From Hyphomicrobium sp. (GTDB lineage: Bacteria > Pseudomonadota > Alphaproteobacteria > Rhizobiales > Hyphomicrobiaceae): a stretch of DNA of 64,000 bases. The stretch lies in assembly GCF_003987725.1 (NCBI RefSeq), contig NZ_RXJH01000005.1; one strand, written 5' to 3'. The notes under the pieces are model-generated. The model made no database searches. It had not been told where the DNA came from and was given only the letters and a program-made list of their open reading frames with translations. The position numbers and the translations under genes were made by a program. Positions 1 to 64,000 of the stretch are shown here, piece after piece. Numbering within the stretch: the first letter of the stretch is position 1; each line of letters starts with the position of its first letter.

Positions 1-642
1 CTCCCGCAGCATGCTCGCGCCCTCGACCGGCGGATCGCGCGGCACGAACCGCCAGATGAGCGCGACCGTCAGAGCGGCAAGCACCCCGACAATACCGAAG
101 CCCGAACGCCAGCCAAGCGCCTGTCCGATCCACGTCGCCACCGGAACCCCGACCACGGTGGCAATCGTAAGCCCTATGAGCACGCGCCCCACCGCCTGCG
201 CCCGGGCATTTTGCGGAACGAGCGACGCCGCAACCAGCATTGCGACTCCGAAGTACGCTCCGTGCGGGAGCCCGCTCAGAAACCGGAAGGCGACCATTGA
301 GCTGTACGTCGGCGACAGCGCGGTCATCACGTTGAAGACGGCAAAGAGCGTCATCAGCGTAATGAGCAACGTGCGCCGTGACCATTTCGCAGCGAGCACC
401 GCAATGACCGGGGCTCCCACGACGACGCCGAGTGCATACGCGCTGATGGCGTATCCGGCATTAGGTTCTGAAATTCCGAACGTCGCCGCAAAGTATGGCA
501 ACAGGCTCATGGCCGCGAACTCGGTCGTGCCGATGGCGAAGCCACCCATCGCCAGCGCCAGGTGGACGAGATTGACCTGACCGGGCGTCAGCTTTGCGCG
601 CGTTGTCTGCACGCTGTCGAAGGCATCCGCCCGAACATCCAT
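1..642 (-). CDS. MFS transporter (DHA1/AraJ-like), runs off the window start
   Basis: Manual translation from ATG at 642: MDVRADAFDSVQTTRAKLTPGQVNLVHLALAMGGFAIGTTEFAAMSLLP...; the GFAIGTTEF motif is typical of DHA1 MFS proteins. Absent from the ORF track because it is open-ended. Confidence 0.85.
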   Translation of the reverse strand, partial: MDVRADAFDSVQTTRAKLTPGQVNLVHLALAMGGFAIGTTEFAAMSLLPYFAATFGISEPNAGYAISAYALGVVVGAPVIAVLAAKWSRRTLLITLMTLFAVFNVMTALSPTYSSMVAFRFLSGLPHGAYFGVAMLVAASLVPQNARAQAVGRVLIGLTIATVVGVPVATWIGQALGWRSGFGIVGVLAALTVALIWRFVPRDPPVEGASMLRE

Positions 643-964
643 ATCGCACCTGCTTCACTGTCACGCTTCGCTGCATCGCAAGAACCCAGCGGCAAAAGTA
701 AGTAACTGCCTATGTTACGGAATTTGTTCCACGTCGAGCCCGGAGCCCCAGCCTTTTTGCAACTGCGAACTGTCGCGTGCTCATAGCTCGCACCACGCTC
801 ACGCAATTCCGGATGTCCTCCAACACGCTGCGACTGAAAGCCTCTCGACGCTCGCCCATGTTCCGCTGGGCACAGCGCAGCAGACCGGACCGCGGCACAC
901 GAGGCTATTCGCCCGCAGCCAATCGGCCGCAGGCGCGCGTTCGAAGTCATTCAGGGAGACGGCA

Positions 965-1351
965 ATGCAAATGATGCGATTCAACCTCACGGCGCTCGCC
1001 TTGGTAGTCCTTTCTTCTGTTTCGCTGGCCGAGCCCACTTGGGCTGCTGAAGGCCCGATCAACAAGAGCGCCGCTTACGCGATGGACGCCAACGCAAAAC
1101 TCCGGGCCCAGGCACTCGCCAAGAAGAAGCACATGGCGCAGCTGCGCGCGGCCCAACTCGCAAAGCTGAGAAACGCCTCGGTCGCGCCCAAGCCGACACT
1201 TGTCCAGCAAGCGCTCGCCATCGCTGAAACCGCGCGCGGCGGCGACATCGGTGGCTATTCGGACCGTCCGATATCGTACCGTTCGCAGTTCACATCGGCC
1301 TCGATGAAAGACGCGATCGCCAAGCTGCGGCAGGCGGCAGGCATTCGCTAG
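965..1351 (+). CDS. Secreted hypothetical protein
   Basis: Signal-peptide-like N-terminus, GGGAGA RBS upstream, Ala/Lys-rich helical body. Confidence 0.6.
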   Translation: MQMMRFNLTALALVVLSSVSLAEPTWAAEGPINKSAAYAMDANAKLRAQALAKKKHMAQLRAAQLAKLRNASVAPKPTLVQQALAIAETARGGDIGGYSDRPISYRSQFTSASMKDAIAKLRQAAGIR

Positions 1352-1665
1352 GCTTCCCCGGTGCATGCGAGCTCGATCGTACGGCCGCGCCGGAGAAACA
1401 CCGGCCCGGCCGTTCATCGATTGGCAACGCGCGATTAAAAACGATCAACGCTTGAAGGCCTTTTTCCGGAATTTCTCCCGCCGAATTGAGAATTGCGAGA
1501 TTCGATTGCGCAATTTCCTAGAATTGCTGCCCCGCAATATCTGCCTTGACCCAAAATTAATGAAATACCCTCAGCGTATTTCTATGTCGGCTCAAGTGAC
1601 GGAGATTGCTGAATTATTTGGCACTTATGCCCATTAATTAGGCTCTCTCCGCCGCCGGCTTCGAA

Positions 1666-4600
1666 ATGGGGAATATTGGGCCAGCCGAAAGGCCCAATAG
1701 GAATTGGAAGCAGTTTGACATGTTGAGTGGCGGAGCCCGCTTTCGCTCATTTTCCGAAATGGGGCAGCTCTATATAGCCGATCAGGACGGCATGGCACGC
1801 GCCGCTGCCGTAGCGGTCGTTTTCGGCATCGTCGCCTATCTCTCCGCCGCTTTCACCCAAAATAGCGATGGCATAGCGACGGTTTGGCCGGCCAACGGAA
1901 TTGCGCTCGCTGCCGTCATTCTTGCCCGGCGGCCATGGCGCCGGCATCAGATCATTGCCCTGACGCTCATCGCCAACATCGCCGCGAATTTCCTCGCCCA
2001 CCGGGGCCTCGGGTCGAATATCGGTTTCGCCCTATCGAATACGTTCGAAGTTTATGTCGCCTTCGGCGTTCTAAGACTCATGGAAGCCGAACCGTTCGAA
2101 TTCCGAAATGTTCGCTTCCTGAAGTCATTTTCGATCGCCGCCATTGCGGGCTCGGTTATTGCCGCAGCGATTGCGACTTTCCTCGTCGCGACGACGCACG
2201 AGACCATCACACTGCACGTCTTCACATCATGGCTGTTTGCCGATTTGCTCGGCCTGCTGACCGTGACACCGGCCATCGTCCGCCTTCGTCAGTCGCAACT
2301 GGCGCCCTCTTGGACGGCTCCGAAATGGGAAATCTTCGGGCTCTTCGCAGCACTCTCGGCAACGATGGTTCTGGTTGTAGGGCTTCCGCAGCCGTTCCTC
2401 GCATTCCTCATCATGCCGGTCCTCGTGCTGATCGCATGCCGCCTCGGCCCCAACGCAACGTCGGCGGCAACGCTGCTGATGTCGGCGGCCGTCCTCGCGT
2501 GCACGGCCGGCGGTCTCGAAGGCGGCCAGCACATCACGGCGTTCGCCGTGCTGACCGACATCCAGTTGATGCAGCTCTTGATCCTCACGGCCTTCCTGAC
2601 GGTCATGCCGCTTGCCGAAACGATCGATACACAAGCCCGCCTGCAGGAGCGCCTCTCCGCCGAGATCGCGCTGCGCGATGAGCTGAACGATCACCTGCAG
2701 GCTCAGGAACAAGCGATTTCGACGCAAAAGTCGGAACTCGAGAAGGCCCACAACCGGCTGAAAGAAGCGATCGAAATCCTGCCCGAAGGCATCGTCATCC
2801 TCGACGCCGACAACCGCTACGTCGCCTGGAACAAGAAGTATGCCCAGATCTATCACCGGGCCATTGATACCATTGTCGTCGGCCGCAGCCTCGAAGACGC
2901 CGTGCGGATCGGCCTCGATCGCCAGATGTATCCCGAGGCGTTCGGGCGGGAGGAAGCCTGGCTCGCCGAACGCCTCAAAAATCTACGCACGCCCGCGGCT
3001 CCGCATGAACAGCTGCTCGATGATGGCCGCTGCTATCTGATCGAGGAATGCCGCACGAGCGAAGGCGGTCTGATCAGTCTGCGCATCGACATCACCGAGA
3101 TGAAGCAGCGTGAAGCCTCGATCCGGCTTCTGTTCGAGAACAATCCGTTGCCGATGTTCGTCGTCAGCCGCGACCGGATGGCAATCCTCGCCGTCAACAA
3201 AGCTGCCGTTTCGCACTACGGCTATACGCGACGGGATTTCTCGCGCCTGTCGTTGCGCGACATTCAGAATGGCGAGCTTCTTCTGCCGTTCGAAGGCAAC
3301 GTCCAGAACACCGGCCAAACCGACGATCCGCAGCTCTGCAAGCATTATCGCCGCGACGGCCGCTCGATGGAGGTCGAAGTCTATGTTCGGCCGCTCGTCC
3401 ATGACGGCCGCGACGCCCTGCTGATCGCCGCCATCGACGTGACGGAGCGGCGAAAAGCCGATCGCAAGGCCGCCTACATGGCGCGCCACGACGCACTCAC
3501 GTCGCTTCCCAACCGTCACCTGCTCGCCGAACGCATGCAACTCGCGATGGCGCGCGCCAAGCGCGGCGATCGCATGGCGCTCCTTCTCGTCGACCTCGAC
3601 AATTTCAAGGTTGTGAACGATACGCTCGGCCACGCCGCCGGCGACGAGCTGTTGCAGGTCATGGCGGACCGATTGAAGAAAACGCTACGCGAAACCGATA
3701 CCGTGGCGCGGCTCGGCGGCGACGAATTCGCCGTGCTGGTCGTCGATCTTGATCATCCATCGAGCGCAACGAAACTGGCGCAGCGACTGATCGGCATCCT
3801 GAGCGAACCGGTGCGCATCGGCAGCAAGGACGTGGTGTGCGGAGGCAGTGTCGGCATCGCCATGGCGCCGGACCATAGCTGCGATCCAATCGAGCTATTC
3901 CGCCTTGCCGATCTCGCACTCTATGCCGCCAAGGAAGATCAACGTGGAACCTATCAGCTCTTCGAGCGCGAGCTGGACGCCAAGGTCAAGGCACGCAACC
4001 TCCTAGAAACAGAGGTGCGCGACGCCATCAACAACAACGAGTTCGAACTCCACTATCAGCCGATCTTCTGCGTGAAGACGATGACGGCGGTCGGAGCCGA
4101 GGCGCTGCTGCGCTGGCGGCACCCGCGTCTTGGGCTTGCCTCTCCCGCGGATTTCATTCCGATAGCCGAAGAAATCGGCATGATCGCCGATCTCGGGGCG
4201 AAAGTTCTCCGCCAGGCCTGCAAGGAAGCGATGTCGTGGCCGGAGCACACCAGCATCTCGGTCAACGTCAGCGCCATCGAGCTCGAAGCGGAAAGCTTCG
4301 TCGACACCGTGAAAATGGCGCTCGCCGAGTCAGGACTGCCGAGTCACCGCCTCATCATCGAGGTCACCGAATCCACGATCATGAAAGACGTCCAGCTCGC
4401 GACCCATATTCTGCGCCAAGTCTGCGACTTAGGTGTCGAGATCGCAATGGACGACTTCGGAACGGGCTATTCCTCGCTCAGCTCCCTGACGAAAGTGCCC
4501 TTCCAGAAAATCAAGATCGATCGCTCATTCGTCCGCGATTTGGCGATTTCGATGGAAGCCCGCGCCATTCTGTCGACGATTGTCGAGCTTGCACGCACGC

Positions 4601-4770
4601 TCGGCATGCGCACCACGGCCGAAGGCGTCGAAACGGCCGAACAGTTCGAGATCGTCAAGGATTACGGTTGCACGTTAGCGCAAGGGTTCCTGTTCCATCG
4701 GCCGCAGCCCGCCGAAACGATCCGCGAAATTTTCGCGGCCCCGCAGGACATTCATCAGCACGCAGCCTAA
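1666..4770 (+). CDS. MASE1-PAS-PAS-GGDEF-EAL c-di-GMP signalling protein (true start probably further downstream)
   Basis: TM region with the WPANGIALA (MASE1) motif, two PAS-like segments, and intact GGDEF, EALLRW and DDFGTGYSS motifs. Confidence 0.9.
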   Translation: MGNIGPAERPNRNWKQFDMLSGGARFRSFSEMGQLYIADQDGMARAAAVAVVFGIVAYLSAAFTQNSDGIATVWPANGIALAAVILARRPWRRHQIIALTLIANIAANFLAHRGLGSNIGFALSNTFEVYVAFGVLRLMEAEPFEFRNVRFLKSFSIAAIAGSVIAAAIATFLVATTHETITLHVFTSWLFADLLGLLTVTPAIVRLRQSQLAPSWTAPKWEIFGLFAALSATMVLVVGLPQPFLAFLIMPVLVLIACRLGPNATSAATLLMSAAVLACTAGGLEGGQHITAFAVLTDIQLMQLLILTAFLTVMPLAETIDTQARLQERLSAEIALRDELNDHLQAQEQAISTQKSELEKAHNRLKEAIEILPEGIVILDADNRYVAWNKKYAQIYHRAIDTIVVGRSLEDAVRIGLDRQMYPEAFGREEAWLAERLKNLRTPAAPHEQLLDDGRCYLIEECRTSEGGLISLRIDITEMKQREASIRLLFENNPLPMFVVSRDRMAILAVNKAAVSHYGYTRRDFSRLSLRDIQNGELLLPFEGNVQNTGQTDDPQLCKHYRRDGRSMEVEVYVRPLVHDGRDALLIAAIDVTERRKADRKAAYMARHDALTSLPNRHLLAERMQLAMARAKRGDRMALLLVDLDNFKVVNDTLGHAAGDELLQVMADRLKKTLRETDTVARLGGDEFAVLVVDLDHPSSATKLAQRLIGILSEPVRIGSKDVVCGGSVGIAMAPDHSCDPIELFRLADLALYAAKEDQRGTYQLFERELDAKVKARNLLETEVRDAINNNEFELHYQPIFCVKTMTAVGAEALLRWRHPRLGLASPADFIPIAEEIGMIADLGAKVLRQACKEAMSWPEHTSISVNVSAIELEAESFVDTVKMALAESGLPSHRLIIEVTESTIMKDVQLATHILRQVCDLGVEIAMDDFGTGYSSLSSLTKVPFQKIKIDRSFVRDLAISMEARAILSTIVELARTLGMRTTAEGVETAEQFEIVKDYGCTLAQGFLFHRPQPAETIREIFAAPQDIHQHAA

Positions 4771-5043
4771 TGATCGAACGAAACTCCGACCGGCAGACCT
4801 CAAAAACACGGGTCACATCGGACGCGAAATTCTTTTCGTCAATCCTCCAAACGGAGGATGGCAACGCGCGTTGGCTGCGGTAGCTAAATCACATTGCATC
4901 TACCTATGTATTCTAGCGTACGATTGCACAGGGCCGCTTTTGGTACAGTTTTATGACAGAACCAAAGGCGGCCCCTTTGTCTTCCGCAAATTGATGGACA
5001 GTCGCTCGCCGTCGCACGCTGAATAATTCAGCGCGGACGCGCG

Positions 5044-5397
5044 TCAATCGGCCTTTGACGCTGCGTTGAAGGCCGTCTTGCTTGCATCGACGGGAACGCG
5101 ACGCGTGCTGCAGTTCGCGCGAGAGATGTATACCTTCACCCCGTCCGCCCTCACCCCGGCGACGAGATCGCCCGAATGCACGGCGGAAGCGACATGTTCG
5201 CAGACATCGCGCGGCATCCACTGCGTCTGGATTTCGCCATTCTCGAGCGTTGCGACGAGCAGCGACTTGCTGTCGAGGGCAACGGGCGTTTCCTGATGTG
5301 AAGAATGGTCCGGCTTTGTCGGCAAGCCGACCGTGCCACTAGCGGACGCGATAAGAACTACGGATGCAACGATTTTCGAGGCCGTCGTACCAAACAT
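5044..5397 (-). CDS. Secreted hypothetical protein
   Basis: MFGTTASKIVASVVLIASAS... signal-like N-terminus within the longer ORF of the track. Confidence 0.5.
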   Translation of the reverse strand: MFGTTASKIVASVVLIASASGTVGLPTKPDHSSHQETPVALDSKSLLVATLENGEIQTQWMPRDVCEHVASAVHSGDLVAGVRADGVKVYISRANCSTRRVPVDASKTAFNAASKAD

Positions 5398-5542
5398 ACT
5401 CAATCTCCCAGAACTCCGCTTAAAGCAGCATGGAAGTTCCGCATCCGCCAACCGCTCGTGCACTGGATTCCCACACAAAACAAATAGTCCACAGGACACT
5501 GTGCAAAACCGGGCGCACGTTTGGCCCGTCAATCGAGCGCAC

Positions 5543-5574
5543 AAAAGAAAGCCCGGCCTCTTTCGGGACCGGGC
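5543..5574 (-). terminator. Rho-independent terminator
   Basis: GC hairpin (gcccgg...ccgggc) followed by a U-rich tract on the minus strand, downstream of 5598-5891. Confidence 0.6.
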
Positions 5575-5597
5575 AATCCATCGAAACTCATGTGGCC

Positions 5598-5891
5598 TTA
5601 GTCGCAGTAGCGATAGCCGTGACGCCAGTAGCAGTCGCCATAGGCGTCTGCAGCAGCCGCACCAACGATCGCCGCGCCGATGCCAAGAGCGATCCACCGC
5701 CCATTGTGCCAGTATCCGCGCCCGCGATGATGGCCATAGCGATAGCCGCCGCGGTCATACCCGTGCGCGTAATGGCGTCCGCCGTGACCACCGGAGTAAT
5801 GACGGCCAGGGCCGGCATCGGCCGTGGTTGCGAATGTCGCGAGCGGCAACGCAGAGGCCAGCGCCGCGGCAAGACCAATAAATTTTCTCAT
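5598..5891 (-). CDS. Small secreted Gly/His/Tyr/Arg-rich protein
   Basis: MRKFIGLAAALASALPLATFATTADA signal, low-complexity GHYR region, hydrophobic IALGIGAAIVGAAAA segment; AGGAG RBS. Confidence 0.7.
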   Translation of the reverse strand: MRKFIGLAAALASALPLATFATTADAGPGRHYSGGHGGRHYAHGYDRGGYRYGHHRGRGYWHNGRWIALGIGAAIVGAAAADAYGDCYWRHGYRYCD

Positions 5892-6207
5892 TGCAGGACT
5901 CCTTTTTGGCGGGACGGCCCCGCCGCGCTGATACCGACCCAACACCTGTAGCGTCGGTTTGGTTTCAAGCTTTCTTTTGCGTCGGGATCTATTTTGGATA
6001 TGGGGAGAGAATGAGAGCCCTGCAGGAGGCTATACGCCGCGATAAACGCAAACGAATTCCACCGTTATTCATTCGCCATTCACATTCGGATTGCGCGATC
6101 GTCCGCTGAAAATTTCGTGAGCGCGACGTGAAACGTTAAGTGCTCCGAAGCGTCATTTCCGGAAGCGCGTGCACGCGAAGATCGCTCGTCCGAAGCACCG
6201 AACACAT

Positions 6208-6465
6208 TCAATACCGGCGGTACCGTCCCGAATAATAATGCCGTTCAGGTCTTCCATTACCGCACGCCCAACTTCTCGTACCACTCTCGCAGCCGTAACG
6301 GTGGAGCAGTTCAGCGTCGCGCGCATTCGTCGGCCCACCGGCGCGCGCATTCGCGCGGGCCGCCTCCAGCTCCGCTGCTTCCCCACCGCCTCCGGCATTG
6401 GCCGGGAACGGTGCCGCTGCGGCCAGCGTGGCCATTGCCCCCGCTATCACCATCAATCGAGACAT
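6208..6465 (-). CDS. Small secreted protein, E-x-ARA...RYG family copy A
   Basis: Signal peptide ending ANA; core ELEAARANARAGGPTNARDAELLHRYG; GGAGG RBS. Confidence 0.7.
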   Translation of the reverse strand: MSRLMVIAGAMATLAAAAPFPANAGGGGEAAELEAARANARAGGPTNARDAELLHRYGCESGTRSWACGNGRPERHYYSGRYRRY

Positions 6466-6604
6466 GGCTTCACCTCCAGATTCAAGCTTAAATCGGGTCA
6501 GGGCATAAGAATTCAAGTCGTCCGCACAGAAACAAAATCATCGCCTAACGTCGAAGCTGCGTTTACCTTTGAACGGCGGCATGCCGCCGAAGGAGCCGAG
6601 ACAC

Positions 6605-7414
6605 ATGTTCTGGCCAATCGTCATAATCATCCTGCTGATGTACGCCGCCGTATGCGTGCGAATTCTTCGCCAATACGAACGCGGTGTCGTTTTCGTACTC
6701 GGCAAATTCAGCGGCGTCCGCGGACCGGGCCTCATCTTTCTTCTGAGCCCGTTTCAAACGATGGTGCGCGTATCGCTTCGCACTGTCACGATGCAAATCC
6801 CTTCGCAGAAGATCATCACCAAAGACAACGTCTCGATCGATATCGCCGCCGTCGCCTACTACCACATCACCAATCCCGAGAAGGCCGTCATTGCGATCGA
6901 AAACGTCTACGAGGCAATCAATCAGATCAGCCAGACGACGGTTCGCAACGTCGTCGGCCGTTTCTCACTCGACCAGCTTCTCGCGCAAACGGCGACCGTC
7001 AACGAGCAGATAAAGGAAGTGATCGACACGCACACCGAGCCGTGGGGCACGCAAGTCACCGCCGTCGAAATCAAGGACATCGTCCTTCCCGAAAACATGC
7101 AGCGTGCGATGGCCAAAGAGGCCGAGGCCGAACGCGAGCGCCGCGCCAAGATTGTCGCTGCCGAGGGCGAGTTCCAGGCGGCCGTCAAGCTTGGCGAAGC
7201 CGCCGACATCATCACGCAGCACCCCGTCGCGCTGCAATTGCGAACCCTGCAGACGATGGCCGAAATCGCGACCGAGCGGAATTCGACGATCATTTTCCCC
7301 GCACAATTCCTGACGACCGTCCAGGAGGCGCTGGCGATGTTCAAGACCACCGCGAAATCCGAAGAACTGCTTCCGAAGCCGAACGGCGACGATGCCAAAC
7401 CCAAACCGATGTAA
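6605..7414 (+). CDS. SPFH/band-7 stomatin-like (slipin) protein
   Basis: N-terminal TM, QYERGVVF, AMAKEAEAERERRAKIVAAEGE coiled coil. Confidence 0.92.
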   Translation: MFWPIVIIILLMYAAVCVRILRQYERGVVFVLGKFSGVRGPGLIFLLSPFQTMVRVSLRTVTMQIPSQKIITKDNVSIDIAAVAYYHITNPEKAVIAIENVYEAINQISQTTVRNVVGRFSLDQLLAQTATVNEQIKEVIDTHTEPWGTQVTAVEIKDIVLPENMQRAMAKEAEAERERRAKIVAAEGEFQAAVKLGEAADIITQHPVALQLRTLQTMAEIATERNSTIIFPAQFLTTVQEALAMFKTTAKSEELLPKPNGDDAKPKPM

Positions 7415-7507
7415 TGCCGTTCACGCGAGACTTAGATCGAACAGCCTATTGAGCCGCGGCCGGCATCTCGCAATCATCCGTTGCGCCCTCATCCGAGAGG
7501 TTCAGCC

Positions 7508-7786
7508 ATGGCAATGAATGTTTGGAAAGGCTTCTGCGTTGGCGCGAGCATTTGCGGTTTGCTCGCCTTTGCCGCCATTGCCGAAGAAGAAAAAACCAGC
7601 CCGCAAGCAGCTACGCCCCCGACTGCCGATGAACAAGCGGAAGAGTCAGCCACTTCCGGCGGCCTCGTCACCTACAAGGACCACGCGATCATCCCGCACG
7701 GCAAATGCGACTACTTCCATCAAAGGGCGTTGGATAGCAACGAGCCCAAATGGTGGGAGCGATACCGGAATTGCGAAAGCGGATAA
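7508..7786 (+). CDS. Small secreted hypothetical protein
   Basis: Signal-like N-terminus; GAGAGG RBS. Confidence 0.55.
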   Translation: MAMNVWKGFCVGASICGLLAFAAIAEEEKTSPQAATPPTADEQAEESATSGGLVTYKDHAIIPHGKCDYFHQRALDSNEPKWWERYRNCESG

Positions 7787-7801
7787 CCGAGACGCCGCAC
7801 T

Positions 7802-8017
7802 TCACAAGCCGTTCCAGAGTGCAATCACGAGACCGGCGATAGCCCCGGCGACGACGCCTAACGGGCTGGTGATGAAGATGCCGAGCATCGGTCCCTGATT
7901 GGCCTCCGGTGTGAGGATCATCGGACCGAGAAATCCGCCGAGGAAGCCGACGATCCCAAGTATCAGCGCCCACCGGGCCATCGAGTGCAGCATGCTTGAA
8001 GATCCTCGCAGGTTCAT
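7802..8017 (-). CDS. Small two-TM membrane protein
   Basis: Two hydrophobic Gly-rich helices around PEANQGPMLG. Confidence 0.65.
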   Translation of the reverse strand: MNLRGSSSMLHSMARWALILGIVGFLGGFLGPMILTPEANQGPMLGIFITSPLGVVAGAIAGLVIALWNGL

Positions 8018-8277
8018 CCAGCTGATGAAATTGGAGAGGCGTCGTTCGCGAGAAAGCTACGAGAGGCAAACGGCGGCTTCTGAAGTCTCAGCATTATGAG
8101 AATTGTTGAAACAGGAAATACCCTCTTAGTCGGCCGATCTCCGTCCCCCGCTATTTTTTTAACCGATCTCGAAGCGTAGAGCCCTTCGGATCTGGATTAT
8201 GACAATCGAAAGCCGCAAAATCATATGCGAGACTTTTTTGATCCCGCGTGCCTTCGGCGCAATGGTTTAGGTGGCGT

Positions 8278-8502
8278 ATGAGTATGAGTTGGGAGGATCG
8301 CTTGCAGGAAGCTCGGGCAGAGGCAGAGGCCATATTGGCTTTGAATGATGAGGCATTGGCCAAGATGTTTTTCGAACGCACCATGCGCCGCAATCTCGCC
8401 CGCACGGTGAGGCATCTCGATCAGCTCGTCGAAGCTGGCGGCGAAGATAGGTCGCTTGGCGAACACGCCTTGTCCAAATTGGGTTTTGTCGCACGCGAAT
8501 AA
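8278..8502 (+). CDS. Hypothetical protein
   Basis: Protein-like helical composition; no family recognised. Confidence 0.55.
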   Translation: MSMSWEDRLQEARAEAEAILALNDEALAKMFFERTMRRNLARTVRHLDQLVEAGGEDRSLGEHALSKLGFVARE

Positions 8503-8536
8503 ACTTCCGTATGCGCATCTCGCGCGGAGCAATCGG

Positions 8537-8758
8537 ATGAAGCAGGAAGATCTTATCGTCACCTCGCCGTTGAGCAGAGAACTCGATGTCGGCAACCAAC
8601 ATCTCGTTATCAGCGTCTTCAGAGGTGCTTTCGAGGATGACGACTGGTTCTTCGAAGTAATCGACAGCAACGGACACGCCGACATCTCTCAGCAGATGTA
8701 TTCATCTGACCAAGCGGCACTCGAAGCTGCTTTGCAGGCGATCCAATCGCGTGGCTAG
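8537..8758 (+). CDS. Small acidic hypothetical protein
   Basis: MKQEDLIVTSPLSR...DWFFEVID; GGAG RBS; no family recognised. Confidence 0.6.
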   Translation: MKQEDLIVTSPLSRELDVGNQHLVISVFRGAFEDDDWFFEVIDSNGHADISQQMYSSDQAALEAALQAIQSRG

Positions 8759-8893
8759 ATAGCAAAGACATCGCTGGCTAAGAGCGCTTTATTCGCTGTA
8801 GAAAGCATGAAGTAAGCCCGGAGCGCGTGCGAAAGCGCGGCTGACCGGCTTTCCCTCGCGCCCTGACAACACCGAAACAATCCGAGTCTCACA

Positions 8894-9811
8894 TTGCTGA
8901 AAGCCTGGACCCTCCGCCTCCACCGATGGTTGGCGCTCACCTTTGCATTGCCCTTGCTGATCGTCTTTTTGACTGGCCTCATCCTGGCCTTCGAGCCCGC
9001 GATTGTGGCTTCGACGCTCAAACCTAACGTGGTCGACGCGGCCCAGATCGAAGCGGCTCTCGCCAAGCATGATCCGGAAGGCACGGTAGAACGCATCTTC
9101 GTTCATGCCCCTCTCGGCACGCTCGTTCTCGGCGACCGTGGCGGTCCGGAAATCGATCTTGCAACCGGCGAGCAGGCCAACCCGCCGAGCACCTCACTCG
9201 CCGTGTATGCGCTGGCGCGCCGGATTCACAAAACATTGCTGCTCGACGGCGATTGGGGCGTGACGATCTCCACCATCGCGATGCTCTTTCTGGTTGTGAT
9301 CGGGCTCGTCATGGGTATCAGACCATTACGCAACACTGTCAGCGGCTGGCATACGGCAGCCGCTTGGGGCACCCTGCCGCTCATCCTTATCGCACCGCTC
9401 ACCGGACTGGCGATGGTCTACAAGGTGACGTTTTCCGGGCCGGAACCGCTCGTTGCGGCCGACGCCGCGCCGCGCTCGATCATGGAAGCGGTGCGCATCG
9501 TTGCGCGCGAACGGGATCTGGCGACGCTCTTGAGCCTGCGCCTGAGAAAAAACGGTATCGAAGCACGCCTCATCGAAGACGGCGAATATCGCAATTATGC
9601 TGTTTCGACTGCCGGTCTCGTCGACAAGCCGCGGAATTGGCCGAAATTGCTTCATGAAGGCAACTGGGCAGGCGTTTGGTCGGCTTCAGCCAATGCGGCG
9701 ACTTCGCTTGTCCTGACGCTGTTGCTTTCGACGGGACTTCTCATGTGGGCGCGACGCCGCCTGAGACGCCGCCGGAATTCACGCGACCTCGCGAAATTAT
9801 CCCGGATTTGA
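8894..9811 (+). CDS. PepSY-associated TM helix domain protein
   Basis: LHRWLAL...TGL N-terminal motif, internal RRIHKTLL, C-terminal KLLHEG. Confidence 0.85.
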   Translation: MLKAWTLRLHRWLALTFALPLLIVFLTGLILAFEPAIVASTLKPNVVDAAQIEAALAKHDPEGTVERIFVHAPLGTLVLGDRGGPEIDLATGEQANPPSTSLAVYALARRIHKTLLLDGDWGVTISTIAMLFLVVIGLVMGIRPLRNTVSGWHTAAAWGTLPLILIAPLTGLAMVYKVTFSGPEPLVAADAAPRSIMEAVRIVARERDLATLLSLRLRKNGIEARLIEDGEYRNYAVSTAGLVDKPRNWPKLLHEGNWAGVWSASANAATSLVLTLLLSTGLLMWARRRLRRRRNSRDLAKLSRI

Positions 9812-9968
9812 CGGGAAGAATTCCCCGCCAATTGATCAGCACACATGCACATGTGTGATGGTTTTGCGTCACCGCCATCCAAATGTTTCGTTTTTTTGTA
9901 TACATTATTGTAAGCTTGTATTCGGCATGATGTTTACCCCTCAGAATTTTTTCTTGAGGGGAAACGGA

Positions 9969-12287
9969 ATGACTCGGGACGTGCGTGTTCACTCGGCGTT
10001 TGCAGCGTTGGCCCTCGCAGGCTCCTTCACGATCGCCAGTGCACAAGAAGAAGGAACGGCACTGCCACCGGTCACGGTAACGGCCACCGAGCAAGCAAAG
10101 ATCACCAAGAAAGCCGCAAGCAAAAAGCCAAAGGCGCCTCAAAGCGCTCCATCTTCGCCTCCGGAAGCACAAGCGGCGACACCATCTTTTTCCGAGTCTG
10201 CGACTTCGCCCGTTGCTTCCGGCAACGCAATCGGCAATGCCGCGATCGACGCGCTCGCGCTCCGGTCCGCGGCCCCCAACGCCACCGTCGTGATCGAGGG
10301 CGCCCAGCTTCAGCAATACAATAGCTTGAGCATAGGCGACGCCGTGCGGCGCCTTCCGGGCGTGACGTTCCCTGGCGTCAATCGCTCGCGCGATATCAAG
10401 CTGCGCGGCATAGGCAAGGAATACACGCAGGTCTTGCTCGACGGCCGTCCGCTCATCGACGGCGATTCCAGCCGCAGCATGGAAGTCGACCGCATTCCCG
10501 CAACCTTCATCGAGCGGATTGAAATAACGCGCAGCCCCCTGGCCAGCATGCGTTCAGAGGGTGCCGCCGGCACCGTGAACATCATAACGCGCCGCGACTT
10601 CGGCCAATCGGGCGGACAGGTAACGATCGGCACCGGCTACGTCGAAGGCAACGGCACACCCGGCGAATTTTCGGCCTGGAATGGCGGACAAGTCGGTGCG
10701 CTTCGCTATTTCATCGGTGGCGGGTATCAGCGCCGTCTGGTTCAGGAAAGCTCGAACGAGTTCGTTTTCACCACGAACGGGACGACGCCCAGGGGCGGCA
10801 ACCTCATCGACCAGCATCGGAAGTTCGACGAATATACGTTCCTGTCCCGCTTCGAACTCGCGATCGACCCCGCCAACACGATCGTTTTCTCACCGACCTA
10901 TCTTCGTACAGACGAGTTCCGCGACCAGCACACGCTCCGGCTCAACAACAATCAAGCTTCAGCCAATCGCGATACGCATGAAATTCGCAACCGCATCCGC
11001 GAAACGTACGGCAGCTATCTTGAATGGCAGCACGCATTCAGCGGGGTTTCGAGCTCAAGCGTCTTCTTCGATTACCAGCGCGGACGCGAGGACACGACCC
11101 GAAAATCCACGCAAACGAGTCTGCCGGGCGGCTCGCCCGTCGTGCAGGCGCCGCGCTTCGTTCCCATTGATCTGGAACGCATCGCGTCCGGCGGCTCGGT
11201 CACGACGCGCGTCCGCGGCCATGAACTCGAAGCAGGAATTGGCTGGGCGCAGACGCAGCGGGCCGAGAACGAGGTGCGCGGCCTGACCAACGTCCCGCTT
11301 CCGGAGCGCAACTACGAGATCAGCGAAGCGATTTATCACGCCTACGTCAGCGACGCGTTTTCCGTTTTCGGCCATGACAAGCTGACGCTCGGCCTGCGGT
11401 TCGAGTACAGCATCACCGAAACGATAGATTTTGCGAAGAACCGTTTCGACAACGACTCACCGGACCTCAATCCGTCCATCCAATACAAGCTCGCGGTGGC
11501 TCCAGACCTCGATTTCAGGCTGGGCGTCGCCCGGACGCTGCGTCGTCCCGACTTGCGTGATCTGACGCCGACCATCGTTACCGGCAGCGGATCGATTGCC
11601 GATCCGGATCAGCGGGGCAATCCCGACACGTCGCCCGAGAAGATCTGGGGCTTGGATGTCGGCACCGATTTCTTCCTCTTCCAGCGATCAGGGCTTTTGT
11701 CGGCCAATCTCTTTGCGCGTTCTTTCGAGGACAAGATCGAGAGAACCCTGACCCAGGAAGGTGCCCGCTGGGTTTCGACGCCGCGCAACGCTGGCGACGG
11801 CGAACTCTACGGCGTGGAACTCGAAGGCCGGCTGCCGATGCAAATGATCGGACTTCCGGATCTGACGCTTTGGGCCAATGGAACAGCGATGAAGTCGGAA
11901 TTGACCGATCAGCAGACGGGGCAGACTCGCCGCTTTGCCGAGCAACCGGATCTGATCACGAACGTCGGCGCCGACTATTACGTGCGAGCATGGGCGACCA
12001 CATTCGGATTGGGCTACAATCGCACTTACGCCTACGATCAAAACATCGAGCTCGTGAACGGAACCTTCCAGCATACGAGCTTCTCGAATCTCGATCGCTT
12101 GGATGCTTCGGTCCGCATCTCGGTCGATGAGCACGCCGTTCTGACGTTATCGGCCAGCAACCTGCTTCGCGCCGACGACGATCGCACGCTGACGACGCGC
12201 AATTCTGCCGGGACAATCACGGGGCGGACTCACAGCATCGAGCCGTCGCCTTCGGTCTACTACGCGCGCCTGTCGTACGGCTGGTAA
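9969..12287 (+). CDS. TonB-dependent outer-membrane receptor
   Basis: Signal peptide, TonB-box-like LPPVTVTA, plug motif IERIEITRSP...GTVNIIT, GNPDxxPE, C-terminal aromatic residue. Confidence 0.92.
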   Translation: MTRDVRVHSAFAALALAGSFTIASAQEEGTALPPVTVTATEQAKITKKAASKKPKAPQSAPSSPPEAQAATPSFSESATSPVASGNAIGNAAIDALALRSAAPNATVVIEGAQLQQYNSLSIGDAVRRLPGVTFPGVNRSRDIKLRGIGKEYTQVLLDGRPLIDGDSSRSMEVDRIPATFIERIEITRSPLASMRSEGAAGTVNIITRRDFGQSGGQVTIGTGYVEGNGTPGEFSAWNGGQVGALRYFIGGGYQRRLVQESSNEFVFTTNGTTPRGGNLIDQHRKFDEYTFLSRFELAIDPANTIVFSPTYLRTDEFRDQHTLRLNNNQASANRDTHEIRNRIRETYGSYLEWQHAFSGVSSSSVFFDYQRGREDTTRKSTQTSLPGGSPVVQAPRFVPIDLERIASGGSVTTRVRGHELEAGIGWAQTQRAENEVRGLTNVPLPERNYEISEAIYHAYVSDAFSVFGHDKLTLGLRFEYSITETIDFAKNRFDNDSPDLNPSIQYKLAVAPDLDFRLGVARTLRRPDLRDLTPTIVTGSGSIADPDQRGNPDTSPEKIWGLDVGTDFFLFQRSGLLSANLFARSFEDKIERTLTQEGARWVSTPRNAGDGELYGVELEGRLPMQMIGLPDLTLWANGTAMKSELTDQQTGQTRRFAEQPDLITNVGADYYVRAWATTFGLGYNRTYAYDQNIELVNGTFQHTSFSNLDRLDASVRISVDEHAVLTLSASNLLRADDDRTLTTRNSAGTITGRTHSIEPSPSVYYARLSYGW

Positions 12288-12315
12288 CAACAAGACGGCC
12301 AACGATGAGGCACAG

Positions 12316-12356
12316 AAAATTTGCGCACGGTCAGGAGATCGTGCGCAATTTTTTTT
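12316..12356 (+). terminator. Rho-independent terminator after the TBDR
   Basis: ttgcgcacg...cgtgcgcaa hairpin followed by a T run. Confidence 0.7.
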
Positions 12357-12593
12357 CCAAAGCGCTTTTCCACGAAGACATAAGCGAAATCGTCGCCTGC
12401 GTTGACGATTGCACGCGCCGAGCATGTCGTAGATCTGAGGATGTCGGAGACCGCGGGTCACGTCGCGCGCGCAATAAAGACCCGCAGCCGCACGCGCCTG
12501 CCCGGTCCTTCGAGCCTATGACGTGATCGCACCGGGAACACACCCGGCGCCAAATTCGCCCAAAGGTCGAATTCTCGAACTCATTAATTCTGG

Positions 12594-12668
12594 TGGTGAG
12601 CCCGGTTGGGATCGAACCAACGACCCTCTGATTAAAAGTCAGATGCTCTACCGCTGAGCTACGGGCCC
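12594..12668 (-). tRNA. tRNA-Lys(UUU), copy 1
   Basis: 75-nt cloverleaf GGGCCCG...CGGGCTCACCA, anticodon loop CTTTTAA, encoded CCA. Confidence 0.97.
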
Positions 12669-12743
12669 TTTCGCATCAATGACTTAGCAGTCGTACGAAG
12701 CCTTATTTTACGGGATCTGGCGGAGAAAGTCGCACGCTCCTGC

Positions 12744-13256
12744 TCAAAGCTCTTGAAGACCGAGTTCACCCATATACTCCCGGCCCTTGACGCTCAAAGA
12801 AAGATAATCAGGGCTAGATTTCACGCCATTCATGTACACTCCGGTGGCGGCTAAAGTCACTGTGACCAGCTCAGCATCGATGATCCGCTTCAACAAAATC
12901 ATCATCATGGGTGGCCACGGCAGGACTGCGTTTGGCTCCTGCTGGAAGAGATTGAACAGCACATCCATTTCGAGCTGCGAGTACTTGTCATGAAGGAAAC
13001 GGAGATTGGATTTGTAGAGGCGCAGACTCTTACGATCGATTTCGTCTCTGTCCGCTCGGCGATGACAGTTTGGACAAAGCGCTATCAGATTTTCGTACTC
13101 ATGGGTTTTGCATTTTGCCCACGGAATGATGTGGTGAACGTCCACCTCGATATATCGGCACGTCGGGATCGCACACCGGTGGCCCGCTTCGACCAAAACT
13201 CGCCGACGTAATTCGGCAGGAATCGGAGGTCTGCCTTCTTCGTCCGAGAAAGACAT
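12744..13256 (-). CDS. HNH endonuclease with a probable C-terminal winged-helix-like region
   Basis: CAIPTC...VHHII...NLIALCPNCH zinc-finger HNH motif. Confidence 0.88.
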   Translation of the reverse strand: MSFSDEEGRPPIPAELRRRVLVEAGHRCAIPTCRYIEVDVHHIIPWAKCKTHEYENLIALCPNCHRRADRDEIDRKSLRLYKSNLRFLHDKYSQLEMDVLFNLFQQEPNAVLPWPPMMMILLKRIIDAELVTVTLAATGVYMNGVKSSPDYLSLSVKGREYMGELGLQEL

Positions 13257-13457
13257 TGCTGATCGTCTCTTGCTGACGGGAGCGAGCGCGAAGCCTATAC
13301 GGCGTGTCGATTACCTACCGCGAAACGACCGAGGAAAATGATCATCTCAATCACGCGGGAAATCTGATTTTAGACCGTGCGACTTCCTGAAATTGATCCC
13401 CGGGCCACTTTTCTTCTTACGTTCCCTCACGAAAATCGCGCAACTCATTGAAATTGG

Positions 13458-13532
13458 TGGTGAGCCCGGTTGGGATCGAACCAACGACCCTCTGATTAAA
13501 AGTCAGATGCTCTACCGCTGAGCTACGGGCCC
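13458..13532 (-). tRNA. tRNA-Lys(UUU), copy 2
   Basis: Identical to copy 1. Confidence 0.97.
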
Positions 13533-13816
13533 TTTAACGCACCAAAATCAATAGCTTGGACGAAAACAATTCGTCCGGCGCCAGTCCGGCCCATGCCTTG
13601 CCGCACCCCCTCGAGGACTGCGGCGCGTCGCGCGCCGAAGCGAGCTTATAGAAACGGGGCTCGGAACCCGCAACCCTCATTCCACCAGCCCTTCTGGCGG
13701 ATAGTCGCAGCCCTGCACAAACGTGGGTGGCCCGGCCCCGGCTTGCGCGGTATATCACAGCCAAGACGCGGCCACCGCCCCTTGGCGCTCGTGACCGTCA
13801 GCAAACAGGAACTGCC

Positions 13817-14011
13817 ATGCCTGACCCAGAAGCCCTCGCCGAGATCGAGCAGCGCATCGCCATCATCCGCGACAACCTCCGCGAGCTCGTTGAACAGGCG
13901 GCCGGCTATTCAGGCGCTGCGGACGAAGAACTCAACTCCGACCGCATCGCCAATCAGCAGGCCCGGCTCGACGCCCTTCTGAAAGAGCGCGACGAGTTGC
14001 TCAAGCAATAG
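13817..14011 (+). CDS. Small coiled-coil hypothetical protein
   Basis: MPDPEALAEIEQRIAIIRDNLRELVEQAA...; AGGA RBS. Confidence 0.7.
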   Translation: MPDPEALAEIEQRIAIIRDNLRELVEQAAGYSGAADEELNSDRIANQQARLDALLKERDELLKQ

Positions 14012-14138
14012 CTCCCGCGCCTCGTCTCCATCCGCGTACGCTCCACGATAAATTCAGCATTCCAGCCATCCGCATCCCGCGCCGCGCTCTTCCCAGGCTA
14101 GCGGCGGGCTTGCGCTCCACCTTTGAAGCTTCACGAAC

Positions 14139-15035
14139 ATGCCCGATCGGCTGAAAGCCATTCTCCTGATGTGCACGGCGGTGACGCTGTTTGCCGCCCT
14201 GGACACGTCCGCCAAGTACCTCGTCATGAAGACGGGCATCCCGACGTCGGAGATCGTGTGGCTGCGCTTTCTCGGCCAGGTCCTTTGCATGGCGGCCGTG
14301 CTCGGCCCCGCCGCGATGCCGAAGCTCCTCAAAACCAACAGTCTCAATCTTCAGCTGACGCGGTCGTCGTTGATGCTGGCAACCACCATCTTCAACTTCA
14401 TCGCGGTGAAATATCTGCGGCTCGACCAGACGGTTTCCATCACCTTCCTGACGCCCCTCATCGTTGCGGCGCTCGCCGTACCGCTTCTTGGCGAGCACAT
14501 CGGCTGGCACCGGGCTGCAGCTATTTTCGTCGGCTTTCTCGGCGTTCTGATCGTCGTCCGGCCGGGCGTCTCGGCCGTGCATCCGGCCTTCATCGCCGCG
14601 TTTCTTTCGATGCTCGCCTATTCCCTGCTGATCATCGTCACGCGCCGCCTGACGATGCTGGACTCCTCGCTCGTAACGCTGTTCTGGGGAACGGTTGTCG
14701 GCAGCATCGCGGCCGCCCCGTTCGCGATCAGCCAATGGGTGTGGCCCGAGGGCGTATGGCCGTGGGTTCTACTGCTGGCGCTCGGCATGTTGGGCGGCGG
14801 CGGTCACTATCTCATCATCCAGGCGTACCGCTTCGCGCCGGTGTCCGTCGTGACGCCGTTCCTCTACTTCGAGCTGATCAGCATGATCACGCTGAGCTAC
14901 GTTGTCTTCGGCGATCAGCCGGATCGCTGGAGCTTCGTCGGTGCACTCGTCATCGTCGCGTCAGGTCTCTACCTGATCCATCGCGAACGCATCGCCCACC
15001 GCGAGAGCCTCATGACTCTTGAGCCTGTGGATTAG
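14139..15035 (+). CDS. DMT/EamA family transporter
   Basis: About 10 TM helices, two EamA repeats ([13 protein letters not shown]). Confidence 0.9.
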
Positions 15036-16200
15036 GAATGATGCGCGCCTTCGTCTCCGCCGCCCAAGCTTCGAAGTGCCCCTCCTCGATCGCCGATCGC
15101 ATCGCCGCCATCAGCTCCTGGTAGAAGACGGTGTTGACCCACGACAGGATCATCGCACCGAGATACTCGCCCGACTTGATCAGGTGATGAACGTAGGCGC
15201 GGGAATAGTCGCGCGCCGCCGGGCACGAGCTTAGCGCGTCGAGCGGCGCCGGATCCTCGGCATGCTTCGAGTTGCGCATGTTGAGCGGGCCGTTCCAGGT
15301 GAAGGCATAGCCGTGGCGCCCGTTCCGCGTCGGCATCACGCAATCGAACATGTCGACGCCGAGCCGCACGGCCTCGATGAGGTCGAGCGGCGTGCCGACG
15401 CCCATCAGATAGCGCGGCTTGTCGGCCGGAAGATGCGGCAGCGTCTCTCCAAGCGTCGCGATCATCGCCTCATGGCCCTCGCCGACAGCAAGTCCGCCGA
15501 CCGCATACCCCGGGAAGTTCATCGCCACGAGCGCTTCCGCCGAACGCTGACGCAGCTCGATGTCCGTGCCACCCTGCACGATGGCGAACAGCGCCTGGCC
15601 CGGCTTTGCGCCACCCGCTGCAAGTTGTACCTCGAATGCACGCTTCGACCGCTCGGCCCAGCGAAGCGACAACTCCATCGCCCGTTCGACTTCTTTGCGC
15701 TCCGCCGGAAGCTCGATGCACTCGTCGAACTGCATTTGAATATCGGCGCCGAGCAGGCACTGAATCTCGATCGACCGCTCCGGCGATAGCATGTGCCGCG
15801 AGCCGTCGAGATGCGATTGAAACGCGACGCCCTCTTCCGTGATCTTGCGGATCTTGCCGAGGCTCATCACCTGGAAGCCGCCGGAATCCGTCAGGATCGG
15901 CTTTTCCCAGCGCATGAATTTATGCAAGCCGCCGAGCTTCGCGACGCGCTCCGCGCCGGGACGCAGCATCAGATGATACGTATTGCCGAGAAGAATATCG
16001 GCGCCCGCGTCGCGCACCTGCTCCGGATAGAGCGCCTTGACGGTCGCGACCGTGCCGACGGGCATGAAGGCCGGCGTGCGGATGATCCCGCGCGGCGTCA
16101 CGATCTCGCCGCGTCGCGCCTTCCCGTCCTGTTTCAGAAGGCGATAGCCGAAGGCCGGCGAGGATGTCTCAGGCGCGTGTTCCGGTGTCGTGACGTTCAT
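15010..16200 (-). CDS. tgt: Queuine tRNA-ribosyltransferase
   Basis: [33 protein letters not shown] motifs. Confidence 0.97.
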
Positions 16201-16269
16201 CGATCTCATTCAAAACGGCGGCCGCCGCGACGAAGTCATATCCCCGCTCGCGGCAGCAGTGGTTGCTCT

Positions 16270-17445
16270 CTACTTCCCGATCTTCTCGACGACGCCTTTG
16301 CCCGGCTCGATGATGAGCTTGCTGAAGTTCGGCGCCGCATCGCTGTGCACCAGATCCGCCGTCGGCGCGCCCGTCGTGATGAAGGCGTTGATATCCTTCG
16401 CCACCGTTTCCGCCGCCGACCATTGGATGTTATGGCCTATGTCGCTCTCCTGCGCCCCGGAAGCCGGAAGCGGAAGCTTCCCATATTCCTTCCAGTAGAA
16501 GGTTAAGCCCGACTTGGCAGCCGCCGCCTTGAGCGCGGCTTTGATCTCGTCCTGATCCTTCGCCAGATAGATGCTGTCCTGCGTCGCCCACATGACGAGG
16601 GTCGGCACAGACATGCTCTCTAGTCGCGCGGTGTTGTCCTGCGCGAGAAGCCCTTTCGTCGCGCCGATCCACGTCCCGAGCTTCGTCTTCGCGGTCTCCG
16701 GCGTGTAAGGCTCGAGGAACGAGGCCTCTGCGGCCGGATCGATGGTCCAGTTTGCCGCGATCCACTCGCTGGCCTTCGGGTCGGCATCGAGCGGCGTCAA
16801 CTCGTAGACGTCCGCTGGAAACGCCTTGCCCTGGGCTTCGAGCGACTTCTTCCACGCGCCTTCGATCGTCTGATTGAGAACGAAATCGCCCAGCGCCGCA
16901 TTGCCGACGCTCTTCGCCCCCGTCGCGTTCAAAATCGCGTGGCTCACCATCTCGGGATGCGTGAGCGCAATCTCTTGCACCACGAACGACCCCATCGAAT
17001 GTCCGGCGAGGTCGGCTTTGTGAATGTCCTTCTCGTCCATGAAGGCGATCACATCGCCCGCGAGATCCGAGATGCGATAGCAGGCCTCCGGTGCGGCCGC
17101 ACACGTCTTGGCGTCCGGCATGCTGCTCTGCCCATGGCCGCGCAAATCAACGGCGATGATGCGGAGTTTCGGATCGAGTTTGTGCAGCGCATCCATGCTC
17201 AATGACCACGACCGCACGCTGTCGGTCAGACCGTGAATGAGAATGACGGGTTTGCCGTCGGCCGGACCGACTTCGATGTAGGCCATGTCGATGCCGGTCG
17301 GAAGTTTTTGCACGCAGCGCGGGACATTGACCGAAGTGCAAGCCGCGTCGGCCTTTGCGACGTCTGCCGAGAGAAGGACGAACGGCGTCGTCGCGAGCCA
17401 AGCGAATGCCGCAAAGGCCCGTGTCATTCCAGTTCTCGATGTCAT
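16270..17445 (-). CDS. Secreted alpha/beta-fold hydrolase
   Basis: Signal peptide, LIHG, DLRGHG, nucleophile elbow GHSMG. Confidence 0.88.
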   Translation of the reverse strand: MTSRTGMTRAFAAFAWLATTPFVLLSADVAKADAACTSVNVPRCVQKLPTGIDMAYIEVGPADGKPVILIHGLTDSVRSWSLSMDALHKLDPKLRIIAVDLRGHGQSSMPDAKTCAAAPEACYRISDLAGDVIAFMDEKDIHKADLAGHSMGSFVVQEIALTHPEMVSHAILNATGAKSVGNAALGDFVLNQTIEGAWKKSLEAQGKAFPADVYELTPLDADPKASEWIAANWTIDPAAEASFLEPYTPETAKTKLGTWIGATKGLLAQDNTARLESMSVPTLVMWATQDSIYLAKDQDEIKAALKAAAAKSGLTFYWKEYGKLPLPASGAQESDIGHNIQWSAAETVAKDINAFITTGAPTADLVHSDAAPNFSKLIIEPGKGVVEKIGK

Positions 17446-17530
17446 GGAATACCCAGCTCTATGATGATGCGACGCACTGAGCGGCTTCGACCGGATCGCG
17501 CGGCCCTTCCTCGCTGCCGGTCCAGCTATA

Positions 17531-18631
<1,101 letters not shown>

Positions 18632-18653
18632 CAAAAGACTTTAGATGAGCAGC

Positions 18654-19061
18654 TCAGCGCTTGGCGAGCGCCTCTGCAATGGCGAGGCATGCGACGAGCA
18701 GCCAGCTGACGATCATCAAGCTTCCGCCAATGGGCGCCAGCATCTGCAACGAGGCGTCGTTCGAGAACGTGTGATACGCGATCTCGCCCGTGAAGAGAGA
18801 AGCGGCAAAAAGCATGAGCAGCGCCACCGCGCTCCAGAGCTTTGACCACGCCGCGCGCAATGCGACGGCAAAAATTCCAACCGCCGATGCAGCGTGCAGC
18901 GTCAGCATCGTCGCCGCCGTTCCGAGCGCCGGACTGTCGACCTTATGCGCAGCAGCAGCCGCAAGGCCGACGCCCGCGGCACCCGCGAGACCCGCCCACA
19001 CCAGAATGAGAAAAGGCGCGCCGCTTGGCGCGCCTTGTCCGTTATAGCCAGTGTCGCGCAT
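18654..19061 (-). CDS. DUF423 (YgdD-like) membrane protein
   Basis: GVGLAAAAAH...LHA...APIGG..W pattern. Confidence 0.7.
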   Translation of the reverse strand: MRDTGYNGQGAPSGAPFLILVWAGLAGAAGVGLAAAAAHKVDSPALGTAATMLTLHAASAVGIFAVALRAAWSKLWSAVALLMLFAASLFTGEIAYHTFSNDASLQMLAPIGGSLMIVSWLLVACLAIAEALAKR

Positions 19062-19537
19062 CAGGCGGCGTCCGCTGCGACGCGAACCTTGACCATCTTG
19101 TCCGGGTTCTTCGGCGGTTCGCCCTTGCTGATCTTATCGACGTTGTCCATGCCTTCGATCACCTTGCCCCAGACCGTGTACTGCTTGTCCAGGAAGGTCG
19201 CGTCATCGAAGCAGATGAAGAATTGGCTGTTCGCCGAATTGGGATTGGCAGAGCGCGCCATCGAGCAGACGCCGCGCACGTGCGGTTCCGCGTTGAACTC
19301 GGCAGGCAGGTTCGGCAATTTCGAACCACCCGTGCCGCGCCCCTGCGGACAACCCGTCTGCGCCATGAAACCGTCGATCACGCGGTGAAAGACGATGCCA
19401 TCATAGAAGCCTTCGCGCGCCAGCGTCTTGATGCGCTCGACGTGCTTCGGCGCCAGATCCGGGCGCAGCTCGATCACAACGGGGCCCTTGCTCGTCTCGA
19501 TGATGAGCGTGTTTTCGGGGTCTTTATATTCGGCCAT
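19061..19537 (-). CDS. Cyclophilin-type peptidyl-prolyl isomerase (cytoplasmic)
   Basis: FYDGIVFHRVIDGFMAQTG, SANSQFFICF motifs. Confidence 0.95.
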   Translation of the reverse strand: MAEYKDPENTLIIETSKGPVVIELRPDLAPKHVERIKTLAREGFYDGIVFHRVIDGFMAQTGCPQGRGTGGSKLPNLPAEFNAEPHVRGVCSMARSANPNSANSQFFICFDDATFLDKQYTVWGKVIEGMDNVDKISKGEPPKNPDKMVKVRVAADAA

Positions 19538-19559
19538 TTTGAAAATTCCTTTCTCTTGT

Positions 19560-19675
19560 CCCCTCTCCCCGTTGGCGGGGAGAGGGTTGGGGTGAGGGGC
19601 GGCAGTCCGAACGAAGCGCCACAGCCCCTCACCCCAGCCCTCTATCCATCGCCAAGTGGCGATGGATAGAGGGAG
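19560..19675. repeat. REP-like multi-hairpin intergenic palindrome
   Basis: ccctctcccc/ggggagaggg, ggggtgaggggc/gcccctcacccc and ccctctatccatcgcc/ggcgatggatagaggg stems. Confidence 0.75.
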
Positions 19676-19681
19676 TTTCAA

Positions 19682-20221
19682 TTACTGCACGTAGACCTTC
19701 AGCATCGTGTCCGGATTGGTTACCGTTCCCGAACCCGGCGCACCGCGTTTGATCAGGTCAACGAACTCCATACCCTCAACGACCTGGCCGAAGATCGTGT
19801 AGCTGCCTTTGAGGCTCGCACATCCGATGCTGTTGAAGCAGATGAAGAACTGGCTGTTTGCCGAATTGGGATCGGATGTCCGCGCCATCGCGACGGTGCC
19901 GCGCTTGAATTCTTCATTGGAAAATTCGGCCGGGAGATCGGGAAGCTTCGAGCCGCCAGCGCCCGTTCCCGTCGGATCACCCGTCTGCGCCATGAAGTCG
20001 TCCATGACGCGATGCCATTTGATGCCGTTGTAGAAGCCCTGGTTGGCGAGCGTCTTGATCTGCTCGACGGTCTTCGGCGCAAGCTCGGGCCGGAGCTGAA
20101 TGACGACCTTGCCGTTCTTGAGCTCGATGACGAGCTTATCGCCCGCGGCCTCAGCCGAAAATGTTCCGAACGCGCTCAGCGCGAGCATCGACGCGAGAAT
20201 AATCGAAAGCAGTCTGACCAT
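19682..20221 (-). CDS. Cyclophilin-type peptidyl-prolyl isomerase (exported)
   Basis: Signal peptide plus WHRVMDDFMAQTGDP and SANSQFFICF. Confidence 0.95.
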   Translation of the reverse strand: MVRLLSIILASMLALSAFGTFSAEAAGDKLVIELKNGKVVIQLRPELAPKTVEQIKTLANQGFYNGIKWHRVMDDFMAQTGDPTGTGAGGSKLPDLPAEFSNEEFKRGTVAMARTSDPNSANSQFFICFNSIGCASLKGSYTIFGQVVEGMEFVDLIKRGAPGSGTVTNPDTMLKVYVQ

Positions 20222-20364
20222 GGCGCTCCTCGTGGATTTATGATTTCGCCGGCGATTTTGTCTGTCGATCACTGCCGCCGGGCCGTAGCGGCGGGCAGTG
20301 TTGCCGCCCTTATGGCGATTTGACGGCTGCCCCGCAAGAGACCGATTAGGCCGGGTGGGCGAGC

Positions 20365-20766
20365 CTAGGGCCGGAGTTTCATGCCCCGCGATCGTCCGGG
20401 CGGCCTGCCTTCCGGAGGCGGCGGCTCCACGGGCGATGCATTCTTTAAGTATGCAGCATCCAGAGACACCAGAAGATGCCGGGCCATGTCCTGGACGATC
20501 CCCGCGGGAGAAACCATCACGCCTTCGCGGACCAGTCGTGCGAACTGCTGATCGCGATAGAGCCCCCGGCCGATGGCGCCGCCCTTCGCAACAACGCGGT
20601 GCCAGGGCACCAGATCGCGTTCGTCGTCCGTCAGCTGCGCGAGCATCGTCATAGCGAGCGGCGCCGGAATTCCGATCTCGCCTGCAAGGCGCTCTGCCGT
20701 CGTCACGCGTCCGAGCGGGATGTGCCGGAGCAACGTCAGCAGGTCAGCTTTGGGTCTTGAGGTCAT
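20365..20766 (-). CDS. MGMT family / Atl-like alkyltransferase-related protein
   Basis: IPLGRVTT...VPWHRVV; Trp in place of the catalytic Cys of PCHR, as in Atl/YbaZ. Confidence 0.8.
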   Translation of the reverse strand: MTSRPKADLLTLLRHIPLGRVTTAERLAGEIGIPAPLAMTMLAQLTDDERDLVPWHRVVAKGGAIGRGLYRDQQFARLVREGVMVSPAGIVQDMARHLLVSLDAAYLKNASPVEPPPPEGRPPGRSRGMKLRP

Positions 20767-20776
20767 GAGACGCGCA

Positions 20777-21280
20777 TTAACGCGATTTCGGCGCTTTCGC
20801 CTTGAGACGCTTCAGCACGGCTTTCGAGACGAACGGCGAAGGATCGCCGCCCATTGCCGCGACGGCACGCACCAGGTTCGCTGCGATGTGCCGGACCGAA
20901 GGCGAGGCCGCAACGTAGACGGTCTGAATTTCCGGCGCCATTTCGCCGTTCATGCCGGCCATCTGCATCTCGTAGTCGAAATCTGTGCCGTCGCGGAGGC
21001 CCCGGATGATGATCGACGCAGCATTCGTCCGCGCCGCATCAATCGCGAGCCCCGAGAACGTCACGACCGAAATCTCCGTACCCGTTGCCTCGGCGATCGA
21101 GCGAACTTCTTCCTCGAGCATCGCAACGCGTTCCGCGTCGCCAAACATTGGCGCTTTTCCCGGATTGATCCCGATGCCGATGACGAGCTTATCCAAAAGC
21201 CCCGTCGCGCGCCGGATCACGTCGGTATGCCCGAGCGTCACGGGATCGAAAGAACCGGAATAAAAGCCGATGCGCATCAT
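20777..21280 (-). CDS. coaD: Phosphopantetheine adenylyltransferase
   Basis: YSGSFDPVTLGH, IIRGLR..TDFDYE motifs. Confidence 0.96.
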   Translation of the reverse strand: MMRIGFYSGSFDPVTLGHTDVIRRATGLLDKLVIGIGINPGKAPMFGDAERVAMLEEEVRSIAEATGTEISVVTFSGLAIDAARTNAASIIIRGLRDGTDFDYEMQMAGMNGEMAPEIQTVYVAASPSVRHIAANLVRAVAAMGGDPSPFVSKAVLKRLKAKAPKSR

Positions 21281-21387
21281 GAGAGCCTTCGCAAATCAGG
21301 ACGCTCCTGAATAGCGTTGGCCGTGATCCTTGCCCAGAGGCATCCCGCAGACTTCAACGGATAGGATGAATTTCGCCGTTTCGCCCG

Positions 21388-21759
21388 CTATTCCGGGTTC
21401 GATTTCAAAAAGTCGATGATCTGTTTGCGGGTCCCGGCATCGGCGATACCGCTGAACGGCTTCATATTGTTGTTCGGCAGGAAGCCGTTGGGATTAGCGA
21501 TGAACTTGTCCAGCGAGCCTTCATCCCACGTGATGCCCGAATTTTTCATCGCCTCCGAATAGCCAAAACCCTCGGCGGCGCCAGCCTTGCGGCCGATGAT
21601 GGCATTCAGGTTGGGGCCGAGCCGATTGTCACCCTTCTTCCACGAGTGACACGTCCGGCAGTTGTTGTTGAACGCTTCCTGACCGGCTTCGTCAGCTGCG
21701 AAGGCGCCTGCACACCAAGCGGCAGAAAAAACGACGGTCAATCCGAGTAAATTGCGCAT
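21388..21759 (-). CDS. Class I cytochrome c (c2-like)
   Basis: Signal peptide, CRTCH heme motif, GPNL..IIGRKAG, distal Met. Confidence 0.92.
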   Translation of the reverse strand: MRNLLGLTVVFSAAWCAGAFAADEAGQEAFNNNCRTCHSWKKGDNRLGPNLNAIIGRKAGAAEGFGYSEAMKNSGITWDEGSLDKFIANPNGFLPNNNMKPFSGIADAGTRKQIIDFLKSNPE

Positions 21760-21829
21760 GCTTCTCTCCTCGCCGCCACGCCGTGACGGCGGCAGTCTTT
21801 CTTGCCAAATATTCCTACTCTCCGAACGC

Positions 21830-21861
21830 AAAAAACCCCGGTAGCGTTCCGCTCCGGGGTT
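21830..21861 (-). terminator. Rho-independent terminator
   Basis: accccgg...ccggggt hairpin with a U tract on the minus strand. Confidence 0.65.
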
Positions 21862-21898
21862 CTCGGTAACAGCCGTTTGAATCGTCGGGAATTTCCGC

Positions 21899-22492
21899 TC
21901 AGTTCGCCTTAGGCGGCTCTGCGGGCTGCGCCGCGGATTTCGCCTTGTCGAGAGCTTCGCGAGCTTCTTCCTTGGCTTTTTCAATCGCCGGACCTGCGGC
22001 TTCCTTCGCGGATTCGTAGGCTTCCTTGGCTGCCTTTTTGGCCTCTTCGTAAGCCGGTCCCGACTTGTCACGAATTTCGTCGCTCTTGTCGGCGGCACGC
22101 TGCAGCCAGCCGATAGGCGGATTGGCGCGCTTGTAGGCAGGCGCAGCCGTCAATGCTTCCTTGGTCGCCGACGGCATCGTGACGTTGATCTTGTTCCCCG
22201 CCGCTTCGATGCCGAGCGACGGCAGGCTGACGGCAACCTTCTTCTCGCCGACGCCGAGCAACCCGCCGACACCGATGATCACGCCGACGATCTTGTTGTC
22301 GCTATCGACGACGAGATCTTCGATATCGCCGATGATCTTGCCATCCTTGTCGTGAACGTTCGCGCCGAGCAGACGGTCCTTGGCGAGATATTCCGTCGGC
22401 TTCTGTTCCGCGAAAAATGTGTCGTCGGCGAACGACGGCATCGCGCCGGCGATCAGCGCGCCAAACGCCAAAACAACGATCTTGGATGTCAT
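21899..22492 (-). CDS. PRC-barrel domain protein
   Basis: LLGANVH...IGDIEDLVV...IIGVGGLLGVGEKKVAV. Confidence 0.9.
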   Translation of the reverse strand: MTSKIVVLAFGALIAGAMPSFADDTFFAEQKPTEYLAKDRLLGANVHDKDGKIIGDIEDLVVDSDNKIVGVIIGVGGLLGVGEKKVAVSLPSLGIEAAGNKINVTMPSATKEALTAAPAYKRANPPIGWLQRAADKSDEIRDKSGPAYEEAKKAAKEAYESAKEAAGPAIEKAKEEAREALDKAKSAAQPAEPPKAN

Positions 22493-22815
22493 GTCGTATG
22501 TCCTTTTTAGGTGACGTGCAGGGCCATTCGAGATGCCGCGACGCCCGCATCCGGAGCGAATCTGCCGCCCATCTTGCGAGGCTTTGCGTGTACTGCCCGG
22601 ATATGTCGCCAGCAAGTCGCCCACATGTTCGGATTTCGGCAGCCGATGCCTCTGCAAGGCATTGTTTTAACAGATATTTTTTCAATGCATTGAGCCCGTG
22701 GCACGACGCCGCGCGAGTGGCTTTCACAATTCAATTCTGATATAGTACAGACGCTCTTTTTTGCACCGGCGTCCGGCGCACCTCGCCCGCTCTTTTTTCC
22801 TAGAAAGATCTCACT

Positions 22816-25560
<2,745 letters not shown>

Positions 25561-25577
25561 CCTTCACGATCACTCTG

Positions 25578-25607
25578 ACGTCATCCCCGCGAAGGCGGGG
25601 ATGACGT
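25578..25607. repeat. Perfect 13-bp hairpin (REP-like, may act as a bidirectional terminator)
   Basis: acgtcatccccgc GAAG gcggggatgacgt, between convergent genes. Confidence 0.65.
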
Positions 25608-25665
25608 GGTGTGAGAGTTTTACTTCCCCGGGATTGAGCGTGAGCCGCAACGAAGAATTCGTCCG

Positions 25666-26415
25666 TCACCGCGTCAGCGACGGCTTTCCCGCTGCGTGCA
25701 ACTTGATGATCGCCTCGCTGAGAGGACACTTTGCTTCGAGCGCCGACCAGTCGCGAACCGATATTTGGAAGCGGCCCCGGCGCTCGATGATCTTCGCTGC
25801 GGCGAGCGCCGAAAAAGTGCGCGAAACCGTATCGGCATTGAGCGAAAGATAATCTGCGATGCCGTAGCGGGATAGCGGCAGCTCGAACGAGATCGAACGG
25901 CCGGACGGAAATCCAAGCCGTGTTCCGCTCTCCACAAGGAACGCCGCAACCCTTTCTTCCGAATTCAGCGCCGACATCGCAGCCGTATGCATTTGCTGTC
26001 GGGCATTCTGTGCGTTGAGACGCAGAAAGATCGTCTGCCAGAGCTGGTCGTCGCGAGACGTTTCTTCGACAAACGCCGTCGTCGCGATCTTCCAGAATTC
26101 GGCCGGCCGTTGCGAGGTCAGCACAAGCCCGGGCAGTGGCGCCTGAAGTTTGGGAACGACGACGTCGCCGGGATAGAGCAACGCAGTGATGACGCGAACG
26201 CCGGAAACAACCGAGCATTCGATACCGATCACGCCTTTGGCAACGATATAGACGAAACCGCTGCCAAGCTCCGCGAGCTGACAGTGATTGCCGAGGCGCA
26301 CGAACTGCGCTCGCCCTTGAAGCTTTATCAACGCCGCCAATTCTGCATCGGCTCGCACGCATTCGCCGGCGCGGTCGCGACTTCTCAGGGCGGAGTTGGT
26401 GGCCGTCATGGACAT
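25666..26415 (-). CDS. Crp/Fnr family regulator (FixK-like; no FNR Cys cluster seen)
   Basis: cNMP-like N-terminal region, SEERVAAFL, LPLSRYGIADYLSLNADTVSRTF HTH. Confidence 0.88.
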   Translation of the reverse strand: MSMTATNSALRSRDRAGECVRADAELAALIKLQGRAQFVRLGNHCQLAELGSGFVYIVAKGVIGIECSVVSGVRVITALLYPGDVVVPKLQAPLPGLVLTSQRPAEFWKIATTAFVEETSRDDQLWQTIFLRLNAQNARQQMHTAAMSALNSEERVAAFLVESGTRLGFPSGRSISFELPLSRYGIADYLSLNADTVSRTFSALAAAKIIERRGRFQISVRDWSALEAKCPLSEAIIKLHAAGKPSLTR

Positions 26416-26484
26416 GCAGGGCTCTATGTCGGAGCGTTCGGCTTTTTGATCTGCCTCTTATCGCGCCGTCATGCGCGACGGCAT

Positions 26485-26498
26485 TTGATATGGATCAA
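26485..26498. promoter_or_regulatory. FNR/FixK box
   Basis: Perfect TTGAT-atgg-ATCAA between the divergent Crp/Fnr gene and ompW. Confidence 0.8.
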
Positions 26499-26666
26499 TA
26501 AAATCCGTGTCGCGCATGTCACAGGTATCGAGATCGCAGCATCGATCTGATGCCGGTCAGAAGGCAGCGTCCCACGGCTCTGGGCGCTCCGCAGCAACGC
26601 ACCGATAACCCGATGAGTGAGCTTGAGTCGACGAAGCCAAGCAGGAACGATGAGGGGATACGACGG

Positions 26667-27347
26667 ATGCGAAGAGTGGGAATAGCTGTACTTCTGGCGC
26701 TTGGGCTATCGCTGAACGTGGCTAAGGCACATGCCGGTGACTACAGCGGTGATACGCTGGTCCGCGTGCAAGGCACGCTCATCGCGCCGGACTCGAGCGC
26801 GAAGGTCAATATTAATCCGGACTACGATGCCCACGTCAGCACCGAGTGGATACCGACTCTGACGCTCACGCACTTCTTCACGAAAAACGTCGCCGCCGAA
26901 CTTTTCTGTTGCTTTGGGCGCTTCAACGCCAAGGGCGAAGGCGATCTCAAAGGTGCAGACCTTGGCAGCTTCTGGGTCTTCCCGCCGATCCTGACGCTCC
27001 AGTATCACTTCGATCCGGTCAGCGGCTTCAAGCCCTACGTCGGCGCGGGCGTTCAGTACATTCACTACTTCGACGGCGGGCGCAGCGATCTTGGCGGGGC
27101 CAAAATCCGCCTCGACGATTCCTGGGGTTTCGCTCTGCAAGGCGGCGTCGACGTCGAAATTGGCCGGGGTTGGTACCTCAACGCCGACATCAAGAAAGTC
27201 TGGCTCGATACCGACGCGTCATGGCAAGACACCGGCGTCAAAGCCGACGTCACGGTTGACCCGCTCATCGTGTCCGTCGGCGTCGGCTACCGCTTCAACT
27301 TGAGCGACCTCCTGGGTTCGCGGGCAGCACCTGCCCTCCTGAAATAG
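26667..27347 (+). CDS. ompW: OmpW family outer-membrane protein (start uncertain)
   Basis: Signal peptide, PPILTLQYHF, KPYVGAGV, DPLIVSVGVGYRF. Confidence 0.9.
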   Translation: MRRVGIAVLLALGLSLNVAKAHAGDYSGDTLVRVQGTLIAPDSSAKVNINPDYDAHVSTEWIPTLTLTHFFTKNVAAELFCCFGRFNAKGEGDLKGADLGSFWVFPPILTLQYHFDPVSGFKPYVGAGVQYIHYFDGGRSDLGGAKIRLDDSWGFALQGGVDVEIGRGWYLNADIKKVWLDTDASWQDTGVKADVTVDPLIVSVGVGYRFNLSDLLGSRAAPALLK

Positions 27348-27380
27348 CGCTCGCGCGCCGACAACGCGATCGCTTACCTT

Positions 27381-27410
27381 GGGGCCCGGTGAATTCCGGG
27401 CCCCTTTTTT
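27381..27410 (+). terminator. Rho-independent terminator
   Basis: ggggcccgg...ccgggcccc followed by T6. Confidence 0.8.
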
Positions 27411-27468
27411 GCCTATACGCTATGTGCGTTTGAGCCGTCTGGACGCTTCGGCTGCGTTTCAGCTAGGG

Positions 27469-28488
27469 ATGAGATCGGGCAGGAAAACGAGGGCACCGAA
27501 AAGCGTGGAAGCAGGCGGATCGAAGAGCGTTATTTTCATCGCTTTCGCGTGCAACCTCGCCATCGCGATCGCGAAGTTCCTAGCGGCGGCATGGACGCTC
27601 TCGTCAGCCATGCTGTCGGAAGCGATCCACTCGCTGGTCGATACCTCGAACCAGCTGCTGCTGCTTCTCGGCATAAGGCGTGCAAATCTTCCCCCCGATG
27701 CCCAGCATCCGTTCGGCCACGGCAAGGAAATCTACTTCTGGAGCTTCATCGTCGCGATGGTGCTCTTTTCTCTCGGCGCCGGGGTCGCGATCTACGAAGG
27801 CTTCGAAAAGGTTCTGCATCCGCAGGCGCTGCAGAACGTATCCGTCATTTATGCCGTCCTCGCCGTCGCGATGCTGCTTGAGGGCTATTCGACCGTGCAA
27901 GCCGTCGGTGAATTCAACAGACGGCGCCGATCGACGGGGCAGGGCTTCGTCACCGCGCTCCGCGCCTCGAAAGATCCGACGCTCTTCGCGATCGTACTCG
28001 AGGATTTGGCCGCGATGACCGGCCTGACAATTGCGCTTTTCGGAACCTTTGCCGCTGATTTCGGCGGCTATTATTGGGCGGATGGCGTCGCGTCGATCCT
28101 GATCGGCTGCGTCCTGGCATTCGTCGCGATCTTCATGTCGAGCGAGATCCGCTCGCTGATCGTGGGCGAAGCAGCCTCGCGCGCCGTTCAGACGGGCATA
28201 CGCGAAATCATCGAAACCGAAACGGGCACCGACAAACCGATCCGCAAAATCAATGAGATTCGGACGATGCACCTCGGGCCCCAGGACATCCTGGTCACGG
28301 CGAGCGTCGATTTCGATAACTGGGTGAGCGCCCGGACGGTCGAGGACGTGACGGCCCGGCTGCAGACGGCGATCAAATCACGCTATCCGGAAGTGCATAA
28401 CCTCTTCATCGAGGTGCAGTCCGAGCAGACGTTTGCGGCCAGCAAAAAAGAAAGCCATGTCCAAGTCGTTGGCAGCGCCGCCCACTGA
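27469..28488 (+). CDS. Cation diffusion facilitator (CDF) transporter
   Basis: SEAIHSLVD, HPFGHGKE, LEDLAA motifs; C-terminal ZT dimerisation domain. Confidence 0.92.
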   Translation: MRSGRKTRAPKSVEAGGSKSVIFIAFACNLAIAIAKFLAAAWTLSSAMLSEAIHSLVDTSNQLLLLLGIRRANLPPDAQHPFGHGKEIYFWSFIVAMVLFSLGAGVAIYEGFEKVLHPQALQNVSVIYAVLAVAMLLEGYSTVQAVGEFNRRRRSTGQGFVTALRASKDPTLFAIVLEDLAAMTGLTIALFGTFAADFGGYYWADGVASILIGCVLAFVAIFMSSEIRSLIVGEAASRAVQTGIREIIETETGTDKPIRKINEIRTMHLGPQDILVTASVDFDNWVSARTVEDVTARLQTAIKSRYPEVHNLFIEVQSEQTFAASKKESHVQVVGSAAH

Positions 28489-28619
28489 TACGCAGAACCT
28501 CGCGATTCCACCAACGACTGTCCCTCTATCCCTGAAATCCTGCCTCCGCTCGCGGCCAGCTCGTGAACCACTTCCGCACTTGGCGGCCGGCTCGCGGAAC
28601 GCGAGTCGCCAAGTGCCAC

Positions 28620-29141
28620 TCAGAAAGGAATTTCGTCGTCGATGGCCTTGTCGAAGCCGCCCTTCGGACCGCCGGTCTTGGCGACGCGCCGCGTCTCGCC
28701 TCCACCGGAGCTCGACGAGCCGAAACCGCCGTCCGAACCGTAGTCCGCGCCGCTCTCCTGCATCCCGACCGATGCGCCGCGTCCGCCGCCTGCGCCGTCG
28801 AGCATCGTCAGCGCGCCGTTGAAGCCCTGAATGACGACCTCGGTCGAATACTTCTCGGCGCCGCTCTGATCAGTCCACTTGCGCGTCTGCAGCGCGCCTT
28901 CGATGTAAAGCTTGGCGCCCTTCTTCACGTACTGCTCGATGACCTTGCAAAGCGGCTCGCTGAAGACGACGACGCGATGCCACTCGGTCTTTTCCTTGCG
29001 CTCGCCCGTTGCCTTGTCGCGCCACGTCTCACTCGTCGCGATGCTGAGGTTGGCGATCGGACGGCCGTCCTGCGTGCGGCGGATTTCAGGGTCCTTGCCG
29101 ACATTGCCAACTAGAATGACCTTATTGACCGACCCTGCCAT
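28620..29141 (-). CDS. ssb: Single-stranded DNA-binding protein
   Basis: [16 protein letters not shown]; C-terminal DDEIPF. Confidence 0.98.
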
Positions 29142-29381
29142 TCGTTCGTCTCCTTAAATGAAATGCGTGTGCCCGCCGTATCGCAAACACGATGGCCGCC
29201 GGACCGCAGCGCCGGCGGAGTTTCTACACACCGGCCCCAATTGAGTTGCATCGACACGCCGCCAATGAAAGCGGAATCTCTCGGCGGACAATAAAGGCTC
29301 GTCGACCGGCGTTCTTCCAATCATTTACGGTTGTCCACGGCCTTAGCGTCTGAACTTCCGGCACACGGCAAACGACGGATC

Positions 29382-29396
29382 GTTCTCTAATTGTTC
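29382..29396. promoter_or_regulatory. Alphaproteobacterial LexA (SOS) box
   Basis: GTTC-tctaatt-GTTC matches GTTC-N7-GTTC, upstream of ssb. Confidence 0.8.
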
Positions 29397-29590
29397 TATA
29401 TAAGAAGTAGCCCTGTCCGCGCAAGAGGCTTCGAGCGAAGCCTCGCAGTGACACTGCAAATCCTCACCTGCGCTCAGAGTTCCCGAATAGCGTTGCGGTG
29501 CGAGGAATGTCGTCTTGACTGGCGGGCTGCATCGTCTAGGCCGTTGTAGATAATAGCGCGAGCGCGCACCCTCGGAGCACTACCTCGCAG

Positions 29591-29959
29591 ATGGCTCACT
29601 ACAATTGTCTCAACTGTCCGGGATATTGCTGTTCGTATCCCGTTATCGCACTCAACAAGCGCGACGTCGAACGCCTCGCCAAGCATTTCACGTTGAAATA
29701 CGAGACGGCGAAACGGCGCTTCACGCGCGAAGGCCACGGCCACAAATATCTGATGCGCCGCAAGGGCGATAAGATCTACGGCCGCATCTGCCAGTTCTTC
29801 GACACCAAGGAACGCCGCTGCACGATCTACAAGGCGCGCCCGCACGCCTGCCGCGATTATCCCGGCCACGGCCGCTGCGGCTATTATGATTTCCTGATGC
29901 ACGAGCGTCGCTGCCAGAACGATCCGACGTTCGCCGCCATCACCAATCACAAAGACTGA
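29591..29959 (+). CDS. YkgJ family Cys-cluster (Zn/Fe-chelating) protein
   Basis: CLNCPGYCC and CTIYKARPHACRDYP. Confidence 0.85.
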   Translation: MAHYNCLNCPGYCCSYPVIALNKRDVERLAKHFTLKYETAKRRFTREGHGHKYLMRRKGDKIYGRICQFFDTKERRCTIYKARPHACRDYPGHGRCGYYDFLMHERRCQNDPTFAAITNHKD

Positions 29960-30150
29960 CGGCGCGGGCAATAGTAGCAAAGGCGCCTGGGATAAATCCC
30001 AAAAAGCGGATCAGCCGCGTGCGACCCATCCAATGGACGGGGCACCGGTTCTCACCAGCCCAGTTGCCATTAAGCGACTTCGGAGCCACACCGGAGCGCA
30101 ATAACATGCATGAGTAAAACATGCCATGACATCATCCGCACCCTTACGAT

Positions 30151-31041
30151 ATGTCCGCCCCCGATATATTCGCGCTACGGGCGACGACTTTGATGATCTT
30201 TGATTGTTTCACTTTTTTCAATGAACTCGATCTTCTGGAAATCAGATTATTCGAACTCTATGCAATCGTTGACCATTTTGTTCTGGTGGAAGCGAATAAG
30301 ACCTTTCAGGGCGATCCGAAGCCTTATTACTTCAAAGAGAATGAAAGTAAGTTCGCGCGATTTGCCTCCAAGATCATATATGTCCCCATCGAAATACCAG
30401 ACGGAGATTTGCGATCCCAAATCTCGACCTATGCGGAGAACCCCACCTGGGCCCGCGAGTACTACCAAAGAGATCAGATCGCGCGGGGACTTTCCGAAGC
30501 ATCGCCCGATGATCTGATCATCGTCTCGGACGTCGACGAAATAATATCGGCCAAAAAACTCAGAGACGCGATCGCCACACGCCGGAAGCATGATCTGACC
30601 ATTTTCCAAATGCCGATCTACACCGGCTCGCTCAATCGCCGCGTAAAAAATGGCATTTGGGATAAGGGTCCGCGGATGATCGAGTATTCGGACTTTCCTG
30701 GCGCCGAGCATTTGCGCTTGACGAAGATAGCCGCATCGCGACGCTTGGGAAGAAACGCTTTCAGCCGGCTCTACACGCGCTTTCGGAATTACATGTCGCG
30801 CGGCGTTCCCAACCGAATTCACGTTATCGAGAATAGCGGCTGGCACATGACGTCCATCGGTGACTGGAAGACCTATCGGAACAAAATCAGCGCCTATTCG
30901 CATGCAGAACGCGCCGATCGGGAAGATTTCAAATCGATAGAGGCGTTCGAAAGACGGCTATCGGAGACGACGGTCGTCGTAAACCCGAGCGAGCTTCCGC
31001 AATTTGTCCGCGAAAATCCGGAGCGCTTTGAGCTGGCGTGA
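30151..31041 (+). CDS. Glycosyltransferase family 17 (beta-1,4-GlcNAc transferase-like)
   Basis: DCFTFFNELDLLEIR...VDHFVLVEANKTFQG, IVSDVDEI, GWHMTS. Confidence 0.85.
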   Translation: MSAPDIFALRATTLMIFDCFTFFNELDLLEIRLFELYAIVDHFVLVEANKTFQGDPKPYYFKENESKFARFASKIIYVPIEIPDGDLRSQISTYAENPTWAREYYQRDQIARGLSEASPDDLIIVSDVDEIISAKKLRDAIATRRKHDLTIFQMPIYTGSLNRRVKNGIWDKGPRMIEYSDFPGAEHLRLTKIAASRRLGRNAFSRLYTRFRNYMSRGVPNRIHVIENSGWHMTSIGDWKTYRNKISAYSHAERADREDFKSIEAFERRLSETTVVVNPSELPQFVRENPERFELA

Positions 31042-31071
31042 TAGCTAAGCCATGCACCGGCCGGGAATGGA

Positions 31072-31108
31072 AAACCCCGCCGGATCCTCGGATCGCGCGC
31101 GGGGTTCT
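31072..31108. terminator. Hairpin, probable terminator
   Basis: aaaaccccgc...gcggggttct. Confidence 0.5.
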
Positions 31109-31606
31109 GACCTTCGATGGATTGCCCAGATTAGAACCGGACTTTGATTGAGGCTACGGCATCACTGCCGCCCTCATTGAAGAATTCAAATTGTGGGTGG
31201 GACAGCTGATCTGAGCGCGGCCAATTCTCGAGAGCGCTCATCCAAACTGCTGACCTCGCGAACCAGTCCCGAGGTCTCGATGATAACCCGGCGGAGTCAT
31301 CTCATCTCCTTTACTCGGTTGCTCCGTCACGCCTGCCGCCTCCCATGCCAGCCCACGGCCCTTACGCGCTCATGAACGGACGTGGCTCGCTTTCCAATCC
31401 GCAGCTCATCGGCCCATCGACCGAGACGCATTTACCGGAACCGTCAACGAGAGCAGCACCGTCACAATAGAAATGTGTGCCTCAATTCACGCGTCGTCAA
31501 CCCGTCACAACCGTGAAATCGATCACATTATCGCCCGCGTGTGTGTTGTCTGTTATGAGCGCCTGCACGGATGCGCCAAAATACCAGAAGCGAAAGACGA
31601 TATTTG

Positions 31607-31999
31607 ATGACAGCGAAAAAATCCGGCGGCTGCCTTTGCCAGGGCGTGCGCTTCGAAATTGACGGCGCGCTCAATCCCATTTTGGCATGCCACTGCTCGC
31701 AATGCGCCAAGACAAGCGGCAATTTCGCGACGATGACGAGCATCGCTGCCGCCAACGTCACCATGTTGTCGGACGAAACGCTTCGCTGGTTTCAATCGTC
31801 CGAAATAGCGAGCCGCGGCTTCTGCTCGCGCTGCGGCAGCAATCTCTTTTGGAAGCAGACCAGCAGCCCCGACATCTACATCACGGCCGGCACAATCGAT
31901 AAGCCGGTCGGCGTCAGAATTATCGAGCACATCTACGTCGGCTCAAAATCCGATTACTACGACATCACCGACGGCTTGCCGCAAAAAGACGAATGGTGA
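31607..31999 (+). CDS. GFA (glutathione-dependent formaldehyde-activating) family protein
   Basis: GGCLCQGVRF, CHCSQC, RGFCSRCGS. Confidence 0.9.
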   Translation: MTAKKSGGCLCQGVRFEIDGALNPILACHCSQCAKTSGNFATMTSIAAANVTMLSDETLRWFQSSEIASRGFCSRCGSNLFWKQTSSPDIYITAGTIDKPVGVRIIEHIYVGSKSDYYDITDGLPQKDEW

Positions 32000-32025
32000 C
32001 GTGCGAACCAACCCACCCACCAGTT

Positions 32026-32217
32026 GTCGTCCCGGCCGAAGCATTAGCTGAGAGCCGGGGCCCGCCACCATCGTCATCCTCGAACGCGTGAGCGCAGCGA
32101 TGCGCGTTCGGGGATCCAGCGTAAGAAGCGCCGAAGGCACAATGTTGCGTCTTCGACAAGTCTAACGCTGGATCCCCGGCCTTCGACGCGGCTTTGCCGC
32201 GCTCGGCCAAGGATGAC
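32026..32217. repeat. REP-like composite palindrome
   Basis: gtcgtcccggcc...ggccaaggatgac ends with an inner ggggatccagcgt/acgctggatcccc inverted repeat. Confidence 0.6.
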
Positions 32218-32250
32218 GCTGAAATGGTTCGCGTGACGGTGGAAGTACCC

Positions 32251-32916
32251 CTACCGTATCGGACACGCCTTGTCGCAAGGCACCGGCTCGCTCTTCTCAA
32301 CCGAGCCGCGGAAGATCGAAACAGTTTCCTTCACGCATTGCCCGCCCGACTGAATCACGCGGATGATGTTGTCGCCCGCCTTGCCCTGACAAAGCACGGC
32401 AGCATCCTGCGCAACTTCGAACGGCTGATCGGCCGACGGCCTCCCCTCATCCGCGAACGCACGCGATATCAGAAGATCGGCAAGGCTTGCCGATTTGGAA
32501 GCCGGGCGCGGCAACTGCTCGAACGCGATCCACTCGTAATTCACTTGCCCGTCAGGGCTCTTCACCCGGATCGAGATGTCGCCGGTCTTCGAGCACGAAC
32601 CGACATCGACGCGGGCATTCCCTTGCGTCGCGAGCGAGCGGTAATCGATCTTGCAATCGAAATTCTTCTCCAGCAGCTTCGCTTGTGCCAGCCGGTGATC
32701 GACCTGATTGAACGGCACGTCGTTCTTCCAGGAGAAATAGAGATTGCGCGCAGTCGGAACGGCTGCCGCAACGGAAACCGCAAGCACCGCCAATTTGACC
32801 AGCGTCAGCGTCCGGTTCACCGGATGCGAAGGATTGTTGAGATTGAGCAGTGTCGCGTTGCTCATCGGAGCGGCCCCATCGAAAACTGTTGTCGGAGAAA
32901 GCATGCGTCCCATCAA
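32251..32916 (-). CDS. Membrane-anchored Cys-containing hypothetical protein
   Basis: One TM segment, paired cysteines, protein-like composition. Confidence 0.65.
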   Translation of the reverse strand: MMGRMLSPTTVFDGAAPMSNATLLNLNNPSHPVNRTLTLVKLAVLAVSVAAAVPTARNLYFSWKNDVPFNQVDHRLAQAKLLEKNFDCKIDYRSLATQGNARVDVGSCSKTGDISIRVKSPDGQVNYEWIAFEQLPRPASKSASLADLLISRAFADEGRPSADQPFEVAQDAAVLCQGKAGDNIIRVIQSGGQCVKETVSIFRGSVEKSEPVPCDKACPIR

Positions 32917-33142
32917 TACACCGTGCTTACGTCATAACAACTACTGGCCCTCGCTTGAATGGCATTTGAGCACCAGGTTCATCGGGTATTCAGCTATCGA
33001 TGCGTTGCGCACGTTTCGTTGGTGGGTGAAGTGCCCGCAGTCTCCACCCTCTATTGTCGGCACCCGCGGCCAAGCTTAGTCTGCCGGCGAGGGCTTGCTT
33101 TCGACACCTGATATGCCAGCGGACGCCAAGGGGGACGCACGA

Positions 33143-33787
33143 ATGAAAAACTCATTTCGATTGCTTGCGGCAGCTCTCGGCTGGTTCGCGCTTTGTCTTC
33201 AATACTGGCTGATGATCACGGGTCCGACCGGGCCTGATCCGATCAACCGGACGATCAACTTCTTCAGTTTCTTCACGATCCTGTCCAACATCATCGTGGC
33301 CCTGGCCATGACCGCTCCGCTGCTCGCTCCGAACTCCGGGCTAGGCACCTTCTTCGCGCGCCCGAGCGTCCGCACGGCAATAGCCGGATACATCATAGTT
33401 GTCGGCGTGACCTACCATCTGATCCTCGCCGACCTTTGGGACCCCCAGGGTTGGCAGAAAATCGCCGACGTGGTGCTGCACTACGTGACCCCCATCCTGT
33501 TTGTCCTGGACTGGCTGCTGTTCGTCCCCAAGACGTCAGTCCCCTGGTCTACCGCTCTGAAAGCACTCGCATTTCCAATCGTCTATCTCGGCTGGACGTT
33601 GGTGCACGGCGCCTACAGCGGCTTCTATCCCTATCCCTTCGTGGACGTCGGCACGCTCGGCCTGCAAAAGGTCCTGGAAAACTCTGCCGGCATGACAGTC
33701 GTCTTCTTCGTTCTGACCCTGCTGCTGACGGGCCTCGGCCGGATCGGGTTCGGCCCGCGTGAGGCGGCCGCCCCCGGAGGCCTGTAG
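33143..33787 (+). CDS. Pr6Pr family membrane protein
   Basis: FSFFTILSN, LHYVTP, YPYPFVD motifs. Confidence 0.85.
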   Translation: MKNSFRLLAAALGWFALCLQYWLMITGPTGPDPINRTINFFSFFTILSNIIVALAMTAPLLAPNSGLGTFFARPSVRTAIAGYIIVVGVTYHLILADLWDPQGWQKIADVVLHYVTPILFVLDWLLFVPKTSVPWSTALKALAFPIVYLGWTLVHGAYSGFYPYPFVDVGTLGLQKVLENSAGMTVVFFVLTLLLTGLGRIGFGPREAAAPGGL

Positions 33788-33962
33788 GCAGCACCTCGAA
33801 ACCCCGGATCGTCGGACGGACGGGATAAGTGCGCCCGCGCCTTCTGGCCACCTGCTCTAAACGCGGCCGTCTACAGCGAGGGCCTTCAGGTGGCCGCGTA
33901 ACGATTGCTCATCGCCAAGCGAATGAACATTCGCAACGCAATGAGAGGCAACTCGCTGATCC

Positions 33963-34496
33963 ATGAACTTCGATATCGTCAAACTTTGCACCGCGCCGTT
34001 ACCATTCCCAAACGCATGGTACAGTCTGCCGCTCCGCCTGATTATCGGGCTCGGGTTCATCGAACATGGATATGCGAAGCTCGCTCGCGGATGGGAGAAC
34101 TTCGCGGACATTCTTCATGCGATGGGGATACCCCTTAGCGATTTTCTCGCGCTGGCGACGATTGCGGTCGAAGTTGTCGGGGGTGTAATGATCCTACTCG
34201 GGGCACTGGTTCCGATCGCGGCGATTCCAATGGGCATCGTCCTGCTCGTGGCAATATTCACGGTACACCTGCCCAACGGCTTCAGCTCCATCAGGCTTCA
34301 GTCATTCGACGCTTCCGGCGCACACTTCGGTCAGCCGGGATATGAGACGGATCTGCTCTATCTCGCCGGCCTGGTCTCACTTTGCATTGGCGGCGCAGGC
34401 CCACTCTCGGTCGACGGACTGCTTCAGAGATGGCGACGCCAAGGGGGTGAGCCGATGCTTGGAGGGATGAGGGGTGCCCCGGCGCGGCACCCTTGA
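33963..34496 (+). CDS. DoxX family membrane protein
   Basis: LRLIIGLGFIEHGYAKL, VHLPNGF, GYETDLLY, GAGPLSVD. Confidence 0.88.
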   Translation: MNFDIVKLCTAPLPFPNAWYSLPLRLIIGLGFIEHGYAKLARGWENFADILHAMGIPLSDFLALATIAVEVVGGVMILLGALVPIAAIPMGIVLLVAIFTVHLPNGFSSIRLQSFDASGAHFGQPGYETDLLYLAGLVSLCIGGAGPLSVDGLLQRWRRQGGEPMLGGMRGAPARHP

Positions 34497-34731
34497 TAGG
34501 GCGACGAACGAGCCCAAAGCACCATGGTCGGGCGTAAGCCGGCCAATCACGGCAACGCTCCAGTTATTGGACGGAAACCCCTCCTAGATCTGCCCTATAT
34601 GGAGGCCAAAACGGCGACAGAGCGACACCGGAGATCCCAAACCCTTGAAATCCCGGCCGTCCCCTGCCATTTGCAAGCGCTCGCTCCCGGTCGCATTGCC
34701 GCCCTCCTGCCCCTCGGGTAGACGTTAACTC

Positions 34732-37698
34732 ATGAAATCACCGACGAAAAAGCCGGCTGCCCGCCCCGGTTCCGAATTGATGAAGACGATCCACGTACGC
34801 GGGGCGCGTGAACACAATTTGAAAAACGTCGATCTCGAAATCCCGCGCGACGCGCTCGTCGTGTTCACGGGCCTGTCGGGATCGGGAAAATCGTCCCTCG
34901 CCTTCGATACGATCTATGCCGAGGGCCAGCGCCGCTACGTCGAAAGTCTGTCCGCCTACGCGCGCCAGTTCCTCGAGATGATGCAGAAGCCGGACGTCGA
35001 TCATATCGACGGCCTGTCGCCCGCCATCTCCATCGAGCAAAAAACCACCTCGAAAAATCCCCGCTCCACCGTCGGCACGGTGACGGAGATCTACGACTAT
35101 CTCCGTCTGCTGTTCGCCCGCGTCGGCGTCCCCTATTCGCCCGCGACCGGCCTCCCCATCGAGAGCCAGACCGTCGCGCAGATGGTCGACCGCGTGCTGG
35201 CGCTGCCCGAGGGCACCCGCCTTCTGATCCTCGCGCCCGTCGTGCGCGGCCGCAAAGGCGAATACCGCAAGGAAATCGCCGAGTGGCAGAAGAAGGGCTA
35301 CCAGCGCCTCAAGATCAACGGCACCGTCTACGACATCGGCGACGCCCCGAAACTCGACAAGAAATTCAAGCACGACATCGACGTCGTCGTCGATCGCATC
35401 GTCGTCAAGAAAGACCTCGGCACGCGCCTCGCGGATTCCTTCGAGCAGTCGCTGAAGCTCGCCGACGGCCTCGCCATCGCCGAATACGTCGACAAGCCGC
35501 TGTCGAAAGCCGAGACCGAAGGCGCGAACAAGTCGAAGAACGATACGCACGAACGCATCCTCTTCTCGTCCCGCTTCGCCTGCCCCGTCTCCGGCTTTAC
35601 GATCGACGAGATCGAGCCGCGGCTTTTTTCGTTCAACGCCCCCGCCGGCGCCTGCCCCGTCTGCGACGGCCTCGGCTCCGAGCTTCGCTTCGAACCGGAC
35701 CTCGTCGTGCCAGATGGCGCGCTCTCCCTCGAAAAGGGCGCGATCTATCCGTGGGCGAAAACCGGCGTCTCGTCTCCCTATTACGAACAGACGCTCGAAA
35801 GCCTCGCCAAGCACTACAAGGTTTCGATGAAGACGCCGTGGGAGCGCCTGCCGAAGCACGTGCAGCTGGCGATCCTCTTCGGCTCGGATGACGAAGACAT
35901 CACCTTCACCTACTGGGACGGCAACCGCAATTATTCGACCGAGAAACCGTTCGAAGGCGTCATCGGCAACATCGCCCGCCGCTTCAAGGAAACCGATAGC
36001 GACTGGGTCCGCGAAGAACTCTCCCGCTATCAGGCGGCACACCCCTGCGAAGGCTGCGGCGGCTACCGCCTGAAGCCGCAAGCGCTCGCGGTGAAAGTCG
36101 GCGGCAAGCACATCGGCGAGGTCTGCGATCTCTCGATCAAGGCCGCCAACGAGTGGTTCAGCGAAATCCCGAAGACGTTCACCAAGCAGCAATCCGAAAT
36201 CGCGACGCGCATCCTCAAGGAAATCCGCGACCGCCTGAAATTCCTGAACGACGTCGGCCTCACCTACCTCACGATGTCGCGCGCGTCCGGCACGCTGTCG
36301 GGCGGCGAAAGCCAGCGCATACGCCTCGCCTCGCAGATCGGCTCCGGCCTGACGGGCGTGCTCTACGTCCTTGACGAACCGTCCATCGGCCTCCACCAGC
36401 GCGACAACGACCGCCTGCTCGACACGCTGAAGCACCTGCGCGACATCGGTAATACCGTCATCGTCGTCGAGCACGATGAGGACGCGATCATGCACGCCGA
36501 CCACGTCGTCGACGTCGGCCCCGGCGCCGGCATCCACGGCGGCCGCGTCGTCGCGCAAGGCACGCCGCAGGACATCATGGACAATCCGGCGAGCCTCACC
36601 GGCGAATACCTGTCGGGCGTCCGCTACGTGCCGATCCCGAAAACCCGCCGCGCCCCCGACAAATCGAAAATGCTCACCGTCACCGGCGCGCGCGAGAACA
36701 ACCTGAAGAACGTCTCGGCCTCGATCCCCGTCGGCCTCTTCACCTGCATCACCGGCGTCTCGGGCGGCGGAAAATCGACGCTGCTCATCGACACGCTCTT
36801 CAAGGCCGTCGCGCGGAAGCTCAACAACGCCAAGGAGCACCCGGGCGAGCACGACAAGATCACCGGCATCGAGCACTTCGACAAGATCATCGACATCGAC
36901 CAGAGCCCGATCGGACGCACGCCGCGCTCGAACCCGGCGACCTACACCGGCGCCTTCACGCCCATCCGCGAATGGTTCGCAGGCCTCCCCGAAGCGAAAA
37001 CGCGCGGCTACGAGCCGGGCCGCTTCTCCTTCAACGTGAAAGGCGGACGCTGCGAAGTCTGCCAGGGCGACGGCGTCATCAAGATCGAGATGCACTTCCT
37101 GCCCGACGTCTACGTCACCTGCGAGGAATGCAAGGGCAAGCGCTACAATCGCGAGACGCTCGCCGTCACCTTCAAGGAGAAGTCCATCGCCGACGTGCTC
37201 GACATGACCGTCGAGGAAGGCGCCGAGTTCTTCAAGGCCGTGCCGTCGATACGCGACAAGCTCGAAACGCTCGCGCGCGTCGGCCTCGGCTACATCCACA
37301 TCGGCCAGCAGGCGACGACGCTATCAGGCGGCGAGGCGCAGCGCATCAAGCTCTCGAAGGAATTGAGCCGTCGCGCCACGGGACGCACGCTCTACATCCT
37401 CGACGAGCCGACGACCGGCCTCCACTTCCACGACGTCGCGAAACTCCTGGAGGTGCTGCACGAGCTCGCCGACGCGGGCAACACCGTCGTCGTCATCGAG
37501 CACAACCTCGAAGTCATCAAGACGGCCGACTGGGTCATCGACCTCGGCCCCGAAGGCGGCGACGGCGGCGGCACCATCGTGGCGGCCGGAACGCCCGAAG
37601 ACGTCGCCAAGACCAAGGAAAGCTATACCGGGCAGTATCTGAAGCCGGTCCTCGCCCGCAAACCCAAGCCCGCGAACAAGAAGCAGGCTGCGGAATAA
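34732..37698 (+). CDS. uvrA: Excinuclease ABC subunit A
   Basis: [10 protein letters not shown], two Walker A motifs, LSGGE signatures, Zn fingers. Confidence 0.98.
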
Positions 37699-37703
37699 AA
37701 AAT

Positions 37704-37895
37704 ATGGGGCGGCGATCCGGAGTTCCGCATCGACGAGACGAATTGGAAAGCCTTTCGCCGCGTCAGTTGGATGACGAAATCGCTCGATTGAAATCGCGCC
37801 TGCGATTCCTCAACGGTGAAGGCAAAGAATCCGCGTTGCGACGGCTCGCGGCGGTCCAGAAAATCCGCGAGCAAAAGGCGCAGGCGGCCGAATAA
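37704..37895 (+). CDS. Small hypothetical protein
   Basis: 63-aa helical ORF starting 5 nt after the uvrA stop. Confidence 0.45.
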   Translation: MGRRSGVPHRRDELESLSPRQLDDEIARLKSRLRFLNGEGKESALRRLAAVQKIREQKAQAAE

Positions 37896-37945
37896 CTTAC
37901 CCTCCCCCTCGCGGGGAGGGTGGCACGCAGCGCCGGGTGGGGGGA
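37896..37945. repeat. REP-like palindrome (partial)
   Basis: AACTTACCCTCCCCCTCGCGGGGAGGGTGGC, nearly identical to the start of 38522-38677. Confidence 0.7.
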
Positions 37946-37973
37946 CGCGTGTCCCCTGCGCCAACCGAGGCTC

Positions 37974-38177
37974 TCAATTAAACGCCTGACCGGGCGGAAA
38001 TCCCATCCGCTTGAACACCATCGCCGCCGGGCAGAACCCCGTGAAGGCCGACTGCACCAGGTTGGCGCCCACGAACAACGTGAGCAGCAGCCAATACGGC
38101 GACACGAAATACGCGAGCGCCAGCGAGAGCAGCACCATCGCGCCAGCAAAAGCAAACACCGCCTTGTCGATTGTCAT
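37974..38177 (-). CDS. DUF2892 (YgaP-like) membrane protein
   Basis: FVGANLVQSAFTGFCPA motif. Confidence 0.85.
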   Translation of the reverse strand: MTIDKAVFAFAGAMVLLSLALAYFVSPYWLLLTLFVGANLVQSAFTGFCPAAMVFKRMGFPPGQAFN

Positions 38178-38234
38178 CGGAAACCTCCCTGAGCGACATG
38201 CCTGTAGGTAAGTGACGAAGCGAAGGGCTGACGA

Positions 38235-38423
38235 TTAGGCGAGCTTGTTCCGGATGGCGATCGCGACGGCGCTGGATATGAGCCAGAACCCTCCGCCGAT
38301 ACCCAGCACGCCGTACTCCTCCGGCGTACCGCCGCCGAAGAGCTTCAGCAGAGCCATCGCAAAACCGACCAGCCCGCCTAGGAAAAGGAGCAAGATTATC
38401 GCTTCCAGCAAGGACTTATGCAT
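38235..38423 (-). CDS. Small two-TM hypothetical protein
   Basis: Two hydrophobic helices. Confidence 0.5.
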   Translation of the reverse strand: MHKSLLEAIILLLFLGGLVGFAMALLKLFGGGTPEEYGVLGIGGGFWLISSAVAIAIRNKLA

Positions 38424-38521
38424 GAGAATTCCCCGTTTTTATTATTGTCCACGGGGATCACATTAATTGATCCGCATGAGGAGCGATACGGGCGGGATGG
38501 AGTGATCCGCTGCCGCCGAGC

Positions 38522-38677
38522 AACTTACCCTCCCCCTTGCGGGGAGGGTGGCGCAAAGCGCGGCTTCCGGCCGGCTACGCGGAGCGGAGTCGGAAGCCGC
38601 AATCAAAAAGCGCCGGGTGGGGGCAGACCGAGAGAATTCCCCTCCCCCTTGCGGGGAGGGGTTAGGGGTGGGGGTCC
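38522..38677. repeat. REP-like multi-hairpin palindrome
   Basis: Two ccctccccct(t)gcggggaggg hairpins flanking a gcggcttccg/cggaagccgc-type stem. Confidence 0.75.
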
Positions 38678-38689
38678 GCAAACAAAACT

Positions 38690-39106
38690 CTAGAAAAATC
38701 GTTCGAGAAACGCCGCAACCTCATCCGAGATGCCGACGATCTTGTTCGTTGCCTGCCGGTAGAACTTGAAATTGAGCTCAGTCTCGGGCCGACCGTCGTC
38801 CCAATCGCTGAAACCCTTGAGCGTACTCCGACCCAACGGCCGCTTCGCCAGCGCCGTACGGCGGATCGTGACGCTCACGCGCGGAGTCTGCCGCTCGATA
38901 CCGGGCTTCCTGGGAGTAGCCTCAGCCGACGTAACAACGCCGCGCGCGACGAGGCCCTGGCCGCCCTCGTTCTCGCTCGCGAACACGAAAATCGTGTCGC
39001 CTTCCGAGATGAGCTTCCCGCCGTACATCGTCTTCTGCGCAGTGAACACGAACGTCCCGGCGCGGGGATCGCCAACTTCAGCCTTGATCGCGAACGCCAT
39101 GGTCAC
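38690..39106 (-). CDS. Conserved-looking hypothetical protein (possible PUA/EVE-like beta-barrel)
   Basis: GDTIFVFASE...GLVARGVV pattern; fold guess is inference; GGAG RBS. Confidence 0.65.
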   Translation of the reverse strand: MTMAFAIKAEVGDPRAGTFVFTAQKTMYGGKLISEGDTIFVFASENEGGQGLVARGVVTSAEATPRKPGIERQTPRVSVTIRRTALAKRPLGRSTLKGFSDWDDGRPETELNFKFYRQATNKIVGISDEVAAFLERFF

Positions 39107-39119
39107 TCCGCTCCTAGAT

Positions 39120-39203
39120 CAAGGAAGCTGCACGGGACAGTATTTGAAGCCGGTGCTGGCGCGAAAGCCGAAGCCCGCCAACAAGAAGCAGGCGGCGGAG
39201 TGA
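39120..39203 (+). pseudogene. uvrA: Displaced duplicate of the uvrA 3' end
   Basis: 39132-39203 encodes [23 protein letters not shown], identical in protein to uvrA 37627-37698. Confidence 0.92.
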
Positions 39204-39246
39204 CGGAGGCGCACCCCCGCCGCTGGCATCGACTTCCTGTTCAAAT

Positions 39247-40263
39247 TCAAAGGAACTTGAGAGACTCTTGAGAGAGACCCTTCCTTACAATTAGCGTGGG
39301 AAGATCTGCGTCGTCCGCCAGCTTTGCTGCTTTAAGGACGACCTTGCCTTGCTTAAGGGCGTCTCCGATTGACTGGCCACTAGCTAGTGCAGCGTAAAAG
39401 CGAGTCGAGAACAATGTTGCGGCACTGTCGGTGATTGAATCCGACATCGCAACGACTGCCCGTACTGTCTTCAAAAAAACATCCGCGCCCACCACTGTAT
39501 CGCACGCATTGAAGACCAATAGGTCCGGTGGGGAATGCGTAGCATCGATGGTCTCTTGCACCACCCCGAAGTCAAGCTCCACTCCCCCGTCTTCATCCAC
39601 ATCTCGATTATCGAATAATACCGCAGAGTCCCCACCATGCCCCGAAAAATGTATGACATTGGGCTTAAATTCATTGAGCGCGTCGAGCAAATCCTCTAAT
39701 CGCGCTGCGGGCAAATGTCGGACTTCGACATAATCGCGATTAGGCGACTTCTTTAACTCTTTGAGCACGTCACGCATTTCCATATCTGTACGCAGCGCAG
39801 CATCGCGAACCGGATTTGTAGTTAGGAACGCTATCCGAAGTTTCGCAGAACTCTTACCTTCTCTACTGGGTTTGGATTTTTGTGGATGGGGCATGCGAGG
39901 CCGGACAAATGAGAGACCTCCTGCGGCAGAAACTACGGGCGGAGAGGATGACGTAAATTTCTCCATCTTGCTAGGATCAGCGACGAATCGAACGATTTTG
40001 TCCTTATTATGCTGATAAAACTCAATTTGCTTGTACGCGGTAACGCCATCCTTCTTTTCCTGGTCGAATAAGCCAGCCTTTTTTAACGCCACGCCATTCT
40101 TCAAAACTTGCTCTCGAGTAAGCCCTACAGAGACGGCTATCTCGTCGACGGATTTAATGCGCGATTTGTGGTAATAAACCTCCTTGAAGATCGCCAACTT
40201 CAGCTCGGAACGACCGATAAATTCAACGGCTTCAATTATTTTCTTGTCTAATGCCACTATCAT
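39247..40263 (-). CDS. wHTH-CHAT (caspase-like protease) protein
   Basis: C-terminal CHAT with the IHFSGHG (His) and LVFNAC (Cys) dyad; N-terminal SVDEIAVSVGLTREQV..NGVALKKAGL winged-HTH pattern. Confidence 0.88.
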   Translation of the reverse strand: MIVALDKKIIEAVEFIGRSELKLAIFKEVYYHKSRIKSVDEIAVSVGLTREQVLKNGVALKKAGLFDQEKKDGVTAYKQIEFYQHNKDKIVRFVADPSKMEKFTSSSPPVVSAAGGLSFVRPRMPHPQKSKPSREGKSSAKLRIAFLTTNPVRDAALRTDMEMRDVLKELKKSPNRDYVEVRHLPAARLEDLLDALNEFKPNVIHFSGHGGDSAVLFDNRDVDEDGGVELDFGVVQETIDATHSPPDLLVFNACDTVVGADVFLKTVRAVVAMSDSITDSAATLFSTRFYAALASGQSIGDALKQGKVVLKAAKLADDADLPTLIVRKGLSQESLKFL

Positions 40264-40460
40264 TTTTCCTTGAGCGCGGCCTTCGAAAACATTTTACTTA
40301 TTTGGCTTTGGGAGGTGCCCAACGCGACGGCAATGTCGTTTTGCGTGTGCTCTTCCTTATTCTTGTTGAGGAGAGCGTAGACGAGCAGCTTCTTTATCGC
40401 TTGCAGCTCCTCTAGCAACGCATTCTCGTTTGATTGAGCCACGATAGCGACCTTTCTCAA
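40260..40460 (-). CDS. Small HTH protein 5
   Basis: LLEELQAIKKLL + TQNDIAVALGTSQSQISKMF; TTG start overlaps the upstream stop. Confidence 0.8.
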   Translation of the reverse strand: MRKVAIVAQSNENALLEELQAIKKLLVYALLNKNKEEHTQNDIAVALGTSQSQISKMFSKAALKEK

Positions 40461-40654
40461 TCCGCAGAAATCGAGCCGTGATTGACTTCTTTCGCGATCC
40501 CCTTCGGCAACATCCTGCTTAAGGTGGCCTCACTTACTCCGAGAGTCGCGGCAACCTGCTTTTGCTTATAACCGGAAGCCAAAGCCTGCAATATTAGCAG
40601 TTTCTTTATTGCGCTTAATTCCTCAAGAAGCGCTTCATCGGGCGAATGCGCCAT
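40457..40654 (-). CDS. Small HTH protein 4
   Basis: LLEELSAIKKLL + KQKQVAATLGVSEATLSRMLP. Confidence 0.85.
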   Translation of the reverse strand: MAHSPDEALLEELSAIKKLLILQALASGYKQKQVAATLGVSEATLSRMLPKGIAKEVNHGSISAD

Positions 40655-40655
40655 C

Positions 40656-40823
40656 TTACGTTTCCCTCTGTTTGAATTTTAGACCTTTGGGGAACATCCG
40701 GCTGACTTGGCTTCGATCAATACCAAGAGCCGAACCTATCTGCTCTTGAGTTGCCCCCTGCCAGAGGAGAGTGAACACCATCAACTTCTTAATCGCCTCA
40801 AGTTCCTCGGCAATTTTTTCCAT
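40656..40823 (-). CDS. Small HTH protein 3
   Basis: IAEELEAIKKLM + TQEQIGSALGIDRSQVSRMFP; GAGG RBS. Confidence 0.85.
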   Translation of the reverse strand: MEKIAEELEAIKKLMVFTLLWQGATQEQIGSALGIDRSQVSRMFPKGLKFKQRET

Positions 40824-40833
40824 TTGAACCTCA

Positions 40834-41058
40834 TCAGTTTTTCTTCTCTCGTTTAGCTGCCGACAGCGCAACGCTGACGGTATTTGGCGTAGAATCGCAA
40901 AGCGCTGCAATTTCCTTCGGCGCTAAACCAGCACGACTTAGGATGATCGCCTTTTCTTTCAGACTTGGGACGTTTGCGACCAGAGAAAGAGCTGTAAGCC
41001 GTATCAATACATCCAGTTTTGATTCGACCCGACTCATGACGTCATTTTCTTCGTTCAT
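40834..41058 (-). CDS. Small HTH protein 2 (sigma-region-4/LuxR-like HTH)
   Basis: KLDVLIRL + AGLAPKEIAALCDSTPNTVSVALS. Confidence 0.8.
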   Translation of the reverse strand: MNEENDVMSRVESKLDVLIRLTALSLVANVPSLKEKAIILSRAGLAPKEIAALCDSTPNTVSVALSAAKREKKN

Positions 41059-41357
41059 TTCATTCGCTCCTTGGTCAGCGGGTAGATATGCAGGGGCTTG
41101 CTCTCGTTCTTATCCCCCAGCTTGACAACGATGCCTGCTTCGACCCAGCGGGCCACCGTCTTGCTGAAATTGCTGGGATCAAGCTTCAATTCTTTGGCAA
41201 TTTCGCCCTGCAGTCTCGTCCCGTCACACAAGTTGTATGCGGCAATCTGCGTTTCACCAGGACTTTTCGGAGCCACAATTTGCAGAACCTTATCTTCAGA
41301 GAATGCTTGCCTCGCAGTCATGCTCAAGATCGCCCGCAACAAAGTTTCTTCGTACAT
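41055..41357 (-). CDS. Winged-HTH protein 1 (MarR-like)
   Basis: QGEIAKELKLDPSNFSKTVARWVEAGIV; GGAGG RBS. Confidence 0.85.
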   Translation of the reverse strand: MYEETLLRAILSMTARQAFSEDKVLQIVAPKSPGETQIAAYNLCDGTRLQGEIAKELKLDPSNFSKTVARWVEAGIVVKLGDKNESKPLHIYPLTKERMK

Positions 41358-41423
41358 CTTCCCTCCTATGACCCTACGGATAAGACCTATCAACAACGCT
41401 GATGACGATGAGAAATCGCGTAA

Positions 41424-41446
41424 TAAATTGAAGTTACTTAATTTTA
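41424..41446. promoter_or_regulatory. Imperfect AT-rich palindrome, candidate operator of the HTH-CHAT operon
   Basis: TAAATTGAAGT-T-ACTTAATTTTA; 9 of 11 positions pair. Confidence 0.4.
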
Positions 41447-41598
41447 TAGGATTTCACGCTTTGCCAGAACTTACTGGCCTTAGCTCTAGGGTGGGACCCG
41501 CGACTTTCAATTTATCCGCCCCAACGCGGCACATGGGGCGTCGGCTGATAGTTTCAAGTGGATTTTCTGGATTTTTTCTCAGTTTTCACGGATGCTCT

Positions 41599-41780
41599 AA
41601 AAAATCTTATCCCCGCCCTCTCCACTTCCCCCATAATCCCCTCACCCATCCGGCAAGGGCATCGCGCGAGAAGTCTCGATGGCGCTTCAGATGCCCACGC
41701 GCATCCGCGCTTAGACTGCGCTTCAGATGCCCACGCGCATCCGCGCTTACGCGCCGCTCGGATGGGGCAGCCTCACCCGC
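41599..41780 (+). repeat. Structured repeat R1 (5' part only, with an internal 32-nt tandem duplication)
   Basis: Shares AAAAATCTTATCCCCGCC...CATAATCCCCTCACCCATCCGGCAAGGGCATC and CGGATGGGGCAGCCTCACCCGC with R2/R3. Confidence 0.85.
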
Positions 41781-41957
41781 GAGCCTTTACGTGCCTGCGT
41801 CTGACCCAAATCGGACACGCATCGATGGCCATGCGGTGCGGGGTGCGCCTCATAAATCGCACTGCGGAAAATATCTGTGCCGGCAACGGTCCTTTACTTG
41901 GCAACCGCGAAGCACTCGACTAGCGTTCGCGCAGATTTGTCCGCACGGGGGGTTGCA

Positions 41958-42254
41958 ATGCAGGTTTTCAAGTTGGGCTTCGTGGCCGCGGTTATGGTGT
42001 CCGGACTTTCGGCGATGGCTCAGGCAGCCGAATGTACGAGGGTCGGAGCCATTGGCGATAACGTCACCCACGATTTGGCAGTTCTGTTCTCCACAAACGC
42101 ACTTAAGAATACGATCGCCGGGCGAGGACTTATAGGGAAGGGGCCCGTGAAAACCACCTGCACCGGCTCGGGGATGATTGAGTGTCACTCCTCGCAGATG
42201 GCCTGCAAGGGCGGGACGCCCGCAAGCTGCTTAGGCGCCTGGCTTTGCTTCTGA
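41958..42254 (+). CDS. Small secreted Cys-rich protein
   Basis: Signal peptide ending AQA; six Cys in the mature region. Confidence 0.7.
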   Translation: MQVFKLGFVAAVMVSGLSAMAQAAECTRVGAIGDNVTHDLAVLFSTNALKNTIAGRGLIGKGPVKTTCTGSGMIECHSSQMACKGGTPASCLGAWLCF

Positions 42255-42360
42255 ACGCGGAGCTAGACGTGGACTCGTGATGCTTTGGGCTACTTTTGGC
42301 CCGAAGCAGACCGCTTACCCCCGCGCTCTCTATTTGCACTTGGCGCCTTCTACGTCCCGC

Positions 42361-42770
42361 AAAAAAAACTTATCCCCGCCCCCATCGCTTCCCCCATAAT
42401 CCCCTCACCCATCCGGCAAGGGCATCGTGCGAGGCGTCGCGCGGCGCTCGGATGGGGCAGCCTCACCCGCTCGCGGAACGCGCGCGATGCGGTCAAGGCG
42501 GAAAGCAGGTCCGCACGGCATGAGAGAAACCGTGTGCGGAATATCCCGCTTCATTAAGTGACCTGCCGGAAACCTGATCTCTGGCTGTCACGGAGCGGAC
42601 CGGTTCCGAGACTTGAATTGCGAAGACCCAACGCCGCGGAACCCGTCCGCTTCGTGCTTTATTGCTTGCACACGGCGACTCCCCTCCAGGGAGCCGGCCG
42701 CCGTGTGCATTTGCTGTTTCGCCGGCCGCCAGCACATGCCTGCCGCGTCGTTCTTCGTTCAGTTCCGCGA
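42361..42770 (+). repeat. Structured repeat R2 (410 nt; candidate ncRNA or non-autonomous element)
   Basis: Near-identical to 45461-45841; multiple hairpins. Confidence 0.9.
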
Positions 42771-42799
42771 ACCTATCGCCGGGCGCAGACTGGTCCTTT

Positions 42800-45277
42800 T
42801 CACTGAACCGATAGGGCGAACTGCGTTTTCAGCTGTTCAAGATCCCCCCGCTGTTTAGGCGTAAGCTCATCCTGGCCGAGCTTTATATCGACCTCATCAA
42901 TCGTGCCGCTGAATTTGAAAGGCATCTTGGCGTCGTACTCGTCGATGACCGGCGTGCCGGTATCCATGCCGACATCAAAGCTCTCATCGAGCGTGAATTT
43001 GCCAACCGGCGACGTCTGCTCGATGCGGCCGTCGGCGACCTTCTGGCCGTCGACCGATAGTGTTCCGCGCCCGCCCTTGCCGAGGCCGCCGCCGTCATAA
43101 ACGAAATCGAAATCTATGACGTGTTTGCCGGGGCCGAGCTTTTCAGAACCAATAAATCGGGTCTTGTCCGGTCTTTGTTTCGGATACTTTGCTCCGTCCT
43201 GGTTGGTATAGGCATAGGCGAACATCGGTTTTCCATCGAGGACGAGCAGGCTCCAGCCGCCGAACCGCCCTCCTTGTGTCGCCAGCACGCCGTCGGCACC
43301 GCCTTGCGGGATCTCCACGTCCGCGGTCACGCGAAACGATTTATTGTGCACGTCCGGAGAGTTCGCCTCGGGAATTCGGAACATGCCTGGGTAATACTTG
43401 AAATCGGTTTGCCCACGGAGAAGATTTGGCCGGATTCCCGGATCCATGCGGTCGGCGAAACTGGAGTCGATCGGGAGCACGTTGTATTTGACCGCCTCGA
43501 TTAAAAAGCGGGATTGCAGATCGAGAAGCTTCTCCGGATGGTCCTTCGCCACATTCTTGGCTTCACTGAAGTCGTCAGCGATATTGTAGAGTTCCCACTT
43601 GTAGTCATCGGGGTCAGGCGCCGTGCCCAACGTTTGCCAAGGCAATCGCCCAGGTGTGGTGCAGGCGATCCAACCATCATGATAGATCGCGCGGTTTGCG
43701 GTCATCTCGAAATACTGCGTGGTTCGCTTCGTCGGGGCCTTTGCGTCATCGAAGGTATAAACCATGCTCGTGCCTTCGATCGGCTTTTGCGGCGTGCCGT
43801 TGACCAGCATCGGGGCTTGGATGCCGGCGGCATCTAAAATGGTCGGCACGATATCGATCACGTGATGGAATTGCGAACGCATTTCACCGCCGGTCTTGAT
43901 GCCCTTTGGCCAGTTGATAACGAGGCCATTGCGCGTCCCGCCGAAATGCGATGCAACCTGCTTGGTCCATTGGAAAGGCGTGTCCATCGCGTGCGCCCAA
44001 CCGATCGGATAGTGATTGTAGGTCTTGTCGCTGCCGAGTTGATCCATCATCGACACGAGGAATTCCAGGGACTCAGGTGCGAACTGCGCCGAGACCTCGT
44101 TGGTCGTTCCTTGCATCGTACCTTCAGCGCTGGCGCCGTTATCGCCCTCGAGGTAGATGACGAGCGTGTTGTCCAGCTGGCCGGATTTCTCGAGAGCGTC
44201 GATGATGCGGCCGATCTCGTAATCGGACTGGGCCACGGTGGCGGCATACACTTCCATCATCCTCGCATAGACCTTCCTTTGGTCGTCATTCAGCGAATCC
44301 CAGGCGGGTATTTCCTTCGGCCGCGGGGTTAGGGTCGTGTTGGTTGGAACGACGCCAAGCTGAACCTGCCGCGCCAGCGTTTCCTCCCGCACCTTGTCCC
44401 AGCCCTGATCGAACTTGCCTTTGAACTTGGCAATCCAGTCCTTCGACGCCTGGTGCGGAGCGTGACTGTTGCCTGGCGCGAAATACAAAAGGAAGGGCTT
44501 GTCGGGCGCCGCCGCATGCTGCGTGCGGATCCAGTTGATGGAGCGATCCGCCAGGTCGTGGATAAGGATATAATTCGGGTCACCAAATGGCGGCAGCACC
44601 GGCGTGGTATTCTCGAACAACGCCGGATGGAACTGATCCGTATCGCCGCCGAGGAAGCCGTAGAAATACTCGAAGCCGAGTCCTCCCGCCCACTGATCGA
44701 AAGGCCCGCCTGGACCTTGCATCCATTCCGGAACCAAGTGGTGCTTGCCAAACCACGCGGTGTTGTAGCCATTGTCCTCAAGAATGTTGCCAATCGTGGC
44801 GGCGCTCTTTGGCATGATCGATGTGTAGCCCGGATATCCCGTGGCGAACTCGGTAATATTGCCCATGCCAACGCTCTGATGGTTGCGGCCCGTAAGGAGC
44901 GCAGCACGCGTTGGCGAACATAGCGCGGTCGTGTGGAATTGATTGTACTTCAGCCCAGTCTTCGCCAACCGATCCAATGTCGGCGTCGGAATTGGACCGC
45001 CGAACGTGCTGGCCGCGCCGAAGCCAGTATCATCTGTCATGATCAGCAGGACATTTGGCGCGCCCTTGGGCGCAGTCACCGCCTTCGGAAAGTCCGGTGT
45101 CGAGTCGCTAGCCTTGCGTCCAATCACGCCCCCGAACTGGGGTTGAGGCATTGGCAGCACGGCGGAACCGCCGACGGGATGGGGCGACTGCGCAAGAGCT
45201 GAATTTGAAAGTGAAATGCAGCCGCACGCGGCGGCAATAATTGCTGCGCTTTGGAGAAGACATTTTGAGGAGGCCAT
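42800..45277 (-). CDS. Arylsulfatase (Cys-type, formylglycine-dependent)
   Basis: Signal peptide, PNVLLIMTDD, CSPTRAALLTGR, YLEGDNG; C-terminal LamG-like extension. Confidence 0.93.
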   Translation of the reverse strand: MASSKCLLQSAAIIAAACGCISLSNSALAQSPHPVGGSAVLPMPQPQFGGVIGRKASDSTPDFPKAVTAPKGAPNVLLIMTDDTGFGAASTFGGPIPTPTLDRLAKTGLKYNQFHTTALCSPTRAALLTGRNHQSVGMGNITEFATGYPGYTSIMPKSAATIGNILEDNGYNTAWFGKHHLVPEWMQGPGGPFDQWAGGLGFEYFYGFLGGDTDQFHPALFENTTPVLPPFGDPNYILIHDLADRSINWIRTQHAAAPDKPFLLYFAPGNSHAPHQASKDWIAKFKGKFDQGWDKVREETLARQVQLGVVPTNTTLTPRPKEIPAWDSLNDDQRKVYARMMEVYAATVAQSDYEIGRIIDALEKSGQLDNTLVIYLEGDNGASAEGTMQGTTNEVSAQFAPESLEFLVSMMDQLGSDKTYNHYPIGWAHAMDTPFQWTKQVASHFGGTRNGLVINWPKGIKTGGEMRSQFHHVIDIVPTILDAAGIQAPMLVNGTPQKPIEGTSMVYTFDDAKAPTKRTTQYFEMTANRAIYHDGWIACTTPGRLPWQTLGTAPDPDDYKWELYNIADDFSEAKNVAKDHPEKLLDLQSRFLIEAVKYNVLPIDSSFADRMDPGIRPNLLRGQTDFKYYPGMFRIPEANSPDVHNKSFRVTADVEIPQGGADGVLATQGGRFGGWSLLVLDGKPMFAYAYTNQDGAKYPKQRPDKTRFIGSEKLGPGKHVIDFDFVYDGGGLGKGGRGTLSVDGQKVADGRIEQTSPVGKFTLDESFDVGMDTGTPVIDEYDAKMPFKFSGTIDEVDIKLGQDELTPKQRGDLEQLKTQFALSVQ

Positions 45278-45460
45278 TCACACACTCCATTGACCCTCCA
45301 TGCTCGGCCCCGAAGCATTTTGTACATCCAAAAATTAGATCGTAGCGGCGGAAAAAAATGGGCCACAAGGTTTGGCAACGACAGATTTCATCAGCGTTCT
45401 GATTTTCAAGTAAACCGACGGTTAAAGCCCACCGAAATGGGTTTATCCTTTCCGCGTCTC

Positions 45461-45841
45461 AAAAAAATCTTATCCCCGCCCTCTCCACTTCCCCCATAAT
45501 CCCCTCACCCGTCCGGCAAGGGCATCACGCGAGGCGTCGCGCGGCGCTCGGATGGGGCAGCCTCACCCGCTCGCGGCACGCGCGCGATGCGGTCAAGGCG
45601 GAAAGCAGGTCCGCACGGCATGAGAGAAACCGTGTGCGGAATATCCCGCTTCATTAAGTGACCTGCTGGAAACCTGATCTCTGGCTGTCACGGAGCGGAC
45701 CGGTTCCGAGACTTGAATTGCGAAGACCCAACGCCGCGGAACCCGTCCGCTTCGTGCTTACCTGTTGGTGCTGGCGACTCCCCTCCGGGGAGCCGGCCGC
45801 CAGCACATGCCTGCCGCATCGTTCTTCGTTCAGTTCCGCGA
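45461..45841 (+). repeat. Structured repeat R3 (381 nt)
   Basis: Direct-repeat partner of R2. Confidence 0.9.
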
Positions 45842-45879
45842 GCCGGCCGGTTGCACACGCCTGTTGCTTCGCTCGTCCG

Positions 45880-46158
45880 CTAGAATTCCTGGTAACGGGC
45901 GGCCGACTCCGGGCTCGATACATCAGCGGCGTCGCTGCGCGCGCTTTGATCCGCGAGCTGGAGATTCGCAAGCTGAGACTTGAGCGAGGCAATGTCAGCG
46001 CCGATTTTGTCCGCCGTCTGGTTGCAGGTCGTCCTCGCCTGCTGCATCGACTTGGCGTCGATCTGCTGCTCGAGCGCAGCCTCCTTGGCTTTGCTCGACA
46101 CGTCCCCCGCCGTAACGCGCGGGGTCGCACAAGATGTACACCCAACCGCCGCAATCAT
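45880..46158 (-). CDS. Coiled-coil hypothetical protein, possibly a lipoprotein; start uncertain
   Basis: Cys-containing N-terminus and a helical body. Confidence 0.4.
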   Translation of the reverse strand: MIAAVGCTSCATPRVTAGDVSSKAKEAALEQQIDAKSMQQARTTCNQTADKIGADIASLKSQLANLQLADQSARSDAADVSSPESAARYQEF

Positions 46159-46353
46159 CCCCGCAATCCCCCTGCTGGCCGACCGAGACCATACCGCACG
46201 CCTACGAACGCTTTCCCGGCCTCGTTACACGTTCGGAAAAAGAAAAAATGGCGGACGCGAACGGCCGCCTCATGTCGGAACCGGCCCGGCTCGATCGTCT
46301 TAAGAATACCAAGCGGCGACCCCATAGAGACGTCTTTCAGGGAGACCAAAAGC

Positions 46354-46842
46354 ATGCCCAAGAACACGATTTGCGTCTGGTACGACAAGGACGCCGAAGC
46401 CGCCGCCCGCTTCTACGCCGCGACGTTCCCCGACAGCTCCGTCGGCAACATCATCCTCGCGCCGGCCGACTATCCCTCCGGCAAGGCGGGCGACGTCATC
46501 CTCGTCGAATTCACCGTCGCCGGCATCCCGTGCATCGGCCTCAACGGCGGCCCGGTGATGAAGCACAGCGAAGCCTTCTCGTTCGCGATCTCAACCGACG
46601 ATCAGGAGGAAACCGACCGCTACTGGAACGCCATTGTCGGCAACGGCGGCCAGGAGAGCGCGTGCGGCTGGTGCAAGGACAAGTGGGGCGTCAACTGGCA
46701 GATCACGCCGCGCGTCCTGACCGAGGCGATGGCCATCGGCGGAGACGAAGCCAGGCGCGCCTTCGAAGCCATGATGACCATGCGCAAGATCGACGTCGCC
46801 GCGATCGAGAAGGCCCGTCGCGGTCGAGCAACTCGCGGCTGA
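46354..46842 (+). CDS. VOC/PhnB-like (3-demethylubiquinone-9 3-methyltransferase family) protein
   Basis: AEAAARFY..TFPDS, LNGGP, ACGWCKDKWGVNWQITP. Confidence 0.92.
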   Translation: MPKNTICVWYDKDAEAAARFYAATFPDSSVGNIILAPADYPSGKAGDVILVEFTVAGIPCIGLNGGPVMKHSEAFSFAISTDDQEETDRYWNAIVGNGGQESACGWCKDKWGVNWQITPRVLTEAMAIGGDEARRAFEAMMTMRKIDVAAIEKARRGRATRG

Positions 46843-46869
46843 GCAACTCAGGTCCGAACCCTGATCAGC

Positions 46870-47274
46870 CTATTCGCGTGTCGCGACCCAGTCGCCGTAG
46901 CAGATGCCTGAAGGTCCCGTTCCGCGCCATCTGCCGTGGGCTTCATAGCTGTCGAACCATCCGACCCCATAGGCGACGCGCGGTCCTGTCACGGCCCTGA
47001 GTGAGGTGCTGCCCGAAGGCGACACGCGTCCGCTCAAGGCAATCGGATTGAAGGCATAGGAACCGCTCGTCGATGAAATGCGGCCGCCGACAATGAGCAT
47101 GCCGACAGGAATGGTCCCGCAGTGGCCACTGGTGGTCACTGCGGTCATGTTCCAAACGCCGTCGAACCGGGAGGCGGCGCCAGCTGGAGCTGTGAAAGCA
47201 ACGACGGCGAATGACACGAATGACACGAAGAGCGCGCGAACGCGCGAATGATGTTCGATCATGTGAAACCTCAT
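46870..47274 (-). CDS. Secreted beta-rich hypothetical protein
   Basis: Signal peptide; SRFDGVWN...C...C.GDW. Confidence 0.7.
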   Translation of the reverse strand: MRFHMIEHHSRVRALFVSFVSFAVVAFTAPAGAASRFDGVWNMTAVTTSGHCGTIPVGMLIVGGRISSTSGSYAFNPIALSGRVSPSGSTSLRAVTGPRVAYGVGWFDSYEAHGRWRGTGPSGICYGDWVATRE

Positions 47275-47418
47275 AGCGTTGCATAAAGGGCCGCTTCGAC
47301 TGGCGGGCCCCCGTGAGGTTCGACCGGAATTCCGCGCGCGCCTGTCAAAGCAGGCGTGTTATACTCCCGCGCAATCGGGGAGCCACGCGCATTCGCCGGC
47401 CGCGGCAATCGCTGCAAT

Positions 47419-47457
47419 AAAAATCTTATCCCCGCTTCATCCTCACACCGCATAATC
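47419..47457 (+). repeat. Repeat head motif R4
   Basis: AAAAATCTTATCCCCGC...CATAATC with the same 22-nt spacing as R1-R3. Confidence 0.65.
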
Positions 47458-47677
47458 ACCACGCTTCGTCTCGACGTCGCGCAGATGATCGTTCGCGCGC
47501 AGCAGAGGTACCGGCCCGAAGCGCGAACGCAGGATTTGGACCATGCTCAAAGTATCTGGCCCCGGCGGCTCGACATCAAACGCACAACTCGGCTTGCGGG
47601 GGCGCGCCCAAAAGAAAGGCAGCGGACCGAAGGCCGCCGCCCATCGAGTTCGCAATAAGCTTCAAAGAATTCCCAAA

Positions 47678-47911
47678 TTAATATCCACCGTTCGGCGCAT
47701 AGCGATGAATACGGCCGCCCGGGAGGTCACGTCCCGAGCTTGTGCCATATCTGCGCAACATCGCGCGGTCGCGCGGGGTCAAGGGCGATCCCGTCCGCAG
47801 CTTTGCGCGGGCGGCCTCGACGCCAGCGATGGAATCCGCCTGAGCCATCGGAGTAACGAACGATGCCAAGACCAACGCTGCGCCAACGGCAGCCATCCAT
47901 TTCCTTATCAT
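47678..47911 (-). CDS. Small secreted protein, E-x-ARA...RYG family copy B
   Basis: AQA-DSIAGVEAARAKLRTG...RDRAMLRRYG; AGGAG RBS. Confidence 0.75.
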   Translation of the reverse strand: MIRKWMAAVGAALVLASFVTPMAQADSIAGVEAARAKLRTGSPLTPRDRAMLRRYGTSSGRDLPGGRIHRYAPNGGY

Positions 47912-48103
47912 CACTGAACTCCTGTCGCGTATCCGGACCGCATGCCTGCGGGCCAGAATGCCCGCGCATGAGTGCCTGGGCATAGCGTTGCCAACTCGAA
48001 CGCCGCGCCGCCGTTCCAACGGGCCGTCGCGGCAGATACCCGCAAACAAAAAAACAGCGGACCGAAGTCCGCTGTCTTCCTCACTCCACGCAATCGGTTC
48101 GCG

Positions 48104-48394
48104 TTAGTAATCGTAAGGGCCGTAATGGCCGCCGCCCGGTCCGACGTAGATACTGACGCCCGGACCTCTGTCATAATAGCCATCATCGTATCCGCGATAT
48201 CCACGCCAGGACTCGTCATTGCCGCCGTAGCGGTGAAGTTTCTCGCGATCCTGGCGATTCAAATAGCGGCCCTGGCGCTCCTTAGCGCGTGCGCCCTCGA
48301 CACTGGATATGGAATCCGCCTGTGCCATCGGGGCAACGAACGCCACCATCAACGCGGCAGTCGCCGCGGCCGTCCAATTCCTCTTCATCAACAA
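48104..48394 (-). CDS. Small secreted protein, E-x-ARA...RYG family copy C
   Basis: AQA-DSISSVEGARAKERQG...QDREKLHRYG plus a Tyr/Gly-rich tail. Confidence 0.75.
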   Translation of the reverse strand: MLMKRNWTAAATAALMVAFVAPMAQADSISSVEGARAKERQGRYLNRQDREKLHRYGGNDESWRGYRGYDDGYYDRGPGVSIYVGPGGGHYGPYDY

Positions 48395-48711
48395 GCTCCC
48401 ATTCGTCTCTCAACGTATCGGTTAATCAGGCGTTGCGCGCCTGCATACATTGCCAACGCCACCGCCCAGCGCCTGTTCCAGCCCGATGGGCGGCCGAAGG
48501 CCACACCAGGCGGAAGGCGCGCGATAAGAGACGAATTTTTAACGCGAATTATCCTCGCGGTCGTCTCAGCGGTTATAATCGGCAAATGGCACAGCCCAAT
48601 CCATTTCGTCTCTGAACGCCTTGTTCCATCTTCGGGCCGCGCGTATCAGGAACGGCGCCGAAAGTTCTCGGAACTGACTGCGCAAAGACAGTCCATGACA
48701 GGGGAAACACC

Positions 48712-49092
48712 ATGAAAGGTCTCGCAAGCCGCTTCTTCGCATCCGCGCTCATTTACGCCGTGCTCGGAATGACCCTCGGCGTCGTCATGGGCATGACGCA
48801 GGACCACGCGCAAATGCCGACGCACGCCCATCTTCTCGTGGTTGGCTGGGTGAGTTTCGCTTTGTTCGGATTTTTTTATCACCTCTTTCCGGGCGTCGCC
48901 GAGACGCGCCTCGCCACTGCACAATTTTGGCTGGCCCAAGCGAGCCTGCTGATCATGCTCGTCGGCCTTTTCCAGATTTTTAGCGGCGGTCCCGGGCTCG
49001 GCGAACCGCTGGCGGGCGTGGGGTCGATCGGCATCCTGTTGTCCATGATCCTTTTCGCGGTCAACGCCTGGCCGGCGGTTCGCAACAACTGA
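48712..49092 (+). CDS. Small four-TM protein resembling a heme-copper oxidase subunit I segment
   Basis: LGVVMG...HAHLLVVGWVSFALFGFFY. Confidence 0.7.
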   Translation: MKGLASRFFASALIYAVLGMTLGVVMGMTQDHAQMPTHAHLLVVGWVSFALFGFFYHLFPGVAETRLATAQFWLAQASLLIMLVGLFQIFSGGPGLGEPLAGVGSIGILLSMILFAVNAWPAVRNN

Positions 49093-49202
49093 CGATCGGC
49101 CGTCGTGTAACGGGGACTCCGGCAAATTTAACGGACACTCAACCAAACCCCGAAGCGGATCTCCCGTCATTCGGGACAGCGCCCGGCAATCGGGCTATCG
49201 TT

Positions 49203-50387
49203 ATGGAAAACGGGTGTTCCATGCGTGTGCTCTTTACCGTCCTCGCGATGCTCGCGATCTTGGATTGCCCGGCGACGGCCCGCGCCGAGGACAACCTCAA
49301 CACGGTCCTCGATCCGATCCGGACGAAGTACCAACTGCCGGCCCTCGCAGCCGCCGTCGAGAAGGACGGCAAACTCGTCGCCTATGGCGCGGTCGGCGTG
49401 CGCGTCGCAGGCCGGGATCTTCCCGTCACCGCCGACGACCGTTTCCATCTCGGCTCCGACACCAAAGCGATGACGGCGACGCTCGCAGGCATGATGGTCG
49501 ATGAAGGCAGGCTTCGCTGGGATTCGACGATCGCGGAAGTGCTCGGCCCCGCTCTCCCTAAGCTCCGCCCGAAGTTCGGCGCGATCACGCTCCGCGAGCT
49601 GCTCTCCCACACGAGCGGCCTTCCGACCGACAATGAAGAGATAGGCAAACTTTACTTCAGCCCGGATGCCGCCGACCACCCGCTCACCGACTGGCGTCTG
49701 AAGATGATCGAAGCCTGGGGTTCGAAACACGACCCGAGCTTCGTCAATGCCGGGAAGTTCCAGTATGCCAACCTCGGGTACATCATCGCCGGTGCGATGA
49801 TCGAGAAGGCTTCCGGTAAGCCCTGGGAACGGCTGATGTTCGAGCGCATCTACGCGCCGCTCGATCTCAAGACCGCCGGCCTCGGCGCCCAGGCCACATT
49901 CGGCGAATACGATGCGCCGGTTGGCCACCGCGTCGACGACAAGGGCAAGGTGACGCCATTCCCGTGGGGCGAGTCCGCGGACCTCCCCGCCTCCCTCGGA
50001 CCTGCAGGCCTCGCCCACATGAGCATCAAGGATTTCGCGACCTGGGCGGGATGGAACGCGGGCGAAGGCAAGCGCGGACCTGCGCTTATCAAACCGGAGA
50101 CGCTCAAAACCCTCCACCAGCCCGTCGTCGATATGCAGATCAAGGACCCGAAGCCCGGCACGCCGAAGACCGGTTCCTACGCGCTCGGTTGGGGACTATC
50201 GAAATTCGATTGGTCAGATAAACCGCTGCTCACACACAACGGCTCGAACGGCTTGAACTTCGCCTCCATCCTCGTCGACGTCGATCACGACTTGGCGATT
50301 GTCGTTACGACCAATATCGCCGGTCCCCACGCCGACCCCGCGACGCGTGATGTGATGAAAGCACTCTATACCAAGTATGCGAAATAA
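49203..50387 (+). CDS. Serine hydrolase, beta-lactamase class C-like family
   Basis: FHLGSDTK (SxxK), YAN, HNG motifs; signal peptide. Confidence 0.9.
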   Translation: MENGCSMRVLFTVLAMLAILDCPATARAEDNLNTVLDPIRTKYQLPALAAAVEKDGKLVAYGAVGVRVAGRDLPVTADDRFHLGSDTKAMTATLAGMMVDEGRLRWDSTIAEVLGPALPKLRPKFGAITLRELLSHTSGLPTDNEEIGKLYFSPDAADHPLTDWRLKMIEAWGSKHDPSFVNAGKFQYANLGYIIAGAMIEKASGKPWERLMFERIYAPLDLKTAGLGAQATFGEYDAPVGHRVDDKGKVTPFPWGESADLPASLGPAGLAHMSIKDFATWAGWNAGEGKRGPALIKPETLKTLHQPVVDMQIKDPKPGTPKTGSYALGWGLSKFDWSDKPLLTHNGSNGLNFASILVDVDHDLAIVVTTNIAGPHADPATRDVMKALYTKYAK

Positions 50388-50450
50388 GAGAGGACAAGAT
50401 CGGCAGACCACCGCGCACGGCCCTCATCGCACATTCAGAACCAAGTCGGA

Positions 50451-50654
50451 TTGACCCCCATGTATCATCTTCCCTTCTGGCAGCGGCTGATCATCACCAT
50501 CGTCGCGATGCTGGCGGCGAGCTACCTCATCGCCCTCGCGTGGCAGCAGCTATTCAGCTTTCCGCTGCCGATCTACCTCGGCGGCGTCATCGGCGGTCTG
50601 ACAGCCCTGCCCATCTGGGAGTTCTTGAAACGCATCAGACCCAGGGACGTCTGA
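50451..50654 (+). CDS. Small two-TM protein
   Basis: Hydrophobic helices; YLGGVIGGL. Confidence 0.6.
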   Translation: MTPMYHLPFWQRLIITIVAMLAASYLIALAWQQLFSFPLPIYLGGVIGGLTALPIWEFLKRIRPRDV

Positions 50655-50714
50655 TCGTTTGCCCGGAAATAGGACGGTCCTCGGTATCGTACCGAGGACC
50701 GTCAATCAAAAGCA

Positions 50715-51002
50715 TTAATCCCGGAGTACCGACCGGATCTGATCCTCGTACTGCTTCACCGCATCCAGCGCCCGCGCCTTCATCACGGGATCCGATCCCT
50801 TCTGCGAGGTGAAGCTCTCGATGGCTGCACGAGCGTTGGTCACAATCGTGGTGGCGGCTCCCTGCGGGTTCATCTCGCGGCTGGCAATCTTCTGCAGCAA
50901 CTGGGTGAGAATGACGCCCGTTGCGAGCGAGAGCCCCGAGAGCTCGGCGACTTCGCGCTTCAAGTCCGCGATGGCCGTGCTCGTGTCGATGTTGTCCGCC
51001 AT
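50715..51002 (-). CDS. Hypothetical helical protein
   Basis: MADNIDTSTAIADLKREV...; upstream RBS-like sequence. Confidence 0.65.
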   Translation of the reverse strand: MADNIDTSTAIADLKREVAELSGLSLATGVILTQLLQKIASREMNPQGAATTIVTNARAAIESFTSQKGSDPVMKARALDAVKQYEDQIRSVLRD

Positions 51003-51220
51003 GTCTCTTATGACTCCTTCCAGCCGATTTGGGCGTTGCCTAATACGATTGCCTACGCGGGCGCAAGTCCGCGCTAACGGCCAAGTGAGCGCAGCGACGT
51101 CGCGGACGCCGGAAAGAAAGCAGGCCAAACACGCTGCCTCGATTGGCCAGCCCGAAATTTGCCACCAATGTCTCCAAAATGGATGCCGCGGGAAAAGACA
51201 TCAGCTATGGGGCGATATCA

Positions 51221-51574
51221 ATGATCGAGCGAAAGCCGGCAAGCATCGGCCGGACGCTTTCCATCCCGCGCACCGCAACCATTGAAGGCGGCATAGATTA
51301 CCCAGGTCCCGTGGTTATCGACGGCACCGTCCTCGGCGATGTCAACTGTCTCTCCCTCGTCGTCACGGAACGGGGTGTGATCGAAGGTACGATCAAATCC
51401 GAGGAGGTGACGGTCATGGGCGAGGTTACCGGCGAAATATTCGCGAACCAGCTGACCCTCAAGGCTGCCTGCTCCGTGAATGCGGATATCGTGCATAAGC
51501 GGCTTTTGCTGGAAGACGGCTCGTTCTTCGAGGGCAAATCGCGCCGTCACACCGATCCATTGCAATTGTTGTAG
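51221..51574 (+). CDS. Bactofilin (polymer-forming cytoskeletal protein); start may be further upstream
   Basis: IEGGI...VIDGTVLGDV...VIEGTI...VMGEVTGEI...LLEDGSFFEG beta-helix repeats. Confidence 0.9.
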   Translation: MIERKPASIGRTLSIPRTATIEGGIDYPGPVVIDGTVLGDVNCLSLVVTERGVIEGTIKSEEVTVMGEVTGEIFANQLTLKAACSVNADIVHKRLLLEDGSFFEGKSRRHTDPLQLL

Positions 51575-51585
51575 AAACCGAACGT

Positions 51586-51874
51586 CACCCCGAAGCGGCG
51601 GCGGAGGCAACCTGCCGCACTGAACTTGGCATGTTGACCGGCCTCCTCGCCAAGATCAGGCCCGCAGTCGAAGCGAACAAGAAATGCGCCGGGCGAACAG
51701 ACCGCAAAGAACGGTGCCTTCGTACAGGGCGTGGCGGTCACGAACCCAAGGCTCGGCGCGGAAGTTCTGACGAAGAAGGGGAGCGTGCTCTCCAATCCCG
51801 TCGCCGAAGGAAAGCCGAAGATCGTATCCGCGATGCACGACATCGCCACGGGTCGCGTCACGTTCCTCGACTAA
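51586..51874 (+). pseudogene. Beta-carbonic anhydrase C-terminal remnant, frameshifted
   Basis: LTGLLAKIRPAVEA in one frame joins, after a +1 shift near 51680, GEQTAKNGAFVQ...KIVSAMHDIATGRVTFLD*. Confidence 0.65.
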
Positions 51875-52032
51875 CCGGCCCCCTCACCAGTAAAGCTCCG
51901 ACCCGCTTCACCGCCGGCACGAGAGGCCGGAATCCGATCGCCTTTTGTCCCCACGGACAACCTTGCGGTCTCCCCGACCCGCATCCGCTGTCGTAATATC
52001 ATCGGCGTGGATATCGGGAGCAGAGGTTCTCA

Positions 52033-52878
52033 ATGCCGAAAGTACTCATCACCGGAACGTCGTCCGGCTTCGGGCTTGTGACAACCGTCGAGCTTGCGAG
52101 ACGCGGCTGGGACGTCGTTGCCACGATGCGCGATGTCGAGAAGCGAAAGAAACTCGAACGCGAGCTGGAGGCCGCAGGCGTAAGCGCGAAGGTTCGCATC
52201 GGCCAGCTGGATGTAACAGACCCCGCATCGATCGACCGTGCGGTCGCCGACCTCGATCTTCCCCATACCCCCCTCGATGCGGTCATCCATAATGCCGGCG
52301 TCGCCGTCGGCGGCGTATTCGAGGATCTGGATGAGGCGAACATCCGCCGCGTGATGGAGGTCAACTATTTCGGAGTGCTGGCGCTGACGAAGCGCCTGCT
52401 GCCGGCCTTCCGCGCCCAGAAGCGGGGCCGCATTGTCATCTTATCGAGCGAGGCCGCCTTCGCGGGCATGCCCGCCAACTCACCTTACACCGCCTCCAAA
52501 TGGGCCATCGAAGGATGGGCGGAATCGCTCGCCTACGAGGTGGAACCTTTCAACATCGAGATCATCTTGATCGAGCCCGGCGCCTATCTCACTGACATCT
52601 GGCAAAGCTCACCGCGCGTGTTGCCGAAGACTAGCGCGTATTACCCGCTTACACGCCACCTCGAGCCTACGATCGACGCCCATGTCGCAAAATTCGCGCG
52701 CGATCCGATCGAAGTCGCCAAGGCCGTCGCCAATGCACTCGAAGCGCCGCGTCCCAGGTTCCGGAATGCGGTCGGCCCGACCGCCAAATTCATGCACCTC
52801 GCGCGCGGCAAGCTGCCAAGCACGGTCGTGCGCAAAATGTTCAGCCGATTTTTCTCATTGAATAAGGTGCGCTGGTAA
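52033..52878 (+). CDS. SDR family oxidoreductase
   Basis: TGTSSGFG, NAG, YTASK. Confidence 0.92.
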   Translation: MPKVLITGTSSGFGLVTTVELARRGWDVVATMRDVEKRKKLERELEAAGVSAKVRIGQLDVTDPASIDRAVADLDLPHTPLDAVIHNAGVAVGGVFEDLDEANIRRVMEVNYFGVLALTKRLLPAFRAQKRGRIVILSSEAAFAGMPANSPYTASKWAIEGWAESLAYEVEPFNIEIILIEPGAYLTDIWQSSPRVLPKTSAYYPLTRHLEPTIDAHVAKFARDPIEVAKAVANALEAPRPRFRNAVGPTAKFMHLARGKLPSTVVRKMFSRFFSLNKVRW

Positions 52879-52981
52879 TCGGCGATGGAAGCGGCGCGCG
52901 GCGATTCGGACGGCCGGCACCACAAGCACACCCCGCCGCCCGCTGCGAGCGGGCGGCGATCGTCCGAAGCAACTGACGCGC

Positions 52982-53245
52982 TTACTGCTTATGTTCGCGC
53001 TTGTACTGTTCGATGTCCGCCTGCGTGACCTCGCTCGATTTTCCGAGCGCCTGGATGCAACCGTCCGTCAGCATCTTGCGGTGCTCGCGCATGCACTGTC
53101 TCGCCGGTTCCGTGCCAACTTTATGCTGGCTGCAATAGGCCGCGTAATCCGAAGAGCACGCGTCCTTGACGGCTTGAGTGACCGCGAATGCACAACCCGA
53201 CGACAAGGCAAGCGTCATCGCCGCAAGAATTGCGACCTTCTGCAT
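52982..53245 (-). CDS. Small secreted Cys-rich-repeat protein
   Basis: Signal peptide; CSSDYAAYCS...CMREH..LTDGC. Confidence 0.75.
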   Translation of the reverse strand: MQKVAILAAMTLALSSGCAFAVTQAVKDACSSDYAAYCSQHKVGTEPARQCMREHRKMLTDGCIQALGKSSEVTQADIEQYKREHKQ

Positions 53246-53562
53246 ATTGATCATCCTTCAATGGTATTCCCCTGCAGCAACGCAAATGACGTGACCTTGT
53301 TCCGCGGTCAAGAGCGATAAGCAGAAACGCAACAGAGCAAGTACGATTGTGAAAGTGAACTCGCGGGCCTCGCTCGCGATCTGCAAACTAATCGTGCATG
53401 CAGACGACATTACCGAGATGCGAACTTGCGCCGAAGATAGCGAGCAAAAGGGCCTTGCCCCTCTGAAGAAAGACCGCGCTGATAGACACTCGGTGAGCAC
53501 TCTGATCAAAATTTATACGAATAAGAATTCCACTCGCTTTCACGCACCGATCCTGCGCGGCT

Positions 53563-54810
53563 TCACTTCAAGCGCAGCTTGCGGTCTGTCATATCGACGA
53601 CATCTGCGGCGGGAGGACGTGGCGAAACCTGATTGCGTCCGTTGCGCTTCGCCGCATAAAGAGCCGAGTCTGCGGCCGAAATAATGACGCCGACGCGGAT
53701 CTCGCGGCTCACGATGGCCGATGCGACGCCCATGCTCACGGTCACCACTTCCCCGAGTGCCAGAGCCGGATGCGGAATGGCCGCATCCTCGATCGCGCGC
53801 CGGATACGTTCCGAAATTCTGACGGCGGTCGCAAGATCGACGTCCCGCAGGACGAGGATGAATTCCTCGCCGCCAAATCGGAACGCCGCATCGACATGAT
53901 CCCGAAGTTCACTCTGAATGATGCCCGCGACACGCTTGAGGCAAACGTCGCCCGCCTGATGCCCCGCGGTATCGTTGAACGCCTTGAAGTGATCGATATC
54001 AAGCAGCACGATCGCCAGCTCCTGCCCGACGGCCTTGCTCTGATTGCAGCCTTCGATCACCTCGTCCAGCGAGCGGCGATTGCGAAGCCCCGTCAACGGA
54101 TCGCGGCGGCTTTCGACGTCGAGATCGCGCCGCTGCAAACGTCCGCGCAAGGATAGAAGAAAATTCATCCGCATCTCGCGTTCGAGCACGTACGAGGCGA
54201 AGATCGACAGGACAACGGCACAGGCGAAGACGGCATTCGCCGACACCTGAAATTCGAAGGGATAGGCCGGTAGCATTGCCAAGCCGACGGCGTGCATCGC
54301 GAAGCATGCAAGGCAAGCCGCCACGGCGTACCAGAAGCGGACACGCTGCACCATCGTGATAAATAGCAGAATGAGGATAATGACTTGGTGTTGAGCGTCA
54401 TGATGTGGACTATGGCCGATCAACATCAGATAGAGGTTGCTACCCGCTCCGAGGACGACGGCCCCCGCCGCCGCCAGAAATTCGCGCACCCCAACCGGCG
54501 GGTTTAAATAGAGCGCCGCAATCACAAGCAATGCGATGGGCGTAATGATGCCGAGACGCAGCCAGAGAGCCGTATGAAATGTGTCGGGCGCGGCCAGCCA
54601 GTCGGGTATCAAAAAGAGATTGTAAAGCACGAGGCCAAACAGGCCGCCGGCCGCGAGCTGCCGGGACCGCTCGGCGCCAACCTCCCGTTCGAATGCCGCC
54701 TCGAGCCGCCGGGGAAACTTGAGCAGAGGAAAGCCGGACTCGATCGTCCACTCGACGATTGTCGAGTCGATGCCGGCCGGTATTGTTTCGACGGTAACAG
54801 GTTCCATCAT
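53563..54810 (-). CDS. Membrane-bound diguanylate cyclase
   Basis: Six TM segments, DPLTGLRNRR, DIDHFK..ND..GH..GD, RFGGEEF. Confidence 0.92.
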   Translation of the reverse strand: MMEPVTVETIPAGIDSTIVEWTIESGFPLLKFPRRLEAAFEREVGAERSRQLAAGGLFGLVLYNLFLIPDWLAAPDTFHTALWLRLGIITPIALLVIAALYLNPPVGVREFLAAAGAVVLGAGSNLYLMLIGHSPHHDAQHQVIILILLFITMVQRVRFWYAVAACLACFAMHAVGLAMLPAYPFEFQVSANAVFACAVVLSIFASYVLEREMRMNFLLSLRGRLQRRDLDVESRRDPLTGLRNRRSLDEVIEGCNQSKAVGQELAIVLLDIDHFKAFNDTAGHQAGDVCLKRVAGIIQSELRDHVDAAFRFGGEEFILVLRDVDLATAVRISERIRRAIEDAAIPHPALALGEVVTVSMGVASAIVSREIRVGVIISAADSALYAAKRNGRNQVSPRPPAADVVDMTDRKLRLK

Positions 54811-55133
54811 ACCCACTTTTGCTCAGTTCACGGCATGAGCAAAAGGAACGTTAAAACCGGTCATCTTAATAGGAAGTACACAGAGCACATCCACAAATAC
54901 CGTCCGACTTCGGCGGATATGACAATTTCGTAAGAACCGCCTCAATGTTGATGAGCGTTCAAAACGATGTCCGTGACAATGATCAGAAAATATCGTTGTT
55001 TTTCCGAGCACTGAAATGCTGCCCGTTCGCGAATTCATTGCTCTTCATCGGCTCTGCGTGGTTTACGAAAGCTCCACGCCACATCCAAAGCGTGCAGCGA
55101 ATTTTTCGAAGAATGCTTGCAGGATGTTTAAAG

Positions 55134-56414
55134 TCATTCATGAACGGCCGTCTTGTCGAAAGTCGTGCCGCTCGGCTGGACAAGTTTCCGCGTTCCGCCG
55201 CCTGGCTTGACGAAGAGAAGAAGAAGCCCTGCCACCAGGATCATCCCGCTCGCAGCCTGGAAAGTCGCACTGAACGGAACGTCCTGCTCTTTCAGTCGCC
55301 CGCCGACATAGGTCATGACGCCACCGGCCGTCGTCCCCGCAAAATTCAACAGCCCATACGCCGTTGCCCGGAGGCGAAAATCGACGACCGTACACGCCGC
55401 CGGCATCAGGTTCGCATCGAGAAAGCCTTGCGACATGCCCGCAACGATGATGCAGCCGAGAATGACCGGAACGTAGTCGACGGCTCCCATGAGGAACAGA
55501 CAAGGTGAAGCGACGATGAATCCGATGGCCGGCACGAGGGCCCGCGCACGAACATTCCAACCCGCCCACCAATCCGAGACGCTGCTCGCGATCAGCATTC
55601 CGAGAAACGCCGCGCCATTGAACGTCATCGGGCCATAAACCCCGGCCCACGCCGGATCGACACCGAGCTCCGCCCGAAAGAACTCCGCGAGCCAATTCCG
55701 AACCGGCCAATAGGCAGCGCCGTCGAGGACATTCATCGCGAGCAGCAACAGAAATCCCGGCACGAAGAAGAGTGACGCGAAGGTCGCGCTCCTCGGCGCG
55801 TGCACGTCGATATCCTCGCGGGCGGCCGCCGAACCCTGGGCGGTCTCCACCCGGGATGGAAAGATGATCATCAGCAGCAGCGCATAGGCGACGCCGATCC
55901 CGCCGATGAGAAGGAAAACCGCGCGCCAGCCGAAGGCTTCCGCCATGAAGCCGCCAAGACCGCCGATCACCGATCCCGCGTAAACCCCGCTCAAGTGCAA
56001 ACCTGTTGCTCGGCTTCGCGTCGCTCCGCGATGGTATTCGACGATCAACGCGACCGCCGCCGGCATATAGAAGGCTTCACTGACGCCGAGGGTCGCCCGC
56101 GCCAGAAGCATGCCTTCGAATGAGGTGACGAGACCGCTGGCGAAGGTGGCGGCTGACCAGACGACGAGGCTGGTCAGGATGACCTTCTTCTTGCCCACGC
56201 GATCGGCAACGTAGCCGGCCATTGGCGAACAGAAGCCGTAGACCCAGAGAAAGACCGACGATAGCAGGCCGAATTTCTCGTCGCGGAGATCGAGGTCGGC
56301 CTTGATAGGCCCCGGCATCGTAACGACGAGTTGCCGGTCGAGGTAATTGAGCAACGCGACCGCCCACAGCAAGCCGACAATCGTCCACCCAACGCGGCTC
56401 GCTTTTGCTGTCAT
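55134..56414 (-). CDS. MFS transporter (ACS/spinster-like)
   Basis: LLNYLDRQL, GYVADRVGKK, 12 TM segments. Confidence 0.9.
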   Translation of the reverse strand: MTAKASRVGWTIVGLLWAVALLNYLDRQLVVTMPGPIKADLDLRDEKFGLLSSVFLWVYGFCSPMAGYVADRVGKKKVILTSLVVWSAATFASGLVTSFEGMLLARATLGVSEAFYMPAAVALIVEYHRGATRSRATGLHLSGVYAGSVIGGLGGFMAEAFGWRAVFLLIGGIGVAYALLLMIIFPSRVETAQGSAAAREDIDVHAPRSATFASLFFVPGFLLLLAMNVLDGAAYWPVRNWLAEFFRAELGVDPAWAGVYGPMTFNGAAFLGMLIASSVSDWWAGWNVRARALVPAIGFIVASPCLFLMGAVDYVPVILGCIIVAGMSQGFLDANLMPAACTVVDFRLRATAYGLLNFAGTTAGGVMTYVGGRLKEQDVPFSATFQAASGMILVAGLLLLFVKPGGGTRKLVQPSGTTFDKTAVHE

Positions 56415-56461
56415 TCCCCGTCGCGCCCCAAACCCCGTCGCGACTTACGCTGAAGCGAGGC

Positions 56462-56746
56462 TCACCGCAACCGGTAGCAATTGTGGAAGACCCGCGGGGA
56501 TCGCGTGACGTCGTAACCGACAAGACATTGGACGAGATAATTCTCGTTAGGATTCTTGAACAGGATGAACGTCGAACGATTGTCGGAGTTGCTGGCATAG
56601 CCAGCGATCTGCCAGCCGGATTTCATCAGCTCTTCGATAGACCCGGCCGACTCATCGGAAACCGCGTCGGCGTTGGCGGCCGTGATGAAAACGGCCGGCG
56701 AGATGAGAAGTCCTGCCATGAAAGCAGCATGCATCCGAGCAAGCAT
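56462..56746 (-). CDS. Small secreted hypothetical protein
   Basis: Signal-like N-terminus ending ANA; two C-terminal Cys. Confidence 0.6.
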   Translation of the reverse strand: MLARMHAAFMAGLLISPAVFITAANADAVSDESAGSIEELMKSGWQIAGYASNSDNRSTFILFKNPNENYLVQCLVGYDVTRSPRVFHNCYRLR

Positions 56747-56771
56747 CGCAAAGTCTCCCGGCAACGAGAGT

Positions 56772-57359
56772 TCAGCCGCCGGATGGAAGCGTCACGCTTG
56801 AATGCCAGCTCCGGCCGCTCGATGGTATCATATGGAAGCCGAGTAATCCCGCGATCGTGGCCTGCCACGGAACCAACAGGACGGCACCGCCATCGTAATA
56901 GTTCGTCGCCGGCAAAAGCAAACCGAGCAAGGCTCCGGCAACGACAAGGCTGCCGAAAGCGAGCTTTGTTCTGAGCGACGGCACCGCGACAGCCGCCCCA
57001 GCCCAGGTGATGACCGCCCCGACTGCGCCAGCAGCAAAGCCCGCGGAATATCCTCTGAGAAAACCGGGCAGCAGCTCCGAAAGCCAAGGTCTGTCGATCT
57101 GGATCGCAACGTTGACCGCCGCTTCCCACGCAACCCACGTCGTCAGGATGACCGTGATCGCGCTCGCCGCAGAAGCATGTCCAAATCGCCAAACCCCGTA
57201 ACCGACGACAAAACCGAACCATACGCCGGTCAGGACGAGATAGAGGCCGGGCTGAGGTGCCGCGCCATAATTGCCACCGACGAGTTGGCTGCCGAGCACC
57301 GCCGAAAATAATCCGCAGGCGGCAAGAAAAGAGGCCGAATGACGAAGAAGCGCTGACAT
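56772..57359 (-). CDS. Membrane hypothetical protein
   Basis: Five to six Gly/Ala-rich TM segments. Confidence 0.6.
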   Translation of the reverse strand: MSALLRHSASFLAACGLFSAVLGSQLVGGNYGAAPQPGLYLVLTGVWFGFVVGYGVWRFGHASAASAITVILTTWVAWEAAVNVAIQIDRPWLSELLPGFLRGYSAGFAAGAVGAVITWAGAAVAVPSLRTKLAFGSLVVAGALLGLLLPATNYYDGGAVLLVPWQATIAGLLGFHMIPSSGRSWHSSVTLPSGG

Positions 57360-57551
57360 CGAGAGCCCTCACGGCGATGATATCAGATCGAATTAAAGCG
57401 CGGCATGGTGACTGCAGAATGGTGGAGAAAAGGCATTCCCTGTGCATTCAGCCAACTTGGTAACCGGGGAACAACCTTAATCGACTAGACGTTAGGCGCC
57501 TGCATGCATTCATTCGTACCCACCACAGTCAGCCACACCGGGAGAAGACCA

Positions 57552-57683
57552 ATGAAAGTCGCCGCTCTTGGAATATGCATTGCCGCGTTGATGCTTGGAG
57601 CCTGCCGTCGCGAGACGCCGGAATACACACCGATGAAGCTCGGTGGCCCCGCATCGGCCGCTCAAGACACCACGCAGCGCTAG
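57552..57683 (+). CDS. 43-aa lipoprotein (below the ORF-track cutoff)
   Basis: GGAGA RBS; MKVAALGICIAALMLGAC lipobox. Confidence 0.6.
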   Translation: MKVAALGICIAALMLGACRRETPEYTPMKLGGPASAAQDTTQR

Positions 57684-57905
57684 TCACATCCGTTCCTTCC
57701 GAAGTTTCGTATTCAAAATTGCGCAGTGCAGCGCCGGCGCCACTCGATCAGATCATCGTCGACGCTGCTTCACTTTGGCTATTGAGACAGGACCTGAGTC
57801 GAACATACCCTTCTCGCAACGTCAGAAGAAGACTTTCGAGGTCACGCACAAGTTGGGATCGAATGGCAGCTAACCTGCTGCGTCGATGAACGATTTGGAG
57901 CGATC

Positions 57906-58028
57906 ATGACGGAAAAGACTGACGCCATCTTTGCCATTGCCCTCCTCATCCTGACGATTGTCGGTTTGGCCATCTCCTCGGTCGCGCACGCTGAAGAGGC
58001 GTGCGCCCTCGCAACATATCTTCGCTGA
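57906..58028 (+). CDS. 40-aa secreted or membrane peptide (below the ORF-track cutoff)
   Basis: GGAG RBS; MTEKTDAIFAIALLILTIVGLAISSVAHAEEACALATYLR. Confidence 0.5.
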   Translation: MTEKTDAIFAIALLILTIVGLAISSVAHAEEACALATYLR

Positions 58029-58095
58029 TCAAATTTTATTGCGGCGCATACTGAACGCCGAAGCGCCAAGCTTGCTCGCCGAGCGGTCGCAGATA

Positions 58096-59136
58096 TCAGT
58101 CGTAGATATACGTGACCATGAAGGTGCGGTCGGCGAGGTTGGAGCCGGCCGGCGGTATCGGGTAGCTCGTCTGCTTGGCAGCGAACACGACGTCCTGATT
58201 GAGCGACGGATCTTTTGCTCCCGAGAGCAACTTGACCTCGACGACATTCCCGCTTTCCGAAAGCAGAATTCGCACCGTCACGCGGCCCAGCGCATTGGTA
58301 AGCTGCGGCATCGTCCCTTGCAGGGCGCGGATCACCGCCCGCGCAAATGCGTCGTTGAGACCGGATCGCGTGATGCCGGGCGGCCGCTGAAAGGCAGCCC
58401 CGCCGCCACCGCCGAACGACGGCACGGCGGGCGCTGAAAGATCGAGAGACGCGAGATTTTTCTTCTGCGCCTTCGCCGGCGGCTTCGGCGCTGGCTTGGC
58501 CGCCTTCTTCGTCTCTGGCTTCGTCTCGTGCTTAGCTTCGGGCTTAGCCTCCGGATTTGGCTTCGGCTTTTCCTGGCTCTGCAGCTTCGAAGGATCTTCA
58601 TCCTGAAGCGAGAACAGGTCCGGCGGATTGCTGTCTGGGCTCGTGTCGTCGAGCTTCGCGACCTCCTGTTCCGGCTTCACCGGGTCCGGCTCCGCCTTTT
58701 CCTCCGGAACGTCCGGAGGCGTCGGAGGCTGCGGCTTCTCTTGGGCTTGCGGCGGCGGTGGAGGAGTTTCCGGTTGAGGCTCCTGCTTGGCCTCTTCCGG
58801 CTTCGGCGTCGGAACGGGCTGCGGCGGCGGCTTCGCCTCCTGTACCGGCGCCATCGGACCGGGAGGCGGCGTCACTGGCTCATCGGCCATGGCGCGGTTC
58901 TTGAGATCGGATTCCGTCACCAGCGAAACGCTGATCGCGTCGTTGGCGCCGGACTCGCTGCCCAGGCGCTTCGCGTTGCCGTTCGAGACGGCGCTTATGA
59001 AAAATGAGGCGTGCAATAGCGCTGCACAGGCGAGCGCGATGTAGAAATTCCGCTCGCGCTTCGACGTGCCCGCGCCCCATTGCGCGAACCCTGCAATAGA
59101 AAGACCAGCCGTTTGCCCCACGTCTTCGGCAGTCAT
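58096..59136 (-). CDS. TonB family protein
   Basis: TM with the xALLH motif, long Pro/Glu/Lys-rich linker, C-terminal GRVTVRILLSESGNV...D domain. Confidence 0.85.
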   Translation of the reverse strand: MTAEDVGQTAGLSIAGFAQWGAGTSKRERNFYIALACAALLHASFFISAVSNGNAKRLGSESGANDAISVSLVTESDLKNRAMADEPVTPPPGPMAPVQEAKPPPQPVPTPKPEEAKQEPQPETPPPPPQAQEKPQPPTPPDVPEEKAEPDPVKPEQEVAKLDDTSPDSNPPDLFSLQDEDPSKLQSQEKPKPNPEAKPEAKHETKPETKKAAKPAPKPPAKAQKKNLASLDLSAPAVPSFGGGGGAAFQRPPGITRSGLNDAFARAVIRALQGTMPQLTNALGRVTVRILLSESGNVVEVKLLSGAKDPSLNQDVVFAAKQTSYPIPPAGSNLADRTFMVTYIYD

Positions 59137-59332
59137 GCTGTTACGATCGATCCCAACGGTAGCGGCTCACATTTCTTGCCCCGGCCCGAACCAGAGATGA
59201 TAGTTGATCGGCAGAAAAACGCCGAGATGGCATGTAAGCGATTATGAGTGATGCGCCCTGAGGTCGCGGGAAAAAGACCAATGCATTCAAACTAGGCGAT
59301 TCGCCGAACCCTATGGTTGAAGCTCTCACGTC

Positions 59333-60193
59333 ATGAAGGCGCCCATGCCCAGCAAAAAGAACGAACCCGCCGGGAAAATCCGTGCCGGCATCGGCGGCTG
59401 GACGTTCGAGCCCTGGCGCGGCGTGTTCTACCCCGAAGGCCTCCCCCATGCAAAAGAGCTGGAATACGCCAGCCACCATCTTGCCACGATTGAGGTCAAC
59501 GGCACCTACTACCGGACGCAGAAGCCATCGACGTTTGCGAGCTGGGCCAAGGAAAGTCCCGATAATTTTGTCTTTTCCTTGAAGGGGCCGCGCTACACGA
59601 CGAACCGCCGTGTCCTTGCCGAGGCGGGAGAGTCAATCTCGCGATTTATCGATTCCGGCATAACCGAACTCGGATCGAAGCTCGGCCCCCTGCTCTGGCA
59701 ATTCGCGCCGACGAAAAAGTTTGACGCAGCCGACTTCGGCGCCTTCCTCGATCTGCTTCCCTCGAAGGTCGGCAGCCACCGCTTGCAACATGTAGTCGAG
59801 CCGCGGCACCCGTCATTCTGCACGCCCGAGTTCGTGGAGCTGGTACGAAAGAAATCCGTCGCCATCGTCTACGCCGATCACGCGACTTATCCCGCGATCG
59901 CCGACATCACGAGCGACTTCGTCTACGCACGGCTGCAGACCGGCGACGACAGCATCCCGACGGCGTACAAACCGAAGGCGCTCGACCAGTGGGCCGAACG
60001 TGCAAAAGCCTGGGCCACGGGCGACACTCCGAAAGATCTTCCGATAATCGACAAAAGCGCGAAACTCGCGCCTTCGCCGCGCGATGTTTTCGTCTTCTTC
60101 ATTCACGAAGGCAAAGTCCGCGCCCCGGCTGCCGCCATGGCTTTTCAGAAACGCGTCTCGCCGGCAGACAAAGTCGGAAAGCCCAGCGCCTAA
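59333..60193 (+). CDS. DUF72 (YecE/YunF) family protein
   Basis: GIGGWTFEPWRGVFYP, IEVNGTYY, LGPLLWQF, FVYARL. Confidence 0.92.
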   Translation: MKAPMPSKKNEPAGKIRAGIGGWTFEPWRGVFYPEGLPHAKELEYASHHLATIEVNGTYYRTQKPSTFASWAKESPDNFVFSLKGPRYTTNRRVLAEAGESISRFIDSGITELGSKLGPLLWQFAPTKKFDAADFGAFLDLLPSKVGSHRLQHVVEPRHPSFCTPEFVELVRKKSVAIVYADHATYPAIADITSDFVYARLQTGDDSIPTAYKPKALDQWAERAKAWATGDTPKDLPIIDKSAKLAPSPRDVFVFFIHEGKVRAPAAAMAFQKRVSPADKVGKPSA

Positions 60194-60305
60194 TCCCTGA
60201 TCGCCATCGGTCGTTCCTCAAGGAACAGGCAACGCCATCGTCCTTCTGGCCATATGCGGCGCTTCAGAACAGCAGCCGCTGCCATGTCCGGCCAGGAATC
60301 CCCCG

Positions 60306-60653
60306 ATGCTCAGCAACTTCCAAGTCGCTCTGAATGCGTTTTCATTGATCCTCCTCCCGCTCGCGCTTCACTCGCTCGCGAACGGCTCGGTACCGCCCAA
60401 AAATTCTTGGGTGACATCGTACTACGAAGCCGAGAGATACCTCGGCCCCACAGGAAACGTCATGCTTCTGGCGCTCTGCGGGGCCAACCTCGTCACGCTG
60501 GGTATGAATTTCGGCTTTATCCCGCAGACGAGCCCGGATTTCGACGGACTGGTAGCCACACCCTTCATAATCCTAGCGATCGCTTATTTGGTCCTCTGGA
60601 TCCGAGCGATAAGGAAGGTTCGCCGACGCGATCGCGACGACACCCACGCATAG
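60306..60653 (+). CDS. Three-TM hypothetical protein
   Basis: Hydrophobic helices with a basic C-terminus. Confidence 0.55.
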   Translation: MLSNFQVALNAFSLILLPLALHSLANGSVPPKNSWVTSYYEAERYLGPTGNVMLLALCGANLVTLGMNFGFIPQTSPDFDGLVATPFIILAIAYLVLWIRAIRKVRRRDRDDTHA

Positions 60654-60675
60654 CGAGGAAGAAACTCAGCCGCGG

Positions 60676-61083
60676 TTACTTCTTGGCCGCCTCTTCGTCG
60701 AGATTGAGACAGACGGAATTGATGCAATACCGCTTCCCGCTCTCCGTCGGACCATCGTCGAAAACGTGACCGAGATGCGAGCCGCAGCGCGCGCATGTGA
60801 TCTCCGTGCGAACCATGCCGTGCGACGTGTCCGAATAATATTCAACGGCACCGGGAAGCGCCTCGTCGAACGAAGGCCACCCCGTCCCGGAATCGAATTT
60901 CGCATCCGATGAAAAGAGAGGATTCCCGCAGGCAGCGCACGTGAACGTGCCGTCGCTATCGACCTCGAGATATTCGCCCGTGAACGGCCGCTCCGTGCCC
61001 TTCTCGCGCAGCACGCGATACTGCTCCGGCGTCAATCGCTTGCGCCACTCGGACTCGTCCATCGGCATCGATTTCTTTTCCAT
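60676..61083 (-). CDS. msrB: Peptide-methionine (R)-S-oxide reductase
   Basis: GTERPFTG, SGTGWPSF, HLGHVFDDGP, RYCINS. Confidence 0.96.
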   Translation of the reverse strand: MEKKSMPMDESEWRKRLTPEQYRVLREKGTERPFTGEYLEVDSDGTFTCAACGNPLFSSDAKFDSGTGWPSFDEALPGAVEYYSDTSHGMVRTEITCARCGSHLGHVFDDGPTESGKRYCINSVCLNLDEEAAKK

Positions 61084-61145
61084 ACGCCCTATATCCGCCA
61101 ACTGTTGCTGAGCTTCAAGCGGATACGCTCAGGCGCTGGCAAGCG

Positions 61146-61412
61146 TTACCGGCGGGCGCGCCAGTCGGGCCTGCGGTGATAGTTATAAAGGGGCCTCGGC
61201 GGAGGCGCCCGTACATAGCACGGTTGTGGGGCGTAGCAGCCGCTCGGCCATCCCCACCTGTCCATCAGATCCGCGCCGTTGGGCGTCAGGCTCCCCGCCC
61301 GGTATTCCGCACGAGCATGCTCAACGTCGAATATCGAGTCCCCGCTGACGGCTGCATGCGAGAGCATCACCGGCAGCAACAACGCCATCGCTATACGTAA
61401 TGCCGTCCTCAT
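61146..61412 (-). CDS. Small secreted protein, E-x-ARA...RWG family copy D
   Basis: DSIFDVEHARAEYRAG...ADLMDRWG. Confidence 0.7.
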   Translation of the reverse strand: MRTALRIAMALLLPVMLSHAAVSGDSIFDVEHARAEYRAGSLTPNGADLMDRWGWPSGCYAPQPCYVRAPPPRPLYNYHRRPDWRARR

Positions 61413-61687
61413 AGCGCACCATTGCCCAGTGATGTTCCTTGTCCGGCATATCTAGCCCGCCTTCCTAAGTCCCGCTACCGCAAGCAAGAACGTGGTGAGG
61501 AACTCCTTTCGACCCGCCGAACAAGTCGATAAATCATCAAGAGCAGCATAAGCGGCCGGCGCTTAAAGGACGGCCACGCGCCTCGCCGTTGCCACGTTGC
61601 AGGAGCGAATCTGGTAAACAGGGAGAATAAATCCGGGGCTCCGTGGCGATCGCCGTGCCCCTTCGCCGAAACAATGAGGAGCACATC

Positions 61688-61972
61688 ATGTCGGACCGGA
61701 CCCAACTCGCTATTGGCCGCAATTCGATATCCGTACCTCGCATGACGAAAAGGCTTGTCGAAGCCGTCATCGCAACTGGACTGACGTCCCTCGTCGCCTT
61801 CGTCATTCTGGTCTTGAACAACGTGCTGACGAACCGGGGCGGATGGGTTGAAGGCTTTGACGTCTGGCGCGCCTTCATGCGTCAGCCCGCAATTCTCGGA
61901 ACGATGTTTCTGACAGCGCTTGTCACAGTGCTGTTCCTCAGTTGGCAGCGGGATCGCCTCACGAAGCGCTGA
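61688..61972 (+). CDS. Two-TM hypothetical protein
   Basis: GAGGAG RBS; two TM segments. Confidence 0.7.
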   Translation: MSDRTQLAIGRNSISVPRMTKRLVEAVIATGLTSLVAFVILVLNNVLTNRGGWVEGFDVWRAFMRQPAILGTMFLTALVTVLFLSWQRDRLTKR

Positions 61973-61997
61973 TCCCTGTCACACCAATCAGATAAAT

Positions 61998-62027
61998 AAA
62001 AAACGGCGAGATCAAATCTCGCCGTTT
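61998..62027. terminator. Bidirectional terminator
   Basis: aaacggcgagat-caa-atctcgccgttt between convergent genes. Confidence 0.75.
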
Positions 62028-62058
62028 CCGTTTTCAGGAGTATGACCGAGAACGCAGC

Positions 62059-62496
62059 TTAGCTTTTCAGCGAGGCGTTGCACTGGCTGTAATAGCCGCC
62101 GCCTTTTTGTATCCACTTGAGGCCACCGTTGCCGTTGTTGGCCTTGTTGGCCCGGTATTGATCGAGGCAGGTGTGCATGCGGGCCTTGCCCGCCGTTTCC
62201 TTGGAATACTTCGGATCGATCGCCTTCGGGAAAATGGCCCCGCTGGCGGAAGGCGCCGCGGTTTCGCTCTTGGCTGCGGGCTTCTGCTCGGTGGTGGCGG
62301 GCGCGGCCGCTTCGGCTCCTGCTGCGCATTCCTTCTTCCGGAACTCGGCCCAGGTCTCGCCGTTCAAAGTGCCGGCAGACTTCGCTGCCTGGTACTTCAC
62401 GCTGCATTCTTTGGTCGAAAGTGCAAAGCTCGGCCCGGCGCCAACGGCTGCAAACGCCGCAAACACCACAGCCGATACCAGAAAGCGTGAGCTCAT
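62059..62496 (-). CDS. Secreted protein with PsiF-like Cys pairs
   Basis: Signal peptide; KECSVKYQAAK...WAEFRKKEC and C..QY..NK...YYSQC. Confidence 0.8.
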   Translation of the reverse strand: MSSRFLVSAVVFAAFAAVGAGPSFALSTKECSVKYQAAKSAGTLNGETWAEFRKKECAAGAEAAAPATTEQKPAAKSETAAPSASGAIFPKAIDPKYSKETAGKARMHTCLDQYRANKANNGNGGLKWIQKGGGYYSQCNASLKS

Positions 62497-62754
62497 TTGA
62501 AGTCTCCTTGGACGGCGATGAACAAACCGGCCCATAACAAATCCATATCCCTGCCGAGCAGCAAGCACAAAGAGAGTGTGCGCGCCGCCGACGGTGCGGC
62601 TACGATATAAGCTTTCGTCGGTGCTGCGAAAATGCGGATTCGGGTCTACTTACTAAAAAGTATAGGCATGGCGTGCACTTTCCGGACAAAAGAGGCGGGT
62701 CAACTCCATTCCAAACGGCGTTGGATTGTCGATACAATCAGCTTGGAGAAAATA

Positions 62755-63195
62755 ATGCGTTTTGGGCCTCACAAGAGCCTGGGATCCATATTCGGTGCAA
62801 TTGTCATAAGCATGAGTTGGGGTGCGTCCGCGGCCGAAACTCCAGAGGATATCGTCGCCACGACACGCGCCGCCGTTACGAGCGCCCGCCTGACACCTCG
62901 GGACACTGGCTCCCGCTACGGCCAAGCCTTGGGGGCCGTCGAACTCTGCACCGGCGCGAAGGTCACGGACAAAGCCTCGGCGCTCCCCGTCCTCTACACG
63001 GGCGCAGAGCTTGACGAGTTCAATGCGCAGCAAAAGAAGATCTACGATGCCTGGATCAGGGTGAAGCATTGCGTCCGCGAGGATGACCCGAACCAGTGCA
63101 AGGTCATCGTCGACGAAAGCTGCGCGGCGGCCCTGACCGAAATCGGGCCGAAGGGAACGGCCTTCCCCGGATTGTTGGAGTTTTCGCGGCCGTAG
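62755..63195 (+). CDS. Secreted hypothetical protein with four Cys
   Basis: GGAG RBS, signal-like N-terminus. Confidence 0.65.
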   Translation: MRFGPHKSLGSIFGAIVISMSWGASAAETPEDIVATTRAAVTSARLTPRDTGSRYGQALGAVELCTGAKVTDKASALPVLYTGAELDEFNAQQKKIYDAWIRVKHCVREDDPNQCKVIVDESCAAALTEIGPKGTAFPGLLEFSRP

Positions 63196-63199
63196 GGAT

Positions 63200-63526
63200 C
63201 TATCGCCTGAAAAGAAGCGCGGTACTCTCGATAACGGCCCAAAGGATGAGGGCAGCCCCCAAGACCGGGAACGTGATTTTCCCAAGCCCCGCGGTCGCGA
63301 TCAGGCTGGACAGTATGGGGCTAAGATCGAACCCGAACGCCGCGCAGGCACTCCTGGCGGCATCATTGATCTCGCAACCTGCGACGAGCGCAATGAGCGC
63401 CGCCACCGTGATGCCGGCGAACGGCACCAGCGCCAGCACCATCGAAAATGCCATCATGAACCAGCGAATGCGGTAAACCACGCGTCTCCCCAGAGACCGA
63501 AGGAAAGTTTCTCGAGCCCGGCCCAC
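63200..63526 (-). CDS. Membrane hypothetical protein
   Basis: TM segments with GCEIND...C..FG.DL. Confidence 0.55.
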   Translation of the reverse strand: MGRARETFLRSLGRRVVYRIRWFMMAFSMVLALVPFAGITVAALIALVAGCEINDAARSACAAFGFDLSPILSSLIATAGLGKITFPVLGAALILWAVIESTALLFRR

Positions 63527-63665
63527 CTTGATCGCTCGAGGGCGTGTTGGGCACCGCTACGCCGCAACGAGGTTAACGCCCTGAGCGCGGTGCCCCAACC
63601 ATCGTCCCTATTGATCAATGGGATTTCGCGCCTTAAGGCCTGCTGACGAACGCGGGCAGGACAAA

Positions 63666-64000
63666 ATGGCGGATTTATCATCGCTGAAAGTGGGACTGGA
63701 GGGCTCGGCAAGCGCCCTTGTCACCGAGGAACGCCTCGCAACGAGGGTCGGCAGCGGCAATGTCCCCGTTTTTGCGAGCCCGATGCTTATCGCTGTGATG
63801 GAAGCAGCCGCCGTCGATTGCCTCGAAGGTCATCTGCCGGAGAATTACCAGAGCCTGGGCGTCCAGCTCAACGTCGCGCATACTGCACCGACCCCGATCG
63901 GCTTCACTGTGACAGCCAAGGCCACACTGAAGGAGGTCAGCGGACGCAAACTGACGTTTGACGTCACCGCAAGTGACGGCGTCGAACAGATCGGATCGGG
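63666..64000 (+). CDS. FlK-like (fluoroacetyl-CoA) hotdog thioesterase, runs off the window end
   Basis: MADLSSLKVGLEG...GSGNVPVFASPMLIAVMEAAA...SLGVQLNVAHTAPTPIG; absent from the ORF track. Confidence 0.9.
   Translation, partial: MADLSSLKVGLEGSASALVTEERLATRVGSGNVPVFASPMLIAVMEAAAVDCLEGHLPENYQSLGVQLNVAHTAPTPIGFTVTAKATLKEVSGRKLTFDVTASDGVEQIGS

Follow-up and report, generated by a model that had tools for sequence, protein, structure and literature searches.

A single-gene HNH islet between two complete tRNA-Lys(UUU) genes in Hyphomicrobium: a likely integrase-less recombination scar

The CIME concept describes elements in which the att sites are kept and the integration genes are lost (PMC5704250). 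Here we analysed a 64 kb stretch of Hyphomicrobium DNA (hereafter the window), in which two complete tRNA-Lys genes enclose one gene for an HNH protein. Like tRNA islands and CIMEs, this sandwich has an insert 3' of a tRNA gene that is both a synteny breakpoint and a hot spot within the genus, tRNA-derived direct repeats at its edges, a low-GC and strain-variable cargo, and no integration genes. Unlike them, it repeats the whole tRNA with diverged flanks (~110 nt) rather than the usual 3' fragment of 20-50 nt, its cargo is a single 513-bp gene, and no parent element with an integrase was found. Of the features of a tRNA island, the tRNA-derived direct repeats, the absence in relatives and the atypical GC are present and an own integrase is not; of those of a CIME, the repeats, as putative att sites, are present and the integrase is absent.

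A second precedent comes from phages. SegB of phage T6 drives tandem amplification of a tRNA-Tyr plus segB unit, giving 718-bp repeats, and its association with tRNA genes is statistically strong (PMC13096335). The segB and mobE genes of T4/T6 (PMC2330249, PMC13096335) are, like the gene studied here, small nuclease ORFs between or beside tRNA genes with a sporadic distribution, and the 718-bp T6 unit is similar in size to the 864-bp unit in the window. SegB, however, is a tRNA-linked GIY-YIG enzyme of lytic phages, whereas the HNH family of the window has no tRNA link and is absent from sequenced phage genomes; moreover, only the tRNA is duplicated in the window and not the nuclease gene. Target disruption and a recurrent insertion site among homologs, as expected of free-standing homing endonucleases, were not found here.

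Integron cassettes offer a third comparison, as they also consist of one promoter-poor ORF bracketed by directly repeated recombination sites, and some homologs of the HNH gene are themselves cassettes (L036, L057). In the window, in contrast, the repeat is a tRNA gene and not an attC hairpin, no IntI or attI lies near, and a 201-nt leader precedes the ORF. Finally, McrA-type, type IV and other solitary HNH nucleases, IscB, Cas9 and group II intron maturases share with the protein of the window a beta-beta-alpha-metal core and a Cys4 zinc site, the core matching EcoKMcrA (6ghc, E = 1.8e-5), the group II intron maturase 6me0 and IscB. The similarity to characterised HNH enzymes covers ~35-60 core residues; the winged-helix C-terminus and the 170-aa architecture match none of them, and, unlike McrA/IscB/Cas9-type enzymes, this HNH protein comes without a methyltransferase, guide RNA or partner gene.

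ARAGORN found two tRNA genes in total in the window, both tRNA-Lys(UUU) on the minus strand. The features of the locus are as follows.

12516..12551, minus strand: ancestral spacer piece 3' of the tRNA, collinear with the sequence that follows the lone tRNA-Lys in the relative L086
12578..12593, minus strand: 16-nt trailer ccagaattaatgagtt beyond the CCA end of copy B; the matching trailer of copy A, ccaatttcaatgagtt, lies at 13442-13457
12591..12671, no strand assigned: perfect direct repeat of 81 bp (partner 13455-13535), consisting of the tRNA plus 3 nt on either side
12594..12668, minus strand: tRNA-Lys(UUU) copy B, identical to copy A, with the resident 3' flank retained (ARAGORN; Rfam, 73.5 bits)
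12669..12687, minus strand: putative remnant, interrupted by a 7-nt gap, of the 5' flank of a tRNA-Lys from a different lineage of Hyphomicrobium (ctaagtcattgat...gcgaaa)
12669..13457, minus strand: foreign segment of 789 bp, which with one tRNA copy makes up the 864-bp indel unit
12744..13256, minus strand: HNH gene, 170 aa (513 bp), the sole substantial ORF between the copies, co-oriented with the tRNAs
13257..13457, minus strand: foreign leader of 201 nt that separates the HNH start codon from copy A, apparently transcribed at least to 13412
13458..13532, minus strand: tRNA-Lys(UUU) copy A, with the resident 5' flank retained, syntenic with all relatives (ARAGORN; Rfam, 73.5 bits)

The identical whole tRNA-Lys(UUU) pair with its 81-bp perfect repeat around a co-oriented HNH gene, as described in the original prediction, was confirmed by ARAGORN, a repeat search and the ORFs. 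The repeat lengthens to 94 nt at 96% identity (12578-12671 / 13442-13535), it stands as a separate 81-nt unitig of about double depth in the public runs X1 and X3, and a 25-nt piece of the tRNA occurs at the two copies alone, where the chance expectation is 0. The HNH gene is separated from copy A, which precedes it, by 201 nt and from copy B, which follows it, by 75 nt. GC content is 51.2% in the insert and 51.5% in the HNH gene, as against 59-63% in the flanks, and it is uniformly low over the spacer; the leader has no homology to relatives. Rfam returned just the two tRNAs and thus no structured RNA in the spacer. A 16-nt inverted repeat (12724-12739 / 13373-13388, 14 of 16 matches) was considered as the termini of a miniature element and rejected: about one such pair per 3 kb is expected by chance on our estimate, and nothing alike was seen at other loci.

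The absence of an integrase, also part of the original prediction, was borne out by Pfam-scanned ORFs and by tblastn for remnants. No integrase is encoded between the copies, tblastn with integrase fragments found no remnant in 12300-13900, the ORFs scanned against Pfam over ~8 kb leftward contain none, and rightward no integrase family occurs among the relatives' genes that are syntenic with the ~3.5 kb compared. Nor did we find a recognisable att core in or near the insert, further partial tRNA-Lys repeats marking a larger island in the 64-kb window, an attC-like repeat (RYYYAAC ... GTTRRRY imperfect palindrome) in 11500-14500, or IntI/attI nearby.

Comparison with relatives places the outer edges of the sandwich on resident DNA. 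The syntenic site in seven related genomes (L081/L082, L085, L086, L133, L135, L136/L137; 78-94% nucleotide identity) carries a single tRNA-Lys beside a 64-aa ORF, EamA and tgt. Synteny with L081, L085 and L086 begins at 13443-13457 and extends rightwards, and the 5' flank of copy A aligns with L086 at a score of 225, against a shuffle maximum of 24. The genes 3' of the tRNA-Lys are different in each relative, which marks the site as an insertion hot spot. On the other side, 12516..12551 is collinear with the 3' flank of L086 (offsets 43-78 versus 43-76; a score of 26, exceeding all 300 shuffles), so copy B sits on resident DNA. A metagenome scan gave no match for the left junction and one match for the right junction, which is the relative L086.

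The inner flanks of the two copies, gctaagtcattgatgcgaaa and ccaatttcaatgagttgcgcg, tell a different story from the outer ones. Between the copies, the 16-nt trailers differ by 4 mismatches and the 5' flanks by 3 changes and a gap of 7 nt, and a similar 16-nt trailer motif, conserved genus-wide, is found in all Hyphomicrobium relatives. The 13-mer ctaagtcattgat upstream of copy B is identical in L133 and matches at 12 of 13 positions in L085 and L135; copy A and L086, which represent the host type, have ccaagctattgat instead. The 5' flank of copy B agrees with the L133/L085/L135 type at each of the three diagnostic positions and is not a degenerate host-type sequence. Judged from these bases, 12669..12687 would be the inner right edge of the incoming DNA.

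An empty counterpart is found within close relatives as well. In the public metagenome runs X8, X10, X12 and X13, both flanks are present at ~97-99% identity and depth 3-11, and the insert has depth 0; these runs contain a sister strain with ~98% identical flanks and no trace of the insert. One X10 contig (11827-12671) extends from the TonB-receptor flank across the trailer and takes in the complete tRNA; beyond 12318 it is unchanged. We infer the empty-site join in the sister strain from unitigs that break inside the tRNA and not from one molecule. Together with the seven single-copy genomes, whose single tRNA-Lys was a check suggested by the original prediction, the insert-less sister strain in four runs identifies the sandwich, as far as sequence comparison goes, as a strain-level 864-bp indel made of 789 bp of low-GC foreign DNA and one tRNA copy. 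By outgroup parsimony the event would be a gain in the clade of the window; a gain followed by loss in the sister clade is also conceivable, because the 81-bp repeats ease deletion. A co-arrival of the PepSY_TM plus TonB-receptor module with the HNH gene was considered and is unlikely, as empty sites still have the TonB flank and the module is found at other places with no tRNA beside it.

In the Hyphomicrobium group, tRNA-Lys is known as a classical att site. Next to the tRNA-Lys of L085 lie a RhuM gene and the remnant of a P4-like integrase, and the viral contig L132, a prophage end, terminates in part of a tRNA-Lys (~48 nt). The exact tRNA of the window gave no full-length match in viral contigs and one match for its 3' 32 nt. 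A whole-tRNA duplicate is atypical, as the original prediction had stressed: other elements leave partial repeats of 28 nt (the tRNA-Arg islet of L039) or ~48 nt (the tRNA-Lys end of L132).

Given these observations, we consider it reasonably likely that the sandwich is a recombination scar, that is, an integrase-less (CIME-like) remnant of a minimal islet. The foreign DNA would have carried the stand-alone HNH plus winged-helix gene beside its own Hyphomicrobium-type tRNA-Lys copy, and this donor tRNA-Lys would have brought ~20 nt of its own 5' flank and 16 nt of its own 3' trailer. A Campbell-type integration, with the crossover between donor DNA and resident tRNA-Lys falling within the tRNA sequence common to both, would leave both tRNA genes whole and give the order resident 5' flank, tRNA A, foreign trailer, HNH gene, foreign 5' flank remnant, tRNA B and resident 3' flank. 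The flanks are in agreement with this: the resident 5' flank adjoins copy A, the resident 3' flank adjoins copy B, and the inner flanks resemble a tRNA-Lys locus but of another lineage type. As to the recombinase, a tyrosine integrase would be the most likely agent, supplied in trans or by a tRNA-Lys-specific element whose other genes have since been deleted; such an integrase-mediated entry with later gene loss would make the islet CIME-like, with att sites retained and the integration genes gone. The involvement of an integrase is purely inferential, because no integrase, remnant or att core is present in or near the insert. Host homologous recombination over the 81-bp identity would be a less likely route, and the same repeats may also permit loss of the islet by recombination. 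What counts against the scar is that classical tRNA islands duplicate the 3' part of the tRNA only, and neither a donor with a whole tRNA-Lys plus flanks nor a parent element with an integrase was found.

The cargo itself is a predicted nuclease. It matches Pfam HNH PF01844 (E = 3.9e-10, above the cutoff), and H41, H42, N56 and H65 as well as C28, C33, C61 and C64 are invariant in an alignment of 27 family members including the protein of the window; the catalytic and zinc-binding residues thus appear intact. An AlphaFold2 model (pLDDT 78.9) had as its best PDB matches in Foldseek MarR/PadR winged-helix proteins and HNH domains, weakly (E 0.07-0.3, probability ~0.9), which supports a winged-helix-like C-terminal region in the model and agrees, on weak matches, with the wHTH-like region of the original prediction. 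PADLOC matched the generic HNH core alone (best E = 8e-6, 26-33 residues), with neither a full-length defence-model match nor system partners. The nearest homolog is 70% identical, and the protein is unique to its strain cluster. We regard the cargo as probably a DNA-binding HNH nuclease forming a single-gene module of defence or selfish character, which spreads between phyla on many types of mobile platform.

Homologs of this protein form a family of at least 2,200 members, with 55-70% identity across phyla from Alphaproteobacteria to archaea. The GC content of the ORF is below that of its own flanks in 60 of the 65 family loci, no conserved partner gene was found, and DNA similarity ends at the ORF boundaries, with homologs at unrelated sites and no conserved element ends beyond the HNH ORF. 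IS1595-family elements carry the gene as a passenger at 8 of 80 genome loci and in L090-L092, and in L009 inverted repeats enclose a transposase and the HNH gene (IS1595 type). The homologs of L036 and L057 are integron-type cassettes between attC-like repeats, that of L088 lies in a Mu-like prophage, and that of L039 in a tRNA-Arg islet of 2.3 kb that retains a truncated integrase along with an att repeat of 28 bp; by analogy, this may be a less decayed version of the islet in the window. Among the homologs with known surroundings, the nearest is P0004 at 70% identity; it lies in a Mu-like prophage, and a tRNA-Ser-like gene follows it at a distance of 46 nt. The family had no match in 50,697 sequenced phage genomes (INPHARED), and the HNH protein gave 3 weak partial matches in PLSDB plasmids.

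A survey of homologs for tRNA flanking, which the original prediction had proposed, essentially spoke against a tRNA association. No other sandwich exists among the ~107 homolog contexts, a tRNA lies within 300 nt in 4 of them, about chance level, and within 3 kb at 7 of the 80 genome loci. The HNH family has no enrichment near tRNAs and no general tRNA link, and the location of the HNH gene at a tRNA reflects its platform and not its function. The locus itself is of modest significance, as a clean natural case of a tRNA hot spot gaining a second complete tRNA and a one-gene cargo; the appearance of such an islet after loss of its mobility genes is useful for island-finding software that looks for an integrase and an incomplete repeat of the tRNA. 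The HNH plus winged-helix family is of wider interest, as it is always solitary and lower in GC than its host, occupies four unrelated platforms (IS1595 passenger, integron cassette, prophage, tRNA islets) and is uncharacterised; by analogy, compact nucleases of the defence or selfish kind would typically have such a profile, and the HNH gene is cheap to test.

Among the other explanations, an origin driven by the nuclease itself can be envisaged, in which the HNH protein breaks DNA at or near tRNA-Lys and repair copies the HNH plus tRNA unit (intron-less homing) or duplicates the tRNA locally, on the model of phage T6 SegB. HNH is a classical homing-endonuclease fold, the gene is sporadic between ~98%-identical strains, SegB (GIY-YIG) in phage tRNA clusters with its 718-bp tRNA-Tyr plus segB repeats is a precedent (PMC13096335; PMC2330249), and P0004 has its tRNA-Ser-like neighbour. 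We nevertheless hold this origin to be unlikely. Both resident junctions (5' flank-tRNA and tRNA-3' trailer) are intact, so that the occupied allele lacks the self-immunity which target disruption usually confers; every empty-allele junction is regenerated, and therefore no target site shorter than ~77 bp was destroyed by the insertion. There is a single HNH copy, hence no tandem amplification of the unit, the homologs sit at unrelated sites without tRNA enrichment, the family is absent from the sequenced phage genomes, and the inner flanks indicate a foreign tRNA-Lys locus and not a local duplication. Of the 'minimal selfish or homing islet' of the original prediction, the small, integrase-less inserted islet stands, and classical homing is unlikely with regenerated junctions and homologs at unrelated sites.

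One could also suppose that a resident tandem duplication of tRNA-Lys is old, that the HNH gene landed later in its spacer, and that one copy was lost in the relatives and the sister clade. The diverged flanks of the two copies would suit such an age, and recombinational loss between identical tRNAs is easy. As all seven relatives are single-copy, however, many independent losses would be needed, and the L133/L085/L135-type states of the copy B 5' flank, together with a spacer of uniformly low GC without homology to any relative, make this history improbable.

PrrC targets tRNA-Lys, and the sandwich could in principle be a functional operon, with a defence nuclease in a tRNA transcript and a second tRNA-Lys(UUU) kept since its dosage buffers anticodon nucleases or tRNA-Lys-targeting toxins. 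RNA-library contigs identical to the window cover 13412-13010 and 12926-12704, near the whole spacer, with zero coverage of the flanks, and a contig of the RNA-library run X25 covers 13194-13412; a consensus scan found no sigma-70-like promoter in the spacer, which is compatible with read-through from tRNA A. Co-transcription of tRNA, HNH gene and tRNA is thereby weakly suggested, but the RNA data amount to four low-depth contigs, and DNA carry-over is possible. Raised tRNA dosage can beat tRNA-cleaving defence in phage T6 (PMC13096335). Related genes are integron cassettes, and phage defence systems have been demonstrated among the cassettes of unknown function that mobile integrons carry (bioRxiv 10.1101/2024.07.02.601719). 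Against this, the two copies, being identical, can be cleaved equally well, the ORFs scanned near the locus include no gene for an anticodon nuclease, PrrC or a HEPN protein, the PADLOC match is to the generic HNH core alone, the family has no tRNA association, and very close strains live without the insert. A defence gene in a tRNA transcript with a useful spare tRNA, as the original prediction had it, is thus speculation, since nothing ties the HNH gene to anticodon nucleases or to tRNA-Lys function, and we give such an operon very little credence.

Equally doubtful is that the islet is a working, integrase-free mobile unit, in which the complete, portable tRNA gene would serve as the recombination site in the manner of attC and the HNH plus winged-helix nuclease would nick or cut to stimulate recombination, the family promoting its own capture or retention on IS1595, attC arrays and tRNA sites.

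An assembly artefact, either a collapsed or a chimeric join at the tRNA repeat, is effectively refuted and of negligible probability: short-read assemblies do break at tRNA-Lys, where the contigs L083 and L084 start or end, but in each of the independent public runs X1 and X3 an 843-nt unitig (12642-13484), whose ends lie within the two tRNA copies, crosses both junctions without any difference from the window, three pieces from run X4, likewise free of differences, make up that span, and the depth of the insert equals that of the flanks in X1 and X4. In X3, which has two flank alleles, the insert has about half the depth of the flanks. A joint of 12671 to 13664 in X1 is not a variant of the locus; it comes from a different Hyphomicrobium species, which has the tRNA and a 21-nt motif in common with the window.

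The window contains exactly two tRNA genes, both tRNA-Lys(UUU), and these flank one co-oriented HNH nuclease gene; the arrangement put forward in the original prediction is confirmed, with unitigs that span it. The features of the locus are:

13458-13532, minus strand, tRNA-Lys(UUU), copy A (Rfam 73.5 bits)
12744-13256, minus strand, HNH nuclease gene (170 aa), the single real ORF between copies A and B
12594-12668, minus strand, tRNA-Lys(UUU), copy B (Rfam 73.5 bits)
12591-12671 and 13455-13535, 81-bp perfect repeat common to both tRNA copies
12578-12593 and 13442-13457, conserved trailer, found at the same position in the relatives L081, L085, L086, L133, L135 and L136

With the 16 nt behind the encoded CCA included, which are likewise similar at both copies, the repeat reaches 94 nt at 96%, and a 25-nt piece of the tRNA has no further occurrence in the window (0 expected by chance). 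An assembly artefact was excluded, given that an 843-nt unitig (12642-13484) with zero differences is present in each of the public sequencing runs X1 and X3 and that three zero-difference pieces cover the same span in run X4. Six of the seven relatives have an identical tRNA sequence, and the perfect identity of the two copies is therefore a poor indicator of age. Directly after the tRNA-Lys CCA, a trailer of about 17 nt (ccaNaatcaatNggttag) is kept genus-wide, although the sequence farther on is different throughout; possibly the trailer serves as a processing signal or as an att core.

The HNH ORF is separated from copy A by 201 nt on its 5' side and from copy B by 75 nt on its 3' side. Its product belongs to PF01844 (E = 3.9e-10) and has every catalytic and zinc-binding residue that is invariant in its family. 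An AlphaFold2 model (pLDDT 78.9) places the HNH domain N-terminally, and its top Foldseek matches, weak but consistent (E 0.07-0.3, probability about 0.9), are MarR/PadR winged-helix proteins together with the HNH domains of McrA, Cas9 and IscB. Four RNA-labelled runs yielded contigs of 190-263 nt identical to the window and lying within the insert (13010-13272, 13194-13412, 12704-12918 and 12737-12926), with the flanks at zero. These low-depth contigs, which are not reads and may reflect DNA carry-over, suggest transcription of the gene, with transcripts that cross most of the inter-tRNA spacer. No sigma-70-like promoter was seen in this spacer, and the two observations are compatible with read-through from copy A towards copy B.

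The EamA transporter beside the locus is 88% identical to its homolog in Hyphomicrobium sp. 99, which assigns the window to a Hyphomicrobium. Seven related genomes (relatives compared: L081/L082, L085, L086, L133, L135 and L136/L137; about 78-94% nucleotide identity) share the right-hand neighbourhood (64-aa ORF, EamA, tgt, queA) and carry one tRNA-Lys(UUU) there. Synteny begins 1-15 nt 3' of copy A and extends rightwards, and the genes 3' of the tRNA-Lys differ in every genome compared. In L085 (900-1640), a RhuM-family gene and a P4-like integrase fragment (...EREIWTVPAERMKAGKEHTV...) come after the tRNA-Lys and form a decayed island at the same tRNA, and the viral contig L132 terminates in a classical 48-nt partial tRNA-Lys. 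The varied 3' genes, the integrase remnant and the viral end thus mark this tRNA-Lys as an ordinary integration hot spot.

Public runs compared over 11800-14400 resolve the insertion at strain level. Insert depth equals flank depth in X1 and X4; in X3 the insert stands at about half the flank depth and the left flank occurs in two alleles. In X8, X10, X12 and X13, insert depth is zero although both flanks are present at about 97-99% identity and depth 3-11, with a common SNP set. One contig of X10 runs from the TonB-receptor flank across the copy-B trailer and the entire tRNA, and a separate X12 contig leads from the 5' part of the tRNA into the 5' flank of copy A, so that the order in this sister clade is resident 5' flank, one tRNA, copy-B trailer and left flank. 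The clades differ by exactly one 864-bp unit, that is, 789 bp of foreign DNA and one tRNA. Parsimony favours a gain in the clade of the window, all outgroups being single-copy; the unit may alternatively have been lost in the sister clade through the 81-bp repeats.

The 5' flank of copy A is the resident one (aligned to L086 with a score of 225, versus a shuffle maximum of 24), and copy B bears resident 3' DNA, positions 43-78 after its CCA being collinear with 3'-flank positions 43-76 of L086 (scored above all 300 shuffles). The inner flanks of the insert resemble a tRNA-Lys locus, but not the host's own. Copy B is directly preceded by ctaagtcattgat...gcgaaa; the 13-mer is identical in L133 and matches at 12/13 in L085 and L135, where the host lineage (copy A, L086) has ccaagctattgat; copy B additionally shows a 7-nt gap. 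Directly after copy A, the trailer motif shared by the genus recurs in a second version. The incoming DNA therefore appears to have brought about 110 nt of another Hyphomicrobium lineage's tRNA-Lys locus, which would have been joined to about 750 bp of DNA at 51% GC that contained the HNH gene. A single crossover within the tRNA between this molecule and the chromosome would give exactly the observed order and would also account for the completeness of both copies. The joining may have been carried out by an integrase that has since disappeared or that acted in trans, or else by the host's homologous recombination; no integrase or integrase remnant was found between the copies or among the flanking ORFs scanned.

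We consider the locus to be, probably, a minimal, integrase-less islet, in line with part of the original prediction, namely a decayed islet at a tRNA site in which the whole tRNA gene was duplicated. The nearest literature concept is the cis-mobilizable element (CIME), which keeps attL and attR and has lost its integration genes (PMC5704250). Homing, also raised in the original prediction, or SegB-like amplification has real precedent (PMC13096335; PMC2330249), but it is an unlikely origin here, given that the HNH gene is present once only, the occupied allele retains both resident junctions, HNH homologs do not share a site and the inner flanks are of foreign origin. An old resident duplication of the tRNA-Lys is very unlikely, as it requires many independent losses and leaves the foreign-type 5' flank of copy B unexplained. 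Also very unlikely is a defence gene with a spare tRNA-Lys, for which no specific support was seen: the copies are identical, no anticodon-nuclease-type gene occurs among the nearby ORFs scanned and close strains lack the insert. Nor did anything point to a tRNA-related function of the HNH gene.

For the HNH family, more than 2,200 homologs with lengths of 165-175 aa were found; they share 55-70% identity with the protein of the window and are spread over Alpha-, Beta- and Gammaproteobacteria, Planctomycetota, Verrucomicrobiota, Chloroflexota, Nitrospirales, Poribacteria, Actinomycetota and archaea, and the best matches are not from the nearest taxa. ORF GC is under flank GC in 60 of 65 loci (mean 8.8 points lower), DNA similarity among loci stops at the ORF, and the family has no conserved neighbour gene. 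Six full-length copies occur in IMG/VR contigs and none in 50,697 sequenced phage genomes; a plasmid search gave weak partial matches only, and PHROGs, PADLOC, NCBIfam and PDB sequence searches matched only the HNH core. The anticipated tie of homologs to tRNAs did not hold: among about 107 contexts, four have a tRNA within 300 nt, near chance, and none has tRNAs on both sides, so the tRNA-Lys link belongs to this insertion and not to the family. Homologs were found on these platforms:

L009, 1963-4799 (also L003, L002, L090-L092), IS1595-family element with 18-nt inverted repeats GGCAATTATCACCTTGAC
L036, 2465-5647, and L057, 583-6263, attC-like repeat arrays in two betaproteobacterial MAGs
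L039, 1872-4244, 2.3-kb islet at tRNA-Arg(CCG) with the homolog inside
L088, 2364-2996, and L089, homolog next to Mu F, portal and terminase genes; at 70% identity the closest one with context

An IS1595-family transposase precedes the gene in 8 of 80 genome loci and in L090-L092. The inverted repeats of L009 enclose the transposase, the homolog and a 327-aa ORF of no assigned function, making the HNH gene an insertion-sequence passenger. In L036 and L057 it is one cassette among 6-7 attC-like repeats, each 64-68 nt long (yTAAC ... palindrome ... GTTrrry), at intervals of 338-2221 bp, so that both look like chromosomal integron arrays. Besides the homolog, the L039 islet holds a truncated P4-like integrase of 165 aa and two ORFs of 114 and 145 aa, and it ends in a 28-bp att repeat of the tRNA-Arg 3' end. 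The L088 homolog adjoins Mu-like head genes, with a 90-nt tRNA-Ser(GGA)-like gene 46 nt on. This uncharacterised HNH and winged-helix cargo family with many mobile platforms is the most interesting by-product of the analysis. An exhaustive profile search returned 162 clusters at E <= 1e-30. Many of the proteins found, of about 310-335 aa, have only the highly conserved N-terminal HNH module (residues 8-86) in common and carry other C-terminal domains, which suggests that the nucleases form a modular superfamily whose DNA-recognition parts can be exchanged.

Between copy A and the 64-aa ORF, a block at about 13619-13690 (...gcgcgccgaagcgagcttatagaaacggggctc...; extension from 13662 to 13690 read by eye) is identical in L086 and shows 1-3 changes over the 44 nt compared (13619-13662) in L081 and L085; it has no Rfam match, and the DNA separating it from the tRNA varies. 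In L083, a MAG contig (GCA_017306805.1) of a 98.7%-identical strain, nt 1-144 are unrelated to the window and join it at 13611, a rearrangement or a chimeric MAG contig. Also, a PepSY_TM and TonB-dependent receptor pair (8680-12370) constitutes a second insertion, within the spacer on the 3' side of the tRNA-Lys. It is missing at this spot in L086 and L081, and is 86.6% nucleotide-identical to a pair in Hyphomicrobium sp. ghe19 (L138 4715-8411), whose surroundings are different and include no tRNA. The pair has a third homolog (P0394), located among resolvase, ParB/RepB, ParA and HipA genes.

Follow-up and report, generated by a model that had tools for sequence, protein, structure and literature searches.

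In E. coli, phage 21 and the prophage e14 use an attachment site that lies within the housekeeping gene icd (PMC12803456). The element brings a replacement 3' end for this gene, while the original end is left stranded as icdC on its far side; in strain K-12 the duplicated stretch comprises 165 nt with 12 differences, 10 of which are synonymous. The uvrA locus of Hyphomicrobium described here resembles this arrangement, yet e14 possesses its own integrase and excisionase (intE and xisE) and a fixed 165-nt overlap, whereas at uvrA no recombinase was found, the overlaps are variable (42 to 160 nt), the inserts measure 0.5–2.5 kb and several scars follow one another in tandem. In Streptococcus thermophilus (the ICESt1/ICESt3 family), cis-mobilisable elements with duplicated gene-end att sites accrete in tandem behind fda, at its 3' end. 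Both fda and uvrA are core genes whose 3' ends are followed by tandem integrase-less segments with duplicated gene-end flanks, but accretion at fda depends on the integrase of a resident ICE and on a defined core site, and neither such an element nor such a core was found at uvrA. The 'minimal mobile elements' of Neisseria are exchanged through flanking homology; these and defence-island hotspots between core genes share with uvrA the presence, among closely related genomes, of differing defence systems at one syntenic position, exchanged in the absence of dedicated mobility genes, although at defence-island hotspots the end of the flanking gene is not duplicated. Hotspot 39 of E. coli, near uvrA-ssb, is positioned beyond ssb and not at the uvrA 3' end (PMC11728103).

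The displacement arrays of rhs, cdiA and type VI secretion system (T6SS) effector genes (Jackson et al. 2009; PMC5361080) offer a further likeness, as a conserved 5' anchor acquires a new 3' end together with downstream genes, and old 3' ends persist as orphan fragments in a row without an integrase. For Rhs and T6SS effector displacement, homology-facilitated illegitimate recombination followed by later homologous exchange has been proposed (Kirchberger et al. 2017, PMC5361080). In those arrays the displaced tips are polymorphic toxin domains which are kept with their immunity genes, whereas uvrA is a housekeeping repair gene with equivalent ends, a displaced end without known use and an unrelated payload.

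The window, i.e. the whole 64,000-nt stretch of Hyphomicrobium sp. DNA that was analysed, contains the following features at and directly downstream of uvrA.

34732..37698, plus strand: uvrA, intact, likely start at Met17 (34780)
37614..37698, plus strand: copy A, the functional uvrA terminus, stop codon TAA
37704..37895, plus strand: orfS, 63 aa, starting 5 nt past the uvrA stop
37867..37895, plus strand: remnant C, a short and decayed uvrA terminus (..ASKK(A)QAAE*) with which orfS now ends
37896..37945: REP hairpin H1 (CTTACCCTCCCCCTCGCGGGGAGGGTGG...)
37974..38177, minus strand: YgaP-like small membrane protein, 67 aa (Pfam PF11127, 1e-11)
38235..38423, minus strand: o62, predicted membrane protein, 62 aa
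38509..38523, plus strand: remnant D, a possible uvrA-end trace of ~15 nt (GCTGCCGCCGAGCAA), abutting a REP
38524..38625: REP hairpin H2, broken at ~38557-38614 by a second palindromic element
38636..38675: REP hairpin H3, an assembly break point in public runs
38690..39100, minus strand: o138, stand-alone EVE/PUA-like protein, 136 aa
39114..39203, plus strand: copy B, the stranded uvrA terminus, stop codon TGA

The uvrA gene is intact, matching the NCBIfam UvrA equivalog over the whole profile (1605 bits) and sharing 94% nucleotide identity with that of Hyphomicrobium sp. 2TAF46 (L001). Translation of both copies confirmed that 37627-37698 and 39132-39203 encode the same 23 residues plus stop, while 13 of the 72 nt differ: 12 synonymously, at third or first codon positions, and one through the TAA/TGA exchange. 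An independent repeat search also recovered the pair (75 nt, 83%). The abrupt onset at CAAGGA (37614 and 39120) reported in the earlier, sequence-only reading was likewise confirmed, the second copy having lost 1 nt. Weak similarity continues leftwards for another ~6 nt (AAGACC / TAGATC) and is more evident in relatives (CCAAGAC / CCAAGAT). The 1-nt deletion and a TAC>TGC change fall in the first 13 nt of copy B, the other 72 nt being in frame and intact. The stranded copy corresponds to the last 28 uvrA codons and meets the leader of o138 at uvrA codon -29. A direct repeat of the 3' end of the target gene flanks the inserted DNA, and its proximal copy, of a codon type common to every genome with o138, completes uvrA. 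Copy B is a pseudogenised and displaced uvrA 3' terminus; its once-functional nature, as previously proposed, is borne out by the right flank in L001, L095 and L098, which is the REP usual after a functional uvrA stop. A Tn7-like insertion, which would show TnsABC/TniQ genes, transposon ends, a 5-bp target duplication and an unduplicated gene end, does not fit: searches recovered no transposition genes, and an 84-90 nt duplication of the gene end is seen instead.

Concerning the DNA between the two ends, orfS has a diverged homologue in L001 only, and family searches returned no match for either orfS or o62. The YgaP-like gene and o62 are both missing from L001. Remnant C shows contiguous homology with the unit of stranded end and REP in H. 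facile and L095. Remnant D would be weak evidence of a uvrA end if taken alone, but its adjacency to a REP backs this assignment. Within the 64-kb window the REP family of H1 is confined to the uvrA 3' region. The palindromic element inside H2 (GGCTTCCGGCCGGCT..GAGTCGGAAGCC..CAAAAAGCGC) belongs to a family found as in-frame insertions in the uvrA tails of L092, L093, L094 and L099. The start codon of o138 lies ~20 nt from the stranded uvrA end. This protein has more than 8000 homologues at 80-96% identity, its structure model (pLDDT 83) gave the THYN1 EVE, ASCH and YTH folds as best matches, and its dN/dS among carriers is ~0.15-0.2.

The junction between o138 and the stranded uvrA end, which joins the 5' leader of o138 to uvrA codon -29, is common to at least five Hyphomicrobium genomes or contigs: the window, 2TAF46, H. 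facile (L081) and contigs L095 and L101. These carriers form a tight uvrA clade (99-100% amino acid identity in the C-terminal part) with a uvrA dS of 0.17-0.25 (~0.2). The minimal insert consists of a REP element and o138 only, with a size of ~0.63 kb for L095 and ~0.77 kb for L101, and o138 is the core cargo of the ancestral displacement. In the window the interval is composite, orfS and the YgaP-like/o62 pair being later additions to an interval that also holds the short uvrA end and REP remnants C and D; the single insertion of ~1.4 kb envisaged in the sequence-only reading was not borne out. That reading had also regarded fixation of the arrangement across relatives as evidence against itself; fixation is partial, extending to the junction carriers, and the scar is therefore old and not an active element.

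Variable cargo and duplicated ends, both of which had been suggested as targets for comparison, were found downstream of uvrA in related genomes. Homology between genomes stops exactly at the stop codon and is followed by differing cargo. This cargo comprises the CHAT gene in the window, a 390-aa ORF in L001 and ThsB-TIR/SLATT in L081 and L083, while PARIS is located after the functional uvrA stop in L081. Elsewhere the cargo includes DarG (L002), AbiEi/AbiEii (L009) and an Old/GajA-like gene (L092). This cargo is low in GC, mostly of defence type and placed directly after a functional or stranded stop; in close relatives one syntenic site holds differing, defence-enriched cargo of atypical composition. 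The 3' flank of uvrA acts as a hypervariable slot that takes up small cassettes, largely of defence type, and this bears out its suggested role as an insertion hotspot well beyond what the window alone had indicated.

The same type of scar arose independently in other Hyphomicrobiales, where stranded uvrA ends occur twice in L007, twice in L009, three times in a row in L096 and once each in L004, L019, L093 and L094. The intervals between copies span 0.5-2.5 kb and are occupied by other genes. Orphan 3' ends are found in series both in the window (copy B with remnants C and D) and in L007, L009 and L096 (two to three each); the stranded pieces are 15-160 nt long, display frameshifts or nonsynonymous decay and lack a partner gene. 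As in the displacement arrays described above, the 5' gene body is kept while a new 3' end and downstream DNA probably derive from another lineage. Within a serial '3'-end displacement' array, copy B constitutes one of the relics.

The region downstream of copy B in the window is organised as follows.

39204..41598, minus strand: low-GC cassette (47-50%, from the GC profile)
39247-40263, minus strand: wHTH-CHAT protein (CHAT PF12770, 3e-12; PADLOC SAVED_CHAT, 1e-6)
40260-41396, minus strand: four to five small paralogous HTH proteins
41595..42773: repeat-rich spacer, conserved in L001
42800..45277, minus strand: sulfatase gene (Pfam Sulfatase, 2e-65)
45460..45844: right copy of a 414-nt direct repeat

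Homology of L001 to the window ends at 39204 and restarts at 41599; in relatives other cargo takes the place of the low-GC cassette, beginning precisely at the stranded stop. An 84-nt element occurs in the spacer at 41595 and again at 42358, and the left 414-nt direct repeat (42360-42773) also lies within it. The sulfatase cassette, located between the 414-nt imperfect direct repeats, is missing from L001, and synteny with relatives returns at ~46355. This cassette with its long imperfect direct repeats represents a second, similar insertion in the same region.

Several explanations for the stranded ends were weighed. An artefact of assembly, already judged unlikely in the sequence-only reading, or of chance has no point in its favour and a negligible probability: exact contigs from four independent public runs cover both copies (e.g. 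X1 contigs 37543-38665 and 38646-41628), and the same structure is seen in separately assembled genomes. Tandem duplication of the uvrA end in situ, with the copies diverging in place and without foreign DNA, can produce insert-flanking direct repeats and would account for the clade-specific tail that both copies encode. Single-base changes in the duplicated stretch are synonymous in only 24% of cases, and 12 of 12 would arise by chance with a probability of ~4e-8. The earlier deduction that such purely synonymous divergence reflects two functional lineages stands in part. Comparison with relatives places approximately five of the 13 differences (GTC CTC GCC, GCT, GAA) in the lineage of the functional copy itself, which permits synonymous change only; a further three originated in the stranded one, and no more than three to five plus the stop codon separate the copy types as such. 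The changes on the stem of the stranded copies, polarised with L002 (ACC>ACG, GGG>GGA, GTC>GTG, CTC>CTG), are nevertheless all synonymous (P ~0.003-0.02), unlike the expectation for a non-coding copy. Moreover, L098, a relative that is a non-carrier, possesses a functional uvrA end with stranded-type codons (ACG..GTG CTG GCG AGA). Together these two observations point to a sister-lineage origin of the stranded copy. As a repeat search also found no duplicate elsewhere in the window of the DNA between the copies, duplication in situ is disfavoured as highly improbable. A single ancient event followed by vertical descent only, with the pseudogene decaying in place and cassettes turning over by unrelated indels, has more to commend it, since the junction is present in all members of the tight uvrA clade, stranded copies differ from one another at 11-27 of 85 nt, an amount that neutral decay can reach at a dS of 0.2-0.3, and the L001 copy exhibits the expected nonsynonymous excess (1:5 synonymous to nonsynonymous among lineage-specific changes in the 72-nt tail). 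Such a single event with uneven decay may explain the trio of window, L001 and H. facile. Against it, all six tail changes specific to copy B and to the copy of H. facile are synonymous (6:0, P ~2e-4 under neutrality), and differences among stranded copies with the same junction are mainly synonymous (pN/pS 0.25-0.4), as would suit an origin from different alleles, although these tests have low power because all counts derive from 72-85 nt. The nonsynonymous and indel lesions of copy B and the H. facile copy are grouped in the first 13 nt, a hybrid pattern that would fit crossovers within the stranded end. Furthermore, the stop position is kept in all five stranded copies despite the use of three different stop codons, and cargo boundaries fall exactly on stop codons. 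We consider vertical descent alone improbable.

It is also possible, though on balance unlikely, that the inserts are integrase-less (cis-mobilisable) remnants of site-specific integration, in which an attP with a replacement uvrA end was used by a tyrosine or serine recombinase acting in trans. The architecture is like that of e14 in icd, and accretion at att sites typically produces tandem arrays. In addition, boundaries recur: GCCGnnCGGCACGCC is common to three stranded copies (L094, L096-1 and L096-2), and two independent events (the window clade and L007-2) begin at most ~8 nt apart at KES. Random illegitimate joins do not predict such recurrence, which could be due to a microhomology hot spot or to site specificity; GC-rich microhomology is possible at the junctions. 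Conversely, left boundaries lie anywhere between about -42 and -160 nt, giving copies of 42-160 nt without an evident common core, and no conserved arm sites are apparent, as copies that share a boundary have unrelated sequence to its left. In phmmer searches, IntE, IntA, XerD and PinE were compared with all 7259 ORFs that reach 100 aa; no recombinase was identified downstream of uvrA in any of the ~100 scanned loci that contain this gene, nor an integrase-like ORF anywhere in the 64-kb window, in agreement with the initial impression that no integrase is visible. The sole matches were an IntA-like pseudogene and weak XerD-like matches, upstream of uvrA in L002, L076 and L077. No viral contig was found with an attP-like uvrA end, no donor configuration was recovered, and no excised-circle or empty-site joint between the copies was present in the contigs of the four runs, which cannot show absence. 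The attL/attR interpretation initially offered thus receives no direct support.

Displacement of the uvrA 3' end without a recombinase is the best reading and, in our estimation, a reasonably probable one. DNA from a sister lineage would have carried the 3' portion of uvrA with its terminus complete, followed by the cargo, and would have entered through RecA-dependent recombination, for which the highly conserved body of uvrA served as anchor, while the far end would have been joined illegitimately or via microhomology within the last 40-160 nt of the recipient gene (homology-facilitated illegitimate recombination). The incoming terminus would preserve uvrA function, thereby displacing the resident terminus downstream. 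Only short, diverged stranded pieces would survive, because longer direct repeats would re-delete the insert. The last 120 nt are the most diverged part of uvrA, almost wholly at synonymous sites, with a synonymous divergence 3-5 times that of the rest of the gene. The stranded end and uvrA would then provide homology on both sides of the cargo, such that cassettes could be moved or swapped into any related genome by ordinary double crossover, the recipient's own tail being left stranded on each occasion. We tentatively suggest, as a less than probable extension, that stranded termini act as portable homology arms which render otherwise immobile defence and toxin-antitoxin cassettes transferable by RecA only. 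If this is true, a housekeeping gene would host a cassette array that resembles an integron and is ordered newest first, yet has no integrase; every transfer would strand the recipient's own tail and increase synonymous diversity at the gene end.

For the arrival of defence systems at hotspots that lack mobility genes, the uvrA locus provides a concrete and testable route, in which a near-universal, highly conserved gene would serve as anchor, a spare gene end would preserve fitness and the displaced end would supply the second homology arm. If a trans-acting recombinase instead targets the uvrA end, it would represent a new att-site specificity. The scars record both donor and recipient alleles, and the history of transfer is therefore readable from the sequence. 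The signature, short in-frame copies of the last codons of a core gene located downstream of that gene, is searchable genome-wide, and such a search could reveal other recombinase-free cassette sites.

Concerning the terminus of uvrA, the same 23 residues plus stop codon are encoded twice in the window, once at the end of the functional gene (37627-37698, TAA; copy A) and once in a stranded terminus displaced downstream of it (39132-39203, TGA; copy B), and the two copies differ at 13 of 72 nucleotides with no amino-acid change. Only 24% of the possible single-base changes in this stretch of the tail are synonymous, and chance is therefore excluded for the all-synonymous pattern. The similarity begins at CAAGGA (37614 and 39120), where copy B carries a 1-nt deletion. 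Four public runs, independent of one another, supply exact contigs across both copies and their flanks, and the duplicated 3' end with synonymous-only differences, as described in the sequence-only reading, is confirmed. The window uvrA is a full-length gene with a UvrA equivalog score; the UvrA profile stops approximately 13 residues short of the stop codon, which makes the final portion of the tail an extension specific to the clade. A reading in which the stranded end is translated as part of a 145-aa antisense ORF (38766-39203) was rejected, since the frame is not kept in the closest genome, Hyphomicrobium sp. 2TAF46, or in H. facile.

Features between and beside the two uvrA ends (window positions)
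37614-37698 (+): copy A, functional uvrA terminus
From 5 nt past the uvrA stop: orfS, a 63-aa ORF
37867-37895: remnant C, the 3' end of orfS (..KAQAAE, then stop), homologous to the relatives' stranded end plus REP
Between the copies (-): YgaP-like membrane protein
Between the copies (-): o62, a 62-aa membrane protein
Between the copies: three REP-type hairpins (H1, H2, H3)
38509-38523: remnant D, a uvrA-end trace of about 15 nt directly ahead of REP H2
38690-39100 (-): o138, a 136-aa gene, its start codon some 20 nt away from the stranded end
39114-39203 (+): copy B, stranded uvrA terminus
39247-41396 (-): low-GC cassette of a wHTH-CHAT (caspase-like) protein and 4-5 small paralogous HTH proteins
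Right of the CHAT cassette: repeat-rich spacer
42360-42773 and 45460-45844: 414-nt imperfect direct repeats, either side of a sulfatase gene

Judged from its sequence, the region reads as a series, namely uvrA; orfS with remnant C and a REP; the YgaP-like gene and o62 with remnant D and a REP; a REP with o138 and copy B; and the CHAT cassette. Remnant C together with REP H1 has contiguous homology to the unit of stranded end plus REP found in H. facile and in the metagenome contig L095. Right after the stranded stop, GC falls from about 62% to 47-50% over 39250-41600. In the cassette located there, four or five tandem HTH paralogues (65-113 aa, common motif ..EEL.AIKKLL..) precede the wHTH-CHAT protein and the PADLOC matches are weak (SAVED_CHAT and a CasR/Csa3-like HTH); the cassette may constitute an undescribed defence-type system. 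An 84-nt element occurs three times (41595-41686, 42358-42448 and 45458-45548), its first copy adjoined by a 36-nt tandem duplication (41682-41753); within the 64-kb window this family and the REP hairpin family are confined to the region downstream of uvrA, for which promoter/terminator and Rfam scans returned no match.

A palindromic REP/MITE-like element of approximately 55 nt (GCGCCTTCCGGCCGGCT..GAGTCGGAAGGCGCAAACAAAAGAGC) lies in frame within the uvrA tail coding region of several lineages (L092, at about 7660-7715, L093, L094 and L099), making UvrA approximately 14 residues longer, and is located just past the uvrA stop in L097 and L100. In the window, a member of the same family (38557-38614) is nested in REP H2 with an AAGCGC repeat on both sides. 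In one public run a minority contig (depth 5 versus 37) passes from 38610 straight to 46353, with 10 extra letters at the join, so that everything from o138 and the stranded end through the CHAT cassette to the sulfatase is missing; it has the appearance of a co-occurring strain whose array is shorter. Elsewhere, two tRNA-Lys(UUU) genes (12594-12668 and 13458-13532, minus strand) lie 0.8 kb apart.

The sequence-only reading had proposed a single insert of about 1.4 kb, and here it was mistaken as to age, size and unity. Hyphomicrobium sp. 2TAF46 (uvrA 94% identical to that of the window at the nucleotide level) shares with the window its type of uvrA end and also carries REPs, o138, a homologue of orfS and, at the junction found in the window, a stranded uvrA end; the ygaP-like/o62 segment and the sulfatase are absent from it. 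A different low-GC gene of 390 aa follows its stranded stop, and homology to the window picks up at 41599. In H. facile, which likewise carries o138 and the stranded end, a REP and a ThsB-TIR/SLATT pair come next; its interval from uvrA to o138 holds an ars operon and a PhnB-like gene as well as AriA/AriB, a PARIS-like pair. The minimal form, observed in metagenome contigs L095 and L101, consists of o138 and the stranded end, preceded by the uvrA stop and a REP-bearing stretch of about 120-260 nt. Three further loci (L083-85) keep o138 and TIR/SLATT and have lost most of the stranded end, and L092 retains a mere 26-aa o138 remnant adjoining an Old/GajA-like gene. The next outgroup, the MAG locus L002, has no stranded end, and between its uvrA and the point where synteny returns lie genes for a membrane protein and a HAD hydrolase together with a DarG-like gene of low GC; upstream of its uvrA lies a fragmented P4/IntA-like integrase pseudogene (5865-7268, minus strand). 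Since relatives share the junction and differ in the intervening cargo, the sequences indicate that the o138/stranded-end junction is old (uvrA dS among carriers 0.17-0.25) and the window's 1.4 kb composite. Differences in content concentrate just after uvrA stop codons, functional or stranded.

The o138 product is covered by no Pfam or NCBIfam model, and no exact-protein matches to it or to UvrA were found. More than 8000 homologues at 80-96% identity occur across distant phyla, a conservation unusual for an uncharacterised small protein, and one source names the o138 product an EVE domain protein. A search of its sequence against the PDB gave no match, leaving fold comparison alone as informative; the structure model is confident (pLDDT 83) and resembles THYN1 EVE, ASCH and YTH folds. 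The o138 product is a stand-alone EVE/PUA-like protein. The idea that o138 is a uvrA-targeting mobile gene was rejected, as many homologues in other phyla occupy unrelated contexts.

The origin of the two copies was addressed in a comparison that covered five stranded copies along with functional ends, five from carriers and three from non-carriers. About five of the 13 differences in the window arose in copy A, and three are specific to copy B. The differences that separate the copy types are synonymous (ACC/ACG, GGG/GGA, CCC/CCG and probably GTC CTC/GTG CTG) and fall on the stem of the stranded copies where L002 permits polarisation (P about 0.003-0.02). A non-carrier, L098, has a functional uvrA end with the codon choices of the stranded copy, and next to it the REP that in Hyphomicrobium sp. 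2TAF46 comes after the stranded end. On the strength of these synonymous stem changes and of the L098 end, the stranded end is very probably a once-functional uvrA terminus of a sister allele, displaced with its native downstream flank, and the earlier notion of two alleles and a gene-end replacement scar is upheld. Stranded copies at the same junction differ mainly at synonymous sites (pN/pS 0.25-0.4). In the 72-nt tail, changes specific to the window and H. facile copies are 6:0 synonymous, their nonsynonymous and indel lesions being confined to the first 13 nt; the copy of Hyphomicrobium sp. 2TAF46 has five nonsynonymous versus one synonymous. It is suggested that the window and H. facile stranded ends are hybrids of an old left edge moving with o138 and a more recently stranded recipient tail.

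In every pairwise comparison the last 120 nt are the most diverged part of uvrA (12-17 versus 1-8 differences per 120 nt), almost wholly synonymously, as would be expected from repeated import of foreign ends. When the window is compared with each of Hyphomicrobium sp. 2TAF46, L101 and H. facile, a block of very low divergence (36600-37340, 360-1100 nt upstream of the stop; 0-5 differences per 120 nt) sits between more diverged 5' and 3' parts, a mosaic which suggests recombination inside uvrA.

Searching each locus with its own uvrA tail revealed further cases.

Stranded uvrA pieces in other loci
L007: two pieces, 42 and 110 nt
L009: two pieces, about 160 and about 70 nt, either side of an AbiEii/AbiEi pair
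L004: one piece, about 40 nt
L019: one piece, about 36 nt
L093: an internal uvrA piece and a DUF5131 ORF ending ..LQAAE, then stop
L094: one piece, adjoining an 85-aa ORF
L096: three pieces within 2.4 kb

The stranded tails in these loci resemble the host's own tail type, and the events are therefore separate. Scars were present in 5 of 80 species-level genome loci, all five among the 19 closest to the window. With differing cargo after the uvrA stops of relatives and scars at separate loci, the proposal that the uvrA 3' end is a hotspot stands.

An attL/attR-style mechanism, as first suggested, is not supported. No recombinase was detected among the window's genes by Pfam, NCBIfam and PADLOC, nor when 91 ORFs of 16 loci were scanned with Pfam, a weak negative given that some antisense ORFs were included. 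A stronger integrase test took IntE, IntA, XerD and PinE of E. coli as phmmer queries against the full set of 7259 ORFs that reach 100 aa, and found no recombinase downstream of uvrA; the only matches, an IntA-like pseudogene and weak XerD-like ones, lie in other loci and on the upstream side of uvrA. A single tyrosine-recombinase regex match was a false positive. The intervals between copies (0.5-2.5 kb) are too small for an integrase beside the genes found in them. The viral collection held no attP-like uvrA ends, three other pattern matches being due to chance. A 44-kb IMG/VR predicted provirus (L106, 1094-9091) starts inside uvrA and abuts the uvrA stop. Within 2-8 kb of that stop it has a 1214-aa tail-fibre-like gene and an endolysin (GH108), and a search of it for a second uvrA end gave none.

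A displacement model, combining anchored recombination with an illegitimate join, has been put forward to account for arrays of rhs and T6SS effector genes (PMC5361080), and is best supported here because no recombinase was found and because of the small intervals and the variable boundaries. Recombination would be anchored in the conserved uvrA body with an illegitimate second join, later homologous exchange would use uvrA and the stranded end as two arms, and survivorship would leave only short, diverged repeats visible. We consider a recombinase-free mechanism somewhat the likelier, and that the stranded end acts as a portable homology arm is a tentative and rather doubtful proposition. The model leaves unexplained that the boundary GCCGnnCGGCACGCC recurs in three stranded copies with unrelated left flanks and that a KES boundary recurs in two events; these could mark a GC-rich microhomology hot spot, or be the footprint of the main rival, a site-specific enzyme that could act in trans at the uvrA end, against which the left boundaries spread from -42 to -160 nt. 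Returning to displacement by anchored recombination, the sulfatase cassette seems to be another outcome of such an event: its 414-nt repeats are 97% identical over the first 300 nt, and Hyphomicrobium sp. 2TAF46 has a single repeat copy and no sulfatase.

Among known systems, the duplication resembles that of prophage e14 in E. coli K-12, where icd/icdC share 165 nt with 12 differences, 10 of them synonymous; unlike the window locus, e14 has its own integrase. The integrase-free serial architecture is like that of rhs, cdi and T6SS displacement arrays, in which, unlike at the uvrA locus, the displaced pieces are working toxin tips. Defence hotspot 39 of E. coli ('uvrA-ssb') was rejected as a precedent, as it sits between ssb and yjcB and not at the uvrA 3' end, and a literature search on stranded, truncated or partial uvrA, or on islands at its end, retrieved nothing relevant. 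What appears to be new here, with no recombinase visible, is displacement of the 3' end of a housekeeping repair gene, with cargo of a putative defence type.

Follow-up and report, generated by a model that had tools for sequence, protein, structure and literature searches.

The locus described here raises the question of what five very small helix-turn-helix (HTH) proteins are doing in one tightly packed gene cluster with a winged-HTH (wHTH) protein that carries a CHAT protease domain. The cluster lies on the minus strand of a 64 000-nucleotide stretch of Hyphomicrobium sp. DNA (hereafter the window), where six intact, co-oriented open reading frames (g1 to g6, 39247–41357) overlap or abut, with 4-nt overlaps at g1/g2, g4/g5 and g5/g6 and gaps of 1 nt at g3/g4 and 10 nt at g2/g3. 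An ORF check found all six genes, together with the stop/start junctions described in the first-pass annotation of this DNA, and the cassette is indeed AT-richer than its surroundings, with a GC content of 0.492 over 39247–41357 compared with 0.598 for the whole window. When the window was scanned in 619 equally long sliding segments, only 3 had a GC content as low, and every one of them overlaps the cassette, the lowest-GC stretch of the window.

The first gene, g1 (41055–41357, minus strand), encodes a 100-aa ArsR/MarR-like wHTH protein (Pfam MarR_2, 4e-5) from an ATG preceded by AGGAGG, and is the hallmark of the cassette, with invariant NLCDG, GNFSR and RW motifs. It has 89 homologues at 47% identity or more, and among 1.84 billion searched its matches at E ≤ 1e-10 make up 172 clusters (50% identity); nearly all g1 loci that extend far enough continue with small HTH genes of the types described below and then a wHTH-effector. 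A specific kinship between g1 and the wHTH of the effector, which would suggest heterodimerisation, was considered and is unsupported because hhalign gave it a probability of only 19–23%.

The four genes that follow, all on the minus strand, encode two types of small HTH protein, A and B, whose profiles are homologous to each other (hhalign 96.6%, E 6e-10). The single type A protein, g2 (40834–41058, 74 aa), is sigma-70 region-4/GerE-like (Pfam Sigma70_r4_2, 5e-4), carries an N-terminal helix before the HTH, and has orthologues that occupy its place in the gene order of other loci. The type B proteins are g3 (40656–40823, 55 aa; Pfam HTH_23, 4e-5), which is sigma region-4-like and third from the effector, g4 (40457–40654, 65 aa; HTH_23, 1.4e-6, above threshold, and ECF-sigma region 4, 5.9e-5), and g5 (40260–40460, 66 aa; HTH_3 and Sigma70_r4, both ∼5e-3), whose TTG start overlaps the g4 stop and which adjoins the effector. 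By cluster assignment g4 belongs to a 'SEATxSRMLPKG' subfamily that is second from the effector in other loci, while g5 also matched the C-terminal HTH of IetA (PADLOC, 1e-4) and the ParB/RepB HTH (8e-6). A longer g3 of 84 aa, starting from TTG at 40910, was rejected: it would overlap g2 by 77 nt, its orthologues have their starts close to the MEK...EEL helix, and the internal ATG has a GAGG before it.

The paralogy of g3, g4 and g5 was confirmed by mutual identities of 42–50%, yet these genes are not recent copies, because each is closer to its positional orthologue elsewhere than to its neighbours (g3 is 57% identical to L004a, g4 55% to L004b, and g5 56% to the single B of L081). The B paralogues are ancient and their subfamilies position-specific, matching the expectation for distinct subunits. 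Less durable was the proposal that their E-E-L-x-A-I-K-K-L amphipathic helix is an extra oligomerisation helix: it corresponds to the first part of the sigma-70 region 4 fold, and region 4 (4.1 + 4.2) matches the small protein along its entire length, as where g3 residues 2–49 align to positions 173–220 of 227 in SigB/F/G. As far as profile comparison goes, the A and B proteins are essentially stand-alone sigma-70-region-4-like HTHs, the sigma-model matches of g2 to g5 lying far below the curated cut-offs. Sigma region 2, responsible for core binding and −10 recognition, is absent from g2 to g5; with lengths of 55–74 aa, these proteins cover no more of the sigma models than the final ∼48 residues (region 4).

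The last gene, g6 (39247–40263, minus strand), encodes a 338-aa protein in three parts. Its ArsR-like wHTH (residues 1–105, 39949–40263) is common to all effector variants discussed below, was modelled by AF2 with a pLDDT above 90, matched ArsR and HlyU in Foldseek, and aligned with the N-terminus of the X-type effector at 99.9% in hhalign (E 5e-38). With this domain included, the claim that every product of the cassette has an HTH holds, although most of the Pfam matches are below Pfam thresholds. The linker (residues ∼106–140, 39844–39948) is predicted to be disordered, with a pLDDT below 50 over residues 106–135; homologues carry two conserved motifs in it, TKRxP and SFxK, only the second of which is retained in the window's g6 (as SFVR); TKR is invariant in X-type effectors and carried by most of the CHAT type (alignments A1 and A3/A4). 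The remainder (residues ∼141–338 plus the stop codon, 39247–39843) is a CHAT domain (PF12770, 3e-12) with the intact catalytic dyad that had been read from the sequence, His209 (HFSGHG) and Cys254 (NAC) being invariant in 25 homologues. The best Foldseek match of g6 was SAVED-CHAT (8TL0; E 2e-14, 26% identity, rmsd 2.6 Å), followed by caspases and separase, and a profile comparison with 8TL0 (E 4e-29) aligned FSGHG and NAC with its HFIGHG and VLNAC.

Related loci came from metagenomes, with 197 confirmed matches to g1, and from the genomes of Sphingomonadaceae, Rhodospirillaceae, Hyphomicrobiales, Bradyrhizobium, Mesorhizobium, Terriglobales and a Bathyarchaeota MAG. The search of homologues and gene neighbourhoods recovered a conserved order, g1-A(1–2)-B(1–3)-effector, in ∼64 non-redundant loci from Alphaproteobacteria, Acidobacteriota and one archaeal MAG, so that the operon-like unit first seen in the window is genuine. 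Where a locus ended in a wHTH-effector, its architecture was gAB (21 loci), gABB (20), gABBB (12, that of the window) and gAABB (5). The reading that the genes are ordinary transcription factors beside an unrelated protease, or chance ORFs in AT-rich DNA, has a negligible probability: the individual HTH matches are weak, as it would predict, but it is refuted by synteny, since dozens of distant genomes keep the same genes in the same order, with conservation of each at the protein level.

What varies among these loci is the end of the effector. Relatives retain the same wHTH and linker, and the C-terminal domain is CHAT, TIR (TIR_2, 2e-20) or an unannotated domain that we call X; this swapping of the C-terminal domain is the main new result of the analysis. 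Most common is the X-type: an X-type effector searched at full length returned 648 clusters at 90% identity, with all top matches X-type, and even a g1 that is 80% identical to that of the window is paired with X and not with CHAT. Because relatives replace CHAT by TIR or X, the protease is one of several exchangeable effectors and does not define the cassette, and the remark that the system lacks a nuclease or ATPase is to be read as true of the window copy. Domain X itself gave no Pfam or PADLOC match, its PDB profile search matched the wHTH only, and Foldseek matches of the AF2 model at full length were chiefly to the wHTH. Its secondary structure is alpha/beta, in the order helix, three strands, helix, strand. 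By our reading, this order, with conserved residues that are acidic or Lys, is reminiscent of a restriction-endonuclease-like fold; X has no recognisable fold match and is a putative toxin.

The first-pass annotation had named CHAT homologues without the HTH array as evidence against a joint system, and such genes do occur: single genes of the coiled-coil-CHAT type form a large sister clade. These carry a different N-terminal module, and the array accompanies nearly every wHTH-type effector for which upstream DNA is available, so the sister clade speaks for modularity and not for refutation.

The cassette also shows signs of mobility. Together with its promoter it occupies a variable chromosomal segment (39176–41599, GC 0.493) whose borders come from comparison with a related organism, in which a single contig (run X23) connects 39175 with 41600 through 2375 nt of unrelated DNA; in four other runs holding the flanks, depth was zero over 39176–41599 at a likeness of at least 80–85%. 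Directly beside the g6 stop is a remnant of the 3′ end of uvrA (39125–39199, plus strand; direct repeat D3), 83% identical to the true uvrA end at 37620–37694 and visible in translation in the ORF at 38766–39203. Among related copies, one is at the end of a satellite-like, primase/terminase-bearing element and one beside an integrase. The low GC, the uvrA-tail remnant, the slot with other DNA in a relative and these two copies show that the cassette is a horizontally acquired, self-contained, mobile unit in a slot that is polymorphic between relatives. Viral contigs gave no confirmed match in a g1 profile search, phage genomes none in tblastn with g6, and plasmids CHAT-domain matches only, with no full-length wHTH-CHAT.

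Many loci, including that of the window (whose neighbours are uvrA and a sulfatase), sit among housekeeping genes outside recognisable defence islands. Within ∼6–10 kb in several loci, we found AbiEi/AbiEii (twice), DruE, type II RM, MADS-like proteins, a type IV REase, a VapC-like PIN, a HigB-like Gp49, and Abi_C with HipA and integrases, and one coiled-coil-CHAT gene adjoins an AAA ATPase, a helicase and a reverse transcriptase on an Agrobacterium plasmid. The link to defence genes, from this raw tally of neighbours, is moderate.

The non-coding region upstream of g1 (41358–41599, minus strand) is a putative promoter/operator, AT-rich at 41400–41470 and inside the segment replaced in the relative. 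Across related loci, TGAATA occurs 70–90 nt upstream of g1 in 30 of 75 compared with a shuffle mean of 1.6, and this conservation points to autoregulation; the window's own copy is degenerate only. Scans for consensus sigma-70 promoters and terminators gave nothing useful, and Rfam found nothing over 37.5–43 kb.

Given that the cassette was horizontally acquired, its slot is polymorphic and its effector domain is swappable, it behaves as a conflict system would, and we lean, with little more than even confidence, towards a toxin-antitoxin-like abortive-infection or anti-mobile-element system of an unnamed family. Its mechanism, as we infer it, would begin with the small HTH proteins, produced in fixed ratios, binding together with the effector wHTH to the cassette operator or to DNA, which would repress the operon and hold the effector dispersed and inactive. 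Infection would remove, titrate or relocate the small proteins; the freed wHTH-effector would then cluster, turning on the CHAT protease as filaments do for SAVED-CHAT, and growth would stop once cellular proteins, or possibly the small HTH proteins themselves, are cleaved. Phage appropriators and anti-sigma proteins (AsiA-type factors) seize the host sigma factor. A speculative extension, which we regard as a long shot, is that the region-4-like arrays are guards or decoys mimicking the part of host sigma seized by phage, with the anciently diverged A and B paralogues as different baits; once a decoy was captured or displaced from DNA, the wHTH-effector would be released, cluster and fire.

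The nearest rival is one with which the defence reading overlaps, because many toxin-antitoxin (TA) systems also defend: a purely selfish, multi-antitoxin type II addiction module, in which labile small HTH proteins would neutralise the effector and autorepress, maintaining the cassette by post-segregational killing with no dedicated anti-phage role. The layout of the genes (small DNA-binding proteins ahead of a toxin-like enzyme at the end, with overlapping stop/start codons), the stand-alone insertion at many unrelated chromosomal sites, an upstream motif compatible with autorepression and neighbours that are in some cases TA pairs themselves all fit this account. We nevertheless hold it to be fairly unlikely, as three to five different, anciently diverged 'antitoxins' per toxin are unlike known type II systems, and the swapping of CHAT, TIR and X, like the modules shared with the candidate PDC-S66, is typical of immune systems.

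Other arrangements give the small proteins a different part. In a DNA-sensing nucleoprotein trap they would be co-sensors and not inhibitors, co-polymerising with the effector wHTH on invading (unmodified, linear or replicating) DNA and so activating the effector; all six proteins have DNA-binding-type folds, the effector's conserved parts are the wHTH and linker, and the closest solved CHAT protein is switched on by filament formation (10.1101/2023.06.23.546230). Such a trap is improbable, since the cassette in the window, without methylase, NTPase or nuclease, holds nothing to tell self from foreign DNA, and recognition helices so highly conserved across phyla better fit a fixed operator or a protein partner. 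A repressor-plus-protease switch like ImmR/ImmA (ICEBs1) or CapH/CapP (CBASS), with CHAT cleaving the HTH repressors on a signal to derepress mobile-element or immune genes, would explain why HTH proteins adjoin a protease and why some copies are within mobile elements, and activated proteases that cleave sigma-related proteins are known in CRISPR-associated systems (10.1101/2023.06.23.546230). It is very unlikely here: TIR or X, neither of which can cleave repressors, replaces the protease in otherwise identical cassettes, most cassettes are isolated with no conserved upstream or downstream operon to regulate, and the protease does not belong to the ImmA/CapP-type metallopeptidases.

Should the cassette prove to be an immune or addiction system, it would add a family with an unusual control layer, in which three small (w)HTH families and the effector wHTH would stand in for the NTPases, cyclases or guide RNAs that control other systems. 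In soil and freshwater bacteria the family is no rarity, as seen from the g1 and X-type cluster counts given above, and it offers a minimal natural setting (∼2.1–2.4 kb, at most six genes) for asking how the same partners restrain and release a caspase-like protease, a TIR domain and X, the last an unannotated domain to which a likely role can now be assigned. For genome annotation, g1 to g5 should not be taken for ordinary transcription factors. Were the guard or decoy idea true, it would amount to a new sensing principle, whereby an attempted takeover of host transcription triggers immunity without an NTPase, cyclase or nucleic-acid-guided component.

How does the cassette compare with systems that have names? 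PADLOC, NCBIfam and PHROGs assigned none of the six proteins to a system or family, returning only weak generic HTH, sigma or CARF-wHTH matches, so that the PADLOC check proposed at the outset leaves the cassette covered by no named system. The Borvo (BovA) profile, at E 0.0058 over 49 of 720 positions only, is not a match over length, and the ORF list holds no gasdermin gene and no further gene within the cassette borders (39175/41600). The literature searched, one Aravind-lab paper among it, describes no HTH-array CHAT/TIR system. By these comparisons the family, though conserved, is so far unnamed.

The nearest relative of the g6 CHAT domain in both solved structure and sequence is SAVED-CHAT, from a Haliangium ochraceum type III-B CRISPR/CBASS hybrid (PDB 8TL0), an immune protease activated by filament formation (bioRxiv 10.1101/2023.06.23.546230). 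Both are compact CHAT domains with a catalytic His and Cys, fused to an N-terminal sensor or regulatory domain, but g6 has an ArsR-like wHTH in place of SAVED, the PADLOC SAVED_CHAT match spans only the CHAT part (279–453), and there is no Cas10, CD-NTase, PCaspase or CRISPR array among the window ORFs at 36–45 kb or in annotated related loci. Craspase (gRAMP-Csx29 TPR-CHAT, Csx30, Csx31, RpoE) likewise has a CHAT protease in a locus with sigma-factor-related proteins, and is a precedent for protease control of sigma/region-4-type proteins in immunity (e.g. PMC10028731). In contrast, g6 lacks TPR and has no Cas match above noise, no gRAMP/Cas7-11, crRNA or Csx30/31 is nearby, and the small proteins are isolated region-4-like domains, not full ECF sigma factors.

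ImmR/ImmA and CapH/CapP share with the cassette an HTH protein or proteins encoded beside a protease, and in them signal-dependent cleavage derepresses transcription (10.1101/2022.04.27.489752). Their metallopeptidases sit upstream of the regulated operon, whereas g6 is a clan CD protease and exchangeable; neither a family match to an ImmA/IrrE-type metallopeptidase in the cassette nor a conserved flanking operon among the loci was found. Type IV Thoeris has the same two effector chemistries, a TIR domain and a caspase-like protease, and shows that a bacterial caspase-like protease can be an abortive effector (10.1101/2024.10.24.620036), but there the two act in series in one operon via N7-cADPR, while here they are alternatives on the same wHTH and never occur together.

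In overall layout, the cassette resembles type II TA and AbiE systems, which also encode small DNA-binding proteins ahead of a potentially toxic enzyme, with translational coupling between them, in a compact, mobile and probably autoregulated unit; it departs from them in having three to five different HTH proteins of three families and not one antitoxin, and in a candidate 'toxin' that has its own wHTH and an exchangeable enzymatic domain. PDC-S66, a PADLOC candidate for a putative defence gene that joins a coiled coil to TIR in one polypeptide, shares both of its modules with the family: the TIR of the wHTH-TIR variant (L140) matches PDC-S66 positions 112–279 (E 1e-62), and the coiled coils that begin the sister CHAT proteins correspond to positions 1–137 (up to E 1e-16). 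The g6 of the window gave no match to it, a wHTH replacing the coiled coil and 3–6 small HTH genes, which the effector may need, accompanying it in nearly every locus. PDC-S66 is thereby tied to a wider set of interchangeable modules.

The cassette (39247-41357) comprises six minus-strand genes, all intact and arranged head to tail: g1 (41055-41357, 100 aa, with AGGAGG ahead of its ATG), g2 (40834-41058, 74 aa), g3 (40656-40823, 55 aa), g4 (40457-40654, 65 aa), g5 (40260-40460, 66 aa, starting with TTG) and g6 (39247-40263, 338 aa). Neighbouring genes overlap by 4 nt at three junctions and are separated by 1 nt and 10 nt at the other two, and the GC content of 0.492, compared with 0.598 for the window, is the window minimum for a stretch of that length. 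The first-pass annotation had described an operon of six co-oriented, coupled genes that are AT-richer than their flanks; from the ORF coordinates, junctions and GC content, which all agree, that description is therefore accurate.

In the predicted model of g6, the effector (mean pLDDT 87), residues 1-105 form an N-terminal wHTH, 106-135 a disordered linker and about 141-326 a compact CHAT domain. A search of the PDB ranks 8TL0 chains first (the activated SAVED-CHAT filament; E 2e-14, 26% identity, rmsd 2.6 Å), followed by caspases-3/7 and separase, while the N-terminal domain matches ArsR and HlyU. A profile of 25 homologues aligns to 8TL0 at E 4e-29, placing HFSGHG onto HFIGHG and VLNAC onto VLNAC, and His209 and Cys254 are invariant across the g6 family. 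The model, the motif alignment and the invariant residues all support the earlier reading of a wHTH-CHAT fusion with an intact His/Cys dyad, and g6 is predicted from its sequence to be an intact clan-CD protease whose nearest relative is an immune protease activated by filament formation.

The five upstream products are small HTH proteins. The winged-HTH protein g1 matches MarR_2 (4e-5), g2 matches Sigma70_r4_2 (5e-4), and g3, g4 and g5 match HTH_23, Sigma70_r4 and HTH_3. Against NCBIfam, g3-g5 align over nearly their full length to the final ~48 residues (region 4) of the SigB/F/G and ECF sigma models, with scores far under the curated cut-offs because each protein is that single domain. The E-E-L-x-A-I-K-K-L segment, previously proposed to be a separate amphipathic helix, is thus helix 1 of the region-4-like fold, with no appended coiled coil. 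Profiles built from g2-like (type A) and g3-g5-like (type B) proteins and compared by hhalign are homologous (96.6%, E 6e-10). The three consecutive genes g3-g5 are indeed paralogous, at 42-50% mutual identity vs 55-57% to their positional orthologues elsewhere, and type B subfamilies hold a fixed rank counted from the effector; these genes are old, differentiated paralogues, with no recent duplicates among them. Residues 40-46 of g1, just N-terminal of the HTH, form an invariant A-x-N-x-C-D-G motif with one conserved cysteine, whose position presumably matches that of the metal- or redox-sensing cysteines of ArsR/SmtB repressors; by this analogy, g1 could be a ligand- or redox-responsive switch.

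Homology searches used both ends of the cassette. Full-length g6 homologues are scarce, forming about 60 clusters (90% identity) that come mainly from Alphaproteobacteria, and tblastn found g1-, g2- and g3-5-like genes upstream of them in Sphingomonadaceae, Rhodospirillaceae, Hyphomicrobiales and Bradyrhizobium; in Terriglobales the small HTH genes are present and g1 is absent. Individual g6 homologues that we looked up have the identical gene layout. g1 itself has 172 representatives (50%-identity clusters, E<=1e-10) among 1.84 billion proteins, and searches baited with it yielded 197 confirmed metagenome loci. All ORFs in 80 fetched loci were sorted by HMM into g1, A, B and effector genes; nearly all sufficiently long loci read g1, one or two copies of A, one to three of B, then the effector. 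The non-redundant architectures, named by gene order, number 21 gAB, 20 gABB, 12 gABBB (the form in the window) and five gAABB, plus a few oddities. The gene order thus recurs elsewhere, as the homology and neighbourhood searches suggested in the first-pass annotation find, and the six genes form a conserved, translationally coupled unit.

The main new result is that a constant wHTH-linker portion is joined to a C-terminal domain that is exchanged between loci. At many g1-baited loci the final gene matches the g6 profile over the wHTH and linker only. Most of these non-CHAT effectors end in a domain of ~170 residues, here called X, with invariant DWGGE..D, AFAFKGPG, GDQ and IDGxDS motifs and no match in Pfam, PADLOC, NCBIfam or PDB sequences; one locus (L140) instead encodes a TIR domain (TIR_2, 2e-20; PADLOC PDC-S66 over positions 112-279, E 1e-62). 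The wHTHs of CHAT-type and X-type effectors are one domain (hhalign 99.9%, E 5e-38), and TKR(x)P-type linker motifs are kept in both types, the g6 of the window being without the TKR motif. A full-length X-type query retrieved 648 clusters at 90% identity, the top matches all X-type, and X-type effectors far outnumber CHAT-type ones. Among g1 relatives whose surroundings could be read, the nearest (80% identical) precede A, B and an X-type effector, with no CHAT, and the effector has therefore been exchanged between closely related cassettes. Compact CHAT domains are also present in single proteins of ~350 aa that make up a very large sister group (>584 species genomes); their N-terminus is a ~150-residue coiled coil that matches the first half of PDC-S66 (E down to 1e-16). 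These shared modules thus make up a combinatorial set, in which either a coiled coil or a wHTH with its HTH array is paired with CHAT, TIR or X.

Some loci carry additional genes. Two have an extra module immediately 3' of the X-type effector (L129, 5253-6532; L149, 2361-3636), with three small region-4-like HTH genes and a last gene encoding ~170 aa. The product of that last gene has weak HEPN matches (Swt1/SAV2148-like) and contains RNxxGH; it may be a fourth effector type, without the wHTH. In a third locus (L181, 6832-7545), a 237-aa Hypoth_Ymh (PF09509) gene lies between the HTH array and the X-type effector, and the locus also encodes Abi_C, HipA, two integrases and a resolvase.

Upstream of the cassette, TGAATA occurs 70-90 nt 5' of the g1 start in 30 of 75 non-redundant loci (e.g. 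L136, L152 and L173; shuffled control mean 1.6, maximum 5), often followed by CTTGAA, which is -35-like in appearance. The inverse hexamer TATTCA lies near -20 in nine loci and near -180 in 12. This arrangement suggests a putative operator flanking the cassette promoter. In the window the element is present only in degenerate form (41400-41470), and no consensus promoter was detected upstream of g1.

The cassette has been horizontally acquired and its chromosomal slot is polymorphic. Five public sequencing datasets (X22, X23, X24, X26 and X29) have the flanks and lack the cassette. In X23, from a related organism, a single contig links 39175 to 41600 via 2375 nt that cannot be aligned at 80% likeness, so that the differing unit is the 2424-nt segment 39176-41599, the cassette plus its upstream region. 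Right past the g6 stop, 75 nt (39125-39199) duplicate the 3' terminus of uvrA, with 83% identity to the true end at 37620-37694, 1.5 kb away; it looks like a recombination scar from a donor that had the cassette immediately downstream of uvrA. A 138-aa minus-strand ORF in the interval between uvrA and the cassette (38690-39106) has no match in Pfam, PADLOC, NCBIfam or PHROGs and is ~90% conserved in related organisms, and so belongs to the flank. Both sides of the cassette carry short, GC-rich repeats in intergenic DNA; these belong to several families, are REP/RIME-like and are in some cases palindromic (37884-37933, 38512-38561 and 38624-38673; 41599-41780 vs 42362-42470; 41682-41753); they include a 36-nt tandem pair and have no Rfam match.

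Elsewhere, a CHAT-type cassette (g6 62% identical) closes the cargo of an element resembling a satellite or prophage (L081/L082, 1-9005), which encodes a DUF5906 primase-like protein and the large subunit of a terminase, and another copy adjoins a P4-type integrase and IS3. Other copies are lone inserts amid housekeeping genes (e.g. rnpA-yidC, lepA, dnaE, guaA); the viral contigs and phage genomes searched held no copy. Neighbours across about 30 loci include AbiEi/AbiEii (twice), DruE, a type II RM pair, MADS-like proteins, a type IV REase, PIN/VapC-like and Gp49/HigB-like pairs, and Abi_C with HipA and integrases, a raw tally that is suggestive of an association with defence genes. On the A. 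tumefaciens plasmid pAt1D1460 (L174, 30042-44542), a sister coiled-coil-CHAT gene sits in a defence-island-like neighbourhood, between AAA ATPase, helicase and reverse transcriptase genes on one side and an HxsABC radical-SAM cluster on the other. One locus (L090, 5969-11963) has, ~3.5 kb downstream of its cassette, a 982-aa TPR-CHAT protein with a sortase and a VIT-vWA protein, a second, unrelated CHAT system.

Two of the exchanged domains, CHAT and TIR, are typical of abortive-infection effectors. We lean towards a reading in which g1 and the small HTH proteins restrain the effector until infection releases it. They would bind DNA, probably their own operator, and/or the effector wHTH, repressing the operon and keeping the effector inactive; on infection these proteins would be lost, titrated or relocated, and the wHTH-effector would cluster, switching on the protease and arresting the cell. 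A purely selfish toxin-antitoxin module with several antitoxins is rather unlikely, and it overlaps with the preferred reading. That the effector is activated when the components co-polymerise on foreign DNA seems still less probable. We give least credence to a repressor-cleaving switch like ImmR/ImmA or CapH/CapP, which is hard to square with relatives that have TIR or X in place of the protease and with the lack of an adjoining regulated operon.

The finding is real and wider than first described: the window cassette belongs to an unnamed HTH-array family with interchangeable effector domains, of which it is the variant with CHAT and three B genes. PADLOC v2 does not call it as any system, NCBIfam has no family name for it, and the literature searched by full text, including one Aravind-lab conflict-systems paper through its matches to search terms, yielded no description; the claim that no named system covers the architecture therefore holds for these sources, and newer DefenseFinder releases or other papers may name it. 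SAVED-CHAT/CCaCC, Craspase, Borvo, PDC-S66, type IV Thoeris and gasdermin systems each have a defining component that we searched for and that the cassette lacks, and it is a member of none of them. In layout the cassette resembles type II toxin-antitoxin systems, and its protease resembles that of SAVED-CHAT. The family is a strong candidate to be a new system of defence or addiction.

Follow-up and report, generated by a model that had tools for sequence, protein, structure and literature searches.

Repeat copies and genes at the locus

The window (the whole stretch of 64,000 nt of Hyphomicrobium DNA that was analysed) carries a repeat in four copies, R1 to R4, listed in Table 1 with the neighbouring features. 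R2 (42360-42773) and R3 (45460-45844), which a preliminary description had called near-identical, are 97% identical over 300 nt (42360-42659 against 45460-45759), differ by 29 nt in length beyond this block, and are again 96% identical at 42721-42773 and 45792-45844. R1 holds the 5′ part only, as had also been described (matches at 41595-41686 and 41750-41780), and contains an internal 36-nt tandem duplication; its homology stops after 13 nt of core, the fragment being the leader of the next gene, and it scores only 36 bits with the covariance model built for the core (type-1 model). Full-length RNAs with the R1-type insertion are present in the related loci L077 and L079, and L072 has a full-length RNA at the R1 position. 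The fourth, decayed copy at 47419 (R4) had been overlooked, together with the match at 47425-47457 of the shared 5′ motif, of which there are four in the window compared to 0.00 expected from 100 shuffles. The R4 remnant has neither the P1 3′ arm nor a terminator; in intact relatives of its subfamily (L006, L055 and L058) the 3′ end is GCGGAGCGCG...CGCGCTCCGC with a T-rich tail behind it (T8 in L006). The repeat had been presented as one unit of '~400 nt'; the repeat stands, but it is a composite and not a single unit, in which a promoter-like box, an RNA core of ~260 nt that opens with a hairpin at the predicted start, and a GC-rich 3′ hairpin form the three parts, and partial hairpin units follow.

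Table 1. Features of the repeat copies and their surroundings in the window
Feature	Position	Strand	Description
Hairpin-family member away from the RNA	28576..28616	-	Same family as the 3′ hairpin
Hairpin-family member away from the RNA	38563..38600	-	Same family as the 3′ hairpin
R1 promoter-like box	41600..41637	+	A-tract, CTTATCCCCGC (41606-41616), 15 nt, CATAAT (41632-41637); motif match
R1 5′ RNA fragment	41644..41786	+	Hairpin P1, whose apical part carries a tandem duplication of 2 x 36 nt (41682-41753); 13 nt of core follow
Predicted secreted protein	41958..42254	+	98 aa, Cys-containing; follows R1; no family in Pfam or NCBIfam
R2 promoter-like box	42361..42400	+	A-tract, CTTATCCCCGC (42369-42379), CATAAT (42395-42400); motif match
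R2 RNA core	42407..42665	+	Predicted start A42407; type-1 model 311.8 bits (42402-42665)
R2 3′ hairpin	42667..42709	+	Terminator/REP-like; outer arms TGCACACGGC/GCCGTGTGCA around GACTCCCCTCCAGGGAGCCGGCC, then UUUGCUGUUUC
Partial hairpin unit	42720..42773	+	GCCGGCC, 3′ arm, pyrimidine-rich tail; common to R3; end of R2/R3 similarity
Sulfatase gene	42800..45277	-	825 aa; PF00884, E 1.8e-65; between R2 and R3, outside the RNA
R3 promoter-like box	45463..45500	+	CTTATCCCCGC (45469-45479), CATAAT (45495-45500); motif match
R3 RNA core	45507..45765	+	Type-1 model 302.4 bits (45502-45765)
R3 3′ hairpin	45766..45806	+	Arms GGTGCTGGC/GCCAGCAC around GACTCCCCTCCGGGGAGCCGGCC; partial units onward to about 45883
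R4	47419..47560	+	Intact promoter-like box (47425-47457), then the decayed remains of an RNA from a second Hyphomicrobium subfamily
Same promoter architecture	48549..48579	+	TTATCCTCGC, 15 nt, TATAAT; the gene for a 126-aa membrane protein (48712-49092) lies 133 nt downstream

The order R1-gene-R2 is conserved in the relatives L053, L076 and L009, and the positions of R1, R2 and R4 are orthologous between species. The HTH genes at 40260-41396 run divergently from R1 and are missing from relatives. R2 and R3 form direct repeats that flank the sulfatase gene, and the segment 42757-46354 is absent in L053 and L076; this segment and an island at 38-41.5 kb are missing among L009, L013, L053 and L076. 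Because the element is repeated, short-read assemblies break at the locus (short-read contigs of the sulfatase gene are only about 2.7-2.9 kb long and stop at the repeat edges, about 160-215 nt beyond the gene). Downstream genes vary among loci, genomes and genera, and some are convergent, including those that R2 and R3 face in the window.

The preliminary description had left room for a MITE-like element. Like MITEs, the element is short, non-coding and repeated; several near-identical copies with sharp identity borders and internal hairpins occur per genome and adjoin variable gene cargo, e.g., three on one chromosome (OZ244147.1), whose identity is confined to the stretch from the promoter through the 3′ hairpin. 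A mobile element that is non-autonomous, either MITE-like or of IS200/IS605 type, and has an outward-facing promoter is nevertheless highly improbable, because no terminal inverted repeats lie at the unit ends (as already described), target-site duplications are absent (apart from the A-tract, nothing is common to the sequences that flank R1-R3 and the three OZ244147.1 copies), no transposase or TnpB-like gene was found beside any copy, BLAST gave no match in plasmid or phage collections, and the copies in the 64 kb are clustered only, at orthologous positions.

A conserved promoter-like box

The box ahead of R1, R2 and R3 consists of an A-tract, CTTATCCCCGC, 15 nt and CATAAT; the sequence logo shows the A-tract on the upstream side and a C-rich discriminator on the downstream side. 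A canonical promoter scan (TTGACA-N16-18-TATAAT) gave no match at the element and, to our knowledge, none of the sigma32, ECF, sigma54 and MerR-type promoters fits the box sequences or spacing. The natural -10 variants (GATAAT, GATATT, CATACT, TACAAT and TATAAT) all retain A2 and T6, i.e., the conserved box shows a sigma70-like -10 behaviour.

In a one-genome-per-species collection, the box was identified in 57 stretches, nearly all from Hyphomicrobiales, with ~1 expected (for 20 fixed bases across 2 x 596 Gb). It usually stands there ahead of other structured RNAs, frequently several times in one genome, and no neighbouring gene is conserved beside it across genera. Protein genes can also follow it, at 48549 (where the box is conserved in L053 as TTATCCCCGC, 15 nt and TACAAT) and in L030 and L057; none of the proteins downstream could be assigned to a family. 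Since this promoter type is shared across the Hyphomicrobiales, the RNAs most likely belong to a regulon under a conserved candidate transcription factor or sigma factor. Our search of the literature on the box motif, Hyphomicrobium sRNAs and the RNA motifs returned nothing relevant.

Conservation, structure and coding potential of the RNA core

The core was recovered from 18 distinct Hyphomicrobium genome and metagenome sequences with a mean identity of 88%. Its helices in R2 are P1 (42408-42456), P3 (42510-42540, the stem TCCGCACGG/CCGTGTGCGGA) and a long-range helix of 42493-42498 with 42573-42577; its 3′ portion is made up of a terminal core hairpin (42592-42653, including the stem GAGCGGAC/GTCCGCTT at 42593-42652) and then GUGCUUUAUUGCUUG. 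Every stem of the preliminary description was found again in its place, also CCCATCCG/CGGATGGG, which has a G-U in R3, and the two stems behind the core, TGCACACGGCG/CGCCGTGTGCA in R2 (42667-42709) and GTGCTGGCG/CGCCAGCAC in R3 (45768-45806). Across the alignment, 99.0% of the pair cells of the 57 proposed core pairs were paired, compared to 28-51% when the partners were slid. Covariation in the core is sparse (38 of the 57 pairs are invariant), with both-sided, compensatory changes at four pairs compared to 1.3 +/- 0.7 in shuffles. The pair 42493/42577 is U-A in five and A-U in 13 sequences, and A-U again in four contigs from RNA runs; this swap may represent a single event.

No codon periodicity was detected (variable sites 31/35/30 by codon position, p = 0.80), indels in the core are mostly of 1-2 nt, and no ORF in the element matched Pfam at E up to 0.1, all of which agrees with the earlier statement that a convincing ORF is lacking. 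ORFs of 75-90 aa do overlap the element, but they are not common to R2 and R3, and with this pattern of substitutions and indels a decayed coding fragment or small-protein gene is scarcely credible. The core thus combines a conserved, covarying secondary structure with the absence of a coding signal, as in a stand-alone sRNA gene. No family of Rfam 15 was matched: at the gathering threshold, only two tRNAs were reported in the window and nothing in the 18 related loci, and at E up to 10 the matches were at chance level, none recurring at the element, which also contains no tRNA (as the preliminary description held) or tmRNA. The proposal of a candidate novel structured ncRNA is therefore supported by the promoter-like box, the core in 18 homologs, its pairing, the non-coding pattern and the lack of Pfam and Rfam matches.

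Fold energies of both alignment strands were similar, a draw, and G-U counts were therefore not used as strand evidence. Tested against shuffled downstream sequence, the 5′ hairpin gave a mean z of -0.55, a test that is powerless because a C-rich 5′ end finds a pairing partner in any G-rich sequence; arms from the same subfamily formed longer helices than arms from different subfamilies (mean 7.9 vs 5.8 bp, Mann-Whitney p about 1e-7 for sequences that are non-independent). The type-1 model did not match other subfamilies, including the RNAs that this promoter precedes in other genera. A model of the 5′ domain (seeds from Bauldia, Aurantimonas and others) recovered Bosea, L044, L007 and L010 and missed Hyphomicrobium, Devosia, Fulvimarina and Rhizobiaceae MAGs; because the first model is blind to other genera and the second is partial, homology of these RNAs across the order is only a candidate. 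By eye, GGA and GAGGG-like motifs are present in several loops.

The 3′ hairpin and its dispersed family

Behind the core, at a distance of 6-12 nt in all 18 homologs, lies the 3′ hairpin, whose arms are complementary in most of them, in at least six different arm pairs, and broken or replaced in three. The joint change of both arms between R2 and R3 had been described as compensatory; the arms do covary, but the hairpin is not specific to the RNA and belongs to a modular, terminator/REP-like family with four copies in the window, two of them unlinked to the RNA. R2 and R3 may carry different members of this one family. We dropped the idea that their difference is a mere swap of REP modules irrelevant to the RNA, given the fixed distance behind the core and the covarying arms in the 18 homologs. 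As in REP/BIME and intrinsic-terminator families, the hairpin (x9-GACTC..GAGCCGGCC-x9′) is a palindrome, imperfect but with a conserved core, that is dispersed between genes, has covarying arms and often occurs in tandem partial units; this applies to the 3′ module only, and the promoter and the 260-nt core lie outside such a family. Some 3′ hairpins have U-rich tails, and 31-mers of the 3′ hairpin show a 10-fold excess depth in RNA runs.

In another reading, the element works as DNA, i.e., as a promoter cassette with terminator/REP hairpins that is a hotspot of recombination or insertion in a hypervariable region, its transcript being functionless. The copies are clustered where close relatives differ (the island at 38-41.5 kb and the missing segment 42757-46354), R2 and R3 are direct repeats around the sulfatase gene, and the same promoter type precedes protein genes. 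We consider this very unlikely: a bare promoter cassette would need no core, whereas the ~260-nt core is 88% conserved with its pairing preserved through changes, and R4 exemplifies the decay of a core that is not maintained.

Transcription and possible mode of action

Water systems, sludge and soil commonly harbour Hyphomicrobium and its relatives. Many assemblies of RNA-seq and metatranscriptome runs contain the element. One RNA-run contig (X30) spans exactly 42411-42674 and leaves the promoter region (42345-42410) uncovered, and contigs terminate at 42708-42709 and at the equivalent point of L032, so that the R2 3′ hairpin is probably the true 3′ end of the transcript. Other contigs take in the promoter region or run through the unit and its hairpins; those of one organism and of sludge metatranscriptomes have the RNA inside multi-kb contigs, without ends or local depth. 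The transcription data are all unstranded RNA-run contigs, and we infer strand, start and end.

Read-through of this kind is what a cis-acting leader or attenuator would give, in which conditional termination at the 3′ hairpins controls transcription into the downstream gene (riboswitch- or Brt-like). A protein gene lies directly behind R1, and same-strand genes follow elsewhere (a PhnB-like gene behind the R2 homolog of L053, a membrane-protein gene in L018 and a PhnA/YjdM-like gene in L032); judging from the sequence, CCGCUUC, which occurs twice, could also pair alternatively with GGAGCGG. This alternative pairing is, however, lost in L063 and L069, no known riboswitch model of Rfam was matched, no class of downstream genes is consistent across genomes or genera, and R2 and R3 themselves face convergent genes, which makes a leader function unlikely.

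We read the repeat as a new candidate sRNA gene family, in which R2 and R3 are probably two paralogous stand-alone genes for a structured non-coding RNA of ~260-300 nt in Hyphomicrobium, each with its own promoter. Each copy would be transcribed rightwards from its A-tract, CTTATCCCCGC, 15 nt and CATAAT; the RNA would start ~7 nt past the -10 box with a stable 5′ hairpin, would fold into several conserved helices including a long-range one, and would end at the long GC-rich hairpin, at the covarying terminator/REP-like hairpin that closely follows it, or at both. R1 is a 5′ fragment (promoter and first hairpin) and now provides the small secreted-protein gene with its promoter and leader, and R4 is a decayed copy of a sister subfamily. 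The likeliest mode would be that of a stable trans-acting regulatory RNA, which might base-pair with target mRNAs via strongly conserved unpaired segments or act by protein binding or titration. The same promoter type may drive comparable multi-copy structured RNAs in many Hyphomicrobiales, plus a few protein genes. We suggest only tentatively, as a possibility that goes well beyond this family, that the CTTATCCCCGC-N15-NATAAT box defines an order-wide regulon of the Hyphomicrobiales under a dedicated transcription factor or sigma factor, the main products of which would be a class of structured RNAs not recognised before, large (250-450 nt), abundant, multi-copy and fast-evolving, that bind proteins or ribosomes. 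All of them would be built alike, opening at +1 with a 5′ hairpin whose loop is purine-rich (GA(G/A)GGG), continuing through a variable middle and a stretch rich in A, and closing with a long terminal hairpin.

Relation to known RNA families

Among the sRNA families that are multi-copy and whose members share a promoter or upstream box are Qrr, RsmX/Y/Z and CsrB/C, and in the Alphaproteobacteria alpha-r14/'cuckoo'/CcsR. The present RNAs resemble them in that a genome has several paralogous, often tandem, intergenic RNA genes in variable context, and that the RNA body is less well conserved than the promoter or upstream box. They differ by their larger size (260-450 nt) and the lack of a match to an Rfam model; the CCUCCUCCC loops of the cuckoo RNAs are absent, and the regular array of GGA loops of CsrB-type RNAs is not evident.

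The Brt RNAs of Bartonella (about 200 nt) are likewise lineage-restricted, highly structured and multi-copy, belong to the Hyphomicrobiales and have a terminator-like 3′ region; they are confined to Bartonella and always located 10-18 nt upstream of a gene for an XRE-type regulator (PMC5387305). No XRE-type HTH gene and no conserved downstream gene is located behind any of the present copies, which sets the two apart by description.

The locus provides a well-defined new structured RNA family without a match in Rfam 15, with a seed alignment of 18 sequences, and a sharply conserved, non-canonical box by which RNA genes, and in a few cases protein genes, are marked throughout an order and whose regulator is directly fishable. 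It is also a worked example of RNA genes that, as direct repeats, bracket gene-sized insertions in a hypervariable region.

Repeat copies and anatomy of the unit

The repeat most likely belongs to a genuine, hitherto undescribed family of structured RNA genes with a distinctive conserved predicted promoter. Copies R2 (42360-42659) and R3 (45460-45759) show 97% identity across 300 nt and, behind a 29-nt length difference that follows this match, align again at 96% (42721-42773 versus 45792-45844). The repeat noticed in the preliminary description is therefore real, the stems quoted there were all found at their positions, and R1 was rightly said to hold the 5' part, its similarity being confined to 41595-41686 and 41750-41780, with an internal tandem duplication of 2 x 36 nt (41682-41753). 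The common 5' end of the copies, CTTATCCCCGC-N12-CCNCATAATC, occurs four times in the window (0.00 expected); the fourth site (47425), overlooked previously, marks an additional decayed copy, R4.

Aligning the copies of the window to genomic and metagenomic relatives revealed the anatomy of the unit (see table), in which the full 3' hairpin is trailed by one to three partial units of its kind. The length of about 400 nt originally assigned to one element is the sum of promoter-like region, core and hairpin with its partial units.

Parts of the repeat unit and hairpins of the same type in the window
Feature	Copy	Position	Description
Promoter-like region			A-tract, CTTATCCCCGC, 15-nt C-rich spacer, CATAAT
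RNA core	R2	about 42407-42665	~260 nt
GC-rich 3' hairpin	R2	42667-42709	6-12 nt past core; x9-GACTC..GAGCCGGCC-x9'
GC-rich 3' hairpin	R3	45766-45806	6-12 nt past core; x9-GACTC..GAGCCGGCC-x9'
Hairpin of same type		28576-28616	away from any RNA copy
Hairpin of same type		38563-38600	away from any RNA copy

Conservation and structure of the type-1 RNA

The RNA of R2 and R3 (type 1) has 18 distinct homologs in Hyphomicrobium genomes and metagenomes (mean identity 88%). A structure model with 8 helices and 57 pairs leaves 99.0% of cells paired across these homologs, compared with 28-51% when the partners are slid. Four pairs are altered on both sides (1.3 +/- 0.7 in shuffles; the value was reached by 2 of 500 shuffles), e.g., pair 42493/42577, which is A-U in 13 sequences, U-A in 5, and A-U also in four contigs from RNA sequencing runs. 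Because 38 of these 57 pairs are invariant, the covariation support for the core is real but modest. With the absence of codon periodicity, these data uphold the earlier proposal of a novel structured non-coding RNA, and the Rfam search suggested at that time found no Rfam 15 family in the window, two tRNA genes apart, or in 18 related loci.

A coding remnant was rejected: variable sites are spread evenly over codon positions (31/35/30, p = 0.80) and the ORFs of the element have no match in Pfam. Gaps in the type-1 alignment are mainly of 1-2 nt. The MITE-like element, offered in the preliminary description as an alternative, was likewise rejected.

Putative promoter box and its distribution

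We infer that the upstream box and the -10-like hexamer constitute a promoter. The hexamer variants (GATAAT, GATATT, CATACT, TACAAT, TATAAT) retain A2 and T6, an A-tract lies immediately upstream of the box (55-71% A at six upstream positions), and a stable hairpin starts 5-8 nt past the hexamer in nearly all loci. The box differs from TTGACA and lies 19-20 bp from the -10 element, and a canonical sigma70 scan of 41400-48800 gave no match. A possible lead is the resemblance of TTATCCCCG to a DnaA box at 7/9 positions. Promoter-like sites of this kind number five within 41.6-48.6 kb, with none in the rest of the 64 kb; the one at 48549 stands before a membrane-protein gene, and one relative shares it.

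An exact scan with one genome per species located the box in 57 stretches, where about one would be expected from 20 fixed bases. Almost all of them are from Hyphomicrobiales (Hyphomicrobium, Devosia, Bauldia, Bosea, Aurantimonas, Jiella, Fulvimarina, Pelagibacterium, Maritalea and Pseudolabrys), apart from a few matches in obviously mis-binned MAG contigs. In most loci the box is followed by 250-450 nt of GC-rich, strongly folding, non-coding sequence, closed in some (e.g., L006, L055 and L058) by a clear hairpin and T-rich tail. Several genomes carry two or three copies; in OZ244147.1 the near-identity of the three begins at the box and ends with the last hairpin, their flanks being unrelated. 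In L030 and L057, from one Devosia and one Asticcacaulis MAG, a protein gene stands directly behind the box, with no Pfam family in either, and in the MAG locus L024 the box (3709-3741) is followed about 190 nt downstream by a tRNA-Leu gene.

A comparison of neighbouring genes between genera detected no conservation. The main rival reading takes the unit as a cis-leader; our best guess is that the RNA would act as a stable trans-acting regulatory or protein-binding molecule, within a regulon set by the promoter box.

Relationships among the RNAs behind the box

Searches with the type-1 model matched type-1 members only. A model of the 5' domain, seeded with Bauldia, Aurantimonas, L034, L040 and L054, gave correctly positioned non-seed matches in Bosea, L044, L007 and L010 (E 0.002-0.09) and none in Hyphomicrobium, Devosia, Fulvimarina or the Rhizobiaceae MAGs. 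When arms were placed by the -10 box and the GCGG/GCAGCC motif, they paired over 7.9 bp within a sequence versus 5.8 bp across subfamilies (p about 1e-7, the sequences not being independent); a shuffle test of this pairing was without power. The loop motif GA(G/A)GGG recurs among the RNAs behind the box and, together with the shared architecture, suggests that they may be of common descent.

The 3' hairpin

The hairpin occupies a fixed place past the core in 18/18 loci. Its outer arms form at least six different, mutually complementary pairs across the loci, which bears out the earlier observation that both arms had changed together, and several inner stems covary. In L006 a hairpin of the same type also lies behind the T8 terminator of the type-2 RNA (the second Hyphomicrobium subfamily). 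Hairpin 31-mers have about ten-fold excess depth in RNA runs (4,400-5,500 for the REP-like core at 42670-42711, against about 400-1,100 for other contigs of those runs), so this hairpin family occurs in many transcripts or in highly expressed ones. The 3' edge of the hairpin is the exact stopping point of several RNA-run contigs (window 42708-42709, and the equivalent point in L032, from Hyphomicrobium sp. GJ21). In our reading the hairpin belongs to a dispersed terminator/REP-like family and forms the 3' end of the transcript. A second short hairpin repeat, CCCTCCCCCTTGCGGGGAGGG, stands on both sides (38516-38548 and 38628-38660) of the REP-like palindrome at 38563-38600.

Transcription

Transcription data consisted of unstranded Logan contigs only. 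The cleanest signal came from run X30, in which one contig spans 42411-42674 exactly and a second stops at 42344, leaving the intervening promoter uncovered; only two further contigs of this organism fell within the 64 kb. In run X29 the sole near-identical piece of the window was a 374-nt contig (depth 222) that covers 45564-45802 and 45853-45953, omits 45803-45852, and overruns the predicted end of R3 to reach the 3' end of the minus-strand 92-aa lipoprotein-like gene. In stranded RNA-seq of 'organism O' and in sludge metatranscriptomes, a type-1 RNA ~90% identical to R2 lies within multi-kb contigs. Since the contigs are unstranded and the two strands have similar folding energies, the plus strand was assigned from X30, the promoter and the T-tailed terminators that sister RNAs carry.

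In L032, a PhnA/YjdM-like zinc-ribbon gene (2742-3113, minus strand), with a type-1 RNA and three REP-like hairpins upstream, lies in very deep contigs (about 240-1200x) in the three RNA runs that include it.

Genomic setting

The locus is hypervariable. In the closest relatives, L053 (Hyphomicrobium sp. 2TAF46) and L076, the order R1-gene-R2 is followed directly by the PhnB-like gene found at 46355 in the window, and segment 42757-46354 (sulfatase, R3 and 92-aa gene), missing there, is thus a genome-specific insertion or duplication. Sulfatase contigs assembled from short reads measure no more than about 2.7-2.9 kb, and their ends lie about 160-215 nt beyond the gene, i.e., at the start of the repeat on either side.

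In R1 homology stops after 13 nt of core, which follow the promoter and first hairpin, and a 98-aa secreted-protein gene lies downstream. Since full-length RNAs bear R1's tandem insertion in the first hairpin (L077 and L079) or occupy the R1 position (L072), R1 is a truncated copy, serving as promoter and leader. R4, a remnant of the type-2 subfamily (intact in L006, L055 and L058), has kept the box and lost the terminator and the first hairpin's 3' arm.

A low-GC island at 39.2-41.4 kb is missing in relatives. On the minus strand (39247-41396) it encodes a CHAT-domain protein (338 aa, PF12770) and then five small helix-turn-helix paralogs with a common N-terminal EELxAIKKLL motif; its GC is 0.48-0.53 versus about 0.60 around, and it is not at this place in L009, L013 and L076. 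Its appearance is that of an acquired island, which may serve in defence. Two minus-strand tRNA genes 864 nt apart (12597-12668 and 13461-13532), with equal Rfam scores of 73.5 bits, suggest a local duplication. Paralogous small secreted proteins without family assignment are encoded at 47678-48049 and 48104-48394 (minus strand); counting the 98-, 92- and 134-aa genes close by, small envelope proteins without assigned function abound in this region.
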